IMG/VR virus record: IMGVR_UViG_3300029993_000005
Location: 1-64,000 of that record
Reading direction: 5' to 3' (one strand)
Length of the DNA: 64,000 nucleotides
This document shows, one piece after another, positions 1 to 64,000 of the stretch (the first letter of the stretch is position 1; each line of letters starts with the position of its first letter). Both the position numbers and the translations under genes were made by a program. The notes below the pieces were generated by a model. The model made no database searches, was not told the origin of the DNA, and saw only the letters and a program-made list of their open reading frames with translations.

Positions 1-353
1 TCTTTTAAGGCCTCCAGCTGCCGTTCGTGACGGGCAACTGCTAGCTTCCATTGGACGGGTTCCAAATCCTTCCCTATGGGGATTGCCTCCAATAAGTCAG
101 TACCAAATTGAGGAGCCTCTATAGCTGGCAAGCCTTCAAAAATAGAGTCAGCCAAATGTGCTAGCCATTGAGGCCTGATTTGTTTGGCAAAAGATTCATG
201 ATTGTATTCGTTCATTGTACAGCCGATAAAACAGCCACGTCCCCCTGAAAAACCCGTACCTTGGAGTACTTCATCAGCGACACGGTGTTGATCAAAACGC
301 GCTTGAAACATTTCTTTTACTTTGGGATCGTTTTGATAAGAAAGAATGGTCAT
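1..353 (-). CDS. Family-P paralogue 1 (truncated by window edge), hypothetical
   Basis: Manual translation MTILSYQNDPKVKEMF...GCFIGC...WLAHLADSIFEGLP...AIPIGKDLEPVQWKLAVARHERQLEALK; ATG at 353 behind an AAAGGAA RBS and a promoter cassette; not in the ORF track. Confidence 0.85.
   Translation of the reverse strand, partial: MTILSYQNDPKVKEMFQARFDQHRVADEVLQGTGFSGGRGCFIGCTMNEYNHESFAKQIRPQWLAHLADSIFEGLPAIEAPQFGTDLLEAIPIGKDLEPVQWKLAVARHERQLEALK
3..90. repeat. 88-bp dispersed direct repeat, copy 1 (copy 2 at 55613-55700)
   Basis: Direct comparison gives 4 mismatches in 88 bp, all synonymous on the coding strand. Confidence 0.95.
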
Positions 354-390
354 GATCTTGTTCCTTTAGTTGGGTTGTTGGTTCACGCTT

Positions 391-446
391 CAGTGCAGTG
401 ATTCCAGTATAATACAGATTGAAGCTGGTGCCAACAATTATTTTAA
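391..446 (-). promoter_or_regulatory. Class-A promoter cassette (TTGGCA-17-TATACT) with GCTGGTGCCAAC box
   Basis: -35 at 429-434, -10 at 406-411, conserved leader GGAATCACTGCACTGAAG. Confidence 0.8.
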
Positions 447-895
447 ATTACGCCAGCGTCCATTAGAGGTGGACGAGTCGCGAACACTCTGTGATTAAGA
501 TTAGGGTTCATCAGGCTCAACGTCACTTTTAACACTGGTCGCTGATCAGGGTACATTTCATCAATAAACAGAATGTGAGAAATGTGCATATTCGGAATGT
601 GATGCTTCAAGTCCAGCACGTTCATAAACAAAACTTTACGAGCGGTTAAGCGTTGTTCCTTCAGTGAATTCACAGTGAATCGCCACAAATTGTGCATAGC
701 CCTTGGTGCAACCACAATTATAGGTGACGACCGGTCAACCGGTACTTGACTCTCTAACGCGTCCAAGACAGCTAGGAAACGAGCCTCACGTTCGGGCGGT
801 GAACCCAGTTCGTGACCAGCGAATCGCGTGGTATTGTTAGCTAGTTTCTCGATTTCCTGGTCCGTGAGCTTTCGTGGATCTTTGTTTGAGTTCAT
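443..895 (-). CDS. hypothetical protein
   Basis: 150-aa ORF, start coupled to the stop of the upstream gene; stop lies in the cassette TTTAAAATAATT. Confidence 0.75.
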   Translation of the reverse strand: MNSNKDPRKLTDQEIEKLANNTTRFAGHELGSPPEREARFLAVLDALESQVPVDRSSPIIVVAPRAMHNLWRFTVNSLKEQRLTARKVLFMNVLDLKHHIPNMHISHILFIDEMYPDQRPVLKVTLSLMNPNLNHRVFATRPPLMDAGVI

Positions 896-1125
896 GCAGG
901 TTCCTCGTTTCCTTTGTGCTTGTGTTGTTGATTGCTTGCTCGTGTTCGGTGTTTGAGTTTAAGCCAAATCCTGAACATAGGATAACACAAGATCACTATT
1001 AAAGAGGCTTGACCCAAGCCATACATAAAGGCTAGAACTAAACTGAGCTTCGGGTACATTGGAGCACCGCAGATGCTGGCCGTCAAGAATAGAACAGACA
1101 GACAGTAAATTAGTTTGGACTTCAT
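892..1125 (-). CDS. small membrane protein
   Basis: Two hydrophobic stretches followed by a basic tail. Confidence 0.7.
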   Translation of the reverse strand: MKSKLIYCLSVLFLTASICGAPMYPKLSLVLAFMYGLGQASLIVILCYPMFRIWLKLKHRTRASNQQHKHKGNEEPA

Positions 1126-1128
1126 GGG

Positions 1129-1215
1129 TTATACCTCAATTGTAGTCAAGCAGTAAGCGTGGTATACATCGCGTTTTTTGCGCCCGGTCCCGAGGTAATA
1201 AGTTTGATGAATCAT
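1129..1215 (-). CDS. 28-aa peptide MIHQTYYLGTGRKKRDVYHAYCLTTIEV
   Basis: Manual translation; ATG directly behind the cassette RBS AAAGGGA and the promoter at 1250-1278. Confidence 0.55.
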   Translation of the reverse strand: MIHQTYYLGTGRKKRDVYHAYCLTTIEV

Positions 1216-1249
1216 GATTTTCCCTTTCGTTAGGACTTTCAATGAATTC

Positions 1250-1279
1250 AGTATAGTAAAGATTGAAGCTGGTGCCAAC
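1250..1279 (-). promoter_or_regulatory. Class-A promoter (TTGGCA-17-TATACT)
   Basis: -35 at 1273-1278, -10 at 1250-1255. Confidence 0.8.
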
Positions 1280-1336
1280 ATTTATATTTAAGTTTCGGTG
1301 AAGCTATCCAAAACAGCTTCCAAGTCTGCTAGGAGT

Positions 1337-1372
1337 ATTTGCTGTTTTCCAGCAATTTGCTGTTTTCCAGCA
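1337..1372. repeat. Perfect 18-bp tandem repeat x2; each unit contains TGCTG-N5-CAGCA
   Basis: atttgctgttttccagca at 1337-1354 and 1355-1372. Confidence 0.95.
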
Positions 1373-1378
1373 GTTCGA

Positions 1379-1513
1379 CTATAAATAGTGTCTAAGATGC
1401 GTCTCTAGAACTTGAGTAGCTTTAGCATTGGCATTCGTCGTGTAACAGAAATGCACGAAAGCCATGATCAACAAGAGGGCTATTACAAACCCAAGGGTTT
1501 CGTCTGGGGTCAT
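1379..1513 (-). CDS. 44-aa single-TM peptide MTPDETLGFVIALLLIMAFVHF...
   Basis: Manual translation; ATGA coupling with the 27-aa ORF. Confidence 0.6.
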   Translation of the reverse strand: MTPDETLGFVIALLLIMAFVHFCYTTNANAKATQVLETHLRHYL

Positions 1514-1593
1514 TTTGTCACCACTGCAGCAAGTGCCGATTGTAAATCAGCTATGAGCTTTCGGGCCGTTAGTGCAGAGAGCGTCTCAAGCAT
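1510..1593 (-). CDS. 27-aa peptide MLETLSALTARKLIADLQSALAAVVTK
   Basis: Manual translation; AAAAGGAG RBS upstream. Confidence 0.55.
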   Translation of the reverse strand: MLETLSALTARKLIADLQSALAAVVTK

Positions 1594-1614
1594 GCGAATC
1601 TCCTTTTGGTAGGG

Positions 1615-1655
1615 AAATGGGGATACCAACAGTGCAGTGAGTAGTATCCCCATTT
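1615..1655 (-). terminator. 12-bp stem-loop after nadV (possible terminator)
   Basis: aaatggggatac 1615-1626 / gtatccccattt 1644-1655, 17-nt loop. Confidence 0.5.
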
Positions 1656-1663
1656 ATTTACTA
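1655..1663 (-). promoter_or_regulatory. TAGTAAATA motif
   Basis: One of 9 intergenic copies, all upstream of minus-strand starts. Confidence 0.55.
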
Positions 1664-1682
1664 CGTGCTATAATAGGTGTGA

Positions 1683-3074
1683 TTACTTCAGATTGCTATT
1701 TGCCCGGACTTGCGCAAAGGTCTGGTCGTTGTACGATACACCATTCTCGTACACAACACGCAGAAGATTCTGACTCTCAGGACGCGAGCCTTTCGGGACA
1801 GCAATCATTTTGCCTGTAGCGTCATATACAACCATCTGACGACCCTTCAGCGACGCTTTCTCAGGTGCAGTAATCGGACTCTTGTTGATACCCGTCCAAT
1901 GTTCACCATCAGCGGAAATCGCTGAAGCCTTCTGCGCCCAACCTAAGTCATCCCGCATAACTTCTTGCAACAGCGCACCACCCATACCGTACCCGTTATT
2001 CTCGATTGAGAGCTTGTTAAGCTCCAAAGCGTGACAGATACCGTTAATGGATGTACGGTTTACGCCGTCACCCTGGATAATGCGTGCTGCAGGGTTCACC
2101 ACATCGTAACCCTTCTTATTGGTGTGGAAACCGTAAGAGTTAGCGATAGACTTAACCGCGTAAACAACTTCTGCGATAGGCTTACCTGAGTCAAGACGGA
2201 TGACGGCGGTACCACCTTTCGCCAAGACCTTATCCTTCAACTGCTTGCCCCAGATGTTATCTACTGAGTTACGTTGATCGTAAGCATCGCAAACACACGC
2301 GTACTTCTTGCCTTCGCCACCATACACATCAATCATGCGTTCGTAAGCTTGGGCTTCCCTTTCACGACCCCATGCGGTCACGGTGAAATGTTCCATGGCA
2401 GGAATTGAATACCCCGCCATCCATTCATCGTAGAACTCGGTTGCGGCCTCTAAGGCTGGGACAGTATCAGTGCCCATAAAGTTGATCAAATGCGACATAC
2501 CACCAAGCGCAGCTGATTCTTCAGAACTGGCACCGCGACCCCCAAAGTCATGCAAGCGAAATGCAAGCTCTTCCTCGGGATTATCGCACGTTTGCTCTAA
2601 CCACTTACGCAAGTCCTGTTTGATATGCCAGCTCAGTGTAGCGACCGAAGACTGATACCATGCAGCACGCAGAATCTCGGTCTCAAGAAACGAACCAAGA
2701 GTCGGCAATAACGGGTCCGTGCTTACTACCTGATAACACGGGACACCGACCGGAACAATCAACCCCTCGGGAAGAGCTTCAATGCGAACCGGAGGCAGTC
2801 CGTTATGGACCTCAACGATACGCTTGAACTCTTCGTATGGAAAGATGCCGCAGTGCTCGACAATACGACGGTTTGCGTACTCCACACTTTCCATTGTCAG
2901 CGGATTCTTCATCAGCTTCCGCTTCCAACTTTGGAGACCAAACCACAGTACCTGCTTGTACATGTTCAGACTACGAGCTGAACCATAGTTACTGGCGTAT
3001 TTCAAATCGTCGGGCAGCTGCGGTCCATGCGAATACTTGTAGCTGTCCGACCCTAAAGCAAATCCGTAAGTCAT
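1683..3074 (-). CDS. nadV: nicotinamide phosphoribosyltransferase (NAMPT)
   Basis: DSYKYSH, LHDFGGRG, GTDT, SIPAMEH, IRLDSG, IIQGDG and GMGGALLQ motifs. Confidence 0.95.
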   Translation of the reverse strand: MTYGFALGSDSYKYSHGPQLPDDLKYASNYGSARSLNMYKQVLWFGLQSWKRKLMKNPLTMESVEYANRRIVEHCGIFPYEEFKRIVEVHNGLPPVRIEALPEGLIVPVGVPCYQVVSTDPLLPTLGSFLETEILRAAWYQSSVATLSWHIKQDLRKWLEQTCDNPEEELAFRLHDFGGRGASSEESAALGGMSHLINFMGTDTVPALEAATEFYDEWMAGYSIPAMEHFTVTAWGREREAQAYERMIDVYGGEGKKYACVCDAYDQRNSVDNIWGKQLKDKVLAKGGTAVIRLDSGKPIAEVVYAVKSIANSYGFHTNKKGYDVVNPAARIIQGDGVNRTSINGICHALELNKLSIENNGYGMGGALLQEVMRDDLGWAQKASAISADGEHWTGINKSPITAPEKASLKGRQMVVYDATGKMIAVPKGSRPESQNLLRVVYENGVSYNDQTFAQVRANSNLK

Positions 3075-3075
3075 G

Positions 3076-3126
3076 GCAAATCTCCTTTGCAGTTTTTAAA
3101 GACCCAGGCTCTCTGCCTAGGGTTTG
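3076..3126 (-). promoter_or_regulatory. Twin-hairpin 5' leader of nadV
   Basis: Hairpin with AGAGA loop at 3103-3122, then GCAAA-GGAGA-TTTGC around the SD at 3076-3090; same design upstream of nadM. Confidence 0.6.
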
Positions 3127-3156
3127 GTCTAGTATAAACGACCGAACACGGAATTA

Positions 3157-4275
3157 TTAATCACACGGAATCAAGTTAATCATCTTATGGATGATCCAGA
3201 AGTGATCCGAGTATAGCTCATGCGCTTGAAGTAGCCCGAGCGGTACCCACTTGACCTCTTCGAAATCATCGTTTGCCTCTACGAGAGGTAAAGAAGTATT
3301 GTCGTTCAGTAGATACAGATACGCATGCGTGATGATGCGTCCCCGGTCATCTGACCGATTCGGATCAGAGAACACGTGCTTGAACCTGAATGACAGGTCC
3401 AACATTGAACGCGGTAACTTAATGCGTGTTTCCTCGTGAGATTCACGCAATGAACTGTCAGCTAACACTTCGTCATCGTGTGCAAATCCACCTGGTAGCG
3501 CCCACAGTCCTTTACCAGGATTCAATTTGCGTTTACCCAGCAGTACGTGTGATGACTGAATGAACACTGAATCAGTAGTCGTCATTATAGGACGATAGGG
3601 TTTGTTGCCCGCATACTGGTGCTCAATTTTGTACTGAGCAGCAAAGTCACGCTGATCGCGCAAACCATCTATAAACTCAACGTTACGTGGAATCCAAGTA
3701 TCAAGATACTCCGCCACGGGTTCAGGTACGTGCTGCCGTGAATAGTTCCACGTACCGGCCAGAATGGAATCGCGTAGATCCGTTGCATTTAGAGTCACAC
3801 CTAAGCCGGGCATACCCAACTGTTGTACCTTGTAACCATGCACGTTGACTGAACCCCACTGCGGGAATTTCTTCAGATAGTACGAGGTATGGTCCTTAGA
3901 GAAACCAATCAGTCCTATAGTCCTAGGTATAGGCCAATCATCATCTGCAAGTTTGTTCTGAACGTAAGCAACCTTCTTATGGACATCCATACACCAGTGG
4001 AAATCGTGGTCATGCATGTGATCGTCTAAGAACTGAACGATGATGCGACTGTCTCTGATTTCCTGCTTGTACGTGCGCCATAGCATCTCTTCGACTTCAA
4101 CTGCCGTCCAGGGATTCTTTCGGGTACGAGGGCGGTTGGCTGAACCCGTCAAGACCAGTACATGACGCGCTTTCTTTAATGCTTCATCAATAACATGCTT
4201 GTGGCCATTATGTAAGGGGCGAAATCGACCAATGAACACAAGCATATCGAATTCATACTCATAGATGTTTGACAT
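3157..4275 (-). CDS. nadM: bifunctional NMN adenylyltransferase / Nudix (ADP-ribose) hydrolase
   Basis: GRFRPLHNGH nucleotidyltransferase motif, NATDLR, Nudix box ALPGGFAHDDEVLADSSLRESHEET; start moved to ATG 4275 behind GGAG. Confidence 0.93.
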   Translation of the reverse strand: MSNIYEYEFDMLVFIGRFRPLHNGHKHVIDEALKKARHVLVLTGSANRPRTRKNPWTAVEVEEMLWRTYKQEIRDSRIIVQFLDDHMHDHDFHWCMDVHKKVAYVQNKLADDDWPIPRTIGLIGFSKDHTSYYLKKFPQWGSVNVHGYKVQQLGMPGLGVTLNATDLRDSILAGTWNYSRQHVPEPVAEYLDTWIPRNVEFIDGLRDQRDFAAQYKIEHQYAGNKPYRPIMTTTDSVFIQSSHVLLGKRKLNPGKGLWALPGGFAHDDEVLADSSLRESHEETRIKLPRSMLDLSFRFKHVFSDPNRSDDRGRIITHAYLYLLNDNTSLPLVEANDDFEEVKWVPLGLLQAHELYSDHFWIIHKMINLIPCD

Positions 4276-4276
4276 T

Positions 4277-4325
4277 TGCAAATCTCCTTTGCAGTTAATA
4301 AAAGAACACTCTCTGTGTTCAGTTT
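4277..4325 (-). promoter_or_regulatory. Twin-hairpin 5' leader of nadM
   Basis: GAACAC-AGAGA-GTGTTC at 4304-4320; TGCAAA-GGAGA-TTTGCA at 4277-4293. Confidence 0.6.
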
Positions 4326-4352
4326 GATTCAATTTGTATTTACTCCGCCGTT

Positions 4353-4670
4353 TTAATGACGAAAATCCTTAGGGTGTTGTCTCGTACTCCGACAGGAATG
4401 TGCGCACACGATGTAACCACAATTGTTTGTCTGACATTGAACGAACGTTTTTAGTTGGATGACGGTCATAATCACTGTGATATGCAGGCTTGAATAAATT
4501 AACTGCTTGAGTTGTCCCAGTTTTTCCTTAGGCACCAACTTCAGTAATTCAGCCGTGCGAGCTTTCTCGCTTTCAAGCTCGATGTTGGCCTGCATCCACA
4601 AATTCTTGAAATGCTCGGCCAGCGCGGCTTGGGAACGAACTCCGTTGCATAGGTCATCCGCGATTGACAT
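4353..4670 (-). CDS. hypothetical, paralogue of 22839-23030
   Basis: Shared AEHFKNLWMQA; start moved to ATG 4670 behind GAGG. Confidence 0.75.
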   Translation of the reverse strand: MSIADDLCNGVRSQAALAEHFKNLWMQANIELESEKARTAELLKLVPKEKLGQLKQLIYSSLHITVIMTVIQLKTFVQCQTNNCGYIVCAHSCRSTRQHPKDFRH

Positions 4671-4678
4671 AGTAGTCC

Positions 4679-5029
4679 TCAGATTTGAGCCGAAACTAAC
4701 ATCTTCGCGAATTTGCAGGCGTTCGACCAACCGCTAGTAGTGGGTTGGAAACGAGCAATTGGACTAACCCCGGAGGACGCGAAGTGCGGGTCTAATTTGT
4801 TTTGTGCTTGGTCCAGAAGTTCAGCCACCGAGGAGTAACCAAGATAAACCAAGGTCTTCATCCCTTCATAGTTTTTGGCATCGGGGTAGTGAACTTGAAG
4901 AACCAACACGTCTTGGTCCAGGCCTGGGAATGTTCGCGAATTGATGATCTTGAAATTCGATGGACTTGGATTGCTGTTGGGTGCAGCGTAAGGAGACGAC
5001 GAGCAACTCTTTAGCGGTGAGAGTCCCAT
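4679..5029 (-). CDS. hypothetical, paralogue of 12765-13121
   Basis: Shared SCSSSPYA..NSNP.P.NFKI, HYPDAKN.EG.K.LVY, DPHF. Confidence 0.85.
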   Translation of the reverse strand: MGLSPLKSCSSSPYAAPNSNPSPSNFKIINSRTFPGLDQDVLVLQVHYPDAKNYEGMKTLVYLGYSSVAELLDQAQNKLDPHFASSGVSPIARFQPTTSGWSNACKFAKMLVSAQI

Positions 5030-5031
5030 GA

Positions 5032-5625
5032 CTACTCCTCAAAGGGAATGAAACGGGAAAGAACCCGTTCAAGGTCAGCGAATAAAATTGAGTGACGACC
5101 TTCCTTTTCACTATTGACGGTGTACAGCGTAGGATTGGGCGAAGTATACCAACCGGGTGCAGCTTTGTAGGCTTTGACGAAGGCACGTAGGCGGGAAACT
5201 GCGTCCCTGCTCGTCCCACCAACCTTCTTTAGTGGTTGGTGGGAAGACACACTGGAGTCTACACGTTTAACTAAGGCCTCTGCCGTATGAACGGCATCAC
5301 GGGGACTTAAATACGGCCTATACTTAGCTGGTACTGTATCACACTTCGACACCCAGCGAATCGTAGTATCGTGCCAAGTGATCGTATGGATATACGCATC
5401 GGGCTTCTCGCTGCCCATCTCGTCCAGCTCTCTAAATGCGTCTTCAAGTTCTCTCGCTGCTTCTTCTGCACTGTCGTTCGCCGTTCGATCGGGATCCGGC
5501 TTGGATAGTGTCAGAAAGTTTGAAACAACGTGGTTGTTGACCGTAAGCTTAGCTTCAGCCACTAGCTCCGGACCAAGCTTGATGTTAGGAGCGCATAGAA
5601 TTGCAAGTGCATCAGTGATGTTCAT
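5032..5625 (-). CDS. hypothetical protein
   Basis: 197-aa ORF in the minus-strand array, AGGA RBS. Confidence 0.75.
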   Translation of the reverse strand: MNITDALAILCAPNIKLGPELVAEAKLTVNNHVVSNFLTLSKPDPDRTANDSAEEAARELEDAFRELDEMGSEKPDAYIHTITWHDTTIRWVSKCDTVPAKYRPYLSPRDAVHTAEALVKRVDSSVSSHQPLKKVGGTSRDAVSRLRAFVKAYKAAPGWYTSPNPTLYTVNSEKEGRHSILFADLERVLSRFIPFEE

Positions 5626-5699
5626 ATCAATTTCCTAATAGACGTCTACGATTTCTACTGAGTTTTAAATGATCGGCTTCCGTTGGGTCCCATAGAATA

Positions 5700-6164
5700 T
5701 CATAGAATATGCTGGCGGAAGTCAATATCCCAGGTACGTGGTGCATGCATGGCGAAACGTGGGTGGTAACTATCAGATTCAGATTTCCTAATGTCGAGGC
5801 GTAAGATTTGTAGGTCTTTCTCTAGTGGCAGGCACGCGAGATCCAGCTCATTTAACATGAGCATCAGTCCGTAGTCAGTGGGGGCAAAGACCGGGCTTTT
5901 ATACGCGCAGTCCACTCCTCTAGGTGAGGTCCATGGCCTATAGACTTCACCGACGCGCACCATGAGACCCGCCTTTACCAGCGCCTTACACGTATTGGAT
6001 ATACCAAGTGCTACATAGCCCACACGCCACAAGTTGTCGAACGTCCGTGGGCTTAGCTTGTGAATGTGACGAGCTTGCAGCCCTCTCAAGTCCTTGAAGG
6101 TGGTCCATCTAGTGTAGAAGGTGAAGGCCCCGAGTACTGCCCTATGTTTTAGGTTGAGTTGCAT
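5700..6164 (-). CDS. hypothetical protein (possible winged helix)
   Basis: 154-aa ORF; GISNTCKALVKAGLMVRVG resembles a wHTH recognition helix plus wing. Confidence 0.6.
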   Translation of the reverse strand: MQLNLKHRAVLGAFTFYTRWTTFKDLRGLQARHIHKLSPRTFDNLWRVGYVALGISNTCKALVKAGLMVRVGEVYRPWTSPRGVDCAYKSPVFAPTDYGLMLMLNELDLACLPLEKDLQILRLDIRKSESDSYHPRFAMHAPRTWDIDFRQHIL

Positions 6165-6779
6165 TATTGGTTAGTTCCTGCAATACGTGGTCCTCAATCG
6201 CACGGGCGAAGGCCTGCCGCAACATTGGTTCCCACTCTTTGTACGGCCGTCCGCTGTCTACGATAGCGCGTGGATCCAGCCCTTCCCACATGGCGCACAC
6301 CTGATTGGGTTCCAGCCGTTTGTAACCGGGGTCGTTGATGGATCGCCAAAAATCGTGGTCAAAACGTGAAGTGCCATGGCCATACGTGCTATGGTCTTTC
6401 CAGACTTCCCCCTCGGTGATCTGATGCTTAACTATATAGGCCTTAACTGCAGAAATAGATTCAAAATCTGGGTACGATTGTTGCGGATCATACGAGTAGA
6501 TATGATAGCTCGTCTGGTGACCCCAAGCGCGTTCAAGCTTCCATATGTGTCTACCACGGTAGTCCCTGAGCCGACGCCTGTCCACAATGCGTACCTCGCC
6601 ATAGCGACCGGGCTTGCGGTATATATATACCCACGCTTTATCGATTCGATAACACCGCCAACTAATACTTGGCAATACTTGTTACGGTCGTAGCTTATGA
6701 TCTCGACTTCGCGCACGGGTGCCTCTGCGTGCGGGCGGTCACCCAATTGGGTTATCGGATAGTCAGTCCAGGCTTTCAG
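6142..6779 (-). pseudogene. Gene split by a +2 slip in a (TA)5 tract; CTG start overlapping the upstream TGA
   Basis: Removing one TA at 6620-6629 joins MKAWTDYP...IKRGYIY to RKPGRYGEV..., giving 212 codons. Confidence 0.65.
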
Positions 6780-7153
6780 CGTAAGTAGTCCTCGTCGTCA
6801 TCGTCAACAACATTTATGACTCTGTAAATTTCTAACTCTGTACCATACAGTGCTTCAGCCTCCTTTATGAAAAAGTGCGTAGGACTCAACAAGAACGTAA
6901 CGCATACTTCATGCTCTGGTCTATGCTTGTCAGCTGGGTAACTATTGACCGCAATGTAATAACCACCGACCATCATGTTGAACGAAGCACGTCCTTCTGA
7001 GAGTGCGTCGTAATTCTCATCTATGATTTCCCGCATGTCTTTCAGAATCAGCTGCTCAATGTCCTGAACTGACCCGTAAGGGTACGCAGTCACCTGCCCC
7101 TTAAGCTTTAAGGCAACTACGCGAAGCTCGACTTCGTTGTAGGAGTATTTCAT
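6776..7153 (-). CDS. hypothetical protein
   Basis: 125-aa ORF, ATGA-coupled. Confidence 0.75.
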   Translation of the reverse strand: MKYSYNEVELRVVALKLKGQVTAYPYGSVQDIEQLILKDMREIIDENYDALSEGRASFNMMVGGYYIAVNSYPADKHRPEHEVCVTFLLSPTHFFIKEAEALYGTELEIYRVINVVDDDDEDYLR

Positions 7154-7374
7154 TTCGTTTGGTTCTTCGGGTATAGTGCCTCGTTCAACTTATCGATGAT
7201 GTCCATACGTGCGCGCACTTGTGCCACGTGAAGGTCGTAGTCGGCAACACTAACATTGCCGGTAACACTGACGACACTACGCAAGCACTTTATCGCAGAG
7301 ATTATAACTTCTGCGTCGTCCTCGCGTAGGTCTTTGTCCAGCACAACTGTAAGAGAATGATAACGATCAGTCAT
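7150..7374 (-). CDS. hypothetical protein
   Basis: 74-aa ORF in the array. Confidence 0.75.
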   Translation of the reverse strand: MTDRYHSLTVVLDKDLREDDAEVIISAIKCLRSVVSVTGNVSVADYDLHVAQVRARMDIIDKLNEALYPKNQTK

Positions 7375-7385
7375 GTTATTTACCT

Positions 7386-7616
7386 TTAGCGTTTAGCTAG
7401 TTCCCGCCGACGGCGATTTCTTTCTGTTTTCTGTGCTGCTTCATCTAGATCAATTTCAAGCCCCAGCTCTTTCTGATAACTGATCAGAAAATCGCCTAAC
7501 GCTTCTTTCATAGTTCGACCCCGACCTACCGAGGGTGACCCACATTTTTCATAAGGATCAATTTCGAACGAACGTCCATGGTTAATTATGCGAATTTTCA
7601 TAGCTTGTCTGTTCAA
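7386..7616 (-). CDS. hypothetical protein
   Basis: 76-aa ORF; start uncertain. Confidence 0.7.
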   Translation of the reverse strand: MNRQAMKIRIINHGRSFEIDPYEKCGSPSVGRGRTMKEALGDFLISYQKELGLEIDLDEAAQKTERNRRRRELAKR

Positions 7617-7618
7617 TA

Positions 7619-7939
7619 TCAGGAAATGTTTTTTGAGTAGACTTGATAAAATGATGAGTCGTCTATTAAATCATTGGTGCCTAGAGCCTTAACTATTTGT
7701 CGGGCAATCAATGCAGCCTCTAACCAATCCTCATCATCAGCCGCTGATGAAGTCTTAATATAAACCTTGTTGAAGGCTTCGGTCAAGACCTGCATTCGTT
7801 TCAACTCTGACTTGAGTAGATAGCGAGTCACATAATCTTTTCGATACCAACGAAACCAAGAATAAGATATGGAGAATAAGCTCAGGGTTAGGGCAAGCAC
7901 AGCAAAAATCAGAGCTACTATTTGTGGATTATGGTTCAT
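7619..7939 (-). CDS. N-terminally anchored membrane protein
   Basis: Hydrophobic IVALIFAVLALTLSLFSISYSWF. Confidence 0.7.
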   Translation of the reverse strand: MNHNPQIVALIFAVLALTLSLFSISYSWFRWYRKDYVTRYLLKSELKRMQVLTEAFNKVYIKTSSAADDEDWLEAALIARQIVKALGTNDLIDDSSFYQVYSKNIS

Positions 7940-7943
7940 AGTC

Positions 7944-8405
7944 TTAGACCAAAACTTGATTGTGTTTAGTAAAGAATAGACGCATGCGCGATAAAAATAT
8001 TTGACGGTCGGTACAGGCAGACCAATCTACATAGTCCTCAATTTGTTCGTTAGTTTTTACTGAGTCAAAAAGTTCCCTAGCAATAAGGTCATAACAAGTC
8101 CTAGGAAAATTAAATAATTTCGACAGCGCGTTAAAACTATAACTCGGGTCCGCATCTTCTGATGTTCTAAACACTAGGTGGAAGTACGTCAGGTCGTCGT
8201 CAAAAAAACGCCTATCACGTTCTAGACGTAATCCAAGGTCTCTGAATTTCTTTGCCTGTGTTAACTTGCCAGCAGCACAGAACTGCGTTCCGCACACCCA
8301 GGTATCCAGGTTGATTTCCTCGTCAGGAGAATCTTTTATCACTTCGTAAGCAGCACGCAGCAGATCGAAGTTTGGGATCCCCTGGTCTTTCAAGACTGAG
8401 TCCAT
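7944..8405 (-). CDS. hypothetical, tandem paralogue of 8414-8857
   Basis: Shared PNFDLLR, DSP.EEINLD.WVCGTQFCA, CTDRQIFLSRMR. Confidence 0.85.
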   Translation of the reverse strand: MDSVLKDQGIPNFDLLRAAYEVIKDSPDEEINLDTWVCGTQFCAAGKLTQAKKFRDLGLRLERDRRFFDDDLTYFHLVFRTSEDADPSYSFNALSKLFNFPRTCYDLIARELFDSVKTNEQIEDYVDWSACTDRQIFLSRMRLFFTKHNQVLV

Positions 8406-8413
8406 TTGAGTCC

Positions 8414-8857
8414 TTAAAGAGTTTGGCCTTCTCTGATAAAGTATACACGCATACGGGACAGGAAGATTTGACGGTCAGTACATTTCTCCCAGTCTACACT
8501 GCGTGGTTCGTCATGGTAATTATCGATAACGCTATCGAATAGAAATTCTGCGTCGGGATAGGGTATACCGAATAGGTTAGACAGGGCCTTAAATCCCAGA
8601 AAGTTATTACCATCCACAGACAGATACAACCAATCTGGTGGGTATCTCCGATCACCATATAGAGGTGTGAGTCCAAGACCTAGGTCTTGGAATTTCTTAA
8701 CCGTGGTTAGCTTACCTCCGGCACAGAACTGGGTGCCGCACACCCATTTATCTAGGTTGATTTCCTCTTCAGGTGAATCCTCAATAACTTTAAAGGCTTC
8801 ACGCAGAAGATCAAAATTAGGCCCAGATGCGGGGACTTCAGTATTCATGTAGCTCAT
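8414..8857 (-). CDS. hypothetical, tandem paralogue of 7944-8405
   Basis: Same motifs as above. Confidence 0.85.
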   Translation of the reverse strand: MSYMNTEVPASGPNFDLLREAFKVIEDSPEEEINLDKWVCGTQFCAGGKLTTVKKFQDLGLGLTPLYGDRRYPPDWLYLSVDGNNFLGFKALSNLFGIPYPDAEFLFDSVIDNYHDEPRSVDWEKCTDRQIFLSRMRVYFIREGQTL

Positions 8858-9258
8858 GTGGCGCTCCCTTCTTTGTTGGCATTGGCTTTGCGGAAAAGCT
8901 CACGCATCCGCTGTTTGAGTGCGGCGTGTATTTTTGCGTATGCGTCTGGGTCGCGTAGTGAGTCACGGTTGTAAGACGACGCGAATTCGTAGACAAGCAG
9001 CATGTGTTCTTGCATATCCTTCTCTACTTTGGCTTCAGCTCTAACATCCTTGCCGTTGACCTTTACGATGTCCCGCACCAAAATCAAGATTGGGAACCCC
9101 GCTTTGACCCAAGGTGCCACATAAACCCACTCAGGCTCCATTGGGCGTCTAGCACCAGGATTTATACTAATGATGGTACCATCTTTAGTCGGCCTCGATT
9201 TTAATCCAGATCGGTCGCCGCCTAGCCAATGTATCTTGTCACCGACTTCCAACTTCAT
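8854..9258 (-). CDS. hypothetical (N-terminal SH3/KOW-like start)
   Basis: MKLEVGDKI...GTIISI pattern; coupled ORF. Confidence 0.7.
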   Translation of the reverse strand: MKLEVGDKIHWLGGDRSGLKSRPTKDGTIISINPGARRPMEPEWVYVAPWVKAGFPILILVRDIVKVNGKDVRAEAKVEKDMQEHMLLVYEFASSYNRDSLRDPDAYAKIHAALKQRMRELFRKANANKEGSAT

Positions 9259-9698
9259 GACCGTCTCCTTAACTCACCTTTACGCATGGCTTCGAACTCA
9301 CCCTCTGATAGGAGTTGAAGCCCTCCCTTATTAAAGGCGACGTCAACTCTCTTCTGGATCTCGCGAGTGCGCTCTAGGGCCTTCACCTCGCGCAACATTA
9401 ATTCTTCTGAGGTCTCACCACCATCACCAACAACCACGGGTTTCTTTGGCGTCACGGACATATCAAACCGTGAGTGCAAAGTCCCGACATGGTGTACTTT
9501 GTTCTGTCGTGCGTAGACCGGTATCTTTGCGCGGTTATAGGCTTCATCCATTTCTGGCGGGCGCGGTGACCTGGCAAATCCTGCGGTCCTAGTCTTCAAT
9601 TCTGCTACGCGTGCATTTACTGCTGCAACCTCTCGTTCGCGTTGCAGTCTTAATTGCTCACGTTTCTTCTCTGCTTTAGCCTTCGATCTGAGGCTCAT
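9255..9698 (-). CDS. hypothetical basic coiled-coil protein
   Basis: Start moved to ATG 9698 behind GGGGA. Confidence 0.7.
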   Translation of the reverse strand: MSLRSKAKAEKKREQLRLQREREVAAVNARVAELKTRTAGFARSPRPPEMDEAYNRAKIPVYARQNKVHHVGTLHSRFDMSVTPKKPVVVGDGGETSEELMLREVKALERTREIQKRVDVAFNKGGLQLLSEGEFEAMRKGELRRRS

Positions 9699-9789
9699 AG
9701 TGAATCCCCCAATTAGATTGATTGGTGTGAATGCGTGTGACACTTCAATTATACCACACGCACACTCAACCCGTCAGTCAGTCTCTTAA

Positions 9790-10203
9790 TCAATTCTGAG
9801 GTAGCGGCAATTGCGTTACCTTCAACATAAAGGCTTGGGTGTCGTCTATACCGAGCTGGATTCTGCGTATGTCTGCGCGATAGTCCTCGACAACTTCGCC
9901 TAGCTTTCGCTCCCAGCTCTTTTGGAAGCTCGTAAACGTACTGAACTTTATGGTAAAACGTGCGCCGTCTACGTCGGTATCCTCGTATGCAGTCCATAAC
10001 CACACATCAAGTAGGAAACTGCGACGACCACCCACACAGGTACTCAAATCTACCTGAATCACCAGATTATTTATATTCTGCGTGGGCCAGCTAACACCGT
10101 GTCCCGTGCCGTAATAAGATTCCAACTCATAGCCCGTACCTAGGAAGGAGCACAAGAAAGCCATCACCTTATCTATCTGCTTGTTGCTATTCTTTGTCGT
10201 CAT
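9790..10203 (-). CDS. hypothetical protein
   Basis: Start moved to ATG 10203. Confidence 0.7.
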   Translation of the reverse strand: MTTKNSNKQIDKVMAFLCSFLGTGYELESYYGTGHGVSWPTQNINNLVIQVDLSTCVGGRRSFLLDVWLWTAYEDTDVDGARFTIKFSTFTSFQKSWERKLGEVVEDYRADIRRIQLGIDDTQAFMLKVTQLPLPQN

Positions 10204-10378
10204 GATATATGTCTCGTTCAGCGTACCCGGTCGTCCAGCCGTCTGCATAATCAAACCATGCCTGAGTATTTAGGTCTATGTAGTTCTGGGCGTACACACC
10301 TTTTAGACCATAGGTGTGTCCATCGTTCCAGGCGGCAGACATGCAGTCTGCGTTCGCGTAACAGGGTTTGTCGTTCAT
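10187..10378 (-). CDS. hypothetical protein
   Basis: 63-aa ORF with repeated Y.DGW..GY-type motifs. Confidence 0.65.
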   Translation of the reverse strand: MNDKPCYANADCMSAAWNDGHTYGLKGVYAQNYIDLNTQAWFDYADGWTTGYAERDIYHDDKE

Positions 10379-10452
10379 GGTAATCCCTAGAAACTAGGCA
10401 GCGTCAAACTCAGGGTCGTTCCAACACTTGAGAATGACCTTACGGTTCAGAT

Positions 10453-10860
10453 TCAAGCTTCCGACTTACACCATTTAAGGAATTCCTCGACACCACCCGA
10501 GAACAACATTTCGGGCTTCCGACTAAAAACTTGAACGCGCAGAGTTGGGGCTTCAAGCCCAACCCAGGTTTCGACTCGAATATCGTATCTGAATTCTTCA
10601 GTCGCAGCTGCGTCATAAGCCCGAACATAAATATGGCCGGGGCATGTTTTGAGTGAAGCAATCAATTGGGCAGCCAAACAGCCAGCGCCGTTACAACTTC
10701 GTTGTGTATCAGCTGGACCTAACCCGGTAACTAAACGCTGGGTACTGAGAAATTCTGCCAGTGCCAGTCCGTGGCCCGAAGGATAGCCATCGCTATGAAC
10801 GTACAGGCTAACAAGAGGCTGTTGGTTTTCAAAAACATTGGTGATTGCTCGCGTACCCAT
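10453..10860 (-). CDS. conserved-looking phage hypothetical (MGTRA...YVHSDGYPSGHG)
   Basis: First gene behind the cassette at 10893-10936; start moved to ATG 10860. Confidence 0.8.
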   Translation of the reverse strand: MGTRAITNVFENQQPLVSLYVHSDGYPSGHGLALAEFLSTQRLVTGLGPADTQRSCNGAGCLAAQLIASLKTCPGHIYVRAYDAAATEEFRYDIRVETWVGLEAPTLRVQVFSRKPEMLFSGGVEEFLKWCKSEA

Positions 10861-10892
10861 TTTATTCTTCCTTTTCGTTGGACTGTTTGCTT

Positions 10893-10936
10893 CAGTGCAG
10901 TGATTCCAGTATAGCACAATTTAAGATGGTGCCAAC
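10893..10936 (-). promoter_or_regulatory. Class-A promoter cassette (TTGGCA-16-TGnTATACT)
   Basis: -35 at 10930-10935, -10 at 10908-10913, extended -10, conserved leader. Confidence 0.75.
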
Positions 10937-10942
10937 ATCTAA

Positions 10943-11296
10943 TCAAATCTTTTTGAGTTTCGCCAGCAACTCGGCAACGTCAAACTCGGGGTCATTCCAA
11001 TATTTCAGAATGACCTTACGGTTCAGGTTCATCCATTCGATGACGGCCTTCACATCTTTCGGCGAAACCTTCACTTCGCCTTCGATAGACTCATCGTGAA
11101 GCGCGATTGAAAAATTGTCCTCGCCCGAGAACTTACCGCGTATATTGGAAACTTTCACACGACAAGCATGTGTTGGTTCCTTCTTTGAAATCCACACGAC
11201 AACATGAGGTATGCCCGTCGTCTTCGGATTCAAGTTAGCCATAGCCCCAACGAAGGACGTGGCAATCAATCGTTCTGCTGCCTTAACATGTGTCAT
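10943..11296 (-). CDS. TG[IL]P...NR..[IL]LKYW family protein, copy 1
   Basis: Aligns by eye to 35688-36182 and 36202-36708. Confidence 0.8.
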   Translation of the reverse strand: MTHVKAAERLIATSFVGAMANLNPKTTGIPHVVVWISKKEPTHACRVKVSNIRGKFSGEDNFSIALHDESIEGEVKVSPKDVKAVIEWMNLNRKVILKYWNDPEFDVAELLAKLKKI

Positions 11297-11304
11297 TTCA
11301 AGTC

Positions 11305-11412
11305 CTAGCTAAGTTGAAAGAATATGGTGATGGCCAGAAGCATACCAAGGATACAGGCACCAAGCAGTCCCAAGGTAGAATTTAACTTGGATTGTTGTTC
11401 AAATTTGTACAT
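11305..11412 (-). CDS. 35-aa membrane peptide MYKFEQQSKLNSTLGLLGACILGMLLAITIFFQLS
   Basis: Manual translation; fills the gap exactly, AAGGA RBS. Confidence 0.6.
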   Translation of the reverse strand: MYKFEQQSKLNSTLGLLGACILGMLLAITIFFQLS

Positions 11413-11422
11413 TGTTGGGTCC

Positions 11423-11593
11423 TTAATATTCGTTGCTTTCGGCAATGCGGTGATGCTTGTCGATCTCGTACTGTTCCATGGACTCAGTAAAGTCTAGACT
11501 ACATTTACCGCATATACTTTGTTCCATCTCTTCGTCGTAACCAATATATCCAAATTTGTGGCAACGTTCACATAAGGCTTGCTTTAACGACAT
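11423..11593 (-). CDS. 56-aa Zn-ribbon peptide (CERC...CGKC)
   Basis: Manual translation; AAGGA RBS. Confidence 0.65.
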   Translation of the reverse strand: MSLKQALCERCHKFGYIGYDEEMEQSICGKCSLDFTESMEQYEIDKHHRIAESNEY

Positions 11594-11602
11594 GATAAAT
11601 CC

Positions 11603-12250
11603 TTACTGTTGATCCTGTACGATGATCTTCGTACTCTGAATTGGGGGGACGATTGAGTTGGAACTGTCGGCCTTGTTGTCGGCTTCAATTTCTTTCGTGT
11701 CCGTATCCTCATCGTCAGACTTTTCTTGTTCACTGATTTCAGCCTGTTTCTTATTCCAAGCCCAAGGATTCTTTGCGTACCAGTCGACCACGCATTGACG
11801 AGCATTGTTATCATTTCGAGCCATGCACTGGTCCAAAAACTGGTGTTCAACCTGTGACATCGGGGATGGTGCATTCGGGTTGCTGGACTCGTTTGCTGGC
11901 CCAGCCTCGTCGGTCTCTGCTGGTGTGGAACTCGCGCTCGCAACCGGAGGCACATCAGCATTTGAGATGGCAGACGAGGCTACGTCAGTAGCCTTGTTCA
12001 GGACGTCACCAACAGTTACTGGCGGAATGGTGATTAAATTCTGATTCAGCTTCGCATGATAGGCATCAACGGCTGAACCTAAGAAATCGGAGACCCCGGT
12101 CATCGGATCCGAACTGTGGCCCATGAACACGAGTACAACAACAATTAGGGCTGCTACCAAGGCAATTCGCCAGAAGGCGACGATCAAGGCACCAGCAATA
12201 ACAGCCACTAGGATTAGGGCTAAAATATGGGGGTCTACTGAATAGTTCAT
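11603..12250 (-). CDS. membrane-anchored protein with acidic low-complexity segments
   Basis: About 40-aa hydrophobic N-terminus; first gene after the promoter at 12306. Confidence 0.75.
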   Translation of the reverse strand: MNYSVDPHILALILVAVIAGALIVAFWRIALVAALIVVVLVFMGHSSDPMTGVSDFLGSAVDAYHAKLNQNLITIPPVTVGDVLNKATDVASSAISNADVPPVASASSTPAETDEAGPANESSNPNAPSPMSQVEHQFLDQCMARNDNNARQCVVDWYAKNPWAWNKKQAEISEQEKSDDEDTDTKEIEADNKADSSNSIVPPIQSTKIIVQDQQ

Positions 12251-12305
12251 GATCTTTTCCTTTTTCGTTAGGACTTTGAATCGGTTATTACTTAACCATG
12301 AACCC

Positions 12306-12335
12306 AGTATAGACTAATTTGGTGCTGGTGCCAAC
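12306..12335 (-). promoter_or_regulatory. Class-A promoter (TTGGCA-17-TATACT)
   Basis: -35 at 12329-12334, -10 at 12306-12311. Confidence 0.75.
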
Positions 12336-12358
12336 ATTTATTTTAAATAGTTTATAGT

Positions 12359-12433
12359 TGGTCTGCCCTCTAGGAATCGAACCTAGACCCACAGCTTAGA
12401 AGGCTGTTGCTCTATCCGTTGAGCTAAGGGCAG
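12359..12433 (-). tRNA. tRNA-Arg (anticodon UCU), CCA encoded
   Basis: Full cloverleaf: CTGCCCT/AGGGCAG acceptor, GCTC/GAGC D stem, ACAGC-CTTCTAA-GCTGT, CTAGG-TTCGATT-CCTAG, A73-CCA. Confidence 0.97.
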
Positions 12434-12448
12434 ATTTGACACTAGATT

Positions 12449-12670
12449 TTATAGATCTTCTTCGTCCATGTGGGCATACTGGGGCGGAAAATCAGGATCG
12501 AATTCAACGTACTTGGAGACTTGGCTATAGTCACCATACATGTCAAGTGCTTTAGACTTGCATTCTTCTTTGTTATAACCACAAACTTCAAAAGTACGAG
12601 GAAGACGGTCGGCACCGGTTCTGTAATCAGTTCCACCGAAGGCTGTGATGGTGATTCGCGCGTGGATCAT
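12449..12670 (-). CDS. hypothetical protein
   Basis: 73-aa ORF behind the class-B cassette. Confidence 0.75.
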   Translation of the reverse strand: MIHARITITAFGGTDYRTGADRLPRTFEVCGYNKEECKSKALDMYGDYSQVSKYVEFDPDFPPQYAHMDEEDL

Positions 12671-12708
12671 TTTGTTCTTCCTTTTCGTTGGGTTGTTTGA
12701 TTCAGTGG

Positions 12709-12755
12709 AGTGATTCCAGTATAGTTTAGGTTGGTGCCAACGTCAACAATTATTT
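12709..12755 (-). promoter_or_regulatory. Class-B promoter cassette (TTGACG-17-TATACT, palindrome in the spacer), copy 1
   Basis: 47 bp identical to 54281-54327 and 57516-57562. Confidence 0.85.
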
Positions 12756-12764
12756 AGAGTTTAA

Positions 12765-13121
12765 TTAAGATTCTAGTCTAACCAGTAATTTAGCAAAGGC
12801 TAAAGCATTTCGCCAGCCTTTCTGCGTAGGCGGGAACCTAGCATCAGGACATGGTCCTGAATCATTGAAATGAGGATCGATTTTGTTACTCAGTTTAGCC
12901 AGTAGGTTATCAGCACCGTCTATATCACAATATACCAGTATTTTTATACCCTCAAAATTTTTGGCATCTGGATAGTGAATTTTAACAACTAAACAAACTT
13001 TAGAAGCATAGCGGGTCACCACAGACTGAAGAATCTTAAAATTATATGGATTCGGATTGCTGTTAGCTACAGCATAAGGTGAGCTGCTGCAGCTATCATG
13101 AAAAGGTTTCCAACCACCCAT
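12765..13121 (-). CDS. hypothetical, paralogue of 4679-5029
   Basis: Shared motifs, see 4679. Confidence 0.85.
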   Translation of the reverse strand: MGGWKPFHDSCSSSPYAVANSNPNPYNFKILQSVVTRYASKVCLVVKIHYPDAKNFEGIKILVYCDIDGADNLLAKLSNKIDPHFNDSGPCPDARFPPTQKGWRNALAFAKLLVRLES

Positions 13122-13204
13122 ATTGAAATCCTAGATTAAATAATATTGCTATTAGTTGGGACTGAGCAAGTAGTGATTGACCTGAACTTTCAGTATTTTG
13201 ATTT

Positions 13205-13525
13205 TCATGATAGCACATTTGAACGTATGTTATAGCCCGGGTTAGCTGCTTCCCAAGCTTCCAGCCTCTGGACTCCAACGTACAGTTCACCGTTCAAGAA
13301 CTTTTGATGTGCTTCTAGTTCCTGTTCTGGAGTCAATACCTCACAGCACGGGGGCGCGTGAGGGTATTCGTTGAGCCTGTTAGCACACGGAATACAGTAA
13401 TAAGTTTTAGTTGCTTTATTAAACACGGGTGCGAATTTTGAACTACAAGCATCGCGATTACATTTAGGTAACTGCAAGCTGCGTCCGAACTCTGCGTCAT
13501 AGCTATTCAGATTAACTAATGCCAT
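13205..13525 (-). CDS. Zn-finger-like hypothetical
   Basis: CNRDAC...YYCIPCA; start moved to ATG 13525. Confidence 0.7.
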   Translation of the reverse strand: MALVNLNSYDAEFGRSLQLPKCNRDACSSKFAPVFNKATKTYYCIPCANRLNEYPHAPPCCEVLTPEQELEAHQKFLNGELYVGVQRLEAWEAANPGYNIRSNVLS

Positions 13526-13991
13526 ATCTTTCCTTTGGTTTGATGTCAAGCCAAGTGGCAACGTCCGTAATGAAGGCCATGAACTCGTCACTAGGCTTCA
13601 CGTTATGCACCTCGATGTAGTGTCGATAACCTTCGGGCCACACCCAGTCACCAACGTGGAATTCGCGGTAGCCCATATCACGACCCTGCGAATCACAGAT
13701 CCGACAATTAGACGACCCCATGTAACTAAGGACTAACGCTTCTTCGTATCGCGGCTGAGGGGGTCGGTTGTCGGGATGAATGCTGCCCCAGGTATCATAG
13801 TACTCTGCGTACTCCTTGTTGTGCGCTAGAACGGCGGACATAGCTTCAGCCAGTAACTTGTCCTCGAATGGAACTAACACTGCAAGAAATTGATAAGGGT
13901 TCCACCCATCACTAGCACTCACTGGGTGAGGCAGACCCTGTTCGTACTTCGAATACCAAAAACCTTCACGCTTGGTCAATGCTGATTCCAT
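13512..13991 (-). CDS. hypothetical, paralogue of 14665-14991
   Basis: Shared REGFW, Y.G.S.CRIC, W.WP.G.RHY.EVH.V.PS. Confidence 0.85.
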   Translation of the reverse strand: MESALTKREGFWYSKYEQGLPHPVSASDGWNPYQFLAVLVPFEDKLLAEAMSAVLAHNKEYAEYYDTWGSIHPDNRPPQPRYEEALVLSYMGSSNCRICDSQGRDMGYREFHVGDWVWPEGYRHYIEVHNVKPSDEFMAFITDVATWLDIKPKERYGIS

Positions 13992-14367
13992 GATTAAGTC
14001 TACCTCTCTTGTAGTCGTAATCTATAGCCGTGTAGAAGGCCCGTAGGTTAGGACGCGCATACCAAGGAAACGTATGCAATGGTGATATATCGGCGGTTAG
14101 AGCATAAGCTCTAACCTCGAACCTCAGGTGAATTTCGAAGTCAATAAGTCTGGCATGGTGAAACCGAATACCACCTAGGTGCTCAGTCTTCTTTTTCTTC
14201 TTGTTGTATATGCGTTCGACGTTACGCTCATCGAACGCGCCCATACTTACTACTTCTCTATAGAAACCTTTGTCCCTAACATTCAAGCGCGGTATGACGT
14301 GGACTGCCCGTTTCTCACCCTCGGCAGACTCTGTGAAATACCATAGGTCCTCATGCAGAATCATCAT
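13966..14367 (-). CDS. hypothetical protein
   Basis: Start moved to ATG 14367. Confidence 0.7.
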   Translation of the reverse strand: MMILHEDLWYFTESAEGEKRAVHVIPRLNVRDKGFYREVVSMGAFDERNVERIYNKKKKKTEHLGGIRFHHARLIDFEIHLRFEVRAYALTADISPLHTFPWYARPNLRAFYTAIDYDYKRGRLNHGISIDQA

Positions 14368-14668
14368 TATACAACGCCTGCTCAACACACCAAACCGAAA
14401 TACCAAGCATCCTACCTATGGCACCATTGGAGTGACCAAGACTCACGAGCTTTCTAATCAGCGGTCGACGTTCTGTCGGTGTTAGAGAATCAGCACTACG
14501 CAGCTCATCATGCAGGAATAGAACAGTCTTGGTTACGCGCCCACCTGTTGAGGGACTATGCACAGAGTTCGCATACGTGAGTCCTGGACAACCTACAATA
14601 CTAAAGCCTATGACGGTGGGGTCACGAATCAATGCTTCTAAATAATTAGAGCTATTAATCATACTCAT
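14351..14668 (-). CDS. small C-terminal HTH protein
   Basis: LVSLGHSNGAIGRMLGISVWCVEQAL fits an HTH pattern. Confidence 0.65.
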   Translation of the reverse strand: MSMINSSNYLEALIRDPTVIGFSIVGCPGLTYANSVHSPSTGGRVTKTVLFLHDELRSADSLTPTERRPLIRKLVSLGHSNGAIGRMLGISVWCVEQALYNDDSA

Positions 14669-14991
14669 TTCAGATGCTCCCCAATTATAAATTCCTCAAA
14701 GGCCAATGAAGGCCTGACGAGATGGACCTCAACGTAATGTCGGAACCCAGAAGGCCAAGTCCACCCATCAGACGAATATTGTGAACAACCATTTCCTTTA
14801 TTGCAGATGCGGCACGTCGACCAACCACGGTACGAGGTACATAGTGTTGCTGCATCTTCCTCTTTGTCTTTTAACTTGTCAAGAAAACGTTGGTGCCCCG
14901 GCCAAGGCTTAGCTTTTGTCCTGGGAATCGGTAAGATCGAATCGGCACTATCTCGCCAGAATCCCTCACGTCTAATAAATGGTGTGGTCAT
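14665..14991 (-). CDS. hypothetical, paralogue of 13512-13991
   Basis: Shared motifs. Confidence 0.85.
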   Translation of the reverse strand: MTTPFIRREGFWRDSADSILPIPRTKAKPWPGHQRFLDKLKDKEEDAATLCTSYRGWSTCRICNKGNGCSQYSSDGWTWPSGFRHYVEVHLVRPSLAFEEFIIGEHLK

Positions 14992-14996
14992 GTCTT

Positions 14997-16514
14997 TTAT
15001 TTATTTGCCAATACTAGACCTTCTGCGACTAAGCCTTTGATAAGGGTCTCTAACTCGGGTTCAGAAAAATCGGTGTCTTTAATGGTGATCGACCGGTTAA
15101 CCAGACTATTTTGGGCTGGAGCCACAACTTTACCATAACCCAAGTTCCGTAACTCGTGAACCAGTTGGCGGCACTCGCTTAGGCTGAGGGGCAATCCTTT
15201 AATACGAACAGTTAGGTCCAACAATGGTACTTCTTGGACTAAGGATTCGTGGACCCTGACCTGGACCAAAGATTTAGAAGCTGGTGTTTGTAGACTTTGG
15301 CTAGTGTTGACGCTGGGCATTTCAAGTTTCTCCGGTGCAATTTGCATTACTTGTTTTTCAAGTTCTTGCTTGTCAATATTTTTGTATTTATAGTTGGCAT
15401 CCGTTGTTGTGTAGCTATGCGGATCAACTATTTCAGGCTTGAGTCTCCACATTAATCCCGCGACAGCACCTTTAGTCAGGCCCGCTGCAGGTTCAGTAAT
15501 GAACCAGCCCTTGGCTTTCATTGTTGACATCGTGTTCTGAATACGTAGGGCCTTCAAGTCGGGTCTAACTGCCTGAATTAATGCCGCGATGTCAGCTGAT
15601 TTATAAGGCTTCCTATCGGACATCGCTTTCCATATCAGGACAATCAAGGGATCATCTTTTGACATTGAAGCTGAGTGATCGACAAATTGCGAATTAGTGC
15701 TGGCGCTGCCTTCAACTGAAATTGATTCCTGTACTACTTGCTTCCAACCCAGAGTCATATCCAGATTATTTGTTGGCGCTTTATGCTTTGTTTCGTGGCC
15801 CTGACTCTGATTATAGGCATCAACCTCGACCTTAGTGGGTTGTGTCTGGTCAACTAAATTTTCAGTAGATTTCAGCAAGGACGGCATCGGGAAATCCTTT
15901 CTCAATGTATAAGAAGTACCACTCCCTTTATGTGACCGGCGTTCAAACCATCGATTGGTTCTAATCAGGGTGTCCAATCGTTTGTCAGTAATCCGGCTAT
16001 CGAACTTGTATTCAGCTAGAATTTTTCGAATTTCATAAGCGGTACGTGGCTTGTAATCAGACATCACTTTCCAGATACCGATGTCTAGTCCCTCCTCCGG
16101 ACGAATCACGCCTTTCGGGTCAGGGGCCAGTCTAACATTCGGTTCTCGGTGAACCCGTTTAGCCCTATGCGCGGTAATTGTCGTGTCCAAGATTTTCTTC
16201 TTTAGAGTAAATGTCAATATTCCGTTCGCGCCACGGACAGCCTCCAGTCTACCATCGGCTGCGTATTTAGCCATAATCGTTGGCACCAGATAACATTCTG
16301 GGTGATCCGGTAGCCTTAATTGTACGTCATGCACGGTCCATCCGCGATAATTGTACATTAATCCTAATACAGCATCATGGATATCCTGAACAGGTTCTGG
16401 TTTATTTTGTTCCTCCTCCAGCATAAGCCCGAAACCTAGTTCCGGCTCTGACTCTGGCTCAACAAACAATTCTGGCAACTGTGTCAGGTCGTTGACTTTG
16501 CGACTCTTAGTCAT
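14997..16514 (-). CDS. multi-winged-helix-like protein
   Basis: Internal repeats IWKVMSDYKPRTAYEI / IWKAMSDRKPYKSADI plus a third, weaker copy. Confidence 0.6.
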   Translation of the reverse strand: MTKSRKVNDLTQLPELFVEPESEPELGFGLMLEEEQNKPEPVQDIHDAVLGLMYNYRGWTVHDVQLRLPDHPECYLVPTIMAKYAADGRLEAVRGANGILTFTLKKKILDTTITAHRAKRVHREPNVRLAPDPKGVIRPEEGLDIGIWKVMSDYKPRTAYEIRKILAEYKFDSRITDKRLDTLIRTNRWFERRSHKGSGTSYTLRKDFPMPSLLKSTENLVDQTQPTKVEVDAYNQSQGHETKHKAPTNNLDMTLGWKQVVQESISVEGSASTNSQFVDHSASMSKDDPLIVLIWKAMSDRKPYKSADIAALIQAVRPDLKALRIQNTMSTMKAKGWFITEPAAGLTKGAVAGLMWRLKPEIVDPHSYTTTDANYKYKNIDKQELEKQVMQIAPEKLEMPSVNTSQSLQTPASKSLVQVRVHESLVQEVPLLDLTVRIKGLPLSLSECRQLVHELRNLGYGKVVAPAQNSLVNRSITIKDTDFSEPELETLIKGLVAEGLVLANK

Positions 16515-16523
16515 ATGTGTTCC

Positions 16524-16889
16524 TCATGTATATTTGTTAGACGCTCGTGTCAGTATCCTGTATATGCGGAATAATACGTATTCAACAGAACTAGGCATGT
16601 CCAGAGCTATACTAGGCCCACGTTGCTGGGCATAAATCGTTCTAATAGTGTGAGCCTCTAATTTTGGACTGTTCACTAGTATAGAATCTAAAATAGACAA
16701 ATTCAGTTTGCCTAGCCATCGCTCAGCAGCCAACAGTTTTGACAAAGAACGGGCCTCGGTAAATTGTCGAATCAGAAGTGACAAAATTGTAGCCAAGGTT
16801 TCAGCGTCTAAGTCCAAGTTCATACTTCTACCAACTGTATTTACACAGTGCAAAAGTTTTGGGTAGTCTTGCACAGTTTTAGGACTCAT
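16524..16889 (-). CDS. hypothetical protein
   Basis: 121-aa ORF coupled to ligA. Confidence 0.7.
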   Translation of the reverse strand: MSPKTVQDYPKLLHCVNTVGRSMNLDLDAETLATILSLLIRQFTEARSLSKLLAAERWLGKLNLSILDSILVNSPKLEAHTIRTIYAQQRGPSIALDMPSSVEYVLFRIYRILTRASNKYT

Positions 16890-18820
16890 TATTTTACTCC
16901 GTACTTGATACAGAATTTATCCCAGGTAATGGCCTTGGCACCAGCTTTTTCGATTTTGTCCATAAACCTTGCAGTTTCGCGGTAAAGCAGGATGTCCATG
17001 GACGCACCGTATTTCACGATGTCGCCACCATTTTCTTCTACGGTTTTTTCTTCATCCTTTGATCTATAACTGGTCCAAGCAACTTTTAGTCCCGCCAAGG
17101 GCAGGCCCTTAGCCCTAACTTTTTTCTTGGGTATTTCGCCATCAACGTCCAGCATAGTCTTCACCCGCTTGTACCACTTGCGAAACTCAATAACACCAGC
17201 TACAAGAATTTCAGCAGTTGTGGTATTAAAACCTTTGATCTTGGGGACCTCGCTACGTATTGTCTCCGGGGACATAGTTAAGAGCTCGCCCATAGACAAG
17301 CCAGCGGCTTCCAGCTGTTCGAGTTTACGTTTGCCCATACCACCTTTTTCAAAACAGCCAGAGGCCACCATCAAAAGCTTGATTGGAATCTTGGACTTCA
17401 GGACACGGCACAACTCAACTACGATTTTGGCTGATTGTTTTTCACCTAAGCCTCCGTCAGTAACCAAAAAATTGGTCGCTACCGATTCATTGTAGTTGTA
17501 AACCAAATCAATATACTGCTCAGGTGAATCAAGTCCCGAATAATATAGTTTTTCCAAAGTCTTAGCGGCCAGGAACTCAACATCCAGTGTGGTCATGAAA
17601 TGATGGATGCCCCGCACATCGGATGCCTTGTCACCTTCTAACATCAAGAAATGCACACCTTCGATTTTGTAGGGACCAGGAGGCGGTTCGAATTTCGCGG
17701 TCTTGACGACACCAACAATCTTTGGTATGACACCACCTGAACGTAGGACCTTGATTATAGCTCCAGGCCCTATACCACGGTCCATCATCCACTTGGCGTT
17801 GTGTGCTGTCGCGTGTTCGACCATGGCACCGTCCATTAGTGTTGGGGGAATCTTAACCTTACCTATCCAGCGCTTTAAGCGAGTTTTCTGCCAAATAATG
17901 GATTCAACTTTGACTTGGGGTGCGTTATCCTCGTCATTGAACTTGAAGGCCACCAACTCTTTCGGCTTGTCGCTTGTTTTATAGTCCAGTACGAAATTAG
18001 CGGGGGCAATTACTAAACCGTCCATCTCGTAGTTGGAACTATCCTTATGAGCTGCGAGGTGTAAGGAGTGCGCCGCTGAACTACGACTGTCGACGACCAC
18101 AGAATAGCGCACTGTTTTAAATCCCCAATCTTTGGCAAGTTCCAAACCGCATTCAAGCTCCAGGCCGTACACACCCAACACAACCATATCAATTAATTCA
18201 AGGGCAGGGTGTGCCTTCTTCTGGTTGAAGAGGCCGTTAGTCATATTGCGTATATTGTCAAACCCCGTTTTGCCCTTGGCCTCGCGACTCCACCGAGCCT
18301 CAAAAGTTTTGACCCGCATCAAAGCTTCCAGCCGAAAGACCGTGCTTTCGTTTACAGGAATTTGTGGCGGTATGCGCCCCCACTTAACTAGAGCAGGAAG
18401 CAAGAAGCTGACGTCGCCACCAAGTGTGCCGTCACCGCGTGTGAATAATTTGTAGGGCTTACCCTTCTCATAAACGACCTGTAGGCTTGCACCATCCAGT
18501 TTATCCATCCAAATCCATTTACGTGTCCCTACCATGGTCATGCGTTTATAGAACTTGTCCACCCCATCTTCGTACATTTTGTTGAGAGACGGCATCAGTT
18601 CAAAAAGCGGGGCTTCAACCTTCTTATCTTCGACCTGCACGCCAGTCTTCTTGAGTCCTACCCATTTTGGATCAAGCTTACGAATCCTGTCCTCCAGAGC
18701 ATCAAACTCTGCATCGGACATCAACAGTTTTTTCTTGCTGCCGTCAGCACTGTAGTACGCGGCCTTGGCCTTCGTGTAGACCAGTTTCAGTTCGGCCAGT
18801 AGTTCTGCTTTGGTCTTCAT
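16889..18820 (-). CDS. ligA: NAD-dependent DNA ligase
   Basis: AAYY...MSDAEFDAL (Ia), KLDGAS (motif I), TRGDG, EMDGLV, AFKF, RSGGVIPKI, HhH region, BRCT-like end. Confidence 0.95.
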   Translation of the reverse strand: MKTKAELLAELKLVYTKAKAAYYSADGSKKKLLMSDAEFDALEDRIRKLDPKWVGLKKTGVQVEDKKVEAPLFELMPSLNKMYEDGVDKFYKRMTMVGTRKWIWMDKLDGASLQVVYEKGKPYKLFTRGDGTLGGDVSFLLPALVKWGRIPPQIPVNESTVFRLEALMRVKTFEARWSREAKGKTGFDNIRNMTNGLFNQKKAHPALELIDMVVLGVYGLELECGLELAKDWGFKTVRYSVVVDSRSSAAHSLHLAAHKDSSNYEMDGLVIAPANFVLDYKTSDKPKELVAFKFNDEDNAPQVKVESIIWQKTRLKRWIGKVKIPPTLMDGAMVEHATAHNAKWMMDRGIGPGAIIKVLRSGGVIPKIVGVVKTAKFEPPPGPYKIEGVHFLMLEGDKASDVRGIHHFMTTLDVEFLAAKTLEKLYYSGLDSPEQYIDLVYNYNESVATNFLVTDGGLGEKQSAKIVVELCRVLKSKIPIKLLMVASGCFEKGGMGKRKLEQLEAAGLSMGELLTMSPETIRSEVPKIKGFNTTTAEILVAGVIEFRKWYKRVKTMLDVDGEIPKKKVRAKGLPLAGLKVAWTSYRSKDEEKTVEENGGDIVKYGASMDILLYRETARFMDKIEKAGAKAITWDKFCIKYGVK

Positions 18821-18858
18821 ATTCAGTCCCTTATTCTGATGATCTTAGGTTTGAGTAG

Positions 18859-19566
18859 TCATAAACAAAACCATTGTTCGATGGCGGCTATTAATAATAG
18901 GTAGTTCTTGCCATACTTGTTATCCCGATGCTCGAAAATAACGCGTTCTTTGAACTCGGAAAGACTACCCACGAAACATCCTCTGTTCACCCATACCCAC
19001 TGGTCAGAGCATCGATAGGCAGTTAGTACCCCACCCTCAGACCCTACGCCGCCGTACCACTGCACGTCCTCATTGTGCTGTATGAAAGCAGTCCCTAATA
19101 GTCTAGCCATGCCACTCACTCTAGCAACACCTGCAATATGCGCGTCGTCTTCCATAACAACATTGTCGCTAATTCCGCCGTTTCCTGTGAGCTTTGATCG
19201 ACCGTGCATGACAGCGTTACCAGAAGCTACTGTGTAGTCGGTAACCAGAGCATGATCGAATAGTATAGCGTTACCAAGAACTCGTGCGTGACCACTTAGG
19301 CTTGCGTGGTCTGATATGCACGCAGTACCGTAGAGTTTCGCGTCTTCAGTAACACGACTATAACCGCAGGCTTTGGCCTCACCACCGACCCAGCACTGCC
19401 CTTCATGTGAGAGATTGTCTTCAGAATGTATGTATCCGCCTAACGCTCCGGCCTTGACAGAAGAGCTACCGCCGCCAAGACTTACTAAGGCACGGATACG
19501 ATACAGCTCGTATCCCTGGTAAGTGATAACGTCCCCGCTTACAAACTCATATTTTTTGGCTATCAT
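18859..19566 (-). CDS. hexapeptide-repeat (left-handed beta-helix) phage protein
   Basis: LYRIRAL...GGYI.SEDNLS, repeated xGxAxx hexads, C-terminal GCFVGSLSEF. Confidence 0.75.
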   Translation of the reverse strand: MIAKKYEFVSGDVITYQGYELYRIRALVSLGGGSSSVKAGALGGYIHSEDNLSHEGQCWVGGEAKACGYSRVTEDAKLYGTACISDHASLSGHARVLGNAILFDHALVTDYTVASGNAVMHGRSKLTGNGGISDNVVMEDDAHIAGVARVSGMARLLGTAFIQHNEDVQWYGGVGSEGGVLTAYRCSDQWVWVNRGCFVGSLSEFKERVIFEHRDNKYGKNYLLLIAAIEQWFCL

Positions 19567-20012
19567 TTTATTTCCGTATGCGTATAATTTCTAAGGGTCC
19601 CAGCGAAGTGCTCCCAAGGCTCATCATCCTCCAGACAATTAGCCAAGTGCAGGTACAGGCCTGTTGTCATGCTGTCTAATACGTGCAGATCTCGAATCGG
19701 AAACCTCTCCAGTTTAAGTTCGGGGTTTCCCACGATTACACCTTTATAAATCTTTTTAAGGCCCTCGCCCATAAGTGGTCTAATCAAGATATCGAAGTAG
19801 TCGTCAGCATTAAGCTTCTTGCCCTTCTTTATGTTGCTACCCGTATCCGCTACCGACGAGTACCAGGCATTAAGTTCCTTGAGCCAGCCTTTAGTATAGG
19901 TACAGTGCGGAAACAAAAATACCTTGATGATGTGCTCTGCGATTTTTGGGGCTAAGTTTCCAACATGTTTTAATGCGGTCCCCCGATTCAGTGACATAGC
20001 AAGAATTTTCAC
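19563..20012 (-). CDS. hypothetical, DUF29-like pattern
   Basis: IAEHIIK.FLFP....GWLKEL resembles the DUF29 HLLK...W..EI signature (from memory). Confidence 0.45.
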   Translation of the reverse strand: MKILAMSLNRGTALKHVGNLAPKIAEHIIKVFLFPHCTYTKGWLKELNAWYSSVADTGSNIKKGKKLNADDYFDILIRPLMGEGLKKIYKGVIVGNPELKLERFPIRDLHVLDSMTTGLYLHLANCLEDDEPWEHFAGTLRNYTHTEIK

Positions 20013-20087
20013 TTTGAAATTCCCTTTTAATAATTTCTAGTTATTCCCGTTAAAAGACACCCAACTTAAAGTTGTTCGTTATATCTA

Positions 20088-20117
20088 AGTATATACTAAA
20101 TTAGGGTTGGTGCCAAC
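20088..20117 (-). promoter_or_regulatory. Class-A promoter (TTGGCA-17-TATACT), perfect GTTGG-TG-CCAAC
   Basis: -35 at 20111-20116, -10 at 20088-20093. Confidence 0.8.
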
Positions 20118-20322
20118 AATTATTTGCTGATATAGCATCAACTAAAGTACAGCGGATTTTTGGTGACAGCTACTCGGATGTTACGCATAGCCGCAGCCGA
20201 TCCCCAAATCTGATTAAACTTTGCATTGAAATCTTCAATCGTTTTGACACGTACCACCTGAATAACTTTACTGCCTTTGATCAAGAACTATTTTCACAGG
20301 ATAATCCTGATAGCCGATAATT

Positions 20323-21042
20323 TTAGCCTGCATATGCAATACGCAATCCTGTTGGGGTCTCTAGATTGTGCTCAGCATACCATTTTATAATTTGGTCGTA
20401 TAGACGGAGTGCGGAAGCCTCATTAGAAATCACGATGACCGTATTGTGTTCACAGACGTCCTCAGATTCAAACATGGGACCATCTGATTCCGAAAAATGA
20501 ATCAGATGTCGATAGGTAGGACCTTGGTCACTCCAGTCAGCAAGGGACACCGGGACCACGCTTCGAATCACAATGAAGAACTTGGTATCCAAATGTGCAT
20601 AATTTGGTACTCGTCTTGATACACCTTTCTTTGATGTATAAGCCCTGTCCTTGGAGTACTCGGCAACCACTTTAAACGTTGACGATTGGTCTTTATTCTT
20701 TGAGACCTCAACAATACCTGCTTTCTTCAACAAAGATAGTGAGGAACTGATTGAGGCAAACGTAGGACGCTTACCGTATTGTAAGGACTCTTGGTTCTTG
20801 ACTATGTAGAAGATCGTACATCCAGCCGGTTGGACCTTCACGAAATCGTAGACACACTCAATCAGAGGTTTTCCTTTGGCCTCGGATTTGAATCCAGAAT
20901 CAGTTTCATTTTCCGTTTCTTGAAATACAGAACTGAGCAACAAACGCATTGCTTTTTTAGCTGATTTATCAGTGCCCGTGCCCACGCTCGTGACGACTTG
21001 ATTTAACATTTGAGACTCCAGTTCACGTATTATGGACAACAC
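20323..21042 (-). CDS. winged-helix-containing hypothetical
   Basis: SISSSLSLLKKAGIVEVSK pattern; start uncertain. Confidence 0.6.
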   Translation of the reverse strand: MLSIIRELESQMLNQVVTSVGTGTDKSAKKAMRLLLSSVFQETENETDSGFKSEAKGKPLIECVYDFVKVQPAGCTIFYIVKNQESLQYGKRPTFASISSSLSLLKKAGIVEVSKNKDQSSTFKVVAEYSKDRAYTSKKGVSRRVPNYAHLDTKFFIVIRSVVPVSLADWSDQGPTYRHLIHFSESDGPMFESEDVCEHNTVIVISNEASALRLYDQIIKWYAEHNLETPTGLRIAYAG

Positions 21043-21916
21043 TGAGCTGCCTGTTAATGAGATTACGAAGGGTCTCTAGGCCACCCATAGTGCAGGTAAT
21101 CTTATCCAAAGACGATAACTTACCCTCAATGTTGGCCCACTTGGTTTTGTAGGTCCAGTCCATGAGTTCTACCGTTTTCTTTAATCGGTTAAATCCAATA
21201 TTACCGTCAAGAAAATGTAGGTCCAGCACATTAGCATATTGGTGCCTAAACAATTCTTGTTGAGAGGGCAGCAAACCTATGACACATACTTTAGGTAATC
21301 GAGTACGAGATACAGGGTCCTCAAAGTCGGTCCTTGGTTCTTCTGGTACGTCTGGTGCCAACACTCCGGGTAGTCGACGATTCAGCACGTCATTAACTTC
21401 CGATCTGATGAGGGTCCTCAGTTGTTCCGGACTAGAAAGGTCTTTGATGCGGACCGTTACTTCTGCCAATAGTTCGTCTAGGCTAAAAGTTTCCATACAG
21501 TGTGCAGCACTACATTGAGATTGAGAGTGGGTGTGGGCTTGAGCCAAGGCCTGTCTTTCGACTTCAGGAACAACCATTGGTTTGATTGCCTGATATTTCT
21601 CACTAGGGGCTGCGTCTACTCTTGCTGCAGATACAGGCAGCAAAGCCGACTCGGGATTGTCAGGATCCAGATGAAATGTAGATAAGCCTTGATTCTCGGC
21701 TGCTAGACCAGCATCAAAGATTTTCCACAGAGGCATCAACCAAGACATGTAGCTTTGCGACTGGCGGATGTCTCGGTGCCTAGAGCTTACGATTTGCTCT
21801 TCCATAGAGTCTCTAACGATTCGCGTCAAATTCCGGGCTGGGTGAATTTGACGCGTTAGCCAAGCGGCCAGAGCAATCTTGTGCTTCTCTTCCTTCGTCC
21901 ATATGATGTGTGCCAT
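21023..21916 (-). CDS. hypothetical protein
   Basis: 297-aa ORF; C-terminal KVCVIGLLPSQ alpha/beta domain. Confidence 0.75.
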   Translation of the reverse strand: MAHIIWTKEEKHKIALAAWLTRQIHPARNLTRIVRDSMEEQIVSSRHRDIRQSQSYMSWLMPLWKIFDAGLAAENQGLSTFHLDPDNPESALLPVSAARVDAAPSEKYQAIKPMVVPEVERQALAQAHTHSQSQCSAAHCMETFSLDELLAEVTVRIKDLSSPEQLRTLIRSEVNDVLNRRLPGVLAPDVPEEPRTDFEDPVSRTRLPKVCVIGLLPSQQELFRHQYANVLDLHFLDGNIGFNRLKKTVELMDWTYKTKWANIEGKLSSLDKITCTMGGLETLRNLINRQLSVVHNT

Positions 21917-21997
21917 TTCAGCCTTTTAGTTCCATGTACTATGTAAATAAGTTTAAGTCTGAGTCTAAGTTCAGCACAACATAACTTATATGAAAAT

Positions 21998-22026
21998 ATA
22001 ATAGCACAAGTTTTTAAAAGTGTGAA
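21998..22026 (-). promoter_or_regulatory. sigma70-like promoter TTCACA-17-TGnTATTAT
   Basis: -35 at 22021-22026, -10 at 21998-22003, upstream of the 21916 start. Confidence 0.55.
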
Positions 22027-22071
22027 ATTTACGAGCCGACGAATGCGGATGAGAGGTTAAATGTAGAATTA

Positions 22072-22099
22072 GGCCTATAGATTTCATTTTCTATAGGCC
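22072..22099. terminator. 10-bp hairpin after the 22109 gene
   Basis: ggcctataga / tctataggcc; no clear U tract. Confidence 0.4.
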
Positions 22100-22108
22100 C
22101 TTCATAGT

Positions 22109-22525
22109 TTAGACTTCGCCGTCTATAAGTTTAGCATGACGAGTCTTGCGCGCTTTCTTTGTGCCTTTTTCGACTTGCGGGTTCTGACCAGAACTGTGAA
22201 ACGCGCTGGTTAGGGCTGCAAAGTTCAAGGCTAGTGCTCTTGCTAAATTATCCCAATCCACCTTTCCGTCCACGGGAATACCTCGGATGTCATCGTCGCC
22301 GTCACAACCGCATTCATCGTAGTCCTGGGCATGCTCATCATCGTCACACTCACACTCACAACCGCCACCGCCGTCAATAATGGTTGTTACCAGAGGTCCA
22401 AAAGTCTCAGTTACAGCCTGAATAAAGACCTTGTCTTGTGCTACATTTATCAAAAACTCGTAGTTGCTACACTCGGTATCCGATTCAAATATTTTGCCGT
22501 CTGCCGCTTGGTAAACTGTTTTCAT
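22109..22525 (-). CDS. hypothetical with Cys/Asp-rich insert
   Basis: YQAADGKIFESDTEC..YE start; GGGCECECDDDEHAQDYDECGCDGDDD. Confidence 0.75.
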   Translation of the reverse strand: MKTVYQAADGKIFESDTECSNYEFLINVAQDKVFIQAVTETFGPLVTTIIDGGGGCECECDDDEHAQDYDECGCDGDDDIRGIPVDGKVDWDNLARALALNFAALTSAFHSSGQNPQVEKGTKKARKTRHAKLIDGEV

Positions 22526-22584
22526 TTTAATCCTTGTTCGTTGATTCTGACTGAACTGGCGTTAAATGCCGATTGAGTTTACGG

Positions 22585-22836
22585 TTATTCGTCATCTGGA
22601 TCAAATAGCATGGATGCGTAAACTTGTATGTGCGATGCTACCCAACATTTGCTTGTCCGCTTGAACGCACGAATAGCTGAAATCTTAGTTTCGAATTCGT
22701 AAACGTAGGACGTGGCCGAGAGGCTTTTGGCTGCGTTCGTGAAGCCTCTAGTCGTTGTTGTGAACAGTACCGGGTATTTACGAGCACCCTCGGTATTAGG
22801 TAAGTCACAAAGTCCATCCCCTCCTGATGGCGGCAT
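22585..22836 (-). CDS. hypothetical protein
   Basis: 83-aa ORF. Confidence 0.6.
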   Translation of the reverse strand: MPPSGGDGLCDLPNTEGARKYPVLFTTTTRGFTNAAKSLSATSYVYEFETKISAIRAFKRTSKCWVASHIQVYASMLFDPDDE

Positions 22837-22838
22837 GG

Positions 22839-23030
22839 TCAGGTCCTCATTAATTTAAGATGGTGCTCATAAGATCTGGTAGTGGCCTTGTGCGCAATCT
22901 TCTCCTCAACTAGCTCGGCTTTGACGCGTTCCAACTCTTCGCTGGCTTGCATCCAAAGATTCTTGAAATGCTCAGCAGCTTCAACCTGAGACTTAACTTC
23001 TGCTGCTAGATCCTCCGCTAGAGTACCCAT
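22839..23030 (-). CDS. hypothetical, paralogue of 4353-4670
   Basis: AEHFKNLWMQA shared. Confidence 0.8.
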   Translation of the reverse strand: MGTLAEDLAAEVKSQVEAAEHFKNLWMQASEELERVKAELVEEKIAHKATTRSYEHHLKLMRT

Positions 23031-23060
23031 AAAAATTCCTTAAATTAGAAGTTTAGCACT

Positions 23061-23165
23061 TTAGATGCTACCAGTATGGTGAAACAGACTAGCAAAAAAC
23101 ACTGCGCAAATGAACAGAATGACGCCCAGCATCAAGGCGAAGGGTCCCCAATAGGGAAAGGTCAC
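23061..23165 (-). CDS. 34-aa membrane peptide MTFPYWGPFALMLGVILFICAVFFASLFHHTGSI
   Basis: Manual translation; GTG start abutting the upstream stop. Confidence 0.5.
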   Translation of the reverse strand: MTFPYWGPFALMLGVILFICAVFFASLFHHTGSI

Positions 23166-23396
23166 CTAGTACCAAGACCAATCGACAACTAGGGGCACGC
23201 GAAATATCTTAAGCATGGGTAGCGCGAAGTAAGAAATGGACCAAACGATGCCTAACAGACGTAGGAAATCAATCCTTAGTTTGTAGCCTACCTGTGAACC
23301 TGAACTAGCCTTGGTCCCCGTACCATACTTTTGATTACTGTCCATGAGTCTAGCCTTGTATTTAGCCTCAACATCAGAAATAGGTTTATGCCTCAT
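23166..23396 (-). CDS. small protein with C-terminal hydrophobic segment
   Basis: 76-aa ORF. Confidence 0.6.
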   Translation of the reverse strand: MRHKPISDVEAKYKARLMDSNQKYGTGTKASSGSQVGYKLRIDFLRLLGIVWSISYFALPMLKIFRVPLVVDWSWY

Positions 23397-23437
23397 ATTC
23401 AGTAGTCTCGGTTACTAGCTTGACTAGCTTGAATAAT

Positions 23438-23734
23438 TTAACGCTTACGCTTTTTATTTCCGTAGGCACTCAAGTTTAAGGCCAGATAGTTTTGTTTTGC
23501 CTCAACCGGCTTTGGCTTAGTTTTGGACTCGGACTTATCCCCAAACCTAGACTTCAAGCAATAGAAACAAGCATTTAATAAAGCTTCACTTTTTCCGGAC
23601 CGTCCTGCGCGGTAAGCCAACATCCTGAACACGTTAAGTTCCATGCTACCAAAGTCAATGTCTGATTTGAAGTCTACTAAGGAGCCGTCAGACAAAAGGG
23701 CGTCAGCTTTAGTCTGAAAATCAGGATCAGTCAT
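23438..23734 (-). CDS. hypothetical protein
   Basis: 98-aa coupled ORF. Confidence 0.65.
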   Translation of the reverse strand: MTDPDFQTKADALLSDGSLVDFKSDIDFGSMELNVFRMLAYRAGRSGKSEALLNACFYCLKSRFGDKSESKTKPKPVEAKQNYLALNLSAYGNKKRKR

Positions 23735-24071
23735 GATTAAGGCTCCGGTCCACCACTAACTGTTTATGCCACTTAACACACTCTTGGATTCCGTATTCAA
23801 AGGCCTGCGGTCCTGCTAATCTAGGACTCGGTCGTAAGTTACGTATGTCAACAACCCTTATAGGTGCTCCATCCATGAGTTCAAGATTGTGTACTTGGGG
23901 CACTGCATACAAGACAGGCATTGTCGAAACAAGTACCATTGTGAAAGTCATATTGAGGCTCCGAACGTCCACAGAATAATCACAGATGCCGCCGTTACGT
24001 GTTGATTGGATATCACCAGATACGGTTAGTCCATCACATAAACAACTGAAGGGCCGTGAATAAGTGGTCAT
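23727..24071 (-). CDS. hypothetical protein
   Basis: 114-aa coupled ORF. Confidence 0.7.
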   Translation of the reverse strand: MTTYSRPFSCLCDGLTVSGDIQSTRNGGICDYSVDVRSLNMTFTMVLVSTMPVLYAVPQVHNLELMDGAPIRVVDIRNLRPSPRLAGPQAFEYGIQECVKWHKQLVVDRSLNHD

Positions 24072-24250
24072 TCTTTAGTCCTCAATTTAAAGGCTTTACT
24101 GTCGCGCTTGGCCTGAGCCTTTAACAACCGCTGTTTATCTTTCTCAGTTAAACGACCAGTAGTGAGACCAGGTCCGTTATGTTTCACGTGAGTCACTAAA
24201 GCTTCAGTAAGCTGAGCTAATTTCGTTTTAGATTTAATCATGTCGGGCAA
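24068..24250 (-). CDS. hypothetical basic peptide
   Basis: 60-aa ORF; true start probably ATG 24241. Confidence 0.6.
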   Translation of the reverse strand: MPDMIKSKTKLAQLTEALVTHVKHNGPGLTTGRLTEKDKQRLLKAQAKRDSKAFKLRTKE

Positions 24251-24351
24251 GCCTCAGGACCACAGGTGTACACCGCGTGAATAGTCATACCCTCGTCGGT
24301 CTCGTTGATGCTGGTCGGCGTCCGGCCCGGAAGTCTCAGAATGTCCGTCAT
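24238..24351 (-). pseudogene. 37-aa ORF resembling the N-terminus of an ISL3-family transposase (remnant)
   Basis: MTDILRLPGRTPTSINETDEGMTIHAVYTCGPEACPT* stops where CPxCG would continue; resemblance is from memory. Confidence 0.35.
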
Positions 24352-24358
24352 TGGGCTA

Positions 24359-24823
24359 TCAATTGTTCTGGATGGCTGGTGTTTCGCAGTTCTTCACTGC
24401 CCACTGCATCCAGAACTCAAGCCACATCAGCCGAGCAAGGTGGTAGTCATAGTTCGCGGACCCCTCGTAAGTCCAGTCCTTCTCAAATCCTGCGGGAAGG
24501 GTCGAGATCGACCGGTACCGATTCAACGCAGCAGTTACAAAGTCAGCATCTTCTTGCGTTATTCCGATACAGCCAGGATGATCTGCATGAAGGTGCCCCC
24601 GTGCATCGTAGAAAAATTCGTACAGACTAGTCGCACGGCAAAAATCTGACCACGCGGAATACGTCGGGCTCCGTGAATTGCTTTTTCCTGTCATCTCGTC
24701 ACCAGGAAACGATGGGGCCTCGTCAAGTTCCTTGCTCTCCACCTCCCATCTTGCGCTCAGGTGTGGGAAATAGTCTTTGTGATGCACGGGCACTGCGTTG
24801 CCAACCGTAAATGTGTAACCCAT
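24359..24823 (-). CDS. hypothetical protein
   Basis: 154-aa ORF, AAAGGAG RBS. Confidence 0.8.
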   Translation of the reverse strand: MGYTFTVGNAVPVHHKDYFPHLSARWEVESKELDEAPSFPGDEMTGKSNSRSPTYSAWSDFCRATSLYEFFYDARGHLHADHPGCIGITQEDADFVTAALNRYRSISTLPAGFEKDWTYEGSANYDYHLARLMWLEFWMQWAVKNCETPAIQNN

Positions 24824-24978
24824 ATCAGCTCCTTTCTACCAGTTAATCCGATTTCCTATTGTGCGGAGGAATCATGTTGTCTACCACTTATTCCGGAGAG
24901 CCACTATAGGCTCTAAACTATTCCTTATCCCAAATATATTATAGGGATATCCGCTGAATTGTTTATCAAGGCTCATGA

Positions 24979-25383
24979 TTATTCATCATCAACATGTCGG
25001 TCACCCGCTTGTAAGTCACGAACTGACTCAGTCAGAAGCACACCATTGTCAACGAACATGGTTAGGGCTTCAATAGCCATTTCGAACAACTTGGTTTCTG
25101 TCTTGGCCTCCATGACGAATGTATGAATGCTCAGTACGTAACCGTGGACATTACGCACATACAAATATCGAGATTGCCAAATTGTTCCGGATTTGTAGAT
25201 GATGAAATCGTAGTATGCAGAGGCCACCCTACACTTCACGTCAAATATGTAGTCTTTGATAGGCTTAGTTGAATCCGCAGCAACAGGCATCAAGCTTCGC
25301 GTAACCGTGCCCTCAACATTGAGGTTCGGTATGGCAAAGGCCTGGACTTCACCTTGTAAATCTAGCACTGTGGTTGCGGACAT
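24979..25383 (-). CDS. hypothetical protein
   Basis: 134-aa ORF. Confidence 0.75.
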   Translation of the reverse strand: MSATTVLDLQGEVQAFAIPNLNVEGTVTRSLMPVAADSTKPIKDYIFDVKCRVASAYYDFIIYKSGTIWQSRYLYVRNVHGYVLSIHTFVMEAKTETKLFEMAIEALTMFVDNGVLLTESVRDLQAGDRHVDDE

Positions 25384-25391
25384 TAGATTCT

Positions 25392-25601
25392 CTATTTTAA
25401 GCCTAGTTGTTGAATTATACGATTAGCCGTGTCTACGGTCAGTCGTCCGCTCTTAGTCATTCGATGCAGGCTTCGAAACACGTCTATAGCCTTCACGTAG
25501 TCACCCGTTTCGTCTTCCACTAGAAGGTCTATGTCAGGCGGTCCATAGTTGGTGCACGGACGATAGCGCTTGCACTTCAAATCAGAAATAGCTTTTGTCA
25601 T
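25392..25601 (-). CDS. hypothetical protein
   Basis: 69-aa ORF. Confidence 0.7.
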   Translation of the reverse strand: MTKAISDLKCKRYRPCTNYGPPDIDLLVEDETGDYVKAIDVFRSLHRMTKSGRLTVDTANRIIQQLGLK

Positions 25602-25602
25602 G

Positions 25603-25965
25603 TCAGGCTACATTTGTCATGTCGGATGTCAATTCTGTTTCTTCTGACTCTGGCTCCTGACTCAGGGCCATCAGCAGAGCTACAGCAGCCCTTGACTCGC
25701 TTAATACCGGACTTACATTCAGACCCTTAGCTCTAAGAAAAGCACCCAGTTTGTGAACACCAACCTGAAGCCTAGTGAACTGAATTTCTGAGGACTCAGA
25801 GTTCCCGTCTGGCAAACATTCACTGAGAGAGTTTACAGCGTTTTTAATATTAGTCAAGGCATCTGCATAATCAATATTGGCGCTGAATCCTGCAGCCTCT
25901 GCCTTAGTCAAAGGGCTAGTGCTGAATCGACGTTTTACGTTTTGTACCATGGTAGAAAGCTCCAA
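25603..25965 (-). CDS. hypothetical protein
   Basis: 120-aa ORF. Confidence 0.7.
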   Translation of the reverse strand: MELSTMVQNVKRRFSTSPLTKAEAAGFSANIDYADALTNIKNAVNSLSECLPDGNSESSEIQFTRLQVGVHKLGAFLRAKGLNVSPVLSESRAAVALLMALSQEPESEETELTSDMTNVA

Positions 25966-25973
25966 TTAATATA

Positions 25974-26318
25974 TCAATATGAAAGACGTGGGAGTTGCCA
26001 TGTAATAGGCCACGTCGGTTTAAGCCAACCGAATTGTGAACTGGTGAAGGGCTTGCCGAAGCCATCGTTGTCCAACCAATTCTTGAGATGCAAATGCATA
26101 CGAGCCCTGAACTGCGTCTTGTGTTTCTTTACCTTCAGCAGTTCAAGGACCGTCACCAGTTCTTCAGTCCTACATACGTGTGTGAGCTTTAGAAATTGAG
26201 CCAACGTTAATCCAAATTTCGCGGCGAATACTTCTTGCCTTTCGCGTAGCGAATTCTGCAACTCGATTTCGCCTAGATCACGGTCACCAGCTTCATGCTC
26301 GTACATAGGACTCTCCAT
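25974..26318 (-). CDS. hypothetical protein
   Basis: TAAATG coupling to the sigma-like gene. Confidence 0.75.
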   Translation of the reverse strand: MESPMYEHEAGDRDLGEIELQNSLRERQEVFAAKFGLTLAQFLKLTHVCRTEELVTVLELLKVKKHKTQFRARMHLHLKNWLDNDGFGKPFTSSQFGWLKPTWPITWQLPRLSY

Positions 26319-27269
26319 TTATCTTATGTGTTGTTGCAACCTTGTGAATAGTTTTTGAACCTGATTATCCGTGTACCCGAAGTAAGTTTGAGCCTTCTTC
26401 TGGTACCTGCTGAATGCTACATTATCAACTAATACCGAATTGTCGGATCCCAAGAATTCAGAAAATCCTTCATGGAAGTGTCCGGCACAACACAACAAAA
26501 ATTCTTGCGCGTCCTCACGAACCCTGTGCGATATATTTACTAGGGCCTCCAGATGCTCCTTAGCATGCGCTAAATAGGTGCTAGGGGCCTCCAAAGACAG
26601 TACTTCATCCACCTGTACATGATAGCTCTCGGTCATACCCTCGTGGTTGACGTACAAGCGTTGTCGTCCGGGACTCGTGTGATAAGTAATTAAGGTCTGT
26701 CCTGTGTTGTGAATCGCTGATTTTGCCGTGTTCTCAAAGTGCAGCAACGATTCAAAACGTGGGTACGACATATACAACGCCTTTATTGCTGCTGTCTCCA
26801 TGTCGGCTTGCAGATCATCCCTGCGTACACCATAACTCTTGATCAGAAAAGTCATCTTCTTGCTGATAAACTTTCCGATGTACGAGGACAAGGACTGACC
26901 AGTAATCGTGTCCGAGACTAAGGTATCGAAGTCCTCCACCGAGTATGCAGGATAAGTCAAAGGCAAGTGTTTCAGATTCAACCTAGATAGAAACTTAGCA
27001 TCTTTTAAAGTGACTCCAAAGTCAGAGGCCTTTGGCTTAGGTGAACCGAACCTAGATTTGTAGAAGGCCCAAGCATACAGCTTGCAGTTCTTTAACACCT
27101 CTCCGTCTGTTCGCACCATAGAGAGTACACGTTCGGCCTTCTCAGGGTCACCTACTAGTTTGACTAGTGTTCGTTGATCAATATCCGGTCTGTGAAACAG
27201 ATAAGCAAATAAAGCACCGCCAACATATGCCATCTCATGACTGGATAGCCCCAATTTATTTTGCAACAT
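26319..27269 (-). CDS. putative divergent sigma70-family factor
   Basis: RRDDLQADMETAAIKALYMSYPRFESLLHFENTAKSAIHN resembles region 2; C-terminal AQTYFGYTDNQVQKLFTRLQQHIR resembles region 4 HTH; ATG 27269 behind GGGGGA. Confidence 0.55.
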   Translation of the reverse strand: MLQNKLGLSSHEMAYVGGALFAYLFHRPDIDQRTLVKLVGDPEKAERVLSMVRTDGEVLKNCKLYAWAFYKSRFGSPKPKASDFGVTLKDAKFLSRLNLKHLPLTYPAYSVEDFDTLVSDTITGQSLSSYIGKFISKKMTFLIKSYGVRRDDLQADMETAAIKALYMSYPRFESLLHFENTAKSAIHNTGQTLITYHTSPGRQRLYVNHEGMTESYHVQVDEVLSLEAPSTYLAHAKEHLEALVNISHRVREDAQEFLLCCAGHFHEGFSEFLGSDNSVLVDNVAFSRYQKKAQTYFGYTDNQVQKLFTRLQQHIR

Positions 27270-27310
27270 GTTAAGTCCCCCGACGAGTCTTGAATACGTA
27301 TAAGTACAAT

Positions 27311-28021
27311 TCAACGTGTGATATTGAAACTCAATTGATCCACAACATCGGCAACGCGACTTCGCCGGGACCTGGACTTAGAGCTAGTCTTGGACTTATC
27401 TTTAGTATCAAACATTTGGGGAAACGTATCGATAGTCGGCGGTTCATACGCATCGATAATAGAGTTTCGTACAATCACTTTATTATTGGGATCATGAATC
27501 TTGTTGGCTAGTTGCAGTTCAGTGCGCTTGACTCGCCACTGCTGGGCCGTCATAAGTCCTTCTGAATTTTGATTGATATAAGAAACAAAGGATGAGCCAC
27601 GTGTGCGCTTGTCAGGACTACCCATGAGTATAAGTTGACCACCCGAGGTATAACCCATGACGAAAGCAGCCAGATAGTTTGAAACGAAGTCGCGACCCAC
27701 CTTGAAATAGAGTTTGGTTCCCATCTCGAATTGACGCTTGCGCTGGTCCCTGAGCAAGCCTAGAAATATCTTACGTTCTTTGGTAGTGAAATTTTGAAAC
27801 AGAGAAGCAATCTGTACAAACTGATCGCTATTTTTAGCTACTTGAGTGACGTCAGGGGTGAAACAACGAGGGGCAATACCCACGCCCTTCACTCCCTCCT
27901 CGATACATACTTTGTCTCTACTTGAGTGTGCATGATGTTTGTAATGCAGACACTCGTTGCAGCGAAATGCTTCACTTAAGGACTTTGCGCTTGCAGTACC
28001 CAGCGAGTCTTTTTTCAACAT
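27311..28021 (-). CDS. hypothetical with N-terminal Cys/His metal-binding motif
   Basis: CNECLHY...VC...PRCF. Confidence 0.75.
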   Translation of the reverse strand: MLKKDSLGTASAKSLSEAFRCNECLHYKHHAHSSRDKVCIEEGVKGVGIAPRCFTPDVTQVAKNSDQFVQIASLFQNFTTKERKIFLGLLRDQRKRQFEMGTKLYFKVGRDFVSNYLAAFVMGYTSGGQLILMGSPDKRTRGSSFVSYINQNSEGLMTAQQWRVKRTELQLANKIHDPNNKVIVRNSIIDAYEPPTIDTFPQMFDTKDKSKTSSKSRSRRSRVADVVDQLSFNITR

Positions 28022-28050
28022 GCTCTGTGATCCTAGTTAAGGCCTCAAAC

Positions 28051-28157
28051 ACTGTCTAGTATGAGTCCCTTAATGTGTAGCCTAGTCCCTAATCAAAGGT
28101 CTAGATCCCTTGTGAACTAATGTAGCCCCGAGTCCCAAGTATAGATGGGCTACATTA
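28051..28157. repeat. 20-nt periodic TCCCT motifs plus an 11-bp hairpin
   Basis: tccct at 28066, 28086 and 28106, tccca at 28133; taatgtagccc 28118-28128 / gggctacatta 28147-28157. Confidence 0.7.
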
Positions 28158-28170
28158 CGCGTGGCCTACA

Positions 28171-28545
28171 CTACACAATAATACTGGATTTATTTTGCTG
28201 GGTCTGGGGCAGGGACTGGGCCACCTGAATACTGGTCGTTGCCTTGATGTAGTCATTGACCAAGGCTTGTGGCGCGGGCAGCATGACTAATACAAGGTCA
28301 TCGGGTAGAACCAATGATTCTAAGGTCGGTAGAAACCCACCTAGACTTAGCCAAGGGCTTAATGTAAGTGCAGGTGCCCCCGTTTGAGGGTTACGTGTGG
28401 GCACCACTTCTAAGGCTCTGTGAACCCGCAGTCCAGGACTTTCTTCGTCGCTTAGTTCTGATTCGAATGTGGCCTTGGTCAGCAGAACAACACCGGTCTT
28501 GAGATGGATAAGAACCACATCGCCGTCATTCATTTGCGCACTCAT
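28171..28545 (-). CDS. hypothetical, possible Sm-like beta-barrel as seen in large myoviruses
   Basis: LIHLKTG..LL...LSPW...Y.K.TTSI pattern (from memory). Confidence 0.4.
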   Translation of the reverse strand: MSAQMNDGDVVLIHLKTGVVLLTKATFESELSDEESPGLRVHRALEVVPTRNPQTGAPALTLSPWLSLGGFLPTLESLVLPDDLVLVMLPAPQALVNDYIKATTSIQVAQSLPQTQQNKSSIIV

Positions 28546-28575
28546 TTTGCGTACTCCGTTGTTGTCTTTGTGGAT

Positions 28576-29022
28576 TTAGTCTGAGAAGTGTCTACGGTAC
28601 AAATTGTCTAAGGCTAGATTAATCAAGGCCTCTCTACTGCGCAAGCTTGGATACACTTTCTTTAGTACTTCTAACTGATGCTGCTTTTTTCGATCAAGCG
28701 TTAGTATAACAACGACTCGTTTGTTTGGATCATTTTTTACAGCTTCGAACGCATTAAAAACACGTGTTGCCAACCACAATATTTTCTGTTTAGCCTCGTC
28801 CGGCTCACCTAGCAAAAGTTGAAAATAGGGTTTTTTAGACTTGATGCTCAGCGCGATTTTGTGTAGGCAAGTATGGTGTCCATCGCACAGAGACACCGTG
28901 GGCCCGTCAGAGCCGCCAGCTGCACGGGGGACTATATGATGTTCCTCTCTGTTGGCCGAGCCACCGCAGCCTACGAACTTAGAACGACACACCCAACAGT
29001 GGTCAAGAACTATTGAGTCCAT
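28576..29022 (-). CDS. HNH endonuclease with C-terminal RHH-like segment
   Basis: CWVC...EEHHIVPRAAGG...LCDGHHTCLH; VILTLDRKKQHQLEVLK...SREALINLAL. Confidence 0.85.
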   Translation of the reverse strand: MDSIVLDHCWVCRSKFVGCGGSANREEHHIVPRAAGGSDGPTVSLCDGHHTCLHKIALSIKSKKPYFQLLLGEPDEAKQKILWLATRVFNAFEAVKNDPNKRVVVILTLDRKKQHQLEVLKKVYPSLRSREALINLALDNLYRRHFSD

Positions 29023-29045
29023 GATTAACTCCAGTTGGTTACAAG

Positions 29046-29450
29046 TTAAGACATGGTTGCTAACCAGTCAGCAGCCTGGTCACTATCGTCAGAGTCACAG
29101 CCAAGACCAATACCTAGAGCAGCTGCAATCTCATTGGCTAGTTCGTCACCAACAGCACTTCTGGGTGCTTCTAGGACAGAAACCTCAGCATTTGGATGTG
29201 CAGCTTTGAATAAATAGCCGAGAGGGTCGCGGACTAGTCCGCAAATAAATTTGGTTTCTGTTCTCTCCAGAGCTATACAAGGACCAGTAATACAGCCCAG
29301 GAATTCTTGAGCCAACATACAAGGTTCGACAGAACAGCAATAACCGCAACCATTACAGGATTCACCCATTTTTGGTTTTGCTAGACTTAAGCTGATTTGA
29401 GTCACGATTAATTTTAACTTTGAATTTATTTGGGATTGGGTTGGGGGCAA
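29046..29450 (-). CDS. CxxCxxCC (YkgJ-like) Cys-rich metal-binding protein
   Basis: CNGCGYCCSVEPC...GPC.AL...CGL; start uncertain. Confidence 0.7.
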   Translation of the reverse strand: MPPTQSQINSKLKLIVTQISLSLAKPKMGESCNGCGYCCSVEPCMLAQEFLGCITGPCIALERTETKFICGLVRDPLGYLFKAAHPNAEVSVLEAPRSAVGDELANEIAAALGIGLGCDSDDSDQAADWLATMS

Positions 29451-29510
29451 GAACTGCCAGATAGCCTTTTCGATAGCTTAGATGAATTTGGTATGTGTGA
29501 AACTATAGTG

Positions 29511-29519
29511 TATTTACTA
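29511..29519 (-). promoter_or_regulatory. TAGTAAATA motif
   Basis: Intergenic, upstream of 29450. Confidence 0.55.
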
Positions 29520-29533
29520 GCTAGCTTTAAGTT

Positions 29534-30049
29534 TTAGCGTTGAGTCTCAGCCATCATTGATGCATAAAAATCTGCTTGAGGCACCGAATGAAAGTCAGAT
29601 GCTGAAATAAGCTCAGCGTCAAAAGTAAGGGGTTGATAAGAACCCTGCAGGCTGTTCGAAATACTGATAATAAAGCTGCGGTAAGACCGGCTCAACGAGG
29701 GCATATCTGTTTTGATCACTAAATGCGGAAAATAGTGATCACCGTAGAAAGCAGATGGTGCGTGCTCGCGGACTTCAAGACAACGGTCAGTTAGCGATCT
29801 ACTGGTCAACGGAAGTAACAAGGACGATGTCATAGTCGAGGTGTCAAAATATACTTTGGCCGTGCCAGCCTGAGCCTCATAGAATGCCTCTTGATCAACT
29901 TCCATTTCATGCGCCGAAGAATTGATTTCAACAAAGGTTTGGTTCAAGTTCAAGTCAAATGGACAGCCGCTAAAAACATTCGACAAATAGCTCAATGTTT
30001 CTTTGGATGGTAAAACCAATAATTGATAGACTAACATTTGATGCCTCAA
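29534..30049 (-). CDS. Acb1/T4-57B-like 2H-phosphodiesterase fold with degenerate HxT motifs
   Basis: S.ETL..L, LLL.L.S..L..R, DHYFPHLVI and PLTFDAEL line up with the recalled Acb1 layout; first HxT replaced by FVE. Confidence 0.55.
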   Translation of the reverse strand: MRHQMLVYQLLVLPSKETLSYLSNVFSGCPFDLNLNQTFVEINSSAHEMEVDQEAFYEAQAGTAKVYFDTSTMTSSLLLPLTSRSLTDRCLEVREHAPSAFYGDHYFPHLVIKTDMPSLSRSYRSFIISISNSLQGSYQPLTFDAELISASDFHSVPQADFYASMMAETQR

Positions 30050-30627
30050 GTTTTGATCTGCAAAGGAATTTGGCTGATAGCTGCGAACGTCCTCAAATGT
30101 CCCGCTTCAGTGCCCCATAAATCCTTACGATGTTGAACCGCATCTTCTATAGAACGAAGCTCTATCAGTTTGTTTGGTGATGTCCTTCGGTTTAAGAAAT
30201 AAACCCGCAAATTGCTTTCCAGTGCACGATTAATAGCGTAGGTCCAAAATCTTTGGCCTTGTGAGGTCTGCTGCTTGTCTGCAATAAGTGCCTTGTACTT
30301 TGGCAGCAAATAGTCAAAGAAGATGTGGGCCGCAAACCCAGCAGAAGCGGGATCGGTTTTGTTGGACCACACCAAAACCTGACGCCCCAGCTCAAGCCTG
30401 TTGTGCTTCACGGCTTCATATCTAACGAAGTACAAGATTTCGTTATCACGTGCAAGAATAGAGTAGCCGTTCTGTTTGTCGCCGAGAAAATAAACGTCGG
30501 CTCCATGATATTTTGTTGTTGGCTTCGCCTTCTTCTCTCTTATTCTGGAGACAAGCAATTTCTTAACATACTCCACTAGGGAGTCGTCAAGTGGTTCTAT
30601 TAACTGAGTTGCAAGATGCTCTTCCAT
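30046..30627 (-). CDS. hypothetical, possible GNAT-fold protein
   Basis: RQVLVW...GFA..IF..YLLPKY..LIAD.QQTSQGQRFW resembles phage GNAT-like proteins (inference). Confidence 0.45.
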   Translation of the reverse strand: MEEHLATQLIEPLDDSLVEYVKKLLVSRIREKKAKPTTKYHGADVYFLGDKQNGYSILARDNEILYFVRYEAVKHNRLELGRQVLVWSNKTDPASAGFAAHIFFDYLLPKYKALIADKQQTSQGQRFWTYAINRALESNLRVYFLNRRTSPNKLIELRSIEDAVQHRKDLWGTEAGHLRTFAAISQIPLQIKT

Positions 30628-30646
30628 GATTTTTCCTAATCAAACA

Positions 30647-31642
30647 TTAAAAGGCTGGCCCCCAGGATTTCAACAGTATATGTGATCCTGGGAAGGCCTT
30701 GGCAAACAGCGTGACCTCAGAACTAGGCATGACCCAGAACCAGGCTCCACCAGCCATACCACAGGGCTTTTCTTCCACAAATGATAGCTTAGTTTTGAGC
30801 TGGAGTTCAATTAATTTTTTCACCGCGAACGCCACTTGTAGCCATTTGTCCCTAGGCACTTCCTGCCCGTCAGCATGGCGTTTGCTGAGCTTCACAGACT
30901 TGGGGTTGATGCCTATCACAAGCTGGCCGTGAACCACAGGGTAGCCACCAATCGAGTCAACGTTAAACCCATTGGCCTTGAGTGTTTCATAGTGCATGGA
31001 CTTTAGAGCAATCGGTATAACAGGAATTCTGGAGATTACAAAGTCTTTATCCTTCAGCGATTCTAGGTTCTTGCTGTCTTTAGAAAGACGTTCAATAATT
31101 GATGCGGCATCAACAGAAAACAGGGGATCGGCGTCTTCACCCAATAATAATCGTTGGTGCTTTGCTAAACTGGCTTTAGCCTTAACCAATTGTTTGTCGA
31201 TTTCTACTAAGGCCTTCGGCAACTCAGTCACTTCAAGCATAGACTCTTCTATGTCACCTATGAACACACCTTCTCTGAGTGTTGTGAGTTCATTCATATA
31301 TGATTTCAGGACCTTGCCTAGTCCGTGGGGGACCGGAGCCTTGAATAGGAGCTCAAGCTTACGCCTAGCAATCGTTAACTTCTTGAGCTTTAATTCTTTA
31401 GCTACAACTGGTAATGCCGCCAGACTGGCTGCGGATTTTCGCAGTTCAAATCTCAAGTCGGTTAGTGCTGAAACTCTACGTTCTAATTTGGTCCCTATCT
31501 GTGCGTCATCGGGTCCGGCCTTGGACCCGACTTGGAGTAAAGGTATGAGTTTCGTCAACTGCGATTGGTTCTTTGCTGATAAGCCTTGTCGTGCTTGATA
31601 ACGATCAAAATTTGAGTCAACAACCCGTGTCGCGTTTTTCAT
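30647..31642 (-). CDS. hypothetical protein
   Basis: 331-aa ORF. Confidence 0.8.
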   Translation of the reverse strand: MKNATRVVDSNFDRYQARQGLSAKNQSQLTKLIPLLQVGSKAGPDDAQIGTKLERRVSALTDLRFELRKSAASLAALPVVAKELKLKKLTIARRKLELLFKAPVPHGLGKVLKSYMNELTTLREGVFIGDIEESMLEVTELPKALVEIDKQLVKAKASLAKHQRLLLGEDADPLFSVDAASIIERLSKDSKNLESLKDKDFVISRIPVIPIALKSMHYETLKANGFNVDSIGGYPVVHGQLVIGINPKSVKLSKRHADGQEVPRDKWLQVAFAVKKLIELQLKTKLSFVEEKPCGMAGGAWFWVMPSSEVTLFAKAFPGSHILLKSWGPAF

Positions 31643-31682
31643 ACGTTTCTCTAGTGGCTTGTACTAAAATTGAATTCCAAAT

Positions 31683-31727
31683 AAAGAATGGGGCCGAACT
31701 CTTGACCTTGAGTAAGCCCCATTCTTT
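31683..31727 (-). terminator. intrinsic terminator after the 31766 gene
   Basis: aaagaatgggg / ccccattcttt stem, T-rich follow-on on the minus strand. Confidence 0.7.
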
Positions 31728-31765
31728 TGTTTCCTTCAGTTACCAAACGTATACTGATTCAGCTA

Positions 31766-32191
31766 TTAAATCAAGAAATCGTCCTTGCTGATTTTCTTGA
31801 CCTTGGTTTGCGCCGGAACTTTCGGACCCGGCTTTGTTGCTTGCGGACGGATCTTATTCTCAACTTTACCCTTGGTGTTGGCTACTTTAGCCTTCGGTGC
31901 CGGGGCAGCTTGGACTTTGGCGTTAGCACGAACCTTACGTACCGGCTCGTCATCTTCCTCAGCTGCACGCTTGGCACGCGGACCCTTCGGGGCACCCAGC
32001 TTCTTACCTTGGGTCGTGCCCTTAGCTTCAGCCTTTTCCTTAGCAGCTGCAGCGCGAGCCTTGATGTTTTCAATGCGTTCCGACAGCTTTTCATTCTGAG
32101 CTGTCAGCTTTGCATTTTCACGACTCAGATTTGCGACTACTGCCGCAATGTTCTTTGCTTGTTGCACTACGTTTTCTTGAGACGTTGCCAT
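31766..32191 (-). CDS. Lys/Ala-rich basic protein with N-terminal coiled coil
   Basis: Start moved to ATG 32191 behind AAAGGAAA. Confidence 0.8.
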   Translation of the reverse strand: MATSQENVVQQAKNIAAVVANLSRENAKLTAQNEKLSERIENIKARAAAAKEKAEAKGTTQGKKLGAPKGPRAKRAAEEDDEPVRKVRANAKVQAAPAPKAKVANTKGKVENKIRPQATKPGPKVPAQTKVKKISKDDFLI

Positions 32192-32253
32192 TTTGAATTT
32201 CCTTTGAGGGAGGGGTTTTAATTGCATGCACGTTTATTGTAATGCACACATAG

Positions 32254-32262
32254 TATTTACTA
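32254..32262 (-). promoter_or_regulatory. TAGTAAATA motif
   Basis: Intergenic, upstream of 32191. Confidence 0.55.
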
Positions 32263-32340
32263 CAAGACAAACAATGTTGTTCGAGAAAATAAATTTGTTT
32301 TTAAATCCTCGAACTGAATCATTAAATTACGGTTTGTGCA

Positions 32341-33744
32341 TTATTCGGGAAACGGGTAGATACCAACCAAATCAGTCTGACGGAAACGACGTTTTGCTGT
32401 CGTGGACTTTGGGTGACTCAATGTCGCAAGCATAGCGAACGGCTCTTGACTATCACCACGGACCTCGCAGCGAATACCCGTTGAGTTACCGACCTTGATC
32501 CAGGTGCAACCAACATGAAGGAATGGGCGGAAGAATTCTAGTTCTTTAAACTTGATGCGTGCCTGTGCCTGACTCGGAGTTGGTTCTTCGGCTTCGGCTT
32601 CGCACTCATCTGAACTTTCGTCTCCGTCCTCATCTAGTTCAAGTTCTGAGGAAGGAACTAACGTTAAGCCAGGAGTTAGCACTTGTTCAAAGTCTACCAA
32701 GGTCACCAATGTTTTCGGATGGGTAGCTTCAACTACTACACCATTACCAAACACTTTGTGATAGACGGAGGTCCCAGAGGCCCACCAGGATTCAGGTATA
32801 ACGTCACACATCAAATGCTCAGTGGCATCATTGTCTTCATCGGATTTAGCAAAAGTGTCGTCAACCCAAACTGAGTGCCATTCGCAATAAGGATCAAAAT
32901 CAAGATCAACAATTAGACCAAGAAGTTCTCCACTAGACTTGTCTCTGGCTGCCATATCAACCGCGAACTTTACACCGTTGTGGACCAAGGACACGCACTT
33001 GCCGTTTTTGTAGACGACATCACTGATCACGGGTTTCTGGTTGGCTACTGTGACTGTGCAACTAGTCTGGTCCACGCTAGACCGGCTCTTCTTTGTTTTC
33101 TTGGTCGATTTTATAGCAGTCTTTGACAACAGATTAGAGATCTTGGCTTTATCAATTTCAGCATCAGTGGCTAAACTCAAGTGTTCTTTAAGAACGTAAC
33201 TTGTCTTATCTGAAAAGTTTAAGCGAATGTCCAAATCACTGGAAAACGGAAACTCCACCACTTGACCGGTACCATATTGAGGATGACTGTACCAATCACC
33301 GGGCCTGAAGTCCGGCAGTTTAACTTTTTCAGGAAATTCTACAAGCTGACTATTATTGACGACGCTCCCTGCCTTATTGACATCTGACCTAAGTGCTGGA
33401 GTAAGATCAGAAATCTCAACTAGATATTTCCCATCCAGAAAACTCAACCACGCATGGTTAGGATCGCAGTCTTGAACTGATAGCGCCTGTCCAGGCCCCC
33501 GTTTGGGATGAATGTACCAAGCACAAGCAATAATGCGAATATCTGGTTGATTTTTGGCCTGTGCTTTTTTCGCAGCCTCAATAGACTTGCGGGTCGGAAA
33601 CTGAAATGCAAGGGCCTTTACCTTATCCTGCTTTTGTTGATCGCTTACAGCCTGCGTGTCCAGTGTGAGCTTGTCCCCATCCCCACCTTTTGGCTTCAGT
33701 TTAGAACTACGATCAGTATCTTGCACAACATTAGATTTTGCCAT
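32341..33744 (-). CDS. protein with three Tudor-like H(P)xxGxG repeats
   Basis: WYIHPKRGPGQALSV, GDWYSHPQYGTGQVVE, GTSVYHKVFGNGVVVE; start moved to ATG 33744. Confidence 0.65.
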   Translation of the reverse strand: MAKSNVVQDTDRSSKLKPKGGDGDKLTLDTQAVSDQQKQDKVKALAFQFPTRKSIEAAKKAQAKNQPDIRIIACAWYIHPKRGPGQALSVQDCDPNHAWLSFLDGKYLVEISDLTPALRSDVNKAGSVVNNSQLVEFPEKVKLPDFRPGDWYSHPQYGTGQVVEFPFSSDLDIRLNFSDKTSYVLKEHLSLATDAEIDKAKISNLLSKTAIKSTKKTKKSRSSVDQTSCTVTVANQKPVISDVVYKNGKCVSLVHNGVKFAVDMAARDKSSGELLGLIVDLDFDPYCEWHSVWVDDTFAKSDEDNDATEHLMCDVIPESWWASGTSVYHKVFGNGVVVEATHPKTLVTLVDFEQVLTPGLTLVPSSELELDEDGDESSDECEAEAEEPTPSQAQARIKFKELEFFRPFLHVGCTWIKVGNSTGIRCEVRGDSQEPFAMLATLSHPKSTTAKRRFRQTDLVGIYPFPE

Positions 33745-33767
33745 TCTTTTGCACTCTTCAATTGCCG

Positions 33768-33787
33768 GACATTCGATAGGGAGCCCG
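33768..33787. repeat. 20-bp exact repeat in 5' leaders (copy 2 at 34213-34232)
   Basis: gacattcgatagggagcccg at both sites, followed by gctagccctt / actaagccctt. Confidence 0.9.
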
Positions 33788-33808
33788 GCTAGCCCTTTGA
33801 AATTAAGA

Positions 33809-34192
33809 CTATACGTGTTTACGATTACTGAACACGATGATGGACCCATTCTTGCCGTACTTATGAACAGAAGCTGTGTGGTTGTCACCAAATGTTACGA
33901 CCTTTATGTCCAAGACACCGCACTTATTACGTTCGATGGGGAACCCGCCCTTCCACCATTTGCTGGTTGAATACTTATTAATTCGCATCAACCGGGCGAT
34001 AACTTTCGAACGTTTGCTTGCCACGACCACGGACACCAGTGTGCGTGATTCGTTGGATTCCCTCTGCAGCCATGCGGTAACCGGATGTAACCCGGCTTCT
34101 CGGGCTAACAAAAAGGCCCGACCTACGACATCGGTTTCAAAGCCGATGCTCTGTAATCGGGTGGGAATTGCTGGCCTGTATTTTTGCATCAT
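33809..34192 (-). CDS. hypothetical basic protein
   Basis: Start moved to ATG 34192 behind GGAG. Confidence 0.7.
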   Translation of the reverse strand: MMQKYRPAIPTRLQSIGFETDVVGRAFLLAREAGLHPVTAWLQRESNESRTLVSVVVASKRSKVIARLMRINKYSTSKWWKGGFPIERNKCGVLDIKVVTFGDNHTASVHKYGKNGSIIVFSNRKHV

Positions 34193-34333
34193 TCGTACTC
34201 CGTGGTATGCCTGACATTCGATAGGGAGCCCGACTAAGCCCTTGTACATTATTTACGAGCATATCAAAATCAAGAAATTGTTGTCAGGAAGTTGCGTAAC
34301 CAATTTTCATCAACGAGCTATGAAAGTGGGGGT

Positions 34334-35557
34334 TCAGCCCTTAACGCAGAGTACTTGTTTCAGCGTAGCCTTGATTTCTACCAATTCCGATTGTGCCTCC
34401 ATAACATCATCAATATTTTTATAAGCACCTGGAATTTCGTCCAACACGCTACTATCTTTTTTGCATTCAACACCGGCTGTTTGTGTAGCAATATCGGCTA
34501 ACGAAAAACTACGTTTTGCTTGCCCGCGAGACATGACGCGACCGGCCCCATGACTGCAAGAACAATAAGCTGCTTCATGTCCCTTACCACAGACAATGAA
34601 AGAACGGGCACCCATGGATCCAGGAATGATACCCAGTTGACCTTTGTACGCACCTACAGCACCTTTGCGGGTGATCCATAGAGGGCGTCCACCAAATTCC
34701 TCTTTAGACAGAAAGTTATGATGGCAGTTTACGGCTTCGTTCACCAAAGTGAAAGGTTTAATTGTGCGCTCAACAGCGGACAAAACAAGCATCAGCATGA
34801 GGTCACGATTCAGCTTCGCGTATTCTTGGCTCCACAGCATGGCTTCAACGTACTCATCAAATAGCTCGGTGCCCTCAGCGAACCAGGAAAGATCCTTGTC
34901 TGGCAAATTGACGTGCTGCCTGTACAGCTCTTCTTTTGCCAAGTTGGTCGCGGCCTCACCCACGGTCTTGCCAACATTACGACTACCCGAATGCAACATC
35001 ACCCACACATTTTGGTTTTCATCCACGCACAACTCGATGAAATGATTGCCACCACCCAAAGTACCTAACTGCATGTTCATACGAGCTTCGTCAAAACGTT
35101 TGATACGTTTCATGATACGAATTGAGGGAAATCTAGATAACAGTTCCGCACGACGACGGCTGAGTTCCATGCCGACTAAACCTTGATGACGCAGGTGAAT
35201 ATCCCGTTGATGGTAGCTAAAACCTACAGGTACATCGCGTTCGATTTGATGACGGACACCAACCAAACTATCAGGAAGGTCAGAGGCCTTAAGTGACGTC
35301 TGTACAGCACACATGCCGCATCCGATGTCGACTCCAACAGCTGCGGGTATAACTGCCCCAGTCAGAGGTATAACGGAACCAACAGTTGCACCCATACCAA
35401 AGTGTACATCAGGCATCACCGCAACGTGTCCACCAAGAATAGGCAGGTTTGACACGTTGCGTAATTGATCAAGGGCCGTCTGTTCCACGGGCATATTGCC
35501 CGTCCACAGTTTGATTTTACCGCCAAACATTTGCTCATAAACTTCGTTCTGTTGCAT
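34334..35557 (-). CDS. rtcB: RtcB 3'-phosphate/5'-OH RNA ligase
   Basis: MPDVH.G.G, VGVDIGCGM, GTLGGGNHFIE, HSGSR, HHN, RKGA, PGSMG, SHGAGR, DEIPGAYK. Confidence 0.97.
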   Translation of the reverse strand: MQQNEVYEQMFGGKIKLWTGNMPVEQTALDQLRNVSNLPILGGHVAVMPDVHFGMGATVGSVIPLTGAVIPAAVGVDIGCGMCAVQTSLKASDLPDSLVGVRHQIERDVPVGFSYHQRDIHLRHQGLVGMELSRRRAELLSRFPSIRIMKRIKRFDEARMNMQLGTLGGGNHFIELCVDENQNVWVMLHSGSRNVGKTVGEAATNLAKEELYRQHVNLPDKDLSWFAEGTELFDEYVEAMLWSQEYAKLNRDLMLMLVLSAVERTIKPFTLVNEAVNCHHNFLSKEEFGGRPLWITRKGAVGAYKGQLGIIPGSMGARSFIVCGKGHEAAYCSCSHGAGRVMSRGQAKRSFSLADIATQTAGVECKKDSSVLDEIPGAYKNIDDVMEAQSELVEIKATLKQVLCVKG

Positions 35558-35687
35558 AATAATCCTCTATTTAGTGATCGGAGTATTTTTACTGCTAGTT
35601 TTAATTACTTAACTTGGTCTAGTGTACACCAAGTCTTTCCACTGACAGATATTTAATGTTGGAGCCTAAATTAAAGATCCGTCAGTC

Positions 35688-36182
35688 TTATTTACGATCA
35701 GGAAACAGCTTGGAATTAGTATCAATAATTAGGTCGACTGCGTCTACTGGGACTTCCATTTGCGTGCTGATTTCTTGTTTGGTTGCTTGAGAAACCCACA
35801 TAGAACGCATACGGCCTATGATTTGGTCAAAGGTTTTGCCTTGGTCTTTACCATCAATCAGATGCTGTTCTACCTTACGTGTTTCAGTCTCAATACCATA
35901 CCAATATTTTAGAAGCATGGACCGGTTGGTACTTACCCACTCAGCAACAGATGCTAAGTCCTGATGCGACATACCTTTTGGGATTTTAGTTAAGGCTTCT
36001 GGATGTGGTGCTATGGACAACGACATGTTCAGACTATTGTTTTTGAAATCTGTCGTAGCTTGTGCAACCTTAATACGCGGTACCTTTTTGTTTGATGGTG
36101 CGTCACTGATCATAACAGCCAAGGGCAGACCCGTATCATTTCTTGATAGTCTGGACATGCCGGTTATTTCATGTTTGCTCAT
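35688..36182 (-). CDS. TGLP...LLKYW family protein, copy 2
   Basis: Tandem paralogue of 36202-36708; start moved to ATG 36182. Confidence 0.85.
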   Translation of the reverse strand: MSKHEITGMSRLSRNDTGLPLAVMISDAPSNKKVPRIKVAQATTDFKNNSLNMSLSIAPHPEALTKIPKGMSHQDLASVAEWVSTNRSMLLKYWYGIETETRKVEQHLIDGKDQGKTFDQIIGRMRSMWVSQATKQEISTQMEVPVDAVDLIIDTNSKLFPDRK

Positions 36183-36201
36183 TTTATTTTCCGCACACCA
36201 G

Positions 36202-36708
36202 TTATTTACGAACAGGAAACAAAGCTCGATTTCGTTTAACGATAAGCTCAACAGCCTGAATATTTATTTTAGCTAAAGCTGCCCGGGCCTGCGGCGTCAA
36301 AGATAGGTTCCACGCAGTACGTAACAGGTCTAAGGTAGTGTCAAAGGGCACACCGTAGTCTTTGTTCGAAATAAGCAAATTCTGTACAGTAATGCTGTCC
36401 GTGGTTATACCATACCAATATTTCAGGAGTAGCGAGCGATTCGACACAACCCAATTCGCAACTTTTCTAACGTCGCTAGCTTTAAACTTTATGCCTACAG
36501 GTGGGTCCATCAATTTTTTAGGCTCAAGACTAATAGACAATGAAAAATTCGGGCCTTTGTCGACTAAGCCGTCAGTGGAGTGTGCGATCTTGACGCTAGG
36601 GTCTTTCTTATTTTGAGGTGCTGCGCGAACCATCACAGCAAGAGGCAATCCTGTATGCTGTTGGGCCAGATTCGACATACCAAATATTTCATGCTTGCTC
36701 ATTTTCAT
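36202..36708 (-). CDS. TGLP...LLKYW family protein, copy 3
   Basis: MSKHEI.GMS.L...TGLPLAVM, NRS.LLKYWYGI and LFP.RK shared with copy 2. Confidence 0.85.
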   Translation of the reverse strand: MKMSKHEIFGMSNLAQQHTGLPLAVMVRAAPQNKKDPSVKIAHSTDGLVDKGPNFSLSISLEPKKLMDPPVGIKFKASDVRKVANWVVSNRSLLLKYWYGITTDSITVQNLLISNKDYGVPFDTTLDLLRTAWNLSLTPQARAALAKINIQAVELIVKRNRALFPVRK

Positions 36709-36798
36709 TCCTTTGACTGGGACTTAGCCACTAACTATTTGACTCTATCCTATACTAAGACTTTTCCACTAGCAAGACTTTAATGTTGGCCCCAACAG

Positions 36799-36831
36799 GG
36801 GGTTGCTTTTCGTGACCTATAAAGCAACCCC
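36799..36831 (-). terminator. hairpin after the topoisomerase A gene
   Basis: ggggttgcttt / aaagcaacccc; GTTGG-CC-CCAAC palindrome adjacent at 36785-36796. Confidence 0.6.
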
Positions 36832-36839
36832 ATCCAGAT

Positions 36840-38408
36840 TTAAATAACTTTGAGCTTACGTGTATCCTTGTTGGCCTGGAACGAACGATCTTTTAGAATC
36901 GCTGCCTTTACCTCAGCCAAGTCCAGCAGGACCTTGGATCGGGGTCGTTTAAGCCATTCATCCAGTTGCTTCAAAACTAATCGCTGTTCTTTCAGCTTGA
37001 GCTTAAGTACCTCTTGATCCAGTTTTGAAAGTTGCCTGACCCTGAGTTCAAGAATCTGCTTTGCCTGATCCCCATCGATTTCTAGATTCTTGGTGAGGAA
37101 CATATCAGGGTCCTTTGCTCGCAGGGCCTTGACTATGATATCAAGTTTATCACAGGCATAAATCAAGAGTTCCGAATAAGCAATAGCTGCTCGTTGCTTA
37201 GTCTGCCTGTAGGCCAAACTCTTGCGTTCCAACTCGATACGCATTACCAGCCACTGCTTAAGCAACTCAGGTACAGACAGTGCAAGAAACTCAGTCTTGA
37301 ACGTGGTGACGCCATCCAGGATCTGGGCCTTACGTTTCGTCACATTGAGTTTGAAACTCACGCTCTTGCGGGTAGCCAGCCTAATCTTTTCCACATATTT
37401 CTCAAACTGCGTCAGATTGTACGCCGGTTTGCATTCAATGGTAAGCGTGGCTGAACCCTTCGAATTGAAGCATCGTAGAGTCTCAGGCATAGCCCGAACC
37501 TTCTCTACAAATTTCTGTAGGTTGGTGCCCGGAGGCCAGTCATTGATTATCAGTTTCTTGCGGTCTAGTTCTACTTGAAGTTCGGACTCGAACTTAACTT
37601 GGGTCTCGCTGCCGGTGAAAAGCCCCATCCACCCTTTTTTGTTCTCCGGAGTCTTGAGTAATTGACCACCCCATTTGTGCGCAAACTTCAGGGTTCGTGC
37701 ATAATCCGTTGGGGCCAGCACTTCACCTTTGAGCATGCGTTCTAGAATCAGAATTACGGAGTCCGGGGTAAAAGTAGGAATCAATGTCGTGATGCCAACG
37801 CCAATTCCTTCGCCACCATTAAGAATTACATTAGGCAATTGAGCGGGTAGTGTTACAGGCTCCACTTCTTTGTTATCGTAGTTAGGTACAAAGCTAGTGA
37901 CGGATGCATGTAGGTAATTGGGATCAAAGAATGTTTGCCCGTATGCTGATAATTGCATGTTCGTGTAGCGCATGGCCGCCGCACCATCAACCATGTTACC
38001 CCAGTTACCTTTTCCGTAGAACACAGAAGTTGGGTGGTTGACCATGGTGGTTATAGCATCGCTAATTGACTTGTCGCCATGTGGATGATATCGACCTAGT
38101 ACAACGCCTACAATACGAGCTGTCTTTTCAAACGATGAAAAAGCTTCCTTTGCCGTCCCATACATATTGCGGCGCTGTACAGGTTTAAGCCCGTCATACA
38201 TATCAGGTACAGAGCGGTCTAGATTAACAGAGATTGCATAGGTAGTCATACGACTACGACCAAAATCTCTTAACGTGGAAGATTTAATGTCATTGTCTTT
38301 TGTGGGCACCAAATCTGCAGAACTTACGGTTTTACGTGATTTCGTCGTAATTCGACGTTTGGCTATCATCTTATTCCTTGTTGATTTGGGCTGGGGCTTG
38401 AACTTCAA
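36840..38408 (-). CDS. gyrA: type IIA topoisomerase subunit A (GyrA/ParC-like, lacks the pinwheel CTD)
   Basis: DGLKPVQRR, YHPHGD, GNWG, AAAMRYT catalytic Tyr; only 522 aa. Confidence 0.92.
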   Translation of the reverse strand: MKFKPQPKSTRNKMIAKRRITTKSRKTVSSADLVPTKDNDIKSSTLRDFGRSRMTTYAISVNLDRSVPDMYDGLKPVQRRNMYGTAKEAFSSFEKTARIVGVVLGRYHPHGDKSISDAITTMVNHPTSVFYGKGNWGNMVDGAAAMRYTNMQLSAYGQTFFDPNYLHASVTSFVPNYDNKEVEPVTLPAQLPNVILNGGEGIGVGITTLIPTFTPDSVILILERMLKGEVLAPTDYARTLKFAHKWGGQLLKTPENKKGWMGLFTGSETQVKFESELQVELDRKKLIINDWPPGTNLQKFVEKVRAMPETLRCFNSKGSATLTIECKPAYNLTQFEKYVEKIRLATRKSVSFKLNVTKRKAQILDGVTTFKTEFLALSVPELLKQWLVMRIELERKSLAYRQTKQRAAIAYSELLIYACDKLDIIVKALRAKDPDMFLTKNLEIDGDQAKQILELRVRQLSKLDQEVLKLKLKEQRLVLKQLDEWLKRPRSKVLLDLAEVKAAILKDRSFQANKDTRKLKVI

Positions 38409-38421
38409 TCAGTCAGCAGAC

Positions 38422-41400
38422 TTAGCCCTCGCTATCACAGTTTCCACCCGTAGCATTTGCGGGCAAGCCTAACATGTCCCTGCGATAAGCTACGTCTTCA
38501 TTCATGAGTCTGACAAAATCAACGTGGTCCTCGGACTCAAGAGCCTTGATTTTTATCAGGGATCTAGTAGCTGGATCCATAGCCATGATACGCATCAAGT
38601 CTACATCAATCTCACCGTACCCTTTAACGTGATTTATTAGCGTTGATGATGGGGCTTTAATTTTCTTGAGCTTAACCTGAACTTGACTTAAGGTCTCACC
38701 GCACACTAATTGGTCCTTATGAATAGCATAAAACTCAGGGCTGTTAGCCACGTAGATCAAACCTCGGGTGAACAGGTCCGGCAGATACTTATAAAACAGA
38801 GATAGGAGCAAAGAGTTGATGTGACAATTGCTGGACACGACTCCTGACGGCAGGACGAACGAATGATAGCGTGGGACTGTCAAACAATAGACGGGCACCG
38901 GCTCTTTCAGTTCTTGAACTCTAAGCTTGGATACCGCTTGGTAACCCAATCCACTTTCTTTGTCTGTTAAAGCCTGGTCTTTCAGATGATTGTTTGAGGG
39001 ACACCACACACGATCACCGACCTTCATATCCTTGGACTTAACGTACACAAGTTTTTCATGCTCTGGATGTGGTTCAGTATCACGACCATACATTGCTCGG
39101 GTTACTACACACACCCATTTATGATTTTCATCAACTCTGAATTTCGAACGTCCGATTTCAAAAGCCATTAGTCGGTCTACGTTTTTGACCAATTGCGCGG
39201 TTGCTGGTGCCCAGATTTCTTTTCCGTGGTGCCATACAGGCACCTCAAACACTAGTTGTTCTGCAGTGTTTCCCCGTTCCTGAGTTAAAGAACTATTAGC
39301 GAGGCCTCTAATAGTTGCCGTATGCTCAGTCCAAACAAAGTCCTCTGATTTTGACTGGCTGCGGGCCATACTCCTGACCCGAATTTGAGTGTCGCCAATA
39401 AATGGGCCATCTGGATCCGGGTCAGCCAAACAGATGATTTTGCCAACCGTGAGTTTTGCACAAGGGTCTACGGCCTTTGCGTCATATCCAATAGCTGCCA
39501 GAATATTAACAATTTCTTCACTTTCCAGTGTTGTACCTTTTTTATCCTTTTTTAGTGCATTTTTGACTTTGCCTTTTAATGGCAGTACAGCCTGGTAGGG
39601 GAACCTGGCCTCTTTGGCCGAGCCGCCTGCCGATTCCCCTTCTACGATAAAGAGTTCACGATCCGCAACTTTGGTACGCATATCAAATGAAGCATATTTG
39701 GCGGGCAGTCCATTGCGCTTCACAGCATTCAACGTGGCTGCTGCCTTTTTCGACATCGTGAATTTGGTCTTCAACTCATTGAGCTTAGTCGCTCTTTCAC
39801 ATAAGCGTGAAGCCAATGCTTTATTAGCCTTGAAGAATTCTATGGTGGCTACCGTTAATTTCTTTTGAAATTCAGGACCCATGCGCTCATCGCTAAGTTT
39901 TACCTTATCCTGGGAATTGAACTTGGCTTTATGCAATTTTGCGTTGACTAGGCCAACCAAGCCTTCTTTGAAATCCGATTCACGGAAAGGCAGAATTACT
40001 TTTCCTTTGACCGTTCGGGTCTTGATATGGGGCTTTAAACCCGCGTATAGGGCGCTGACAACGCTATCAACGTGCTTGCCACCCTGGCTATTGGGTAGCC
40101 CGTTGGTGAACCCCCTGAGATCACATCCATCGTAATTGGAGAACGACACAACTACGTCTGCTGCATTCGGATCACCGGGTTCTGATTTATACTCGAAATA
40201 TTTTGATTCGGCACCAACTTTAAACTTGTCTAAGCGTGCTTGAACATACTCAGCGACACCTGTCTTTGACAAGAACTGACGCTTGCCCCTGGGGGTGGAA
40301 ATAATGATGGCGAAACCTGGATTGAAATAAGCCATGATTTCAGCCCATTCAAGTGCTAGTGCCCCAGGGAACTTGTTGGTCGAGAAAATTGAAGCATCGG
40401 GCTTGAAATGAATAACCGTACCCTTCTTGACCAGTGTGCCGTCCGGACCTTTCGGAGCCTTACATTTTGCAACGGGGGATGTTAGCTTACCTTTCTTGAA
40501 ACCTACCGAGTACCATTGGTTCTCGTAGAAAGTATGAACATCAAAGAATTCGGCGGTAGCATTAGTTCCTTTAGCGCCAATACCATGAGTATTTGATACC
40601 AGCACTCCGGGTTCAATAAAATAAGTATGTTGGTTGTCAACAGTCATGCCGTAAACAGGCACGGGTTCTGTTGTGTGGAAAGTTTCCACACTAATGACCG
40701 TGAGCTCACTGTGCGTATACGGCGTGATCAGCATTTGTCCAGGTTCCAACTGTTGGGCCTGAACTTTCAACGTCCAGTAATCAGTGCGAACGTAGTACGG
40801 ATGGTCGGGAGTATTCTCAATAACCGAACCATCGCTTAGGGTTACGCGCACCAATTCATCAACGTATTTGGTTAGTTGTACATGTGATATGAAAGACTGT
40901 GCCTGGACATCATTATCAACGTCCCAAGCAACGATAGGAATTGGTTCTTTATTCGTGGTCCAACGTTCGTATAGTTCTTTGAAGGCTACGGTGTTTCCTT
41001 TAGCTATTCTGACTTGTGTTGAACCAACAAAGCAACCAATCGACACCTCGTAGGCTTCGCTATCATACTTACCTGACGTGTGCAAGGCACCAAAAGCCGC
41101 CTGCATCGTGTCCATTTTGTTGACGACATCCTTGCCATTCACATGAATGTGAGTTTTGGTCACGCCTTGAGGGATGCCGTGGCCCCTATCCAGTACCCAA
41201 AAACTACCGTCGCTATCTACGTGCAACAATACTGCATCGTTACGACCGGCCAGCCCTTCGTCCAACCCGTTGTCCATAAGCTCACGTACAACTAACCACA
41301 ATCCCGACGAATCAGTACCCCCAATGTATTGACTTGCGTTTTTGCGAATAGTGTCAGGCCAAACAAGAGTTTCAATATTTTTACTGGTGTAGGCTGCTAC

Positions 41401-41445
41401 TTTCTTTAACGCTGGATTTGCTTTTGTATTTGGTGTAAGGGCCAT
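38422..41445 (-). CDS. gyrB: type IIA topoisomerase subunit B (GyrB/ParE-like) with two inteins; 666 aa after splicing
   Basis: ELMDNGLDE, D.GHGIP, SIG|THGIG, VEGESAGG, PLKGK, DPDPDG|CHI, KGYGE. Confidence 0.95.
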   Translation of the reverse strand: MALTPNTKANPALKKVAAYTSKNIETLVWPDTIRKNASQYIGGTDSSGLWLVVRELMDNGLDEGLAGRNDAVLLHVDSDGSFWVLDRGHGIPQGVTKTHIHVNGKDVVNKMDTMQAAFGALHTSGKYDSEAYEVSIGCFVGSTQVRIAKGNTVAFKELYERWTTNKEPIPIVAWDVDNDVQAQSFISHVQLTKYVDELVRVTLSDGSVIENTPDHPYYVRTDYWTLKVQAQQLEPGQMLITPYTHSELTVISVETFHTTEPVPVYGMTVDNQHTYFIEPGVLVSNTHGIGAKGTNATAEFFDVHTFYENQWYSVGFKKGKLTSPVAKCKAPKGPDGTLVKKGTVIHFKPDASIFSTNKFPGALALEWAEIMAYFNPGFAIIISTPRGKRQFLSKTGVAEYVQARLDKFKVGAESKYFEYKSEPGDPNAADVVVSFSNYDGCDLRGFTNGLPNSQGGKHVDSVVSALYAGLKPHIKTRTVKGKVILPFRESDFKEGLVGLVNAKLHKAKFNSQDKVKLSDERMGPEFQKKLTVATIEFFKANKALASRLCERATKLNELKTKFTMSKKAAATLNAVKRNGLPAKYASFDMRTKVADRELFIVEGESAGGSAKEARFPYQAVLPLKGKVKNALKKDKKGTTLESEEIVNILAAIGYDAKAVDPCAKLTVGKIICLADPDPDGPFIGDTQIRVRSMARSQSKSEDFVWTEHTATIRGLANSSLTQERGNTAEQLVFEVPVWHHGKEIWAPATAQLVKNVDRLMAFEIGRSKFRVDENHKWVCVVTRAMYGRDTEPHPEHEKLVYVKSKDMKVGDRVWCPSNNHLKDQALTDKESGLGYQAVSKLRVQELKEPVPVYCLTVPRYHSFVLPSGVVSSNCHINSLLLSLFYKYLPDLFTRGLIYVANSPEFYAIHKDQLVCGETLSQVQVKLKKIKAPSSTLINHVKGYGEIDVDLMRIMAMDPATRSLIKIKALESEDHVDFVRLMNEDVAYRRDMLGLPANATGGNCDSEG
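38827..39405 (-). mobile_element. mini-intein 2 (193 aa), Pro-start, class-3-like, in the TOPRIM DxDG motif
   Basis: PFIGDT...NHKW (B12 Trp)...VYCLTV (F4 Cys)...GVVSSN|C; removal restores DPDG-CHINSLLL. Confidence 0.9.
40591..41034 (-). mobile_element. mini-intein 1 (148 aa), class 1, in the GHKL ATP lid
   Basis: CFVGST...TPDHPY...VYGMTV...GVLVSN|T; removal restores SIG-THGIG. Confidence 0.92.
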
Positions 41446-41458
41446 GGTCTTTATTAAG

Positions 41459-42070
41459 TTAGGCAGCGATTACGAAACGATAGGTAAATGGTGTAATTGC
41501 TTTCTCTAGTTTGGATTCGAAAGCTATAAATTGAGTATGAACGTCTCTAGCGGTTGGTCCCCACAAGTCAAGAACGTTATCCACTAGTACTCCAACTCTG
41601 TGTCCTGCATCAGTTTGATGTGCAAGTCGGTCTCCCCAGAAATACATACCATTAGCATCCGATGATAGTCTTAGACTCGAACACACGTAATTACCAGTTT
41701 TCAACAGCTCACGAATAAACCAATCATTGGGGCTAGTGGGTCCTCCCAGATCAGCAATGAGTTCCCGCCATACTTCTACCTGAATGGCTATTCTAGGTAG
41801 CACGGTATTACGCAAGACCAGCATGTGGACTAACCAACGTATCTCTGGATCGCAATAGGGTTCTTCCGTCGAGTGTATCAAATAGACTTCGTTGTGGGCT
41901 AAACTGAATTCCTCGAACTTGTTCCCGTTAAAATAGTTGGTGCTCAACAATTTATAGTCTTTACGGAAACGCTGGAGCTCAGCTGCATTAAACGCAAGAT
42001 GACCTTCGGCATTAGCCTTACCTAGACCCAAGTCGAGTAGATATGCAGCAGACGCAACATCGCAGCCCAT
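41459..42070 (-). CDS. hypothetical protein
   Basis: 203-aa ORF. Confidence 0.7.
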   Translation of the reverse strand: MGCDVASAAYLLDLGLGKANAEGHLAFNAAELQRFRKDYKLLSTNYFNGNKFEEFSLAHNEVYLIHSTEEPYCDPEIRWLVHMLVLRNTVLPRIAIQVEVWRELIADLGGPTSPNDWFIRELLKTGNYVCSSLRLSSDANGMYFWGDRLAHQTDAGHRVGVLVDNVLDLWGPTARDVHTQFIAFESKLEKAITPFTYRFVIAA

Positions 42071-42088
42071 GTTAGGTTCTCCTGTCTA

Positions 42089-42919
42089 TCAGTCAGCAGT
42101 GTTGTCGAAATTATGCTCGTCTTTGTCCAAGACCGACATCAAGGCATTCAGCATAGGCCTAACACTCGATACCTGGCTATAGAGACAGCGCGTCGTATGC
42201 AGCGGTGTAAAATTACCACCTTGGCTGATCTCAATCGCAGTATCAATGTACTTGGTCCCGAACTGCAGGGTAATTCTCGTGAATCCAAGCTTAAGCTGGA
42301 TCTTGGGTAGCGGTTTAGGTTCTTCTTCCAAGACCACGATGGGTAGCTTCTGGCTATCATACCAGTACTCTACATTTAATTTACAACGACCACGACTTTC
42401 GCTGTAGTCAAAGGTCGAACTGTAGCCCCAACGCTGAAAGAACGCACGCAGCTTTTCCTCCATTTGGGGCACCCAGCGCTTGGCCTTGTCCAACACTTCC
42501 GGTTTCAGGGTCTCGAACTTCATTGTTCGGTTCCCAATCGAGGCTTTAAAAAATTCTTTACTGTTCCAGGCGGTCCCCACCTTGTCTAAGAACGGATCCA
42601 GAATTTCGTCTTTGAACGAAACCTCGGTACCTCGCAGTTTATGCTTGTTGGCCAACAACTTTACCGCTGGCATAAAGTTAATGTGGATACGTGTCAAGGG
42701 TAGTCCAATTTCCTTGAGCGCGGTGTACGACTCAGCATCGGCAGGCAAGTACCACTGCTTGATACGCGTAAGCCTGACTGGCTGCTTTTTGTGTCCAGTC
42801 TTTGACGCTGGCTGGACGCTAGGCTCCGACGTGTCGTCGCTATCGTCAGCGTCGAGGTCAGTATCTAAGGAATTGGGGGCTTGGGATGGAGCTTTCGTAA
42901 CTCCAGATGGGATATTCAC
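42089..42919 (-). CDS. hypothetical protein
   Basis: 276-aa coupled ORF. Confidence 0.75.
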   Translation of the reverse strand: MNIPSGVTKAPSQAPNSLDTDLDADDSDDTSEPSVQPASKTGHKKQPVRLTRIKQWYLPADAESYTALKEIGLPLTRIHINFMPAVKLLANKHKLRGTEVSFKDEILDPFLDKVGTAWNSKEFFKASIGNRTMKFETLKPEVLDKAKRWVPQMEEKLRAFFQRWGYSSTFDYSESRGRCKLNVEYWYDSQKLPIVVLEEEPKPLPKIQLKLGFTRITLQFGTKYIDTAIEISQGGNFTPLHTTRCLYSQVSSVRPMLNALMSVLDKDEHNFDNTAD

Positions 42920-43227
42920 TCGGGCGTCTCCGGTGTTGTCTCAATAGCTGAATAGAAGCGTTCTTTGAAGGCCTCTGTTTGGGTCACAACAAAGGCTAAG
43001 ATACGAGCCTCACTTACAGCATCACGTGCATTACGCGCTTTCTTTATTTGTTCGGCCAAACGATAGGCCTTACCCACAACAACGATCTGAACTTCTTTAG
43101 CTGGACAGTAAGGATTGCCTTTTGTGTGATGGCACGAACTCCACTTTTTAGACTCAGCAGGGTCAAGGTGTCCACATTTCTTGCAATTTACTGAATACAG
43201 CGCGAGGTGATCTCTAGTGTCCACCAT
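42916..43227 (-). CDS. Zn-finger-like hypothetical
   Basis: CKKC...CH...YCP. Confidence 0.75.
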   Translation of the reverse strand: MVDTRDHLALYSVNCKKCGHLDPAESKKWSSCHHTKGNPYCPAKEVQIVVVGKAYRLAEQIKKARNARDAVSEARILAFVVTQTEAFKERFYSAIETTPETPE

Positions 43228-43315
43228 TACCCCTACTTTAAGTATAACAAATGAAGATAGGGCTAGGATCTACAAAAAGACCCCAACCCTAAGTTTACTC
43301 TAAAATGGCAACAAA

Positions 43316-44314
43316 TTAATCATCGGTATCAAACAAATCTTCTTCGGTATCATCGCTATCATCGCCGGAATCCGAATCATCGTCATCGTACTCCGAATCC
43401 GAGTCCTCGTCGTTATCAGAATCGTCATTGTCAGAGTCATCGTAATCTTGATCTTCGTCATCGTCCGGCGCTAGTTCATCGTCATCCGAGCTATCGTCGT
43501 CATCGTCATCCGAGGACACATCCAGTTCATCTTCGTCATCGGCGGTATCATCCGAATCGTCGTCTGAGTAATCATCAGCGTCATCCGAATCGTCGTTGTC
43601 TAAATCGACCTGATCTTCGTCGTCGCTGTCATCCGAGTCATCGTCCTCACTATCCGAATCCTGATTCTGTTCGTCATCCGCAGCTGCTGCAACACCGCTG
43701 ACGAACACATAATTAGGATCCAGGGCAATTACCGGTCCTGCCTTTGTGACGTAGATGAAAATACCGTCTTGCAATTGCACATCGTCAATCGTACCCACTT
43801 GTTGCAAAATTTCGTGATAGATCAGGTTGCCGACAACTGCCTTTACCGTTGAGCGCGGAATAACCAATCCACCGGCACCGAAGTACGCAACTTTTGAAGG
43901 CTTGCCCGAGGCTACAGTAGTCGTAATCACCCGGATAAACACTTGAGAACCCGTTTTAAGGGCCTCAGCTACAACAGACTGGGTGCTAGCCTTCGGACGA
44001 CCAGGCTTAGCCTTTGGCGTGGACTGGGCTTGGGCCTGTGCCTGACGTGCGGCCTTGGCACCAGGCTTCGGACCACGACGCTTGACTTCAGGTTCCGGCT
44101 GGGCCTTCGGACGCCCTGGTTTAGCTTTGGCCTTATTGGCCTGAGCCTTACGCGCTGCCAGCGCATCTGCTTTTTCTTGAGCCAGGGCTTCGGCCTTGCG
44201 CTTAGCCAGAACTGCAGGGTTCACTTTCTTCTGGACCTGCTCTTGAGGTTTCGGGCCTCGGCGTTGTTGCTGTTGTTGAGCCGCAGGACGTCCGACTTTT
44301 TTCTGAATTGCCAT
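43316..44314 (-). CDS. basic AT-hook-like N-terminus plus very long Asp-rich C-terminal tail
   Basis: VGRP, KPGRPK x2, RRGPK x2; C-terminal third almost only D/E/S. Confidence 0.85.
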   Translation of the reverse strand: MAIQKKVGRPAAQQQQQRRGPKPQEQVQKKVNPAVLAKRKAEALAQEKADALAARKAQANKAKAKPGRPKAQPEPEVKRRGPKPGAKAARQAQAQAQSTPKAKPGRPKASTQSVVAEALKTGSQVFIRVITTTVASGKPSKVAYFGAGGLVIPRSTVKAVVGNLIYHEILQQVGTIDDVQLQDGIFIYVTKAGPVIALDPNYVFVSGVAAAADDEQNQDSDSEDDDSDDSDDEDQVDLDNDDSDDADDYSDDDSDDTADDEDELDVSSDDDDDDSSDDDELAPDDDEDQDYDDSDNDDSDNDEDSDSEYDDDDSDSGDDSDDTEEDLFDTDD

Positions 44315-44404
44315 TTTTGAAATCCTTTGTTTAACGCGTTAATTAATTAGTTATAACTAGTTGGTGTTGTGACGGACACCCACATAAACCGTTTCTTCAC
44401 TTCT

Positions 44405-44413
44405 TATTTACTA
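44405..44413 (-). promoter_or_regulatory. TAGTAAATA motif
   Basis: Intergenic, upstream of 44314. Confidence 0.55.
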
Positions 44414-44418
44414 GGGTC

Positions 44419-45036
44419 TTAATTTTCGAACAGACTTTCCCCTTGAGCTATTAGTTCAGTCTCGTAGGCTCTTGCAATGATATGCAGATCGTCAGGTGTT
44501 ACTTGCTCGTTGACCAACATATAGTCCAAGGTCTCCAAGGCTGATGCCTTTTGGTTCTCTTTGATTTCTTTCTGTTTGAGAGACCCTAAATGTTTAAGCA
44601 CCAACGCTAATTGAGACTTAGACAAAATACCTAACATAGGCAATACGCTGTGCAGTCTGCGTGTGATAAGTGCCGTGGACTTGAATTGAAACGAGATCAA
44701 ACCTGAGTCCTCATTTCGTACTTCTTTTACGTTGGTGTCTGTCCTACGAAGATTATAGCTGGGTACCAAGATCGGGGCTTTTGATTCAACTAATCCGTTT
44801 AATGTTGGCTTTGTTGATCCTTCTACTAAGGGAAACACAAATAAGGTACCGTCGTCACTGATCGTATAACCTGGGGTCAATGTCTGTTTCTGTGTCTTGC
44901 GATTAGCCTCCAAGGACGCAAGCTGGAGTTCATGAACTTCAAATTCCTGGTCTTTTCCGAACTCCAACACTTTTGGTATAAAAACAAGGCTAGTGAACCG
45001 TTCAACTTTGGCTGTCATGGCTGTATGGAACCTCAA
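44419..45036 (-). CDS. hypothetical protein
   Basis: 205-aa ORF; ATG 45018 is an alternative start. Confidence 0.75.
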   Translation of the reverse strand: MRFHTAMTAKVERFTSLVFIPKVLEFGKDQEFEVHELQLASLEANRKTQKQTLTPGYTISDDGTLFVFPLVEGSTKPTLNGLVESKAPILVPSYNLRRTDTNVKEVRNEDSGLISFQFKSTALITRRLHSVLPMLGILSKSQLALVLKHLGSLKQKEIKENQKASALETLDYMLVNEQVTPDDLHIIARAYETELIAQGESLFEN

Positions 45037-45053
45037 AGGGTGTTGTTGACATG

Positions 45054-45062
45054 TATTTACTA
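45054..45062 (-). promoter_or_regulatory. TAGTAAATA motif
   Basis: Intergenic, upstream of 45036. Confidence 0.55.
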
Positions 45063-45092
45063 GCTTGAAATTAAAAGCTCACAACTAGCTAT

Positions 45093-45863
45093 TTACTCTG
45101 CTTCTTGAGTCTCAGCATTTTGTCCGCGTGTGCGCTTCGGTGGCATCAATACGTCCTTGAATGCAGCGGGCAACGTGCGCGAGGACTTACGGAAAGAGCG
45201 ATAAACCGGATCACTTTTTTCCAGGTCAACAATGACGGGACGTCCCGTTTTTTCATTCTTCGTGATTTGCTGAATGTACTTGAAGAGCACAGACAATGAA
45301 CCATCAGCGGCCTTGCGGTTGACGCGCAGGATCAGACGAAATACGGTGTTGGCAGGAAGTCGCATTGCGCCCTTGACCTCGGTACGACCTTTAATTTGAG
45401 TTGGAAATTTCTTGTCATTGGTTGCCTTGAACAAAGGTCCCGAGATACGAGCCATCAAGCCATTCAATGTACGTGGATCATAGGATCCCAAATCTGCTTT
45501 CTTGTTGTCCGCTGCGTTGACATCATAACGACCTTGATAGCGAATGGCGCGAACGGCGTTACCCAAGAGTCCATCTTTTTCGGTACGGACCGTGACTTCA
45601 AGAAAATGCGGTTTGAAATCCGCTGGTGCCTGGAACGTAGGTAGTCCTTTGCGGGCCACTGTTTTTGCTGCAGGCTTAGCCTTTGTTTTTTGGTTTGTTG
45701 ATGTGGTGGCGTGGGCTTGGATGGGTGCTGATGTCGGACTTTTGGATTTCAGCTTTGGACTTGAACTTGATGACTTTGTGGATGAGCTACTGGCTACTTT
45801 CTTTTGTGTCGGTGCTGGGTGCTGGGTGGAAGCTTGATTCTTCGCTACTTTCTTGTTGATCAT
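45093..45863 (-). CDS. basic protein with Ser/Lys-rich disordered N-terminus
   Basis: 256-aa ORF, CAGGAAA RBS. Confidence 0.8.
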   Translation of the reverse strand: MINKKVAKNQASTQHPAPTQKKVASSSSTKSSSSSPKLKSKSPTSAPIQAHATTSTNQKTKAKPAAKTVARKGLPTFQAPADFKPHFLEVTVRTEKDGLLGNAVRAIRYQGRYDVNAADNKKADLGSYDPRTLNGLMARISGPLFKATNDKKFPTQIKGRTEVKGAMRLPANTVFRLILRVNRKAADGSLSVLFKYIQQITKNEKTGRPVIVDLEKSDPVYRSFRKSSRTLPAAFKDVLMPPKRTRGQNAETQEAE

Positions 45864-46548
45864 GGTTATTTCCTGTTGTGTTTGAAACTGTCAATAGTGA
45901 ATGAAGCTCTGCATTTAAAGTTACGATCAGTTCCAGCAATCTGGTTTGAGCCAGAATAGATGCTCCTTTGTGATCCCCTTTCATGTGCAATCTGCAGATT
46001 TCAAATTCCGGTGTTGTCTGCAGAATTTTGGTGCTCACTTGCGGACGATCTACTTCTTGCTGCATATACAATAGGCCGTCTCTACAGCGCCAGAACGGAT
46101 TGTCAACTTTCAACGTAATATACAGCTCTTGGAGGAAAGTTAAATCCTTGAGTCTGTATGCTGCATTTACTAGCTGAAATAATTCAGGGTCTCCACCCCT
46201 ATCTGGATGCACTAAAGAAGCAACCATTCGATACGCAGCTTGTACCAAATGAGATTCCGCGTTGTATAGCTGCTCGGTGCCAAAACTAATGTATCCAGCA
46301 GTTGTTATAGCGTCCTGTGCAATTGTTTGTGGCGTGCCTTTGGTTGCGAGTCGGATTTCACGGCGCAATCGAATGACTGTTTTTGCTTCGGGTAGGGCAT
46401 CAAAATATAAATTGGCGAATTTCAGGACCTGTGTATGGAGCTTGTAGTATTTCTGACGATTGGCCTCCATCCTTGATTTTAGAATTCGATAATGATGAAG
46501 CTTAGCCAAGTCAATTGATGATCGTTCATAAACAGTTAATTGTCCCAT
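45787..46548 (-). CDS. J-domain (DnaJ-like) protein
   Basis: AYRMVASLVHPDRGGDPELFQLVNAAY with intact HPD. Confidence 0.8.
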   Translation of the reverse strand: MGQLTVYERSSIDLAKLHHYRILKSRMEANRQKYYKLHTQVLKFANLYFDALPEAKTVIRLRREIRLATKGTPQTIAQDAITTAGYISFGTEQLYNAESHLVQAAYRMVASLVHPDRGGDPELFQLVNAAYRLKDLTFLQELYITLKVDNPFWRCRDGLLYMQQEVDRPQVSTKILQTTPEFEICRLHMKGDHKGASILAQTRLLELIVTLNAELHSLLTVSNTTGNNHDQQESSEESSFHPAPSTDTKESSQ

Positions 46549-46907
46549 GACTTTTCCGAAATTTCAGCGTAAGCACCGCAGCCATGGGCCTGAATTTCGT
46601 AGATGCGGATGACAAAGAATTCGCGATTCGGTGGTGCCTCTTCCAAGAACACAATAATACCTAGGTGACCTGTGCTCAGTACAGATTCCCAATTGTTGGA
46701 ATTCTTGTTGAACCGCGAAGCCGTAACCCAGTTATCATTTGTTACGTCATAAGCAATACGACACAGGTAGTTTCGACCATCAGTAGACAAGGTGATGTCG
46801 TCTGAGCTCAACGTAACTTCCGTACCTAGTTGCGGTACATTCTTGAACTTAGGAATCGGCGGCTTAACGAAAGGTTTTTCTTGCGTGTTCGTGTTTGAGG
46901 TGGTCAT
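46536..46907 (-). CDS. hypothetical protein
   Basis: 123-aa ORF. Confidence 0.7.
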   Translation of the reverse strand: MTTSNTNTQEKPFVKPPIPKFKNVPQLGTEVTLSSDDITLSTDGRNYLCRIAYDVTNDNWVTASRFNKNSNNWESVLSTGHLGIIVFLEEAPPNREFFVIRIYEIQAHGCGAYAEISEKSWDN

Positions 46908-46949
46908 TTTAGTGTCTGGTATTTTGGTACTGATTAAATTCTATTTAGG

Positions 46950-47288
46950 CTAGGCTAGCACACCACGGGCTGGCGGCTTCAACAATCGTGCTTGATCCGA
47001 CGAAGCTTCGATGAATGCTTTTATTTCTGAGGGCTGGCGAACAACGGGCAGGCACTCAGGCAGATTGTCCGCGATCCACATATCGGCTTCGCCCTTAGTC
47101 TTGAAACTGTCGATAGCCGGACGCTTTTGAATTTCTACACCGAATTCATCCTGCACTGAAATGCTACGTGTTTTTGAGCGCAGGGCAGTCCATTCTTTGT
47201 GCCCTGGATTCTTGATGAGAACCACCCAGTGCGGACTATGATATTCGATACAGACTTCAAGTTTCGGACTTTTCTGTGCACGCCACAT
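46950..47288 (-). CDS. hypothetical protein
   Basis: 112-aa ORF, AAAGGA RBS. Confidence 0.7.
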   Translation of the reverse strand: MWRAQKSPKLEVCIEYHSPHWVVLIKNPGHKEWTALRSKTRSISVQDEFGVEIQKRPAIDSFKTKGEADMWIADNLPECLPVVRQPSEIKAFIEASSDQARLLKPPARGVLA

Positions 47289-47301
47289 AAACTGTATCCT
47301 T

Positions 47302-47310
47302 TATTTACTA
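47302..47310 (-). promoter_or_regulatory. TAGTAAATA motif
   Basis: Intergenic, upstream of 47288. Confidence 0.55.
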
Positions 47311-47362
47311 GGCTAAAAATGGTGATTGGGTGAAAGCTGTAATTAGTGTTGTTTTTGTCTAT

Positions 47363-47845
47363 TTACCGGGCTTGAATTTCTGCTCCTGCCTGGTCCAATA
47401 ATTGAAACAACCCGTCACGACACTTTAAAGCTCTTCCTTGCGAGTCAGTGGTACTCTTACGATCAACTGATCTATAATAATCAAATAATAAATCAAGATC
47501 AGCACCAACAGGGATCCTTTCGCGTAATTGCACATGGAAGATCTCACGTTCGCCTGCGGGCAGAGCTTCGAACATGGTGTCGTTTAACTCCACAAACCAA
47601 ATAGGCCATCCAGCGCTCTCAGCCACGATTTCATGTAAAAAATCTATATTAGTGTGAAAATTGGGTTTGAGCTCATATGCCATGCATCCAACGCTACAAC
47701 CCTTGAACTTTTGTCCCTTGATTGCAGGGAGAATACCGTAGGTGCCGGACATAAGCATATCCAGCTCGTAGTGCTTCTTGGCTAGATTGACGTGCAGTTC
47801 TTTGACTTTGGGATCGTTGTGATAAGACAGAATCTTGTTGGACAT
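47363..47845 (-). CDS. Family-P paralogue 2
   Basis: ILSYHNDPKVK, HYELD.L.SGTYG, GCSVGC, GWP.W, IPVGADL. Confidence 0.85.
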   Translation of the reverse strand: MSNKILSYHNDPKVKELHVNLAKKHYELDMLMSGTYGILPAIKGQKFKGCSVGCMAYELKPNFHTNIDFLHEIVAESAGWPIWFVELNDTMFEALPAGEREIFHVQLRERIPVGADLDLLFDYYRSVDRKSTTDSQGRALKCRDGLFQLLDQAGAEIQAR

Positions 47846-47888
47846 TTCGGTTTCCTTTTCGTTGGGTTTTTGTTTGGTAACTGCTAAT

Positions 47889-47897
47889 TATTTACTA
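47889..47897 (-). promoter_or_regulatory. TAGTAAATA motif
   Basis: Intergenic, upstream of 47845. Confidence 0.55.
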
Positions 47898-47978
47898 TAC
47901 ACTACTATTTCTCGCAGGCAGCAAAAATGTGTCAAGAACAGTTTTGTTGGGCAGTATAGACCTTTTAAACGTTTGAAT

Positions 47979-48656
47979 TTAGGTTGGTGCCGGAATAGGT
48001 GCTTTAGCCAGCAGGTAAGTAAGCATCAAGGATTCGAACACATAGTAATCAACTTCGGGTTGTCCACGAAATACTTGGGCTGCGCTAACTGTAGCACGGG
48101 ATGAACGTGTTAAGGATTGTACTGCAGACTGAGCCGCTGATTGATAGGACCAAGCCTCAGGATTTGTTTGAGACAACGCTAGTCTAGCATGGGCCGCCGC
48201 TTGTTCACAGGCGTCAATAGCCTCCACTAATTTCGAATATACAGGGTTACCAGTTAGCACCGAATTGCAGTAATCCTTGCACAGTTCAATAGCGGCACGG
48301 GTCTCCTTAGCGTAGTCCTCATCATTGTTGGTCAGGGCCGTCAACGTTTTGTTGGCCCTAACGATTGCCAATTGCCATTCAACTACAGACAGATCGGCAC
48401 CAACGGGAATTGCTTTCAGAGTTTGTACCAAATAGGCCCCTGAGTTGTCAGCCGGTTGTCCATCCAAAATAGCTGACACCAACCGAGCTAGCCACGATGG
48501 GATTCCCAGTTTATTTACTTTTTGCTCGGTAAAGGCTCCACCATACATATTTTGCTGTTGAATTAAACCTATTACTTCACGCACGTAATCAATGTCTGTT
48601 GTCAGTTGAGCAAGGCACTGGGCCTTGACTAAAGGATCACTATTGAAGGCTGGCAT
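47979..48656 (-). CDS. Family-P paralogue 3 (GCxxGC motif absent)
   Basis: AFNSDP..KA, LGIPSWLARL, AIPVGADLS.V.WQLA, NDEDYA. Confidence 0.85.
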   Translation of the reverse strand: MPAFNSDPLVKAQCLAQLTTDIDYVREVIGLIQQQNMYGGAFTEQKVNKLGIPSWLARLVSAILDGQPADNSGAYLVQTLKAIPVGADLSVVEWQLAIVRANKTLTALTNNDEDYAKETRAAIELCKDYCNSVLTGNPVYSKLVEAIDACEQAAAHARLALSQTNPEAWSYQSAAQSAVQSLTRSSRATVSAAQVFRGQPEVDYYVFESLMLTYLLAKAPIPAPT

Positions 48657-48733
48657 TTTGTTTTCCTATTTTCGGTTAGGTTTTGATGTAATAATTTTGT
48701 TAAGACTAGCACAGCACAAAAGATTCAACTAGA

Positions 48734-48979
48734 CTATTGTTGTTGCTTAATTTCATCGCGTTGAAAAATCAAATTACTAATCTGGTCTTGCATATCATCT
48801 GCTTGCTGTTGAAGCTCGTCAACTTGTTCTTGAAGAGCCTCATGTTCTGATTGTAGGTCAATCAGATCATTAGTTTTAGACCCATACTTGTTATCCATAT
48901 AGGTGTGGAAAGCATCGGCTAGCATCATGGCGCAGAAAAACAAAAAGGCGCAAATTATAAGTACGTTGAGACTGTTCAT
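48734..48979 (-). CDS. single-TM plus coiled-coil small protein
   Basis: Hydrophobic N-terminus, heptad-rich C-terminus. Confidence 0.7.
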   Translation of the reverse strand: MNSLNVLIICAFLFFCAMMLADAFHTYMDNKYGSKTNDLIDLQSEHEALQEQVDELQQQADDMQDQISNLIFQRDEIKQQQ

Positions 48980-49125
48980 TTGGACTCGTCCTTAGGAAAT
49001 TTTGTGGACAGCATCTCTTCTAGTTTAATACAATCCTCTAGGTTAGATGTCAGCATCCAATGGTTAAATAGTTTTCTCAGTCTGCCCCGTGTTGTTTTAT
49101 TTGCTTCTGAGTTCGGGGGCCTCAT
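48976..49125 (-). CDS. 49-aa peptide MRPPNSEANKTTRGRLRKLFNHW...
   Basis: Manual translation; stop overlaps the next ATG (ATGA). Confidence 0.5.
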   Translation of the reverse strand: MRPPNSEANKTTRGRLRKLFNHWMLTSNLEDCIKLEEMLSTKFPKDESK

Positions 49126-49152
49126 TCTCAGGGTATTGTTTCGACGCAGCCC

Positions 49153-49746
49153 TTATTTATCGTGGGCAATAGCGATGGCTTCAATCTCAGAAATGGCTTC
49201 ACGTAGAGCCTGCACATATGAATAACAGGCAACGCGGTCAAACGAGAAGTACGAAGACGAACGAATTTCTGGGGAAGTCTGCCGCTTACTTACGTTCAGA
49301 CAAGCGTGTGGGTTACCAAGCTGGGTTACTACGTTTATAGACAATGTGTATTCTTCCAGCTTATGGACGATCCAATCGATCAAGCCTGCCTCAACCTTGA
49401 CAACAGGTTGACCGAACGGCCGTTCAGTGTTCGCCATCCGGGTCACAGGAAATCCCTGTTCAATGTTTATACCACGAGAATTGAGGGCCATCGTCAAGTA
49501 AGCTGAAAATTCAATAACCGACATTTTGGCGACTGCACGCTTGCCGATCAGGGTATTGGCGTATCGGGTGTAAAGGACGGCACATAATTCCTTGACCTCT
49601 TTTATGGTCAGATGACTGCCGATCAATTCGTTAGTACCAATACGGTTTGTATCTGCAGATACCTCGCCTTTACGATTGTTGACGATGACGCGCATGTTGT
49701 TCAACACATTAAACTGGATCAATTCAAATTTCTGTTCGAAATTCAT
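49153..49746 (-). CDS. hypothetical protein
   Basis: 197-aa ORF. Confidence 0.75.
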   Translation of the reverse strand: MNFEQKFELIQFNVLNNMRVIVNNRKGEVSADTNRIGTNELIGSHLTIKEVKELCAVLYTRYANTLIGKRAVAKMSVIEFSAYLTMALNSRGINIEQGFPVTRMANTERPFGQPVVKVEAGLIDWIVHKLEEYTLSINVVTQLGNPHACLNVSKRQTSPEIRSSSYFSFDRVACYSYVQALREAISEIEAIAIAHDK

Positions 49747-49832
49747 TTGCTTTCTCTTCTTGGTTGTAAGAGGGTTAGACCGGCTTGGCCCTAGCGGTGT
49801 TGTCTGTGAACTCTATTTCAAATGTCCATTAG

Positions 49833-50708
49833 TTACGAAATGTTGAAGCCAGCCAGTGTCTTGGCACGCACACGTTCACCGAGATCGCGATTTTCAAAAC
49901 GTTGTGCACGGATGCTGGGTGGTGCACCAAAAAATCCCTGTGCTACGTTGAAGCCATCGGCTACACCCGCTTTGACAGCCGCTAGGATGTCATCCTTAGT
50001 CCAGGAAAAATTCTGTGTACTGGGGTTGCGAACCTCGCGAACTCGATCAAGCATGAAATCAAACTTGATTTCCTCCTCTAAGGAATAGAAGGTAACGGGT
50101 AGGTGGCGGTAATGATTGTATATGACACCACGTTTCACTAGATGCATATCGATGTCACGGTGCATTTGGCTGAAGGCCCGACCCTCAGGAGTATAAGCAC
50201 CAACGTCATAGCAATAGCCACGATCATCGCGTTCCATATAATACTGGATAGACTGGATAACCCAAGTGTAGGTTAAACGTTCCTTAGCAGTCTGCTGTTG
50301 AACCCAAACTTCGTCACCTTCCCAAAATTTGGTATCAGGTAATGGTCCGACGTAAGAACGGTTCACGAGTTTATTTTGCAAATCGTTGTAATTGTCCTCC
50401 TTAAGAAGACTGGCATATTCTTCTTGGTAGCGACGGTCGTCTTCTTGTTTGTCTATCAGACAGATAGAGTAACCATCACTGTTTTCAGTGACGCCGTTGT
50501 CCCAAGACACCACGGCTACCCCGTCTTGTTCATACACGCCTTGTTCGCGACACAGATAACCAATGCGTTCTCGATATGACAGAATACGCGTCTTGGATAG
50601 TATGGTGCCCTCTGTGCCATCGGCTACGCCCCGGCGACCCCAGACACGAGCCTCGTTATCCATTTGCATTACGACGCGATCACCGACACGAAGTTGTGAA
50701 CTTAACAT
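49833..50708 (-). CDS. hypothetical with SH3-like segments
   Basis: LRVGDRV...GTEGTI; FWEGDEV. Confidence 0.75.
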   Translation of the reverse strand: MLSSQLRVGDRVVMQMDNEARVWGRRGVADGTEGTILSKTRILSYRERIGYLCREQGVYEQDGVAVVSWDNGVTENSDGYSICLIDKQEDDRRYQEEYASLLKEDNYNDLQNKLVNRSYVGPLPDTKFWEGDEVWVQQQTAKERLTYTWVIQSIQYYMERDDRGYCYDVGAYTPEGRAFSQMHRDIDMHLVKRGVIYNHYRHLPVTFYSLEEEIKFDFMLDRVREVRNPSTQNFSWTKDDILAAVKAGVADGFNVAQGFFGAPPSIRAQRFENRDLGERVRAKTLAGFNIS

Positions 50709-50723
50709 TTGATTAACTCCAAA

Positions 50724-51617
50724 TTAGGAAATGAGGCGCATGAGGCGCTTCAAGTCGAGTAAGGCTTTCAGGGTTGCGGCGGTGAAAGACTCGGTATCCT
50801 CAGATGCGTATATACAGCGCTTGCTGGCGCGACCTTTGGCGAAGGTCTGCACATACATACACATACCGTACTCGAGACCTACCAAGTCGCGCTTGATCGA
50901 GATCTGAGGATTGAGCTCAGCTACTAGCCGCATAATTTCTGACAGGTTCGCAGCGGTCCCCGTAGGTTCAGGCTTTTCGAAATCCTCGATTGCGAGGTGC
51001 AACGCACGTACATAATCAGCTGTGACCGAAGGTTCATACAGAACCCAAAGCTTGGGTTCGCTGCCGAAGGTGTGGACGCCTAGGTAATGTCCATCGTCTT
51101 CCTTTATGGATACAGCCAATCCGTTGTGCGCCAGTCTATGGATCAAGCTGGTTTGATCGAGGTGCTCGTCGGTCGGGTCAACGGCTTTGTCGTTCGTAGG
51201 TTCGTCTTCGGAAGACTTGCCCAACGACTCGCGCGTGGCTTTCTGATTTGCGACGGCCAAACGTACCGAACGTTCAACTTTGCTAAGTCCCTCCTCACCG
51301 TGGATGGCGAGAATCTCGTAGAAGACCAGAAGCAATTGCTGTACGAATTCCTCGCCGGTCTTGGACCGGTAGCCTTTAAATGTAGTGAACGGGACCCGCA
51401 GGGCGGAAGTCAGGAACCGAATAAAGAACGAATGGTCTTCTATGCAACGAACAAATCCTTTGAGCTCAAACTGCAAATCACATTCGGTGTACACTATGAA
51501 TTCGGTATGAGTACGCTTAGCTTGTCTTAAGCTTAAGCAGTTTAGGGCAGTCAAAACCAGGCTACAAACCAGGCTACGGATGAGGTTGGTGTCTTCTGTT
51601 AAGTTGCGTGAGGTCAT
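50724..51617 (-). CDS. hypothetical protein
   Basis: 297-aa ORF. Confidence 0.7.
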   Translation of the reverse strand: MTSRNLTEDTNLIRSLVCSLVLTALNCLSLRQAKRTHTEFIVYTECDLQFELKGFVRCIEDHSFFIRFLTSALRVPFTTFKGYRSKTGEEFVQQLLLVFYEILAIHGEEGLSKVERSVRLAVANQKATRESLGKSSEDEPTNDKAVDPTDEHLDQTSLIHRLAHNGLAVSIKEDDGHYLGVHTFGSEPKLWVLYEPSVTADYVRALHLAIEDFEKPEPTGTAANLSEIMRLVAELNPQISIKRDLVGLEYGMCMYVQTFAKGRASKRCIYASEDTESFTAATLKALLDLKRLMRLIS

Positions 51618-51647
51618 GTTATGAAGTCCTGTCTTTGATTGTTGTGG

Positions 51648-51959
51648 TTACGCGGGAGCGCCGTTTACCATCCAACGGGCACAGAGGATACGGTCGTCAT
51701 GTAGCAACGATATACGAGCATTGACCGGAAAGACAAATTCAGGGCGGTTGCGAACCAAGGCCCCATACAGGGGGATCGAAGGCTGCGCCAATGCAGCGGC
51801 CATACTTTCGGACACAACCGGTTTGGAGTCGGCAGAAGCCAGTGTTAGGTACACACATTTTTGTGTGGATTCGACCACGCGTCGAGCCTTTTGTTGGTCG
51901 ATCGCACAGAAGCTACAGACATTAACATATGCGTGTTGGTGCGTTGAGCAGAACGGCAT
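51648..51959 (-). CDS. hypothetical with N-terminal C..H....C..C motif
   Basis: Start moved to ATG 51959 behind CCCAACGAAAAGGAAG. Confidence 0.7.
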   Translation of the reverse strand: MPFCSTHQHAYVNVCSFCAIDQQKARRVVESTQKCVYLTLASADSKPVVSESMAAALAQPSIPLYGALVRNRPEFVFPVNARISLLHDDRILCARWMVNGAPA

Positions 51960-51993
51960 GGTCTCTTCCTTTTCGTTGGGGTGCGGTTCATGA

Positions 51994-52395
51994 CTATGAA
52001 TAATAGTTCTCAGTGCGTGATAGGTAATCCACGAATTTTTCGGGGCCAGCGGCACGTGCTTTCACAAAAGCTGGATAGTCCTGTAGATGCTGCAATACAT
52101 GAAGAAGATCTTGAATAGTACTGCCGTAGCTATCGGAGATAATATAAGTATGATCGTCATATTTGCCCAAACCCAGTTCCCAACGTTCATCTTTGGTGGC
52201 GGTGTATAACAATTCGCCTCGAAACATCGGTTCTGAGTAGTCCACATTATCGTCCAGCTTGTCTGTGAGGGTTAGAGTTAGGCGGGACTCTGCGTGTTCG
52301 ATAGTTATTTTGTTTGCATTGTCCTTACGCTCAATAGTTAGACCCCATGCTTTTGCGAACTCTCTGAATACTATTGACGGTTTGTTGATTTTCAT
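51994..52395 (-). CDS. hypothetical protein
   Basis: First gene after the promoter at 52430. Confidence 0.75.
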   Translation of the reverse strand: MKINKPSIVFREFAKAWGLTIERKDNANKITIEHAESRLTLTLTDKLDDNVDYSEPMFRGELLYTATKDERWELGLGKYDDHTYIISDSYGSTIQDLLHVLQHLQDYPAFVKARAAGPEKFVDYLSRTENYYS

Positions 52396-52429
52396 TTTGA
52401 TTTCCTTTTCGTTAGGACCTAGTCACTAC

Positions 52430-52459
52430 ACTATAATTTATATTGCAGCTGGTGCCAAC
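52430..52459 (-). promoter_or_regulatory. Class-A promoter (TTGGCA-17-TATAGT)
   Basis: -35 at 52453-52458, -10 at 52430-52435. Confidence 0.75.
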
Positions 52460-52559
52460 CTTTATTTTACAAATCCAATGACATCAGCCAGTAACTGAGC
52501 CAAAAAATGAAGGGCATCTAACTTAGACAGCTCGGTATGAGTTGGGCTTAAACTCACGT

Positions 52560-52886
52560 TCACGCTTGTGCGTAACGCACTTTAACTTCAATCCACTCTT
52601 CAGTTTTGACCGGCGGTTGTTCTTGAATGTCCTCGAAATGGGCACGTACTAAATCTTCGTCTAGGATTTGGTTCGAACGGTCCTTGAATTCGAGTTCCAT
52701 CAAATAACCTTCATCACCATTGAACTGGAAATTCTGACCTTTAGCCTTATCGTACACGAACTGTTCCAAGCTCTCGATTTCGGTCTTGATATCTTTAAGC
52801 TGGGCTACTAAGGCCGCTCTCTTGACGCGTAGACTATATAATTCGTTGGCACGTTCACGTATCGTTTTGTTGTTAATGAACTTCAT
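52560..52886 (-). CDS. coiled-coil protein (Gam/Gp157-like layout)
   Basis: N-terminal heptads followed by a short beta-rich domain. Confidence 0.6.
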   Translation of the reverse strand: MKFINNKTIRERANELYSLRVKRAALVAQLKDIKTEIESLEQFVYDKAKGQNFQFNGDEGYLMELEFKDRSNQILDEDLVRAHFEDIQEQPPVKTEEWIEVKVRYAQA

Positions 52887-52888
52887 AA

Positions 52889-53137
52889 TCAGTCCTTACA
52901 ATGGAGCGGGGCAAAGAACAAGTTAAGTAGATCGGACATTTGCATGTTGAAACCAGCGTAGGCCTCGTTTTCAACATAGTCAACTTTATGTTTGAGTAAG
53001 CACAAACGGAAGCACGAGGCATTATTTCTCTCAAAGCTCCAGAACCTGGACAAAAATTTTATAGCTACGTTATTGTCTGCAAAGCCATCATAGGAATCCC
53101 ATACAATTTCTACTGCTGGGTTCCCTCTCAAAAGCAT
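52889..53137 (-). CDS. hypothetical protein
   Basis: 82-aa ORF. Confidence 0.6.
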   Translation of the reverse strand: MLLRGNPAVEIVWDSYDGFADNNVAIKFLSRFWSFERNNASCFRLCLLKHKVDYVENEAYAGFNMQMSDLLNLFFAPLHCKD

Positions 53138-53287
53138 ACCCGGAAGTTTTAGAATCTCTTTTTCCAGGATAAGTATAACTATAGCTTTTTAGTTTGAGAA
53201 TTCAGTGCTAATAGCTCATTGTATAAATCGAGATTGGTTTTCACAATTTCTCCTTTTCGTTAGGTAGTTTAGTTGGTGCCTAGGAAT

Positions 53288-53470
53288 TTATGTTACCAGT
53301 TCCCACTTGAGTTCTGAACCGGGCAGGAAATCCTCTTCAAATACAAGTTGCTCAAAAATTGAGCCATCAAAACGTATGACTAAAGCCTCTGCTTGACCCC
53401 TGAACTCGGGCACCTGACGTTCGGTAATAACGAATGACTCCAAACTAGAAAACACAACAACGTAGAACAT
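53288..53470 (-). CDS. hypothetical protein
   Basis: 60-aa ORF, AGGAG RBS. Confidence 0.65.
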   Translation of the reverse strand: MFYVVVFSSLESFVITERQVPEFRGQAEALVIRFDGSIFEQLVFEEDFLPGSELKWELVT

Positions 53471-53509
53471 GGTAACTCCTAATTAGGATCGTATAAATTC
53501 AAATAGACA

Positions 53510-54247
53510 TTAAATTTCTACAGGCATGGGCACAGGCACGGACGCAGCAGATAGCAAGTTTAGAAGTGTGTCGCGCTCCCAGAGCCAATGAGCTTCAGCT
53601 GAATCTGCTGCTGAGTATGCTGAATCTATTGCTGAGTATGCTGAATCTGATAATGACCAGTAGGCTGACCGTGCTGCTGACTCTGCTGACCAGGATGCTG
53701 ACTCTGCTGACCAGGATGCTGACCAGTAGGCTGACCGTGCTGACTCTGCTGCTGACTCTGCTGCTGACTTTGCTGCTTCTTTAGCCCTCAGTCTTTGTTC
53801 AGGATTAGCTAAATTTGCAATTTCGGCCTCAAAATAAGCCACGCATTGTTCAATTGCGCTAACACAAACGATGGCATACTCGGCGGGGTTCAAACGCAAA
53901 GGGACAAGTGTATGTTCTGCCCTAGCCTTTGCTAACTGCCATTTAACTTTAGAAACGTCGGCGCCTACGGGTATTACAGTCAAAAAGTCTACCGCAAATT
54001 GTTGAGCATCAATGGGAGAAAGATTCTCAAAAATAGTGTCCTCAAGTCGCGCCAGCCACACGGGTAGACCAAGTTCGATTGGATACTGATCGTGATCGTA
54101 GCTCTCCAAGGTACAGCCAACAGCGCATCCATGTTTAGCTTCAGGGTCCCAGCCTACACGCTGCATGATATTGTCTGCTTCATGATGAGCTTTAAGACGC
54201 GCTACGTATTTAGCTTTAATTGCAGGGTCGCCGTGAAATGCTTTCAT
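53510..54247 (-). CDS. Family-P paralogue 4 with Ser/Ala/Trp repeat tail
   Basis: AFHGDPAIKA, GCAVGC, LGLPVWLARL, IPVGADVS, SAYWSASWSAESASWSAE, HWLWERDTLL; start moved to ATG 54247. Confidence 0.9.
   Translation of the reverse strand: MKAFHGDPAIKAKYVARLKAHHEADNIMQRVGWDPEAKHGCAVGCTLESYDHDQYPIELGLPVWLARLEDTIFENLSPIDAQQFAVDFLTVIPVGADVSKVKWQLAKARAEHTLVPLRLNPAEYAIVCVSAIEQCVAYFEAEIANLANPEQRLRAKEAAKSAAESAAESARSAYWSASWSAESASWSAESAARSAYWSLSDSAYSAIDSAYSAADSAEAHWLWERDTLLNLLSAASVPVPMPVEI
53680..53741. repeat. 62-bp exact repeat (copy 2 at 55384-55445)
   Basis: Encodes the SAYWSASWSAESASWSAE block in paralogues 4 and 5. Confidence 0.9.
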
Positions 54248-54277
54248 GATCTTGTTCCTTTTCGTTGGGTTGTTTGA

Positions 54278-54333
54278 TTCAGTGATTCCAGTATAGTTTA
54301 GGTTGGTGCCAACGTCAACAATTATTTTAAATA
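54278..54333 (-). promoter_or_regulatory. Class-B promoter cassette, copy 2
   Basis: 56 bp identical to 57513-57568; TTGACG 54313-54318, TATACT 54290-54295. Confidence 0.9.
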
Positions 54334-54893
54334 GTCTCGTCAATCTGAGATTCGGCATCAAGCAACAAGCGTGTGAGAACCTGGGTCTTGTTCAATTTCC
54401 AAGTCTTGGCTAGGGCCTCCAAAATTTTTGAGGTTTCGGGACTAAGTGTACTACCGGGCAGGCGCTTGCCTCCAGCTTCTTTCAGTGATGTATAAGCATT
54501 GGTCTTACGAACTCGCTGTTTTGGTTCGGTCTTGGGTTCAATCACGGAGTCATCACTGGTCAGGAGTCTCGCCAAATAGGCGGTCTTTGCATATTGATAC
54601 TCATAGGCGGTCTTTGCATATTGATACTCGGTGAACATAAGTTCAGAGACTTCTTGAGCATACTCAGCAGTACGCAGACTTGCTGAGAAAGTACTCCAAT
54701 TAGGGGCCTCCGGGTAAACCGAGCTATACAGAGAAGTGCTTTTGTCAGCCACAGCTGCTTCAACCAAGCTGAGCATGTCGGCCTGAACTAAATCTGCCTT
54801 GAGTGTTATTTTGTCAAAGAAATCATGACCATCAGCATACGTCGCGGTCAAAATTTCCACCAGTGAGGCAGCGCTATAATATTGTGTGTTCAT
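54327..54893 (-). CDS. protein with C-terminal RHH-like domain; contains a 27-bp tandem duplication
   Basis: SLKEAGGKRLPGSTLSPETSKILEAL resembles the neighbouring gene; EYQYAKTAY x2. Confidence 0.75.
   Translation of the reverse strand: MNTQYYSAASLVEILTATYADGHDFFDKITLKADLVQADMLSLVEAAVADKSTSLYSSVYPEAPNWSTFSASLRTAEYAQEVSELMFTEYQYAKTAYEYQYAKTAYLARLLTSDDSVIEPKTEPKQRVRKTNAYTSLKEAGGKRLPGSTLSPETSKILEALAKTWKLNKTQVLTRLLLDAESQIDETI
54576..54629. repeat. perfect in-frame 27-bp tandem duplication
   Basis: ataggcggtctttgcatattgatactc x2. Confidence 0.95.
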
Positions 54894-54937
54894 TATCTTT
54901 CCTTAATTACGATTTATTTTGTTTTATTACCTACGTT

Positions 54938-55192
54938 TTACTTCGAGCTGGCACCAATACGCTTAGCCTGACGAATCAACGATTCTTCGATAGCCGAACG
55001 CTTGGTCCCATAGTGTTCGGTCAATGTAGCTAAGGCTGCGCTAGCCTCAGCGTTGATGCGGACGGTTCCTAGTCGCTGTCCACCATCTGCAAACAGTGAA
55101 TTCTCCATGGCTTGTACGCGCTCGTTAGCCGTCATGGCTGTGCCTGTGAAAGGACGACCGCGCTTGACTACTATGTTTTTAATTTTTTTCAT
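54938..55192 (-). CDS. AT-hook plus RHH-like small DNA-binding protein
   Basis: KRGRPFTG.AMTANER; SLFADGGQRLGTVRINAEASAAL. Confidence 0.7.
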   Translation of the reverse strand: MKKIKNIVVKRGRPFTGTAMTANERVQAMENSLFADGGQRLGTVRINAEASAALATLTEHYGTKRSAIEESLIRQAKRIGASSK

Positions 55193-55241
55193 TTTGCATG
55201 CTCCAGTTGTTTATTGATCGTTGGTGCCGTGCCTTGCCCTA

Positions 55242-55269
55242 ATTATAGCACAGAGGATTTAGGCTTCAA
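55242..55269 (-). promoter_or_regulatory. sigma70-like promoter TTGAAG-16-TGnTATAAT; half-box GTTGGTGCC in the leader (55220-55228)
   Basis: -10 at 55242-55247 with TG extension. Confidence 0.55.
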
Positions 55270-56008
55270 TCAACAGCTTCAGTAAGGTATCGCGCTCCCA
55301 GAGCCAATGAGATTCAGCTGAATTGGCTGACAGTGCTAACTCTGCTGATGACCATACTGCTGACCAGTAGGCTGAAAGTGCTAACTCTGCTGACCAGGAT
55401 GCTGACTCTGCTGACCAGGATGCTGACCAGTAGGCTGACCGTGCTAAATCTGCTAAACGTGCTGACTCTGCTGAATCCGCTGCTGAATCTGCTGCTTTTT
55501 CAGCTTCTTTACGCTGGTCCTCCGTAGCTGTTCCCTCAACCTTAGCTTTGCAATAGTTGATTACCAGATGGAGGGCTTGGTAGCATTTAACAGCGTAGTC
55601 CTCTTTGTTATATTTTAATGCTTCCAGCTGCCGTTCGTGACGAGCAACTGCTAGCTTCCATTGGACGGGTTCCAAATCCTTCCCTATGGGGATTGCTTCC
55701 CTCAAATCTACATGGAATTTAGCTCTAAGGTCTGCGGGCAATCCCTCAAACATTGACTCACTCAAGTATGCTAGCCACAAGGGCCATCCGGCATGATCAG
55801 CTACTGTCTTGTGCTTGTCCTCACTATCTGGGTCAATATCGTGCGCCATACAACCAATACTACAGGCTACAAATACTTCGTGGTCGTCACGCTTCTCTAA
55901 GTTACCGTATGTACCGGAACGAAGAATATCAAGTTCGTAATGTCTACGGGCCTGAGCTACATGGTAGTCTTTTACTGCTTGATCGTTGTGATAAGAAAGT
56001 ACGGTCAT
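55259..56008 (-). CDS. Family-P paralogue 5 with Ser/Ala/Trp repeat tail
   Basis: N-terminus like paralogue 2, middle nearly identical in DNA to paralogue 1, tail identical in part to paralogue 4. Confidence 0.9.
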   Translation of the reverse strand: MTVLSYHNDQAVKDYHVAQARRHYELDILRSGTYGNLEKRDDHEVFVACSIGCMAHDIDPDSEDKHKTVADHAGWPLWLAYLSESMFEGLPADLRAKFHVDLREAIPIGKDLEPVQWKLAVARHERQLEALKYNKEDYAVKCYQALHLVINYCKAKVEGTATEDQRKEAEKAADSAADSAESARLADLARSAYWSASWSAESASWSAELALSAYWSAVWSSAELALSANSAESHWLWERDTLLKLLIEA

Positions 56009-56033
56009 TTTAAGTTCCTTAGTGGTTTAAATT

Positions 56034-56090
56034 TAGTGCAGTGATTCCAGTATAGCTCAACTTAACGATGGTGCCAACAATTATTTTAAA
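56034..56090 (-). promoter_or_regulatory. Class-A promoter cassette (TTGGCA-17-TATACT)
   Basis: -35 at 56072-56077, -10 at 56049-56054, conserved leader. Confidence 0.8.
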
Positions 56091-56332
56091 TAGTCTTGAG
56101 CTTTTACCATCAGGGTCTCGAATTCTGAGGCAGTTAATCCAGTATTCATGCCACAACCACCGTCGCAGGTATCCAGGAATTCGGAAATCTCTAGAACGTA
56201 GGGGTCAGTGCCGTAGACAATCAAACAGTGGTCAATGATGCGTTGACGAGCTACGAACGCATCATTGTTGGATTCAGCCAAAATTCTTAAAGCTGAATTC
56301 AGGTTAGCCTTTGAAAGTTTGGTCTTCATCAA
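56081..56332 (-). CDS. hypothetical protein
   Basis: Ends YLK* inside the cassette. Confidence 0.7.
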   Translation of the reverse strand: MMKTKLSKANLNSALRILAESNNDAFVARQRIIDHCLIVYGTDPYVLEISEFLDTCDGGCGMNTGLTASEFETLMVKAQDYLK

Positions 56333-56545
56333 TTAGTCCATAGGTGGGTCAAAGGAACGAGCCTCTATGCACAGTGTATGGGCTTCGCTTAATGCCTTTT
56401 GCCCCAGTTCAAAGCCATTACCGTTGCGGTCATTTCCGTGATGCATCAAAGCCGTACCTATAAGCTTCTGCAATTCAGTGATAACCCTTAACAGGTCCTT
56501 ACGTGTGGGCTTACGTGTGGGCGCGGGCTTGGACTTGGTCCTCAT
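56333..56545 (-). CDS. hypothetical protein
   Basis: 70-aa coupled ORF. Confidence 0.7.
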   Translation of the reverse strand: MRTKSKPAPTRKPTRKDLLRVITELQKLIGTALMHHGNDRNGNGFELGQKALSEAHTLCIEARSFDPPMD

Positions 56546-56991
56546 AACTCATTCTCCGGTTGCCAATCATGACCGCACTTAACACAACGCTTGTACGCTG
56601 CGGTGCCACATCTCAGACTGTAACTGGTTCCTGCGCGGCCTCGACCCTCAGCACAGACCGGACATTTCGGCCAGTGACTAGGTTGATACACAACGTCATC
56701 TTTAATGTCTAAGTCCAAAAGTACCAAAGTTGTAACAAGTTCTTGGATAACCTCATGGGCTACCAAATGATTTACAAAATCGGTCAACAGTACCGCGCAG
56801 TGGTTTAATCCCGAACTCTTCTTAGACTCAAATAATTGGGTTCTGTAGTGTTTAGCCAGATCATCAAAGTCTAGGCCTACAGGACCTAGATAAGGGCCCA
56901 GTTCGTAATAATCGTCAGACGGGCCTTCGCCAAACATATAAAGAGTCATACCCTCGGGAATCAAAGTTGACGCGATGTTTGAGACGTTCAT
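56542..56991 (-). CDS. hypothetical with C-terminal Zn ribbon
   Basis: CPVC...CVKCGHDW; AGGAG RBS. Confidence 0.75.
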   Translation of the reverse strand: MNVSNIASTLIPEGMTLYMFGEGPSDDYYELGPYLGPVGLDFDDLAKHYRTQLFESKKSSGLNHCAVLLTDFVNHLVAHEVIQELVTTLVLLDLDIKDDVVYQPSHWPKCPVCAEGRGRAGTSYSLRCGTAAYKRCVKCGHDWQPENEL

Positions 56992-57028
56992 TTTTTGAAA
57001 CTCCTAAATTAAATAGGCTTAAACATCG

Positions 57029-57040
57029 GTTGGTGCCAAC
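57029..57040. promoter_or_regulatory. perfect GTTGG-TG-CCAAC box without a matching -10
   Basis: Intergenic, upstream of 56991. Confidence 0.55.
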
Positions 57041-57049
57041 TTTTTACGG

Positions 57050-57289
57050 CTAATCTTTAACTATACTTTTGTGGGTCAGATGAATTTTACGCTTAACGCA
57101 TGTCGGGCAATAGTCCAAGGTTCCAACGGAATACCAACCTCTGGTCTTAAGATCAGTCCTAAATTGAGCCTTAGTTGTATTTGGGCTATTCGTGTTATCC
57201 ACTCGGTGAGGATCGTCACAGCCCTCGCAGGAAATTTGAAGCCAGACCTCAATCCTGATTTGACTCAGGAACAAAGTATGAGCCGTCAA
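57050..57289 (-). CDS. small CxxC...CxxC protein
   Basis: CEGC...YCPTC. Confidence 0.65.
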   Translation of the reverse strand: MTAHTLFLSQIRIEVWLQISCEGCDDPHRVDNTNSPNTTKAQFRTDLKTRGWYSVGTLDYCPTCVKRKIHLTHKSIVKD

Positions 57290-57482
57290 TGCAGATAGCG
57301 CCGCTAGCCAGATGCACTTCGTATATACCGTTGTGGTAATGCCTCAAAACAGTAACTGAGAACCCACTATAGGTTCCACGTTGACCTGGAAAAAGTACAA
57401 CAGGTTCAAGACCACGCTGGTCCATGCTCGCTACCCAATCAGCATCGGTTCTGTGTGTCTTGGCAAATTCTGCTGCTTTCAT
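57249..57482 (-). CDS. hypothetical protein
   Basis: Start moved to ATG 57482 behind the cassette RBS. Confidence 0.7.
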   Translation of the reverse strand: MKAAEFAKTHRTDADWVASMDQRGLEPVVLFPGQRGTYSGFSVTVLRHYHNGIYEVHLASGAICIDGSYFVPESNQD

Positions 57483-57512
57483 TTTGCTCTTCCTTTTCGC
57501 TAGGTTGTGCGC

Positions 57513-57568
57513 TTCAGTGATTCCAGTATAGTTTAGGTTGGTGCCAACGTCAACAATTATTTTAAATA
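57513..57568 (-). promoter_or_regulatory. Class-B promoter cassette, copy 3
   Basis: TTGACG 57548-57553, TATACT 57525-57530. Confidence 0.9.
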
Positions 57569-57886
57569 ATTTATAGTTGCTTCGTCGGAGCCTTGCCATT
57601 CGGCAAACAAGAAGTCTGTGTTCTCAGTGTTCAAGCGTTCGTTCATGCGAATTCTGATGAATTCAAGTTCGCGTGCAGACTGAGCGTTACCTACGTGATG
57701 AACGAAACCCCGAATACACATGTCAGCCAGTCTACGCAGTCTTTGATCGCTAACACGTTGGGCTATCAACTTCTTGTTGATCATCACTTCTTGTTGGGCC
57801 TTGAAATTGTTATACAGCATGTCACTGGTGATCATGGACAGAAGTTGCGGGGCTGTCAACTTTGCCTTCTTGGATCGGTAGCTCAT
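57557..57886 (-). CDS. hypothetical protein
   Basis: Ends YLK* inside the cassette. Confidence 0.75.
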   Translation of the reverse strand: MSYRSKKAKLTAPQLLSMITSDMLYNNFKAQQEVMINKKLIAQRVSDQRLRRLADMCIRGFVHHVGNAQSARELEFIRIRMNERLNTENTDFLFAEWQGSDEATINYLK

Positions 57887-58160
57887 TTTAGTCTTCCCTT
57901 TCGTTAGGAACTTAATTTAAACTTGGTGTATGTACTTATTATACACAGGACAAAACGAAAAACAAGTATTTAATGTTGGTGCGTGCGTGGGTGGATGCCT
58001 GCTTAGAATTATAGACCCCTGATTAGAACCGAAATAGACGCGCCACGTGCTGTTTTGAGGCCCTTTTGAGGCCCGTGGCGACCCTAAATTGGGGGTCCTT
58101 GGTATTTGTACATAAACCGAAGTTTTGCCCGTAAAAGCATCAATTTGAGCCTCGAATGGG

Positions 58161-58205
58161 AAAAGGCTGCAGGAATCCACTAATCAAGGATTCCTGCAGC
58201 CTTTT
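58161..58205. terminator. 18-bp perfect hairpin, likely bidirectional intrinsic terminator
   Basis: aaaaggctgcaggaatcc / ggattcctgcagcctttt, 9-nt loop, 3 nt past the 58209 stop. Confidence 0.85.
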
Positions 58206-58208
58206 CTA

Positions 58209-58676
58209 TTAACGAACAATACTTTCTGTTATTACCTGAATTCGTTTATTTAAATAATGCAAGTTATTGAGCTGACGATTAATTGAATGTACTGTAGACG
58301 AAAGTTCTGAACCATGTTGGTTAAACGGAGAGATTTCACAATCACCTTGTTGAGCTTCTTTGTCCTCGAGCCAAGAACGGGGAAGATAAGGTTCAAGAGC
58401 TTGGACTAGACTTTTGATGTTCTCCTCTGCTGATGAAACTTGTGCCTCTAAATTGTATAGGGCTTCGTCCATAGGTCCTTGAAACTGAGTTTCCGCCGCA
58501 TCATAGTCCTCGTCGTAATCTGGAGCTTGGGTAACGTCAACGTCATCTTTACATTTGGGTTGGTGTTTAGTCATCTCTGCATAAACTCCTTTTAAGCCAC
58601 GGTTAATTGATTCCTGATCCAATCCGCTGAAAGCATCATGTAAATCAATAGACGCATATTTGTCATTAGCATACAT
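58209..58676 (-). CDS. hypothetical coiled-coil protein
   Basis: 155-aa ORF, AAAGGAA RBS. Confidence 0.75.
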   Translation of the reverse strand: MYANDKYASIDLHDAFSGLDQESINRGLKGVYAEMTKHQPKCKDDVDVTQAPDYDEDYDAAETQFQGPMDEALYNLEAQVSSAEENIKSLVQALEPYLPRSWLEDKEAQQGDCEISPFNQHGSELSSTVHSINRQLNNLHYLNKRIQVITESIVR

Positions 58677-58747
58677 CGCTTGTTCCTTTTGAACTAGCCT
58701 TTGGATATTGCGAATCTCTGGGCAGGGCTAGGCTAAGTCAAAAATCT

Positions 58748-59482
58748 TTATTTAGCTACTTTGGACGCAGCAATAAAAGACTTAACAGCAGCCACAGCTT
58801 TCGGATGATTCTTCAGGTTGTCACGGATGAACCGCAATTCTTTACGGCTGAACTTCGAACGTGTGCGAATCGCGTTTAAGGCCGAGATATCGTTCTCGGC
58901 CTTAATCTTGTCGACAAACATTAGGAACGATGGTTTGTAACCATCGTTGTCCTCAATGCCAGCTAGTGCAGCTTTCGCCACATTAACTTCTTCGTAGTCC
59001 TGTCCGTAGACGTCAACACGCAAGTCCTCGTCGTCCTTGTCCTTGCCGCCCTGCGAATTTGGCACATACATATCAACGTTAGAGTCACTAATGGTCCGGG
59101 CTGTCCCTGCCTGACGCACGTGACGATCAGAAGCTAGCAAACGTTGCTGTTCCTCACGTGCACCTTCACGTTCAAGAATTTTTTGAGCTTGGACCGGGTC
59201 AACCAGCGATAATAGACCGCTGTTAATTGCTGACCTGAATTCAGAACTCTCCAGCAGACGTTCTTTGGGGAACTTGGAGCTTGCGTCAAATGGGAGCCAG
59301 GATTCTTGAATAATCAGCGGGTCACCACCATTACCATTTAGTTTCGGAATACTAACAATAACGTTGCCACGGAAACCATGAACAGAGACTGCAGCGGCAG
59401 CAGAAGTAGACGCAGTATTCAGCACCCACACTGAACCCTTGACACCCTGCTCTTCAAGTTGCGATACGGTAAGAAATTTCAT
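58748..59482 (-). CDS. hypothetical protein
   Basis: 244-aa ORF downstream of a TAGTAAATA motif. Confidence 0.8.
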   Translation of the reverse strand: MKFLTVSQLEEQGVKGSVWVLNTASTSAAAAVSVHGFRGNVIVSIPKLNGNGGDPLIIQESWLPFDASSKFPKERLLESSEFRSAINSGLLSLVDPVQAQKILEREGAREEQQRLLASDRHVRQAGTARTISDSNVDMYVPNSQGGKDKDDEDLRVDVYGQDYEEVNVAKAALAGIEDNDGYKPSFLMFVDKIKAENDISALNAIRTRSKFSRKELRFIRDNLKNHPKAVAAVKSFIAASKVAK

Positions 59483-59592
59483 AAGTAAAACTCCATCTAT
59501 TTAATAAGTTTGCGCTTTAGTCTGTGGATTTGTGGGGTGGGTAGGTTTTGTTTTAAAAGCCGTCTGTTAAACAGATCTTTGCTTATGCACTT

Positions 59593-59601
59593 TATTTACT
59601 A
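59593..59601 (-). promoter_or_regulatory. TAGTAAATA motif
   Basis: Intergenic, upstream of 59482. Confidence 0.55.
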
Positions 59602-59614
59602 GCGGAGTAGAACT

Positions 59615-60466
59615 TTAGTCCAAAGGTGTAATCCTTGGTTTTATAGAGCCTTCAGGTTCCATGTGGTTCATCAATTCAGTCCAATTGCCGTAGGCTGTTA
59701 GAGGTTCCATATTTAGGGCTACTACTTTTGTCCTAGTAATGGGTCCTAACGGACGGTTCTTCTCCGGAATTCTTTCTATTTCAGCTTCAGTTAAATATTC
59801 TTGTACCTTTACCCTGCTGACATAAGTTCCACGTTTGAAGAACTGCGGGTAGTCGTTCCAATTGACACCCTTAGCAATCATCAGGTCATGCATATTAGCC
59901 GTATTCTTTTTATGCAGTTCTTTCTGCGTGTACAGAGCCTGTGCCGCCATAGACACACTATTCTTTGTCGCATCCAGTTCTCGCCACAAGAAATTATTGT
60001 AGACTTCCGTCGTATTCGGCAATTGAAATACGCGACAATCGAAAATAGGGCTCAGATGATTGCACTTGGGTAGAAAAAATCCAACCTGCTGATTGAAATT
60101 AACACTGGCACCAGCAGCTAATAGCGACGTCCATTTCTGGATACGTCCGTCAAACATCATCTCTGCGGGGGTAGGCATTGGCTTCTCCTCATCCCACTTT
60201 TCATTACGCCAGAATAAAGTTATTTCGTCACTCTGAGTGTACCCAAGATGAGCCTCAAATTTGTCTACCAAATAACGCGTGGTCTCGATCATGCAGCGAC
60301 TAAAACCTGAGTCATAAGGAAGGTCTAGTCCTTTCGTGAACGTGTGAAAAGAACGACCATCTAGTCGTGCCATGATAGGCAATCGCTGCATTAGTCGACG
60401 GCCAGCATTCTCCATTTCATAGCGCTTCATTCGGTCACCCAGCGGGTCTTTCTTGTTACTTGGCAT
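59615..60466 (-). CDS. thg1: tRNA-His guanylyltransferase / Thg1-like 3'-5' polymerase
   Basis: GDRMKRYE, RLDGRSFH, YTQSDEI, FDGRIQK, FDCR, WRELDA.KNS, GVNWND. Confidence 0.93.
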   Translation of the reverse strand: MPSNKKDPLGDRMKRYEMENAGRRLMQRLPIMARLDGRSFHTFTKGLDLPYDSGFSRCMIETTRYLVDKFEAHLGYTQSDEITLFWRNEKWDEEKPMPTPAEMMFDGRIQKWTSLLAAGASVNFNQQVGFFLPKCNHLSPIFDCRVFQLPNTTEVYNNFLWRELDATKNSVSMAAQALYTQKELHKKNTANMHDLMIAKGVNWNDYPQFFKRGTYVSRVKVQEYLTEAEIERIPEKNRPLGPITRTKVVALNMEPLTAYGNWTELMNHMEPEGSIKPRITPLD

Positions 60467-60671
60467 ATTTGTAATAGTCCTCAGTGTTCAGCAGGTTGTG
60501 GATTATACGTTGCCAGTCTTCTTTTGGAAACTGTGCATGAAACTTAGCCTTCTGTTCTTTATACAGCTTCTCGCTTAACGTTGCATCATCCGCTTCAATA
60601 ACTGACATGAGGATCGTGCCTGAGCTAACAATCATGCCGTGATAAACAACTGAACCTTTGTGCCTACTCAT
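60456..60671 (-). CDS. hypothetical protein
   Basis: 71-aa coupled ORF. Confidence 0.65.
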   Translation of the reverse strand: MSRHKGSVVYHGMIVSSGTILMSVIEADDATLSEKLYKEQKAKFHAQFPKEDWQRIIHNLLNTEDYYKYAK

Positions 60672-60976
60672 TTGGTCAACTCTTTTTGTAATTGGTTTAC
60701 AACAGAACGTTTGAGCACCGCTTCTAATGAAGGATCCAACAAAGGTAGGCCAACAATCGAGGCATAAGTGTTGGCACTAAACTTAGAACTGGCAAAATTC
60801 TCGTCATAAGTACAACGACCATGAACCCGGTGCTTCCACATGCAGCTATTTTTTGGGAGCGGGCAATTGGCAACTGCTATTTGCTGCTGGATAACCACAC
60901 AAAAAGTTCCACGTTCAGGATCAATTTTCGGAGTCAGAGTCAGAGTATTTTGCATTTGATATTCCGTTTTGTACAC
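60668..60976 (-). CDS. Cys-containing hypothetical
   Basis: C.....CMW......C pattern. Confidence 0.6.
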   Translation of the reverse strand: MYKTEYQMQNTLTLTPKIDPERGTFCVVIQQQIAVANCPLPKNSCMWKHRVHGRCTYDENFASSKFSANTYASIVGLPLLDPSLEAVLKRSVVNQLQKELTK

Positions 60977-61571
60977 TAGCCATAAGTTCGGTCAAGGCCT
61001 GCATCTGCGCCAAGCTAAAGGAACCGTCGAGATGGATACGATCTTTATCATACTCGTCCCGCACGTCGTAACGTGCGTAGTCCAGTTCACGAACTTCGGT
61101 ATGGACGCGTGACAGCTCTGCATCGATGGCGTCCTGGGTCCAGGTTTTGTACACCGGCAGTTCGCTGGACTTTAATCTCGGGCATTTAGAACTAATCAGT
61201 TCTAGGAACTGGGCACCACTGTTTATATGAAAACGGACGTCGACAACCACGTGCATTTCCACACGTTGGATAATATCGTTCTGATCCACATACACAGTGA
61301 CCGCGTTGTTAGTACCCATGTCCGCCAGTATCTGATCAATCTCTACAACACGCAGGGCCACAGGTCGCAACGTTGAGATGGCAGACAGCGCAATATGGTC
61401 CCACTTCGTACCCTTCAAATATTCACAGACCGGAAGCTTGATAAATACCTGACTCAATGGTGTGGATCCGGCAATAGTCTCTGGACCTACAATCGGCTTC
61501 GGTTCCGTTGGAACATCATGTAGAGCTTTGTATTGGCAGAACTCGCCGTTCTCGTTTTTATAGTTGATCAT
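60921..61571 (-). CDS. hypothetical, central segment resembling the I78/potato-I inhibitor fold
   Basis: LRP..LRV...I.AD...N.VTVYVDQNDIIQRV. Confidence 0.5.
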   Translation of the reverse strand: MINYKNENGEFCQYKALHDVPTEPKPIVGPETIAGSTPLSQVFIKLPVCEYLKGTKWDHIALSAISTLRPVALRVVEIDQILADMGTNNAVTVYVDQNDIIQRVEMHVVVDVRFHINSGAQFLELISSKCPRLKSSELPVYKTWTQDAIDAELSRVHTEVRELDYARYDVRDEYDKDRIHLDGSFSLAQMQALTELMASVQNGISNAKYSDSDSEN

Positions 61572-61771
61572 AAATATCTCCAGCTGGTGACCAGCCGTCC
61601 AACAGAATTGTCCACATCATGGTCAAAGAGCCAGCCGTAATGACCGCAAAGCAAAGTGTAGCGAGCAGTGGTAATGCGTCCGTTGGAGAACTGGACTTCG
61701 ACCTTGACGTCTGTGGCGGGATAATTAAAAATAGTCCATTCGCGGTCGCTGGTCATTCGATGTATCTCCAC
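61568..61771 (-). CDS. small DUF551-like protein
   Basis: W..FNYP...VEV...A.Y...W...V.SWRYL; paralogue of the neighbour. Confidence 0.6.
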   Translation of the reverse strand: MEIHRMTSDREWTIFNYPATDVKVEVQFSNGRITTARYTLLCGHYGWLFDHDVDNSVGRLVTSWRYL

Positions 61772-61974
61772 CTTTGGATTTCACTTGGGCTTATGTGCAT
61801 GTGTGGCGCGTCGTCGGACATCCACCAGTCGACAAGCCCATGATGATGTATGCGCGCCTTGATAAATATTCCGGTCTTCATTTCGAGCTCGACCAAGCGG
61901 CCTACCACTGGATAATTGTAGGTCATCCACGTGTTACACTGCTTGGTCTCGAAGTCTTGAGTTGGAAGATACAT
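61753..61974 (-). CDS. small DUF551-like protein
   Basis: W.TYNYP...VEL...A...W...I.RWRYI. Confidence 0.6.
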   Translation of the reverse strand: MYLPTQDFETKQCNTWMTYNYPVVGRLVELEMKTGIFIKARIHHHGLVDWWMSDDAPHMHISPSEIQRWRYIE

Positions 61975-61976
61975 GA

Positions 61977-62996
61977 TTAGGATTCCTTTGCATTGTTAAG
62001 CACCCGCCTACGGACTTGGCACACGTGCTTACGTGTCTCTACATCAACGTCTAAGCCCCGGACCCAGGTTTGAAAGAAGTCCTCTGTCTTGATGATCAGT
62101 TCTTTACATTCGGATAAATCTTCAGTCAGGACCAGGGCTAAGTCAGATTTTGATTTGTAGTTCTTAATAATTGCGATGTTAGTCAGGGACGCCCAATCAG
62201 AAGGTCCTACATCAGCACCATCTTGAATCACCAACTTTACCAAATCGAACTTCGAGTGCGGTATCAGTTTCAAGTCTTCTCTATGCTCCAACACAATATT
62301 GTGCAACTTGTATTTCGGCTCGTGATTGACCAATGTTATGTTGAAATCTTGAGCACTATTGAACTCGATATGATGGAAATACTTGGGTAGGGACTCTCCA
62401 AAATTAGTCTGATACAGGGTGCCGCAGTAATGCGTGTTACGAATCCTGTGTGCCGTATGTAAGTGACCGCCAATTGCCACAGCCTTTGACTTGGACAATG
62501 ACTCATCGGTAGCTAAACGTCCGCTATCACCTTTCGAGCCATAGACCTCGTTGTGAAATATGTTAAGGGCATTAGGATCGAAATTGGTAGAAGGATAAGG
62601 CAAGAATCTTACGTCCACACCATCAACGGTTATTGATTTAGGACGGGTAAAATATCGAACATTGGGTTGCTTGAAATTCTGTAGAATTTGAAGGCTGTGA
62701 CCGGTGTCCGGGGTCAGTCCGTAGAGATCATGATTTCCAGTCATCAAATAAAACGTAAAATCAGGATTGCTGGAAAACAGTCCCGAGAGAGCCAACATGC
62801 CAGGATAGCTCCCCCTAGGCCCGTCAAAGATATCACCAGGAAATATGATTTTGTTCAGGCCTTTTGAACGTCCATAGGCCAGTACTTTATCAACCTCAGA
62901 AACTACAAACTGGTCGGGGTCCTCTATGTATTTCGATAGTCCACCAGTTCCATCTGAGGCGGTAAGATGCAAGTCACCAACGCAAAGCAGCTCCAC
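61977..62996 (-). CDS. SbcD/Mre11/T4 gp47-like metallophosphoesterase nuclease
   Basis: GDLH, GDIFD, GNHD, FHNE, GGHLH, Y.GTLYQ..FGE. Confidence 0.88.
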   Translation of the reverse strand: MELLCVGDLHLTASDGTGGLSKYIEDPDQFVVSEVDKVLAYGRSKGLNKIIFPGDIFDGPRGSYPGMLALSGLFSSNPDFTFYLMTGNHDLYGLTPDTGHSLQILQNFKQPNVRYFTRPKSITVDGVDVRFLPYPSTNFDPNALNIFHNEVYGSKGDSGRLATDESLSKSKAVAIGGHLHTAHRIRNTHYCGTLYQTNFGESLPKYFHHIEFNSAQDFNITLVNHEPKYKLHNIVLEHREDLKLIPHSKFDLVKLVIQDGADVGPSDWASLTNIAIIKNYKSKSDLALVLTEDLSECKELIIKTEDFFQTWVRGLDVDVETRKHVCQVRRRVLNNAKES

Positions 62997-63592
62997 TATT
63001 TGCTCCGTTTACGTCGTGATAAAATATTCCAATAGCCAGATGCCTGGTCCTCCTCAGGTTCTAGCTCAGGTTCAAGATTTGGAAACGGATGAAATGCTGG
63101 TTTCTGTGTCGGATAGGAATGGTCACTATCAGACAAGACGCGATCAATAATAGGTTTGGGTTCTGTATCAAAGAGTCTTTGACGCTCTACAAGTCCTTCT
63201 TTGGACTTCAGCAAAAGCTTGGTGCGCCACTCAGGAATCACACGTAGTGAATCCCGTTCAACCAAATTAATGAAATCTGCGGTCCAACCAAAATTAGTTA
63301 GTGGTGCTTGCATTGTCAGATCAATGGGTATCCACGCAGCAGGAATCTTAATAGCGATGAGGTGTCTGGCTTCGTCAGCGCCATTAAACTTAGGAACCGA
63401 AAACAGAATCTCTGCCTGCTGGTGGCGAGCATGGGGAATCTGCGATGTTTCCCACGTACTAAGTTGGTGACTATTCACCACGTACAGAGGACCTTTAGCT
63501 TTAGCTAGGATCCCGCGTACCTTAGCCAAAGACTGACCCTTCAACAACCACAGAATGTAGCTCTTACGTAAATTAGCAATAATTTGTTTCAT
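62996..63592 (-). CDS. hypothetical protein
   Basis: 198-aa ORF coupled to the nuclease gene. Confidence 0.75.
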   Translation of the reverse strand: MKQIIANLRKSYILWLLKGQSLAKVRGILAKAKGPLYVVNSHQLSTWETSQIPHARHQQAEILFSVPKFNGADEARHLIAIKIPAAWIPIDLTMQAPLTNFGWTADFINLVERDSLRVIPEWRTKLLLKSKEGLVERQRLFDTEPKPIIDRVLSDSDHSYPTQKPAFHPFPNLEPELEPEEDQASGYWNILSRRKRSK

Positions 63593-63619
63593 TGAGAACT
63601 CCTTTGTATAATTACTTTT

Positions 63620-63628
63620 TATTTACTA
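63620..63628 (-). promoter_or_regulatory. TAGTAAATA motif
   Basis: Intergenic, upstream of 63592. Confidence 0.55.
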
Positions 63629-63636
63629 GACTCGAA

Positions 63637-63966
63637 TTAGTTACTATTGTGGAGATAGTGTGCCAACGCATTAAAATCTTTAGCACTTTTGAGTTCGGAT
63701 ATCAATTTAGGATGAATAACTAATATAGGGTTGCGTGCAAATTCAGTAGCGCCAAGAATGTAGACCGCTGGTTCCAACACAAAACCGTGTATTAAATTTA
63801 ACTTTTCTTGTTGGCGATTAATCCACCACTGGGGATGGAACCACTTTTTGTTGAAAATTACTTTTGGAATCGTTCCTGTCTTGGTCGCTAAATCGGAGAC
63901 CCTGAAGTCTAAGCCTAGTATTTGATTGTGAGTCTTAACGTTGGTCCTCAACATCAAGTCCCTCAC
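63637..63966 (-). CDS. hypothetical protein
   Basis: 109-aa ORF. Confidence 0.65.
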   Translation of the reverse strand: MRDLMLRTNVKTHNQILGLDFRVSDLATKTGTIPKVIFNKKWFHPQWWINRQQEKLNLIHGFVLEPAVYILGATEFARNPILVIHPKLISELKSAKDFNALAHYLHNSN

Positions 63967-64000
63967 CTCGTTGATAGATTTAAGAATATTGTCAGTAGCT

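Follow-up and report, generated by a model that had tools for sequence, protein, structure and literature searches.

A conserved and apparently undescribed two-hairpin RNA leader on the NAD-salvage genes of many phages and some bacteria

The two NAD-salvage genes of the phage studied here, nadV and nadM-Nudix, each carry a leader composed of two hairpins, and our comparative analysis (covariance modelling combined with the analysis of upstream regions, operons and gene content) showed that these leaders belong to a widespread, apparently undescribed RNA family associated with NAD-salvage genes of many phages and some bacteria. Hairpin 1 (P1) has an AGAGA loop on stems that are unrelated in sequence between the two genes, and is followed by an A/U-rich linker of 10-12 nt and by hairpin 2 (P2), which holds the Shine-Dalgarno GGAG in a pentaloop 1-2 nt before the AUG. 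The element is probably a switch that sets how much of these costly anti-defence enzymes is made. We are highly confident that it is a selected cis-regulatory RNA of NAD-salvage genes, while the nature of the signal it would respond to can be proposed only tentatively (see below).

The analysed window comprises the first 64,000 nucleotides of the IMG/VR record IMGVR_UViG_3300029993_000005, and both genes lie on its minus strand. The nadV gene (1683-3074, 463 aa) encodes a nicotinamide phosphoribosyltransferase (Nampt), as judged by its Pfam NAPRTase (9.8e-44) and NAMPT_N domains, a match to NCBIfam PRK09198 above the cut-off (461.6 bits against 405) and its assignment to PHROG 448. The nadM-Nudix gene (3157-4275, 372 aa) encodes a bifunctional NMN adenylyltransferase / ADP-ribose pyrophosphatase with Pfam CTP_transf_like and NUDIX domains, its best NCBIfam hits being the PRK05379 subfamilies, albeit below their equivalog cut-offs. 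The nadV leader (3072-3127 through the AUG) consists of CAAAC (3126-3122), P1 at 3121-3103 (CCUAGGC / GCCUGGG, 7 bp including one U-G pair) with the AGAGA loop at 3114-3110, the linker at 3102-3091, P2 at 3090-3076 (GCAAA / UUUGC) with the loop GGAGA at 3085-3081, a C at 3075 and the AUG at 3074-3072. The nadM leader (4273-4327) consists of CAAAC (4326-4322), P1 at 4320-4304 (GAACAC / GUGUUC, 6 bp) with the AGAGA loop at 4314-4310, the linker at 4303-4294, P2 at 4293-4277 (UGCAAA / UUUGCA) with the loop GGAGA at 4287-4283, an A at 4276 and the AUG at 4275-4273. As delimited here, P2 ends 1 nt and P1 ends 28 nt before the AUG in both leaders.

The window alone provides only modest evidence. The 17-mer CTGCAAAGGAGATTTGC occurs exactly twice in the window (0.22 expected with up to 3 mismatches) and twice in the whole 230-kb genome, and both hairpins are present in the minimum-free-energy fold of each leader, but the single-sequence folding z-scores are weak (-0.8). 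Moreover, hairpins of at least 5 bp with an A-N-A-G-A loop are not rare in themselves (4 in the window on both strands against 4.6 expected in shuffles). What is non-random is the position 28 nt before both NAD gene starts, the identical hairpin 2, and the membership of a large covarying family. A Shine-Dalgarno sequence placed in a hairpin loop is not simply the general style of this phage, as only 10 of the 78 SD-bearing ORF starts examined have such a hairpin, most of them with 4-bp stems; stems of at least 5 bp were found at only 2 of the 78, nadV among them (the scan missed nadM).

The comparative evidence, in contrast, is decisive. A covariance model (R3) built from 60 leaders of other phages and bacteria, with a seed that excluded the window and the loci designated L003 and L004 (the latter a near relative of the window), identified exactly the two window leaders in 64 kb, at 43.8 bits (E 1.1e-6) for nadV and 40.8 bits (E 4.7e-6) for nadM. 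A related model (R2) applied to the whole genome gave E-values of 8.3e-8 and 2.7e-6, respectively. On 59 distinct sequences all 12 modelled pairs show double changes, with 93.2% of cells paired versus 58.8% in shuffles, 219 double-change cells versus 59.5, and a covariation score of 0.765 versus 0.19 (at most 0.14 in slid registers); another such analysis gave similar figures. The covariation extends to the P2 columns (AU/GC/UA/CG). In a model-free test, a perfect stem of at least 4 bp around an A-N-R-G-A loop was present in 72 of 164 nadV/nadM upstream regions, as compared with 16 of 831 other ORF upstream regions in the same loci (5 of these 16 being NAD leaders that had not been listed) and 2.9% of shuffles. 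The loop of hairpin 1 is A-N-A-G-A, with A1 (62/62), G4 (61/61) and A5 (61/61) invariant and A at position 3 in 54 of 61 sequences. An AAGA tetraloop variant is seen in phiRSL1 and BcepSauron. Across the family P1 ends 23-32 nt and P2 ends 0-4 nt before the AUG.

The association with NAD genes is exclusive in the genomes examined. The 230-kb genome of the window holds only these 2 copies, Synechococcus phage B23 (243 kb) has significant hits only at its nadM and nadV leaders, which are of the G-AUAGA-C type, and complete phage genomes of 181-518 kb hold 2-5 copies, all of them at NAD genes or at small ORFs heading those operons. An unbiased DNA-pattern scan of IMG/VR returned 81 matches, of which 60 precede nadV, whereas the other 21 have non-complementary arms and no ORF, as expected for chance matches. 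The motif is carried by non-homologous genes of one pathway, namely nadV, nadM and pnuC (PF04973), the last followed by a NadR-like kinase or by NadE, and it is kept even where nadM and nadV lie far apart on the contig. It occurs in dozens of phages sharing only about 40% protein identity, including a cyanophage and Xanthomonas phages such as the cultured carrier LucasX, and in bacterial loci of a Campylobacterales MAG, a Pseudomonadales 1-Mb contig, a Xenococcaceae cyanobacterium, Thiolinea and Thiothrix, a taxonomic breadth typical of riboswitches. The Pseudomonadales and Campylobacterales loci have chromosomal neighbours. On the other hand, many cultured NARP2 phages lack the motif, including KP27, Ah1, the Vibrio phage D527 and Staphylococcus phage Sa30. 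Weak model hits in bacterial genomes upstream of dnaB, a transporter gene and others are ribosome-site look-alikes without hairpin 1, although this whole-genome search scored only 150 candidates per genome, missed a known copy and is thus not exhaustive.

No known RNA family accounts for these leaders. Four scans against Rfam 15 (at the gathering threshold on the window, and in E-value mode on the leaders at E up to 10, on 10 typical loci at E up to 1 and on a 96-nt leader at E up to 10) returned only a tRNA and noise in or near the leaders; a tRNA, a tmRNA and weak noise hits elsewhere in those loci are unrelated. Literature searches for a riboswitch or motif of nadV or nadM returned nothing relevant, although most subscription journals lay outside the literature searched and a prior description cannot be fully excluded.

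A sequence-only reading had drawn attention to the twin hairpins of the two leaders, and this observation is confirmed by our analysis. Its interpretation, a selected RNA structure acting as a shared translational operator that couples the two enzymes and matches no motif recognised by that reading, is supported in part. The core inference is strongly backed by the covariation in both stems (the lack of which in homologues had been named beforehand as one part of the grounds for rejecting it), the invariant loop, the fixed spacing to the AUG, the exclusive association with NAD genes and the lack of an Rfam match. Two points require correction. First, the leader is not a peculiarity of this phage or of phages, but a family that also covers pnuC-nadR/nadE operons and some bacterial nadM-nadV operons. 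Second, CsrA, suggested as one possible ligand along with a phage protein, the Nudix enzyme or a metabolite, is a poor candidate (see below), while the choice between a metabolite and an enzyme (NadM/NadV) is not resolved by the present data.

The most likely explanation is that both leaders are copies of a cis-acting RNA operator dedicated to the NAD+ salvage regulon (nadV, nadM-Nudix and, in other genomes, pnuC-nadR/nadE), which in phages is the NARP2 counter-defence pathway. In the proposed mechanism, hairpin 2 holds the Shine-Dalgarno sequence in a 4-5 nt loop (or, in one subgroup, in a CUCC:GGAG stem), so that the 30S subunit could bind only when hairpin 2 opens, whereas hairpin 1, with its freely varying stem, invariant pentaloop and fixed position upstream of the AUG, would be the recognition element for a signal reporting NAD status. 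We tentatively favor direct sensing of an NAD-pathway metabolite (NAD+, NMN, ADP-ribose, nicotinamide or PRPP) by the two-hairpin RNA, that is, a small riboswitch; in this view NAD+ sufficiency would lock hairpin 2 shut, and NAD+ depletion, for example by host NADase defences, would release translation. The analysis itself establishes the conservation of the structure with covariation, the invariance of the loop, the fixed spacing and the exclusive gene association, whereas the action on translation, the binding of any effector (including a metabolite) to hairpin 1, the identity of this effector and the sign of regulation are inferred. The need for tight control is plausible, as NARP2 overproduces NAD+ and drains PRPP, and the KVP40 operon was toxic in E. 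coli (bioRxiv 10.1101/2024.02.11.579819). Both known NAD+ riboswitch classes also gate the ribosome-binding site of NAD genes, pnuC among them (PMC7708056, PMC7749635).

Several features speak against the riboswitch version. The RNA is very simple for a selective aptamer, being composed of two plain hairpins and about five invariant unpaired bases beyond the Shine-Dalgarno sequence, with no junction or conserved bulge found. A pseudoknot between the AGA of loop 1 and the UYU that starts the 3' strand of hairpin 2 is geometrically possible but unsupported, since inspection of the alignments by eye showed that the few loop variants (AGUGA, AUGGA, ACGGA) are not compensated. Hairpins with an invariant loop and a free stem are classic protein sites. 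One subgroup (loci L010-L017) replaces the SD-in-loop hairpin with an anti-SD:SD stem, so a model of two similar loops docking together is not general. The evidence is entirely sequence-based, the sequencing runs listed being DNA runs of peat metagenomes with no RNA run among them.

If the RNA does bind a metabolite, it would represent a new and unusually small NAD-related riboswitch class; if it binds NadM or NadV, it would be a new case of a metabolic enzyme moonlighting as a translational repressor. A more far-reaching version, which the data leave possible but which we consider unlikely, is a third, very small class of NAD-pathway riboswitch, carried mainly by phages, that would keep the costly NARP2 / PnuC-NadR genes translationally silent while NAD+ is plentiful and turn them on when a host NADase defence (Thoeris, SIR2, DSR and similar) collapses NAD+ or releases ADP-ribose and nicotinamide, in effect a viral RNA sensor of host immune activation. 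NAD+ depletion is a major antiphage strategy and NARP2 (Nampt + Nmnat) is a known phage counter-measure, but in the literature searched we found nothing published on how phages control these genes. A dedicated, deeply conserved putative RNA operator on nadV, nadM and pnuC gives this question a concrete 55-nt object amenable to bench testing and, under either version, defines a regulon marker that can help annotate NAD-salvage and anti-defence islands, and the unknown small ORFs embedded in them, in phage and bacterial genomes.

The closest alternative, only somewhat less favored and likewise doubtful, is enzyme autoregulation, in which NadM-Nudix or the NadV dimer would moonlight as an RNA-binding repressor recognizing the pentaloop of hairpin 1 (and possibly the similar purine loop of hairpin 2) and blocking 30S binding, with an affinity modulated by a bound pathway metabolite. 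Precedents are ThrRS on the thrS operator, PyrR (a phosphoribosyltransferase) on pyr leaders, and NadR/NrtR as NAD-sensing regulators at the DNA level. An invariant loop on a sequence-free stem at a fixed distance to the AUG fits steric occlusion by a protein, and every motif-bearing genome checked encodes both NadM and NadV, so this possibility is not excluded. The two window loops differ by one base (AGAGA and GGAGA), hairpin 2 of phiRSL1 (locus L005) itself carries CC-AGAGA-GG, the PyrR site consensus ARUCCAGAGAGGYU (PMC7430163) shows that a phosphoribosyltransferase-fold protein can read a CC-AGAGA-GG hairpin, and the NadM Nudix domain gives a weak hit to the model of the ADPR-responsive repressor NrtR. 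On the other hand, a Pfam search finds no RNA-binding domain in either enzyme, the proteins diverge to 35-40% identity while the loop stays invariant, and the motif also precedes pnuC and small ORFs.

A constitutive leader without sensing, that is, a 5' stabilizing or processing hairpin plus a structured ribosome-binding site tuning a fixed, matched translation rate for the pathway enzymes, is unlikely. Hairpin 1 does lie near predicted transcript starts in 15 of 46 distinct copies, the short A/U-rich stems of hairpin 2 could simply damp translation, and the A/U-rich linker resembles an S1-type enhancer sequence. However, this reading explains neither the invariance of A1, G4 and A5 across phyla nor the restriction to NAD genes in genomes of 181-518 kb, and the rarity of SD-in-loop hairpins with stems of at least 5 bp in the window (see above) also speaks against it.

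A site for a host global RNA-binding regulator (CsrA/RsmA or PyrR) is very unlikely. Hairpin 2 presents A-GGA-G in a loop over the Shine-Dalgarno sequence, as in a canonical CsrA-type site, but CsrA sites require GGA (in an A-N-GGA core) in the loop of each bound hairpin, and hairpin 1 has AGA instead, both in the window and in 54 of 61 distinct family sequences. Some copies of hairpin 1 contain UCC-AGAGA-GG, matching the PyrR core, but the commonest loop, G-AUAGA-C, does not fit the PyrR consensus, the phage genomes encode no type-I phosphoribosyltransferase (PF00156), and no Rfam family hits the leaders at any score, even at E up to 10 on 96 nt. Furthermore, the hosts span cyanobacteria, Xanthomonas, Burkholderiales relatives and Campylobacterota, and restriction to NAD genes is not what a global regulator predicts. 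A DNA-level palindromic operator for a transcription factor, an intrinsic terminator between genes or a local duplication within this phage is largely refuted as an explanation of the family by the comparative data, while nadM P1 itself may also fit a terminator. Although both hairpins are DNA palindromes, nadM P1 is followed by UUUUAUU and passes a simple terminator scan (nadV P1, followed by UCUUUAAAAA, does not), and hairpin 2 is an exact 17-mer repeat within this genome, the stems covary without sequence conservation around a conserved asymmetric centre (the opposite of a dimeric DNA operator), the orientation is always sense at a fixed distance to the AUG, most family members have no U-tract after hairpin 1, and the family spans genomes at about 40% protein identity, so that a local duplication cannot explain it.

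Among described systems, the NAD+-I riboswitch (nadA motif) is likewise a leader of an NAD-pathway gene made of two tandem stem-loops, the second of which contains the ribosome-binding site (PMC7297122, PMC7708056). Its domains, however, are bulged stem-loops with a conserved ACANCCCC bulge and an internal loop, whereas the present hairpins are plain, with the conserved bases in a terminal pentaloop and no match to the Rfam model; the gene set (nadV, nadM, pnuC) and the taxa also differ. The NAD+-II riboswitch (pnuC motif) controls an NAD-salvage gene at the Shine-Dalgarno sequence (PMC7749635), and pnuC is one of the genes carrying the present motif in some phages, but NAD+-II is a pseudoknot with three helices and a triple-helix segment (PMC10085692), for which we found neither covariation support, as judged by eye on the alignments, nor an Rfam hit. 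The guanidine-II riboswitch (mini-ykkC) is composed of two small hairpins with covarying stems and conserved terminal loops, a variable linker, and a second hairpin next to the Shine-Dalgarno sequence, and provides a precedent that such simple RNAs can be riboswitches. Its loops are ACGR tetraloops that kiss through C-G pairs, as opposed to the purine-rich pentaloops without mutual complementarity seen here, its gene context is unrelated, and no Rfam hit was obtained.

The PyrR binding loop is a hairpin with the recognition core CC-AGAGA-GG, read in response to nucleotides (PMC7430163). Some nadV leaders contain AGUCC-AGAGA-GGAC, and the phiRSL1 hairpin 2 is UCC-AGAGA-GGA, yet in our family the closing pair and stem are free, the window cores read GGC-AGAGA-GCC and CAC-AGAGA-GUG, the purine-rich internal bulge that PyrR requires is absent, and there is no Rfam hit. 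In the thrS translational operator a ThrRS dimer binds two hairpin loops upstream of its own Shine-Dalgarno sequence and competes with the 30S subunit, the upstream hairpin occupying about the same position relative to the AUG as hairpin 1. The thrS loops mimic the tRNA-Thr anticodon loop, while nothing here resembles a known substrate of NadM or NadV, and any binding of these enzymes remains hypothetical.

We also considered whether the transcript could start at an A just before hairpin 1, which would suggest a role in NAD capping. A sigma-70-like promoter candidate (TTAATA, 18 nt, TATACT; 3131-3160, minus strand), identified by consensus match only, ends 9 nt before nadV P1, and a -10 box 6-13 nt before P1 is seen in 9 of the 15 other motif copies that have a recognizable promoter. 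This idea is not general, however, as only 15 of 46 distinct copies have such a promoter, the distance varies (1-23 nt) and many copies are intercistronic. A megablast search of the region against cultured phages found nothing, while by NadV identity the closest cultured relatives are BcepSauron and phiRSL1.

The window forms the first 64 kb of a 230,110-bp IMG/VR virus record, which is estimated to be 97% complete and recurs in many peat metagenomes (the phage was seen in more than 20 peat, soil and permafrost metagenome runs). By NadV identity its nearest cultured relatives are Burkholderia phage BcepSauron (59%) and Ralstonia phage phiRSL1. Two adjacent genes lie on the minus strand. The nadV gene (1683-3074, 463 aa) has NAPRTase and NAMPT_N domains and matches PRK09198 above its cut-off, whereas nadM-Nudix (3157-4275, 372 aa) combines cytidylyltransferase and NUDIX domains, its best NCBIfam hits being bifunctional NMN adenylyltransferase/Nudix. 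Together they are the Nampt + Nmnat pair named NARP2, a phage pathway that rebuilds NAD+ against NAD-depleting defences (bioRxiv 10.1101/2024.02.11.579819). The ORFs flanking the pair (window 4353-4730 and 443-1281, both minus strand; 125, 150, 77 and 50 aa) have no Pfam match, and the three of them scanned against PHROGs (125, 150 and 77 aa) have no PHROG match either. A tRNA-Arg gene (anticodon TCT; 12359-12433, minus strand) was the only Rfam or ARAGORN hit in the window.

The sequence-only reading had described the same twin-hairpin leader in front of both genes, and this observation held, the strings it gave being exact. In the nadV leader, hairpin 1 occupies 3103-3121 (7 bp including one U-G pair) with the loop AGAGA at 3110-3114, followed by a 12-nt linker, hairpin 2 at 3076-3090 with GGAGA in the loop, a single base and the AUG at 3072-3074. 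In the nadM leader, hairpin 1 occupies 4304-4320 (6 bp) with the loop AGAGA at 4310-4314, followed by a 10-nt linker, hairpin 2 at 4277-4293 with the loop GGAGA, a single base and the AUG at 4273-4275. The 17-mer covering hairpin 2 occurs exactly twice in the window and twice in the whole genome, and both hairpins are present in the minimum-free-energy fold. Taken alone, however, the evidence from the window is modest, as the folding z-scores are only -0.8, and hairpins of at least 5 bp with an A-N-A-G-A loop occur 4 times in the window against 4.6 expected in shuffles. What is special is that two of those four sit 28 nt before the starts of the two NAD genes, each followed by the same hairpin 2.

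To assess whether this arrangement extends beyond a single phage, we retrieved from IMG/VR 17 loci encoding NadM relatives and 80 loci encoding NadV relatives, and read the 100-130 nt before each start codon. The same architecture was found at only 35-45% protein identity: a hairpin with a stem of free sequence and a loop A-N-A-G-A, an A/U-rich linker, and a short hairpin around the Shine-Dalgarno sequence ending 0-4 nt before AUG. The commonest loops, written with their closing pair, are G-AUAGA-C and C-AGAGA-G, while AGUGA, ACAGA, AUGGA, ACGGA and AAAGA also occur. A model-free count found a perfect stem of at least 4 bp around A-N-R-G-A in 72 of 164 NAD-gene upstream regions, as compared to 16 of 831 other ORF upstreams in the same loci (five of these 16 turned out to be NAD leaders that had not been listed) and 2.9% of shuffles. 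Hairpin 1 ends 23-32 nt before AUG.

A first covariance model (R1, 14 seeds) gave 73 hits at E up to 1 in 657 kb, essentially all of them directly before nadV, nadM or a small ORF heading the nadM operon. On the resulting alignments 93% of cells pair versus 59-61% in shuffles, double-change cells number 219-237 versus 60-66, and the covariation score is 0.66-0.77 versus 0.17-0.19, falling to at most 0.14 in slid registers. In the cleaner set all 12 pairs show compensatory changes. Such counts are inflated by the fact that the alignments are fitted to the model, but the model-free count is independent of this effect. The loop shows A at position 1 in 62/62, U33, G22, C4 and A2 at position 2, A54, U5 and G2 at position 3, G at position 4 in 61/61 and A at position 5 in 61/61. 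Another model (R3), built from 60 leaders with no sequence from the window or from its close relative L004, finds exactly the two window leaders (43.8 and 40.8 bits; E 1.1e-6 and 4.7e-6) and both leaders of L004. On the other hand, the covariance models miss the versions in the nearest cultured relatives, phiRSL1 (locus L005, about 2925-2991 and 4565-4628) and BcepSauron (loci L008/L104), where hairpin 1 has an AAGA tetraloop. In phiRSL1 this hairpin is followed by a U-tract, which makes it terminator-like, and hairpin 2 itself reads UCC-AGAGA-GGA two bases before AUG, close to the PyrR core consensus. Within one genome the two copies of hairpin 2 are identical or nearly so (window 3076-3092 and 4278-4294; loci L004, L006, L008 and L118), while they differ between genomes (GCAAAGGAGAUUUGC in the window, GCAACAGGAGUUGC in BcepSauron, CUAAAGGAG-N-UUUAG in Synechococcus phage B23). 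This is suggestive of gene conversion or co-evolution with a genome-specific factor, although it does not hold in all phages (e.g. loci L035 and L067).

The motif proved to be specific for NAD genes. Whole-genome scans found only the two leaders in the window's own 230-kb genome and only the nadM and nadV leaders in Synechococcus phage B23, and complete phage genomes of 181-518 kb hold 2-5 copies. An unbiased DNA-pattern scan of IMG/VR for one subtype gave 81 matches, of which 60 precede nadV, while the remaining 21 have non-complementary arms and no ORF, roughly what chance predicts. Where nadM lies elsewhere on the contig, outside the 2.5-kb flanks of nadV, each gene keeps its own copy. A third copy in one 283-kb phage led to a third gene type, pnuC (PF04973, 2e-37), followed by a NadR-like protein with the AAA_28 ribosylnicotinamide-kinase domain or, in a relative, by NadE (NAD synthase). 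The motif is found there in four related jumbo or mega phages (locus L357, 793-1555, minus strand; loci L358-L361, near 1450-1503, plus strand), with different, compensated hairpin 1 stems. The regulon is therefore wider than nadV and nadM, although the window's own genome has no pnuC. In addition, small ORFs of 50-155 aa with no Pfam or PHROG match carry the motif at the head of some nadM, nadV or pnuC operons (L095:238-705, L060:3818-4171, L359:1313-1465 and L384:1549-1890), some of them overlapping the next start codon. These are unknown members of the NAD regulon and, in principle, candidates for a trans-acting factor.

Cultured carriers are Synechococcus phage B23 (both genes) and Xanthomonas phages LucasX and RTH11 (nadM), whereas no motif was detectable in the cultured NARP2 phages KP27, Ah1, D527, TCU-VP04-AIR2, RHph_I1_18, CcrRogue, DIGNKC, Sa30, finno and Acj9. 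Among 80 bacterial nadV loci the model gave 7 hits in 6 loci (E from 1e-4 to 0.4), namely a Campylobacterales MAG, a Pseudomonadales 1-Mb contig, a Xenococcaceae cyanobacterium, Thiolinea disciformis, a Thiothrix MAG and an Epsilonproteobacteria MAG. Chromosomal neighbours such as KptA, NADAR and DbpA were seen in the Pseudomonadales and Campylobacterales loci. The bacterial nadM-nadV operons that carry the motif are flanked by KptA/Tpt1 (RNA 2'-phosphotransferase) and NADAR genes (L191:9-1153 and L186:3846-4394), that is, by a wider neighbourhood of NAD and ADP-ribose metabolism. The element is therefore not phage-specific.

No Rfam 15 family matched any leader, even at E up to 10 on a 96-nt query, which excludes membership of the nadA (NAD+-I), pnuC (NAD+-II), PyrR-site and mini-ykkC families as Rfam models them, and literature searches returned no description. 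Overall, as far as Rfam 15 and the searchable literature show, cis-regulatory leader RNAs of this class are undescribed. The finding is real and larger than could be seen from the one sequence, with a credible chance of being a new NAD-related riboswitch used by phages to deploy an anti-defence pathway on demand.

The fixed distance to AUG, the enclosure of the Shine-Dalgarno sequence in hairpin 2 (in the form of a CUCC:GGAG stem in one subgroup of loci, L010-L017) and the occurrence both at predicted transcript starts and between cistrons point to control of translation initiation. Hairpin 1 carries the only invariant unpaired bases and, in this view, must be what is recognized. The recognizer would have to be present in cyanophages, Xanthomonas phages, relatives of Burkholderiales phages and several bacterial phyla, which leaves a pathway metabolite or one of the pathway enzymes. 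While the conserved and covarying structure, the invariant loop positions, the spacing and the gene association are read directly from the sequences compared, the action on translation, the recognition of hairpin 1, the nature of the recognizer (including any metabolite or protein binding) and the sign of regulation are inferred. Feedback repression by NAD+ sufficiency would be the most economical sign, given that NARP2 overproduces NAD+ and drains PRPP (bioRxiv 10.1101/2024.02.11.579819).

We tentatively favor a riboswitch, a reading supported (albeit not proven) by the association with non-homologous genes of one pathway across phyla and by the precedent of NAD+-I and NAD+-II acting at the ribosome-binding site. 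Autoregulation by an enzyme remains possible and only somewhat less likely, as suggested by the simplicity of the RNA, the pattern of a free stem with a fixed loop, and the presence of NadM and NadV in every carrier checked. A tuning element without any sensing appears unlikely. Host global regulators are more doubtful still. CsrA, which had been proposed from the sequence alone, is unlikely because loop 1 is AGA, not GGA. The PyrR consensus ARUCCAGAGAGGYU (PMC7430163) resembles the C-AGAGA-G subtype, but it does not fit the commonest loop or the window's stems, and the phages encode no type-I phosphoribosyltransferase. The interpretation offered by the sequence-only reading, a shared translational operator bound by a protein (CsrA/RsmA, a phage protein or the Nudix enzyme) or responding to a metabolite, is supported in part, its core (a selected RNA structure shared by the two genes) strongly so by the comparative data. 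Least likely are a local duplication, a DNA-level operator (the stems covary without sequence conservation while the asymmetric center is fixed) and a terminator (most copies lack a U-tract, although in the window nadM hairpin 1 is followed by UUUUAUU and passes a simple terminator scan).

In one of the uncultured phage contigs (locus L064) a permuted tmRNA (109 bits; 5482-5925, plus strand) and a tRNA (86-160) lie within 3.5 kb of nadV. In a complete 518-kb phage (locus L376; G018:C1:183051-184421) the nadV match is reported with one in-frame TGA, which may represent a sequencing error, a split gene or a recoded stop.

What the first reader, a model, noticed from the sequence alone, without database searches (positions are those of the whole stretch)
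26319..27269. Divergent sigma70-like protein, candidate reader of TAGTAAATA
Seen: a region-2-like segment (DDLQADMETAAIKALYMSYPRFESLLHFENTAKSAIHN, compare DLxQEGxxGLxxAxxxFD...FxTYA..WI) and a C-terminal HTH-like segment. They follow an unusual N-terminal extension of about 130 aa. Inference: a phage sigma factor whose altered region 2.3/2.4 residues could specify a non-host -10 element.
Basis: inference. Interest (0 to 1): 0.6.

Follow-up and report, generated by a model that had tools for sequence, protein, structure and literature searches.

The report
Hidden sigma-like factor in jumbo phage
This gene of a peat-soil jumbo phage encodes a member of a large, unnamed protein family whose predicted fold matches the core domain of bacterial sigma factors, so it probably helps redirect the host's RNA polymerase. 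It is not shown to be the reader of the TAGTAAATA promoter motif, because the phage has a second sigma gene and this gene itself sits behind such a motif.

Summary
The ORF is real: window 26319-27269, minus strand, 316 aa. It is conserved in at least 649 protein clusters, all unnamed. Sequence methods do not see sigma (Pfam, PDB profiles and my hhalign runs gave nothing). A confident AlphaFold model (pLDDT 91) does: sigma factors dominate the nearest folds in three structure libraries, centred on residues about 109-206 (sigma domain 2). The C-terminal 89 aa look like a region-4 helix-turn-helix, but the test was inconclusive. The N-terminal 55-105 aa have no assigned fold.

Pseudomonas phage PaBG gp112 is a family member (hhalign 99.3%). 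It was once tentatively called a second sigma on an HHpred result of 97%.

TAGTAAATA is a genuine promoter-like element. There are 32 exact, gene-co-oriented copies in the 230-kb genome, with no -35 element. Its core GTAAATA is the top over-represented word in three fully scanned relatives.

The link between this protein and the motif is not established, for three reasons:
- The genome has a second, recognised sigma gene at 114264-115241.
- Both sigma-like genes lie downstream of TAGTAAATA sites.
- The motif is absent from the tail module, which carries another candidate motif, AATTTTAT.

Verdict: sigma-like, probably yes (about 0.6). Reader of TAGTAAATA, unproven (about 0.2).

The parts
26319..27269 (-). 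CDS of the sigma-like protein (P0001, 316 aa plus stop)
   Evidence: ORF list and translation. RBS-like GGGGGA before the ATG. 649 homologous clusters.
26946..27269 (-). Residues 1-108: family-specific N-terminal helical region. The helix at 56-72 may correspond to sigma region 1.2.
   Evidence: Conserved throughout the family (profile positions about 10-314 matched). pLDDT >93. Some fold matches start at residues 57-64. No fold assigned to residues 1-55. A weak Sigma70_r1_2 lead (score 0.75) is below the tool's threshold.
26652..26945 (-). Residues 109-206: four-helix sigma-domain-2-like core (helices 111-123, 125-146, 150-168, 175-198)
   Evidence: VIA-align: SigE N-terminal domain Z 8.3, 2.8 A over 79 of 80 residues; ShbA Z 8.5, 3.2 A over 103; sigma-A domain 2 with -10 DNA Z 6.7, 2.7 A over 81. 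About 29 of the top 50 entries are sigma factors. 9 of 10 nearest ESM Atlas cluster sets are sigma families. Half of the near-invariant family residues fall here: K138, F141, Y169, P170, H177, K183, G190, I194.
26589..26651 (-). Residues 207-227: lower-confidence linker with a short beta-hairpin
   Evidence: pLDDT 65-75; strands at 205-207 and 213-215.
26322..26588 (-). Residues 228-316: small six-helix C-terminal domain, possibly sigma region 4 with an insertion
   Evidence: Domain model pLDDT 86. Foldseek found nothing significant. Best VIA Z is 4.9; sigma-A domain 4 scores Z 4.6, 2.7 A over 59 of 62 residues. A colinear but non-significant hhalign match to RpoH region 4, P 0.054.
29511..29519 (-). 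TAGTAAATA site 60 nt before the first gene of the co-directional gene run that ends with the topoisomerase gene and this gene
   Evidence: No above-chance sigma-70-type promoter or terminator lies between it and the gene. Equivalent GTAAATA sites lie 1.8 kb and 3.6 kb upstream of the homologues in phiRSL1 and Motura.
26534..26542 (-). TAGTAAATA copy inside the CDS (codons for residues about 243-245), 215 nt before the next gene
   Evidence: Not present in the phiRSL1 or Motura homologues, so its function is doubtful.
27311..28021 (-). Upstream neighbour: phage-type DNA topoisomerase (phrog_17701). The pairing with this family is conserved.
   Evidence: PHROG E 3.6e-47. The same order, topoisomerase then family member, occurs in phiRSL1, Motura, Lauda, PhiXhv-12 and PaBG.
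28576..29022 (-). HNH-like endonuclease ORF in the same gene run
   Evidence: An H-N-H-type motif is visible in the translation. Weak PHROG hits only. 'Endonuclease' is annotated at the same relative position in Motura and PhiXhv-12.

Best explanation
The gene encodes a highly divergent, phage-encoded member of the sigma-70 superfamily. It has a sigma-domain-2-like core (residues about 109-206, possibly preceded by a region-1.2-like helix), a flexible linker, and a small C-terminal helical domain that may be a region 4 with an insertion. The phage has no RNA polymerase of its own. The protein is therefore inferred to bind the host core polymerase in place of the host sigma and direct it to a phage-specific promoter class that has a -10-type element and no -35. 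The gene is itself most likely transcribed from a TAGTAAATA promoter. The genome shows three promoter classes: host-type early promoters, TAGTAAATA in front of replication genes, and a weaker candidate, AATTTTAT, in the tail module. It also has two sigma-like proteins, this one and P0122. My leaning is that the two proteins divide the two phage-specific classes between them. This less conserved protein more likely serves the more variable, later class (AATTTTAT-like), and P0122 more likely reads GTAAATA. Shown here: the fold resemblance, the family size, the motif statistics and the gene order. Inferred: polymerase binding, promoter assignment and timing.
For: Fold:
- The AlphaFold model has pLDDT 91.
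- The Foldseek PDB list is headed almost only by sigma factors, though at E>0.1.
- VIA-align against 48,161 representative chains: the top 8 are all sigma factors and about 29 of the top 50 are. Nearly the full domain is covered: SigE N-terminal domain 79 of 80 residues at 2.8 A, Z 8.3.
- ESM Atlas shape search: 9 of 10 nearest cluster sets carry Sigma70_r2/r4/ECF Pfam domains. The Atlas feature and structure search also returns sigma clusters.

Independent literature: PaBG gp112 belongs to this family (hhalign 99.3%, E 1.3e-20). Its authors reported HHpred 97.2% to sigma factors and 96.9% to SigmaE (PMC7412058).

Need for such a factor:
- No multisubunit or T7-type polymerase genes in the 97%-complete genome.
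- The relative phiRSL1 is fully rifampicin-sensitive and has no polymerase (PMC5468394).
- There are at least two phage-specific promoter-like motifs but only one recognised sigma.

Conservation: half of the near-invariant residues lie in the helices equivalent to regions 2.1-2.4.

Expression logic: a GTAAATA site heads the gene run in this phage, phiRSL1 and Motura.

Promoter assignment (weak): among this phage, phiRSL1 and Motura, GTAAATA is invariant while the second motif varies (AATTTTAT / AATTTGATG / AATTTAATA). P0122 is the better conserved protein (56% and 47% identity, against 45% and 36% for this protein).
Against: - No sequence-level support was obtained here. Pfam found nothing for this protein or for 170 family members. 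Profile searches of PDB sequences found nothing. hhalign against E. coli sigmas and RpoE orthologues scored no better than reversed decoys. There was no profile similarity to the P0122 sigma family.
- All Z-scores are middling for a helical protein (8.6 at best), and the tool warns that such values can reflect a common helical arrangement.
- The C-terminal domain alone gave no significant match.
- The conserved neighbourhood is DNA-metabolic (HNH endonuclease, topoisomerase), not transcriptional.
- The promoter assignment rests on three genomes and a weakly supported third motif: 8 intergenic sites against 0.5 expected.
Confidence: 0.5

Rival explanations
1. One reading: this protein is the sigma that reads TAGTAAATA (core GTAAATA). 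P0122 then serves the late class. The TAGTAAATA site ahead of this protein's own gene run would give positive autoregulation after a low early start.
For: The gene lies in the genome arm that holds 9 of the 10 host-type early promoters. In this phage, phiRSL1 and Motura its gene run has only GTAAATA sites upstream, whereas the P0122 run in this phage and Motura also has the AATTTTAT/AATTTAATA motif just upstream, as expected for a self-amplifying late sigma. The motif has no -35 and shares the TAAATA core with the T4 late promoter TATAAATA (my knowledge). Chain F of the T4 late-transcription complex 7d7d matches residues 110-203 at Z 7.3, 2.4 A over 79 residues.
Against: No early promoter was detected within 25 kb upstream of the gene, so the factor would have to be made before the promoter class that appears to drive it. 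P0122 is an equally good or better candidate: it is better conserved and sits next to the SSB gene, whose GTAAATA-type promoter is also annotated in Lu11. There is no direct evidence either way.
Confidence: 0.2
2. It is a polymerase-associated co-factor, not a free-standing sigma. It would work together with P0122, as T4 gp33 works with gp55 or SPO1 gp33 with gp34, or it would remodel the host holoenzyme.
For: The two families co-occur. The same isolates carry both. At least nine metagenomic contigs of identical length appear in both homologue lists, for example 236941, 218286, 223162, 231605, 253919 and 249163 bp. The region-4-like domain is atypical. Both genes are in the same temporal class by promoter context.
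Against: The best-matched part is the sigma-2 core, which in known systems belongs to the promoter-melting subunit itself, not to a co-activator.
Confidence: 0.1
3. It is not a transcription factor. It is a DNA-binding or accessory protein acting with the neighbouring phage topoisomerase and HNH endonuclease in replication, recombination or DNA processing, and the sigma resemblance is a generic helical bundle plus HTH.
For: The order topoisomerase then this family (usually preceded by an endonuclease) is conserved from this phage to PaBG, Lauda and PhiXhv-12, at 17-31% protein identity. All sequence-level sigma tests failed. Z-scores lie within the range the tool calls common for helical proteins.
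Against: Sigma factors dominate three independent structure libraries far beyond their share of those libraries. The sigma-2 domain is matched almost completely. HHpred on the PaBG orthologue points the same way. Gene order in these phages is broadly conserved, so neighbourhood alone is weak evidence.
Confidence: 0.2

Closest known systems
Pseudomonas phage PaBG gp112 ('possibly putative sigma factor', Evseev et al. 2020, PMC7412058)
   Same: Same protein family over the full length (hhalign 99.3%, E 1.3e-20). Same position directly after the phage topoisomerase gene. Same genome type, with a separate RpoD-like sigma next to the SSB gene.
   Different: Nothing experimental is known for either protein.
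Group 4 (ECF) and group 3 sigma factors, for example SigE, SigH, ShbA and sigma-28
   Same: Domain order of sigma-2-like bundle, linker, then small C-terminal helical domain. These are the best structural matches: Z 8.2-8.6, with 2.8-3.2 A over 79-103 residues for the sigma-2 part.
   Different: No detectable sequence similarity to Sigma70_r2 or r4. An extra conserved N-terminal region of 55-105 aa. The C-terminal domain has six helices, with an apparent insertion between the 4.1-like and 4.2-like parts. The candidate promoters have no -35 element, unlike ECF promoters.
Phage T4 gp55 late sigma (with gp33 and the gp45 clamp)
   Same: A divergent phage sigma that pairs with a strictly conserved promoter of 8-9 bp with no -35. 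TATAAATA in T4 (my knowledge) shares TAAATA with TAGTAAATA. Chain F of the T4 complex 7d7d matches residues 110-203, Z 7.3. I did not verify which T4 protein chain F is.
   Different: gp55 is a single-domain protein of about 185 aa (my knowledge), whereas this protein has conserved N- and C-terminal domains. TAGTAAATA here precedes replication genes and is absent from the tail module, so it is not a late promoter in the T4 sense.
The phage's own recognised sigma, P0122 (phrog_17569; homologues include phiRSL1 and BcepSauron sigma, Lu11 gp174 and PaBG gp118)
   Same: Similar size (325 aa). Found in the same phages. Also invisible to Pfam at curated thresholds and to PDB profile search. Also downstream of a TAGTAAATA site.
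   Different: No detectable similarity between the two families. P0122 is named sigma in PHROGs and RefSeq and scored HHpred 99.9% for PaBG gp118. It is better conserved, and it sits beside the SSB and recombinase genes, not beside the topoisomerase.

Membership tests
Sigma-70 family | Sigma domain 2 fold (regions 1.2/2.1-2.4 helical bundle) | tested here: met
   Residues 109-206 superpose on sigma-2 domains: SigE N-terminal domain 79 of 80 residues at 2.8 A, Z 8.3; sigma-A domain 2 with -10 DNA 81 residues at 2.7 A. Sigma factors dominate the PDB and Atlas hit lists. Caveat: this is a predicted model and the Z values are middling.
Sigma-70 family | Sequence-profile match to Sigma70_r2 / Sigma70_r4 (Pfam PF04542, PF04545, PF08281) | tested here: not met
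   No Pfam hit for the protein or for 69 plus 101 family members. Genome-wide scans with the three models did not hit this gene. My hhalign runs were not above decoys. The only published profile-profile result is HHpred 97.2% for the orthologue PaBG gp112.
Sigma-70 family | Region 4 helix-turn-helix domain (binds the -35 element and the beta flap) | tested here: inconclusive
   The C-terminal domain folded alone has pLDDT 86. Foldseek best E is 2.1. By VIA-align, sigma-A domain 4 scores Z 4.6 (59 of 62 residues, 2.7 A), but it does not stand above unrelated rows.
Sigma-70 family | Binds core RNA polymerase (region 2.2 to the beta-prime clamp helices) and confers promoter-specific initiation | not testable with these tools
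   Needs pull-down and in vitro transcription. The one complex prediction gave no verdict and is listed only under Tried and rejected.
T4 gp55-type late sigma | Single sigma-2-like domain of about 185 aa acting with a separate flap-binding co-activator and the sliding clamp | tested here: not met
   The protein is 316 aa, with conserved N- and C-terminal domains throughout the family. No co-activator was sought.
PaBG gp112 / phiRSL1 ORF011 family (unnamed; partial match to phrog_19229) | Full-length homology and position directly after the phage topoisomerase gene | tested here: met
   45% identity to phiRSL1 ORF011 over 100% of the length. hhalign 99.3% to PaBG gp112. The topoisomerase neighbour is conserved.

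The most novel reading that the evidence does not exclude
The family is a major, so far unrecognised branch of phage sigma factors (at least 649 clusters at 50% identity) with its own N-terminal domain. It would be the missing specificity factor of a three-stage cascade in polymerase-less jumbo phages of the phiRSL1/PaBG/Lu11 group: host-type early promoters, then GTAAATA, then AATTTnAT. Each phage-specific class would be a promoter of 8-9 bp with no -35, read by one of two unrelated sigma-like proteins. Its invariant pairing with a phage topoisomerase could mean that transcription initiation and DNA relaxation are functionally coupled.
Probability: 0.2. Interest if true: 0.7.

Novelty: new variant of a known kind. 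Interest (0 to 1): 0.5.

Why it matters
Jumbo phages without their own RNA polymerase must reprogramme the host enzyme, yet for the phiRSL1/PaBG/Lu11 group only one sigma gene is annotated and no promoter has been mapped by experiment.

If this family is confirmed as a second sigma, it would:
- give a name and a testable function to hundreds of 'hypothetical proteins';
- explain how these phages run more than one phage-specific promoter class;
- add a very divergent example for studying how sigma domain 2 can be rebuilt to read a different -10-type element without a -35.

The promoter motifs found here are easy handles for experiments in the cultivable relatives: GTAAATA with a phage-specific 2-3 nt prefix, and AATTTnAT.

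Tried and rejected
- Pfam on the protein, on 69 members and on 101 members: no sigma hit. PHROGs gave only phrog_19229, function unknown, E 1.6e-5.
- phmmer and profile searches of PDB sequences with A1 and A2: nothing.
- hhalign of the family profile against the six E. coli sigma-70-family proteins, a six-sigma alignment and 36 RpoE orthologues: P 0.02-0.5, no better than reversed decoys.
- The word search with E. coli RpoE returned only near-identical orthologues, so it was of little use for a diverse profile.
- hhalign of this family against the P0122 family: no relation. The P0122 profile itself does not find PDB sigmas, so these HMM tests are insensitive for phage sigmas.
- Paralogue search in the genome with the family HMM: only the gene itself.
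- Complex prediction of residues 105-210 with E. coli beta-prime 240-335: no verdict (score 0.24 against a mark of 0.32, controls not run). This is neither evidence for nor against binding.
- Sigma-70-type promoter and terminator scan around the gene: counts at chance level.
- Sequencing runs: the locus occurs in many peat metagenomes, all DNA and kept as contigs, with no RNA run. Read laying was therefore not used, because contigs cannot show transcript starts.
- Exact TAGTAAATA in five relatives: nearly absent. This was explained once the shared core GTAAATA with a phage-specific prefix was found.
- Dyad search for a bipartite -35/-10 motif in the remaining intergenic regions: nothing above shuffles.
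- ACGAGGACT over-representation turned out to be coding for acidic runs.
- The original phiRSL1 paper (Virology 2010) is not in the library.

Full report
**The object.** On the minus strand, window 26319-27269 holds an ORF of 316 codons. The ATG at 27269 follows a GGGGGA run, and homologues align from residue 1. An upstream TTG at 27314 is therefore unlikely to be the start. The window is the first 64 kb of a 230,110-bp virus record judged 97% complete. The phage occurs in many peat metagenomes. Its nearest named relatives are the jumbo phages Ralstonia phiRSL1 (45% identity over the whole protein), Burkholderia BcepSauron/Saruman and BCSR5, and Achromobacter Motura. More distant relatives infect Pseudomonas putida, Vibrio and Xanthomonas. 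Every copy is annotated 'hypothetical protein'.

**Is it a real, conserved gene?** Yes. The word-indexed search found 125 homologues. The exhaustive profile search found 649 representative clusters at E<=1e-3 and 461 at E<=1e-10, and most cover the whole length including the N-terminal part. There is no paralogue in the genome.

**Is it sigma-like? Sequence methods say nothing.**
- Pfam is blank for this protein and for 170 family members.
- PHROGs gives one family of unknown function.
- Profile searches of PDB sequences are blank.
- My own hhalign runs against E. coli sigmas and RpoE orthologues are no better than reversed decoys.

These tests are weak for phage sigmas in general. The phage's own accepted sigma (P0122) also fails Pfam's threshold and the PDB profile search.

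**Is it sigma-like? Structure says yes for the central domain.**
- An AlphaFold model built on 69 sequences has mean pLDDT 91. Only residues about 205-250 are less confident.
- Foldseek against the PDB gives no significant E-value, but sigma factors head the list almost exclusively.
- VIA-align against 48,161 representative chains puts sigma factors in the first eight places and in about 29 of the first 50.
- The single-domain matches cover nearly the whole sigma-2 domain. SigE N-terminal domain: 79 of 80 residues, 2.8 A, Z 8.3. ShbA: 103 residues, 3.2 A, Z 8.5. Sigma-A domain 2 bound to -10 DNA: 81 residues, 2.7 A.
- A shape search of the ESM Atlas returns sigma families in 9 of its 10 nearest cluster sets, several of them viral. 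The Atlas feature search agrees.

The Z values are middling, and the tool warns about helical proteins. But sigma chains are a tiny share of these libraries, so their dominance in three of them is hard to ascribe to chance. Helices 111-123, 125-146, 150-168 and 175-198 correspond to the four sigma-2 helices. Half of the family's near-invariant residues sit there: K138, F141, Y169, P170, H177, K183, G190, I194.

**The flanking domains.**
- *C-terminal.* Residues 228-316, folded alone on 101 sequences (pLDDT 86), form six helices. Foldseek finds nothing. In VIA-align, sigma-A domain 4 appears near the top (Z 4.6, 59 of 62 residues, 2.7 A), together with the sigma-4-like WhiA HTH, but nothing stands out. 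A colinear, non-significant hhalign alignment to RpoH region 4 suggests a 4.1-like and a 4.2-like part separated by about 25 inserted residues. I rate region 4 as compatible but unproven.
- *N-terminal.* The region is conserved across the family. Several fold matches begin at residues 57-64, which would fit a region-1.2-like helix. Residues 1-55 have no assignment.

**Literature.** The PaBG paper (PMC7412058) describes gene 118 as a sigma-70 factor (HHpred 99.9%) and gene 112 as 'possibly' a second sigma (HHpred 97.2%, E 0.2; SigmaE 96.9%). I showed that PaBG gp112 is a full-length member of the present family (hhalign 99.3%, E 1.3e-20) and that it occupies the same position after the topoisomerase gene. 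PaBG gp118 corresponds by position to P0122: each is a sigma gene followed by the SSB gene. So the sigma idea has one tentative precedent and no experimental test. phiRSL1 has no polymerase and is fully rifampicin-sensitive (PMC5468394). This genome also shows no polymerase genes. Reviews state that such phages rely on phage sigma factors (PMC7824862, PMC13282480).

**The TAGTAAATA motif.**
- It is the most over-represented 9-mer of the genome: 32 exact copies against about 2 expected.
- Every copy has the orientation of the local genes. About 22 are intergenic and lie 13-110 nt before a start codon.
- There is no conserved -35 region. An A-rich extension follows, and a purine stands 7 nt after the motif in 30 of 32 sites, as expected for a start site after a -10-type element.
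- One-mismatch variants are rare.
- Genes behind it include the SSB, two helicases, a DNA methyltransferase and a peptidase.
- There is no copy between 115,540 and 165,911, the region that holds the baseplate and tail-fibre genes. It therefore behaves as a middle-type promoter, not a late structural one.
- The core GTAAATA is also the top over-represented word in phiRSL1 (CAGTAAATA, 14 against 0.07), Motura (TCGTAAATA, 31 against 0.39) and Lauda (GGTAAATA, 13 against 0.93).
- Lu11's annotated 'middle/late promoter' before its SSB gene contains TGTAAAT.

**Other promoter classes.**
- *Early.* Ten near-identical host-type promoters (an A/T-rich upstream element, TTGGCA or TTGACG, 16-17 nt, TATACT, then GGAATCAC) lie in the genome. 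Nine are on the minus strand of the window. They are followed by a conserved leader and ribosome-binding site.
- *Candidate late.* AATTTTAT occurs at 8 co-oriented intergenic sites against 0.5 expected. These include sites before baseplate and tail-fibre genes and 20 nt before the first gene of the P0122 run. Motura has AATTTAATA: 6 of 7 copies are intergenic, 5 of them within 60 nt of a start codon, and one lies about 750 nt before its P0122 homologue. phiRSL1 has AATTTGATG.

**Who reads what?** The genome has two sigma-like proteins and at least two phage-specific promoter classes. Both sigma-like genes lie downstream of GTAAATA sites in this phage, phiRSL1 and Motura. No early promoter is detectable within 25 kb upstream of this gene.

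A weak comparative argument points the other way. Across three phages the invariant motif (GTAAATA) goes with the better conserved protein (P0122), and the variable motif goes with the more divergent one (this protein). I therefore put about 0.6 on 'sigma-like polymerase specificity factor'. Within that, I lean slightly towards a later promoter class over TAGTAAATA. None of this is shown.

**The main non-transcriptional rival.** The gene order endonuclease, topoisomerase, this family is conserved out to PaBG and to the Xanthomonas and Pseudomonas putida phages. That could mean a DNA-metabolic partner role. It could equally be module conservation, or a real coupling of initiation and DNA relaxation.

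**Verdict.** The sigma interpretation is partly supported: the sigma-2 fold is met, region 4 is inconclusive, and binding and specificity are untested. The link to TAGTAAATA is unproven and rivalled by P0122. The case is a divergent new variant of a known kind, tentatively flagged once before in PaBG, and of moderate interest.

Noticed in passing
window 406, 1250, 10908, 12306, 12718, 20088, 54290, 56049, 57525 (minus strand; each about 29 nt from the listed coordinate); also genome 71149 (+): A family of near-identical host-type early promoters: an A/T-rich AAAATAATTG element, TTGGCA or TTGACG, 16-17 nt, TATACT, then GGAATCAC. Three copies (12718, 54290, 57525) are identical over about 60 nt. 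This explains the over-represented word GTTGGCACC.
   Followed up: partly
window 10869, 12679, 47853, 51967, 52403, 53251, 54256 (minus strand); genome 71207, 71534, 72137 (+): A conserved leader, ccaACGAAAAGGA followed 6-10 nt later by a start codon (ATG in nine copies, GTG in one). It is a shared translation-initiation region of the genes behind the early promoters. Several copies show that my crude ORF caller chose starts that are too long.
   Followed up: partly
genome 92569, 113384, 121840, 142554, 178490 (+) and 151491, 158245, 228629 (-), all outside the window: AATTTTAT(A/G) is a candidate third promoter class: 8 co-oriented intergenic sites against 0.5 expected. Sites lie before baseplate and tail-fibre genes and before the P0122 sigma gene run. 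Related words are enriched in Motura (AATTTAATA) and phiRSL1 (AATTTGATG).
   Followed up: partly
genome 114264-115241 (+), outside the window: A second sigma gene (P0122, 325 aa; phrog_17569, E 1e-77). It lies immediately before a TAGTAAATA site and the SSB gene, the same arrangement as in Lu11 and PaBG. It has only a sub-threshold Sigma70_r2 hit (13.6 bits).
   Followed up: yes
window 27311-28021 and 28576-29022 (minus strand): A phage-type DNA topoisomerase (phrog_17701, no Pfam hit) and an HNH-like endonuclease ORF. Together with the sigma-like gene they form a gene order conserved across very distant jumbo phages.
   Followed up: partly
window 31643-32253 (minus strand): The TAGTAAATA site at 32254 is followed by 611 nt without a called co-oriented gene. 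A small unannotated gene or an RNA may lie there.
   Followed up: no
genome 115,540-165,911: A 50-kb stretch without a single TAGTAAATA copy coincides with the baseplate and tail-fibre module. This gives a clean promoter-class boundary.
   Followed up: partly
window 6787, 43402, 58505, 59023 and ten further genome sites: The over-represented word ACGAGGACT lies inside ORFs in all 14 copies, and about half sit in GAC/GAA/GAG-rich stretches that would encode acidic runs. It looks like a coding word, not a regulatory motif.
   Followed up: yes

What the first reader, a model, noticed from the sequence alone, without database searches (positions are those of the whole stretch)
29534..30049. Acb1/57B-like protein with broken catalytic motifs: possible cyclic-nucleotide sponge or pseudo-enzyme
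Seen: the pattern order matches my recollection of T4 Acb1: S.ETL..L, then the first HxT site (here TFVEINSS), then LLL.L.S..L..R, then Y.PH (DHYFPHLVI, His kept, Thr to Val), then P..FD.E. Established: Acb1 is a 2H phosphoesterase that degrades CBASS cyclic nucleotides using two HxT motifs. Inference: loss of one His and both Thr suggests a non-catalytic binder or an altered substrate. This would be an undescribed anti-defence variant.
Basis: inference. Interest (0 to 1): 0.65.

Follow-up and report, generated by a model that had tools for sequence, protein, structure and literature searches.

The report
Dead Acb1-like protein in jumbo phage
A 230-kb phage from peat carries a well-conserved relative of the anti-CBASS nuclease Acb1 that keeps the enzyme's fold but has lost its catalytic residues, so it probably binds rather than cuts something; what it binds is untested.

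Summary
The minus-strand ORF 29534-30049 (true start most likely the ATG at 30037, 167 aa) encodes a protein whose AlphaFold model is a 2H phosphoesterase. Its best structural matches are the two solved phage Acb1-type enzymes (Z 16.0 and 13.4). Homology to Acb1 is supported through intermediate sequences (hhalign 99.9% and then 98.9%).

They read F35-V36-E37 and H105-L106-V107. H105 varies among close relatives (H/F/Y/N), and no histidine is conserved in the close clade.

This is not decay:
- The family has at least 115 clusters at 50% identity, mostly degenerate.
- dN/dS is about 0.08 in the one informative pair.
- Intact and degenerate forms occupy the same locus in related phages.
- Three complete jumbo phage genomes carry both a degenerate copy and an intact Acb1-type enzyme elsewhere.

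Aromatic residues persist at positions aligned with two of Acb1's four base-stacking residues, and more tentatively a third in a C-terminal lid-like motif.

I conclude it is a catalytically dead Acb1 derivative kept for a non-hydrolytic role. A ligand-binding (sponge-like) role is the leading idea, but it is unproven. A 2025 survey of viral 2H enzymes kept only hits with intact catalytic histidines. This is a new variant of a known kind.

The parts
29534..30037 (-). CDS of the degenerate Acb1-like protein (167 aa, stop TAA at 29534-29536)
   Evidence: ORF list. Homologues all start at this Met. AF2 model has pLDDT 86.7. 2H fold with Acb1-type top hits.
30038..30049 (-). Upstream extension of the maximal ORF (TTG start at 30049), probably not translated; it contains the GAGG ribosome-binding site at 30044-30047
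   Evidence: Sequence read. The upstream gene's TGA stop is at 30046-30048. No homologue has the four extra residues.
29927..29935 (-). Former HxT site 1, now F35-V36-E37 (aligned with Acb1 H44-x-T46)
   Evidence: MAFFT and hhalign alignments. In the 17-sequence close clade this site reads Y/F/H/G at the His position and mostly E at the Thr position.
29717..29725 (-). Former HxT site 2, now H105-L106-V107 (aligned with Acb1 H113-x-T115)
   Evidence: In the close clade position 105 is H in 10, F in 4, Y in 2 and N in 1 sequence; position 107 is V, I or L in 16 of 17.
29849..29851 (-). Y63, aligned with the Acb1 base-stacking residue W74
   Evidence: W, Y or F in 63 of 86 degenerate members and in all 17 of the close clade.
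29744..29749 (-). F97-Y98, aligned with Acb1 D106-F107 (F107 is a base-stacking residue)
   Evidence: both positions are invariant in the close clade.
29612..29614 (-). E142 of the FDAE motif, aligned with Acb1 E138 and conserved across intact and degenerate clades
   Evidence: E in 77 of 86 degenerate members, in 12 of 13 T4-type members and in 13 of 16 other intact members.
29564..29581 (-). C-terminal motif P153-Q-A-D-F-Y158, with D156-F157 aligned to the D146-W147 lid residues of T4 Acb1
   Evidence: This alignment is sequence-based only, and the region has lower model confidence (pLDDT about 70-77).
30647..31642 (-). Conserved 331-aa neighbour of unknown function (C-terminal WGFAF-type motif); in most related phages it lies immediately upstream of the Acb1-like gene
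   Evidence: The model shows an N-terminal helical bundle plus a C-terminal alpha/beta domain and has no clear PDB match.
28576..29022 (-). Conserved HNH-like 148-aa gene; it is the immediate downstream neighbour in the RSL1, BCSR5 and several metagenomic loci
27311..28021 (-). Gene of a PHROG family annotated 'DNA topoisomerase' (phrog_17701); it marks the end of the conserved block
   Evidence: E 3.6e-47. Genes annotated 'DNA topoisomerase' sit at the same relative position in RSL1 and BcepSaruman.

Best explanation
The gene encodes a catalytically dead descendant of the Acb1 family, the phage 2H phosphodiesterases that destroy CBASS cyclic-oligonucleotide signals. SHOWN: it has the 2H fold and is closest to the solved Acb1-type enzymes. 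It is linked to them by intermediate sequences. It occupies the same locus that holds an intact HxT/HxT Acb1-type gene in related phages. The tetrad is replaced by F-x-E and H-x-V, and no histidine is conserved in its clade. The clade is large and under purifying selection. Some genomes carry it alongside an intact Acb1-type enzyme. INFERRED: it no longer hydrolyses phosphodiesters by the 2H mechanism and has been kept for a non-hydrolytic job. Aromatic residues remain at positions aligned with Acb1's stacking residues W74 and F107, and tentatively W147. A conserved Glu (E142) and a C-terminal D-aromatic lid-like motif also remain. The most likely mechanism is therefore binding of a small nucleotide-type ligand in the old substrate cleft. 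That would mean sequestering or sensing a signal rather than destroying it. The ligand probably differs from Acb1's, or sits differently, because an acidic residue (E37) now occupies the phosphate-contacting Thr position.
For: - Fold: Foldseek top hits are 9q2y/9q2g (BCSR5 2H PDE-9) and 7t26/7t27 (FBB1 Acb1), with E 1e-7 to 6e-6. VIA-align gives Z 16.0 (rmsd 2.3 over 145 residues) and Z 13.4 (2.3 over 133), against about 10 for other 2H families. BFVD hits are annotated Acb1.
- Homology chain: window clade to intact relatives, hhalign 99.9%, E 1e-32. Intact relatives to T4-type Acb1, 98.9%, E 1e-17. Intact relatives to PDB 9q2g, E 1e-18, and to 7t26, E 9e-11. The direct comparison is weak: hhalign 64.8%, BLASTP E 0.011. 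PF23474 matches 39 of 108 family representatives, and close degenerate relatives score just under the cut-off.
- Site mapping and residue frequencies.
- Tree: intact forms are basal, and the window protein sits in a 59-row subclade with no intact tetrad.
- Same locus for intact (P0196) and degenerate members.
- Selection: dN/dS is 0.076 for P0005 vs P0007, with dS about 1, near saturation. BcepSaruman vs BcepSauron differ by 6 synonymous and 1 nonsynonymous change.
- Coexistence with an intact paralogue in BCSR5, BcepSaruman and a 219-kb IMG/VR genome.
- Published definition of the Acb1 catalytic and binding residues: PMC9117128.
Against: - No binding or activity data exist.
- Catalytically dead T4 Acb1 (H44A/H113A) served as the inactive control in Hobbs et al.. 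Simply losing catalysis therefore does not make an effective sponge.
- E37 at the Thr position that normally contacts phosphate should disfavour a phosphodiester in the ancestral pose.
- The counterparts of Y12 (now Q/E) and of E141, the adenine-specific contact, are not retained.
- The retained aromatic residues could be structural.
- The gene is syntenically fixed in a topoisomerase/replication block across a wide group of jumbo phages. That is atypical for accessory anti-defence genes.
- There is no evidence of oligomerisation, which the known sponges show.
- Residue mapping of the lid rests on sequence alignment only. I could not inspect model coordinates.
Confidence: 0.45

Rival explanations
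1. It is a pseudoenzyme with a protein-binding or structural role in the phage's own nucleic-acid metabolism. It would be a fixed component of the topoisomerase/replication gene block, not an anti-defence factor.
For: The gene sits at the same position across RSL1-like phages, Sarumanvirus, BCSR5 and many metagenomic relatives. That position is after a conserved protein of about 300-340 aa, before or near a conserved HNH-like gene, and between topoisomerase II genes. In some loci the three genes overlap by 1-4 nt. The acidic and hydrophobic replacement of the phosphate site fits loss of nucleotide binding.
Against: Lineage-specific genes have been inserted on both sides of it in the window (193 aa and 134 aa), so tight coupling is not required. 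The same locus holds an intact Acb1-type enzyme in some relatives. Aromatic residues aligned with Acb1's stacking residues, and the lid-like motif, are retained. The co-folding test with both conserved neighbours gave no verdict and so neither supports nor refutes this.
Confidence: 0.25
2. It is still an enzyme, using a different catalytic arrangement or acting on a different substrate than cyclic oligonucleotides.
For: E37, E142, R85, D65, N39, Y98, Y102 and Y158 are conserved polar or aromatic residues in or near the old cleft. Some tested viral 2H enzymes cleave none of the known signals, which suggests unknown substrates exist.
Against: All four tetrad positions vary among close relatives. 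Position 35 is Y/F/H/G, position 105 is H/F/Y/N, and E37 is S, V or A in several. No conserved His or other obvious general acid/base pair exists in the clade. 2H chemistry requires the two histidines.
Confidence: 0.15
3. It binds RNA ends carrying 2',3'-cyclic phosphate, or related RNA repair intermediates, and works with the phage's RNA ligases.
For: The 2H superfamily ancestrally handles 2',3'-cyclic phosphates. An RtcB ligase lies 4.3 kb upstream on the same strand in the window. A T4-type RNA ligase lies 2.5 kb downstream in BcepSaruman.
Against: The RNA-ligase neighbours are not conserved across loci. The family is much closer to Acb1 than to LigT, CPDase or Usb1. The phosphate-binding residues are the ones that were lost.
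Confidence: 0.08
4. It is a decaying remnant of acb1 with no function.
For: The catalytic residues are lost. Panoptes-type guard systems are known to select for acb1 inactivation.
Against: Every member examined has an intact frame. There are at least 115 clusters at 50% identity and 25 invariant columns among 12 sequences at 35-56% identity. dN/dS is 0.076. The predicted fold is confident.
Confidence: 0.02

Closest known systems
Acb1 (T4 gene 57B product; Erwinia phage FBB1 Acb1, PDB 7T26/7T27; Pfam PF23474)
   Same: It has the same 2H fold (Z 13.4, rmsd 2.3 over 133 residues). Motif order is shared. The S-x-x-L-x-x-R helix, the Y-x-P strand, a conserved Glu aligned with E138, aromatic residues at the W74 and F107 positions, and a C-terminal D-aromatic motif are all shared. 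It is phage-encoded and of similar size.
   Different: The HxT/HxT tetrad is gone (F-x-E and H-x-V). The counterparts of Y12 and E141 are not retained. It has no N-terminal extension and has a six-residue insertion before the lid. It falls below the Pfam threshold. Enzymatic activity is not expected.
2H PDE-9 of Burkholderia phage BCSR5 (PDB 9Q2G/9Q2Y; bioRxiv 10.1101/2025.08.21.671373, Cell Host Microbe 2025)
   Same: It is the best structural match (Z 16.0, rmsd 2.3 over 145 residues). BCSR5 also carries a member of the window protein's own degenerate clade (QRE00122) at the topoisomerase locus, so the two are paralogues within one genome.
   Different: PDE-9 has catalytic H50 and H123 and an N-terminal lid. 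It cleaves 3'3'-cGAMP while sparing the Panoptes decoy 2'3'-c-di-AMP. The window protein lacks the tetrad and the N-terminal lid.
Phage nucleotide sponges (Acb2, Acb4, Tad1, Tad2)
   Same: The proposed mode of action is the same: binding an immune signal without cleaving it. All are small phage proteins.
   Different: There is no sequence or fold relationship. The known sponges are homo-oligomers with high-affinity pockets, and oligomerisation was not tested here. No known sponge derives from a nuclease fold.
Non-catalytic 2H-fold domains (AKAP18 central domain, which binds AMP; trypanosome mitoribosomal ms64)
   Same: These are 2H folds for which no phosphoesterase role is apparent from the PDB entries: an AMP-bound AKAP18 central domain and a mitoribosomal small-subunit protein. 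They appear among the structural hits (Z about 8).
   Different: They are eukaryotic, distant, and not in the Acb1 lineage. From my own recollection, AKAP18 keeps its HxT motifs.

Membership tests
Acb1 family (anti-CBASS 2H phosphodiesterase, PF23474) | 2H phosphoesterase fold with a U-shaped cleft | tested here: met
   The AF2 model has pLDDT 86.7. Foldseek and VIA-align top hits are Acb1-type structures with Z 13.4-16.0.
Acb1 family (anti-CBASS 2H phosphodiesterase, PF23474) | Sequence-profile membership (Pfam gathering score of 27 bits) | tested here: not met
   The window protein has no PF23474 hit at E <= 1. Close degenerate relatives score 12-26 bits. 39 of 108 family representatives match at E <= 0.01. 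Homology is supported only through intermediates.
Acb1 family (anti-CBASS 2H phosphodiesterase, PF23474) | HxT/HxT catalytic tetrad (H44, T46, H113, T115) | tested here: not met
   The sites read F35-V36-E37 and H105-L106-V107. H105 is not conserved in the clade.
Acb1 family (anti-CBASS 2H phosphodiesterase, PF23474) | Aromatic base-stacking residues Y12, W74, F107 and W147, and the adenine contact E141 | tested here: inconclusive
   W74 aligns with Y63, F107 with Y98 and W147 with F157, all retained as aromatics. Y12 aligns with Q5 and E141 with the non-conserved S145. The mapping is alignment-based and was not checked in 3D.
Acb1 family (anti-CBASS 2H phosphodiesterase, PF23474) | Flexible C-terminal lid | tested here: inconclusive
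   A C-terminal extension carries the conserved P-x-x-D-aromatic-Y motif and a predicted helix at 155-166 with lower confidence.
Acb1 family (anti-CBASS 2H phosphodiesterase, PF23474) | Cleavage of 3'3'-cGAMP, cUA, cAAA or cAAG, and rescue of phage from CBASS | not testable with these tools
   This needs biochemistry and phage genetics.
Phage nucleotide-signal sponges (functional class) | High-affinity, non-hydrolytic binding of an immune nucleotide signal | not testable with these tools
   It is inferred only from the retained pocket-like residues and the lost catalysis.
Phage nucleotide-signal sponges (functional class) | Homo-oligomeric assembly that forms the binding pockets | not tested
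Self-association was not examined.

The most novel reading that the evidence does not exclude
A nuclease-to-sponge (or nuclease-to-sensor) transition. A large, old clade of Acb1 descendants in jumbo phages has given up hydrolysis. It now neutralises a host nucleotide signal by sequestration, acting alongside an intact Acb1-type enzyme where one is present. The signal might be a different molecule from Acb1's substrates. The arrangement might also avoid triggering guard systems such as Panoptes, which sense signal degradation.
Probability: 0.25. Interest if true: 0.8.

Novelty: new variant of a known kind. Interest (0 to 1): 0.6.

Why it matters
Acb1-type 2H enzymes are a main route by which phages, and some animal viruses, defeat cyclic-nucleotide immunity. 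All studied members are enzymes, and the one systematic survey kept only hits with intact catalytic histidines. This finding defines a sizeable, selected, catalytically degenerate branch of that lineage. It sits at a fixed locus in RSL1/Saruman-type jumbo phages and coexists with an intact paralogue in some of them. If it binds a signal, it would be the first sponge derived from a signal-degrading nuclease, and its ligand might point to an unrecognised signal. If it does something else, it is a clear case of an anti-defence enzyme fold recruited to a new role. Either way it comes with natural controls: intact genes at the same locus in related phages, and intact paralogues within the same genome. 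Those controls make the question directly testable.

Tried and rejected
- Direct family scans of the window protein found nothing useful. Pfam and PHROGs gave no hit. NCBIfam gave only a spurious rad24 hit far below its cut-off. A single-sequence PDB search gave only chance hits.
- Megablast of 6 kb around the gene against GenBank phages found no match.
- The ESM Atlas holds the sequence, but its own model is poor (pLDDT 0.32), so its structural neighbours (SRPBCC, DUF2505) were disregarded.
- Complex prediction with the two conserved neighbours (331-aa protein and HNH-like protein) and the Acb1-like protein as partner scored 0.00. The verdict was 'no answer', so it is not evidence either way.
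- The conserved 331-aa neighbour was folded to find a functional clue. Its N-terminal helical bundle matches only generic bundles, and the C-terminal domain has no clear PDB match.
- I attempted population-level selection analysis from public reads. The phage occurs in many peat metagenomes but is essentially clonal there, with no substitutions listed, and there are no RNA runs. This gave no pN/pS and no expression evidence.
- The promoter and terminator scan found no more sites than shuffled controls.
- The idea that the 331-aa gene at 26319-27314 is the counterpart of BcepSaruman's RNA ligase was rejected: there is no similarity.
- The literature search found no description of catalytically degenerate Acb1 relatives or of an Acb1-derived sponge.
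- Residue-level 3D inspection of the pocket was not possible, because model coordinates are not exposed to scripts.

Full report
**What is there.**
The window belongs to a 230,110-bp IMG/VR virus record estimated 97% complete. GC content is 46%. The phage is found in many peat metagenomes.

The finding's coordinates hold a minus-strand ORF, 29534-30049. All homologues begin at the internal Met. That ATG at 30037 is preceded by GAGG at a 6-nt spacing, and the upstream gene's stop codon is at 30046-30048. The real CDS is therefore most likely 29534-30037, giving 167 aa.

**Fold.**
Direct scans gave nothing: no Pfam or PHROG hit and only chance hits in a single-sequence PDB search. Eight metagenomic homologues gave an alignment that folded well, with mean pLDDT 86.7 and pTM 0.81.

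- Foldseek against the PDB ranks two groups first. These are the Burkholderia phage BCSR5 phosphodiesterase (9q2y/9q2g, E 1e-7 to 8e-7) and Erwinia phage FBB1 Acb1 (7t26/7t27, E 4e-6 to 6e-6). Usb1, plant CPDase, LigT and the penguinpox cGAMP PDE follow.
- VIA-align gives Z 16.0 (rmsd 2.3 over 145 residues) and Z 13.4 (2.3 over 133) for the two Acb1-type proteins. Other 2H families score about 10.
- BFVD returns the RSL1 and Achromobacter phage Motura orthologues, followed by proteins annotated Acb1.

**Homology to Acb1.**
The direct signal is weak but consistent.
- The family profile's top PDB hit is Acb1, at E 1.1, aligned over the second HxT strand.
- BLASTP against T4 57B gives E 0.011.
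- hhalign against a T4-type Acb1 alignment gives 64.8% probability.

An exhaustive profile search found 115 cluster representatives. The more distant of these carry intact HxT/HxT motifs. These intermediates close the chain.
- Window clade to intact relatives: 99.9%, E 1e-32.
- Intact relatives to T4-type Acb1: 98.9%, E 1e-17.
- Intact relatives to PDB 9q2g: E 1e-18; to 7t26: E 9e-11.
- PF23474 (Acb1) matches 39 of 108 representatives.
- Degenerate close relatives of the window protein score 12-26 bits against a 27-bit cut-off.

**The catalytic sites.**
Three independent alignments place Acb1 H44-x-T46 on F35-V36-E37 and H113-x-T115 on H105-L106-V107.

The 17-sequence close clade varies at all four tetrad positions:

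| Window position | Residues in the close clade |
|---|---|
| 35 (aligned with His 44) | Y9, F4, H3, G1 |
| 37 (aligned with Thr 46) | E11, S3, V2, A1 |
| 105 (aligned with His 113) | H10, F4, Y2, N1 |
| 107 (aligned with Thr 115) | V, I or L in 16 of 17 |

No histidine column is conserved in the clade. Hobbs et al. define the tetrad as the acid-base catalyst and use H44A/H113A as the dead control (PMC9117128). Canonical 2H chemistry is therefore very unlikely here.

**What is kept.**
Aromatic residues persist at the positions aligned with two stacking residues. W74 aligns with Y63, which is W, Y or F in 63 of 86 degenerate members. F107 aligns with Y98, which is invariant in the close clade.

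The R of the L-x-x-R helix, the Y-x-P strand and a Glu (E142, aligned with Acb1 E138) are conserved across intact and degenerate clades. A C-terminal P-x-x-D-aromatic-Y motif aligns its D-aromatic pair with D146-W147 of the T4 lid.

Two counterparts are not kept: Y12 (now Q or E) and E141, the adenine contact (now the non-conserved S145). A Glu at the Thr46 position is a clade-wide gain, present in 38 of 86 degenerate members. These mappings rest on alignment only, because I could not inspect coordinates.

**Not decay.**
- A tree rooted on T4-type Acb1 puts intact forms basally. The window protein falls in a 59-row subclade with no intact tetrad, and 86 of 132 rows are degenerate.
- dN/dS between two degenerate members that are 87% identical is 0.076, with dS about 1, near saturation.
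- BcepSaruman and BcepSauron differ by six synonymous changes and one nonsynonymous change.

**Locus.**
The gene sits in the same block in RSL1, BcepSaruman, BCSR5 and every metagenomic contig examined. It follows a conserved protein of about 300-340 aa. It precedes, or lies near, a conserved HNH-like gene of about 150 aa. The block lies between topoisomerase II genes.

One contig (cluster P0129/P0196) has an intact gene with a PF23474 hit at exactly this position. The degenerate forms are therefore positional counterparts, and probably orthologues, of an active enzyme. In the window, two lineage-specific genes flank the gene. One is a 193-aa gene shared with one relative at 57% identity. The other is a 134-aa Cys-rich ORF.

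**Paralogues.**
The window's genome and RSL1 carry only the degenerate copy. BCSR5, BcepSaruman and a complete 219-kb IMG/VR genome carry the degenerate copy plus an intact Acb1-type gene far away.

The BCSR5 intact copy is the solved protein, 2H PDE-9. It cleaves 3'3'-cGAMP, spares the Panoptes decoy and has an N-terminal lid. Retaining both copies argues that the degenerate protein does something the enzyme does not.

**Prior knowledge.**
The 2025 survey of viral 2H enzymes kept 75 of 84 structural hits, those 'with intact catalytic histidines'. My literature searches found no description of degenerate Acb1 relatives or of a sponge derived from Acb1. All database names for family members read 'hypothetical protein'.

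**Interpretation.**
I am about 90% confident in the following points:
- The protein is an Acb1-lineage 2H-fold protein.
- It lacks the catalytic tetrad.
- It is maintained by selection.
- It is fixed in a conserved block of a jumbo-phage group.

My leading mechanism is non-hydrolytic binding of a nucleotide-type ligand in the former cleft (0.45). I prefer it over three rivals:
- A protein-binding or structural role in the replication block (0.25).
- A new catalytic chemistry or substrate (0.15).
- An RNA-end binding role linked to nearby RNA ligases (0.08).

The points that speak against the sponge reading are given in the Against line in the best explanation. The co-folding test with the two conserved neighbours returned no verdict. 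Public reads gave neither expression data nor polymorphism.

Noticed in passing
window 34334-35557 (-): There is a full-length RtcB tRNA-splicing/RNA repair ligase (PF01139, E 6e-119) 4.3 kb upstream of the Acb1-like gene on the same strand. It is absent from this block in the related loci examined. BcepSaruman instead has a T4-type RNA ligase 2.5 kb downstream of its copy.
   Followed up: partly
window 38422-41445 (-): A 1007-aa GyrB/topoisomerase II large-subunit-like gene is interrupted by intein/HINT-domain sequence (Intein_splicing and PT-HINT hits). A topoIV/GyrA-like gene follows at 36840-38408.
   Followed up: no
window 30647-31642 (-): A conserved 331-aa protein lies directly upstream of the Acb1-like gene in nearly all related phages. 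Its N-terminal helical bundle and C-terminal alpha/beta domain end in a WGFAF-type motif. It has no Pfam match and no clear PDB match. One JGI homologue is labelled endonuclease V, which nothing here supports.
   Followed up: partly
window 28576-29022 (-): An HNH-like 148-aa gene (CxxC ... HH ... H motifs plus a conserved DPNK C-terminal half) is conserved at this locus across the phage group. It is annotated as a 'homing endonuclease' in BCSR5, but its fixed position suggests a core gene rather than a mobile one.
   Followed up: partly
window 29046-29450 (-): A lineage-specific 134-aa Cys-rich ORF is inserted between the Acb1-like and HNH-like genes. It has no family hit.
   Followed up: no
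window 30046-30627 (-): A 193-aa gene (phrog_1349, unknown function) is inserted between the 331-aa gene and the Acb1-like gene. The same insertion occurs in the phage carrying P0006 (57% identity) but not in RSL1, BcepSaruman or BCSR5.
   Followed up: partly
L009:1510-2007 (-), L010:1375-1941 (+), L021:1429-1941 (+): These are intact Acb1-type paralogues (HxT plus HxT or HxS) with an N-terminal extension, in BCSR5 (the solved 2H PDE-9), BcepSaruman and a 219-kb IMG/VR phage. They lie far from the degenerate copy. The window's genome and RSL1 lack such a copy.
   Followed up: yes
window 28500-31700: The phage is present in at least 16 peat metagenome runs that hold half or more of the sampled words. 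The four runs laid on the stretch showed no substitutions, so the population looks clonal. One low-depth contig in run X15 shows two 1-nt deletions at 29563 and 29565 near its end, probably an assembly error. An identical copy of the gene lies on a second IMG/VR contig (L016, 96,856 bp).
   Followed up: partly
L013:2577-2885 and 4074-4280: The contig carrying the intact gene at this locus also encodes a cREC_REC-domain protein, a thymidylate synthase and an Hfq-like protein within the same block.
   Followed up: no
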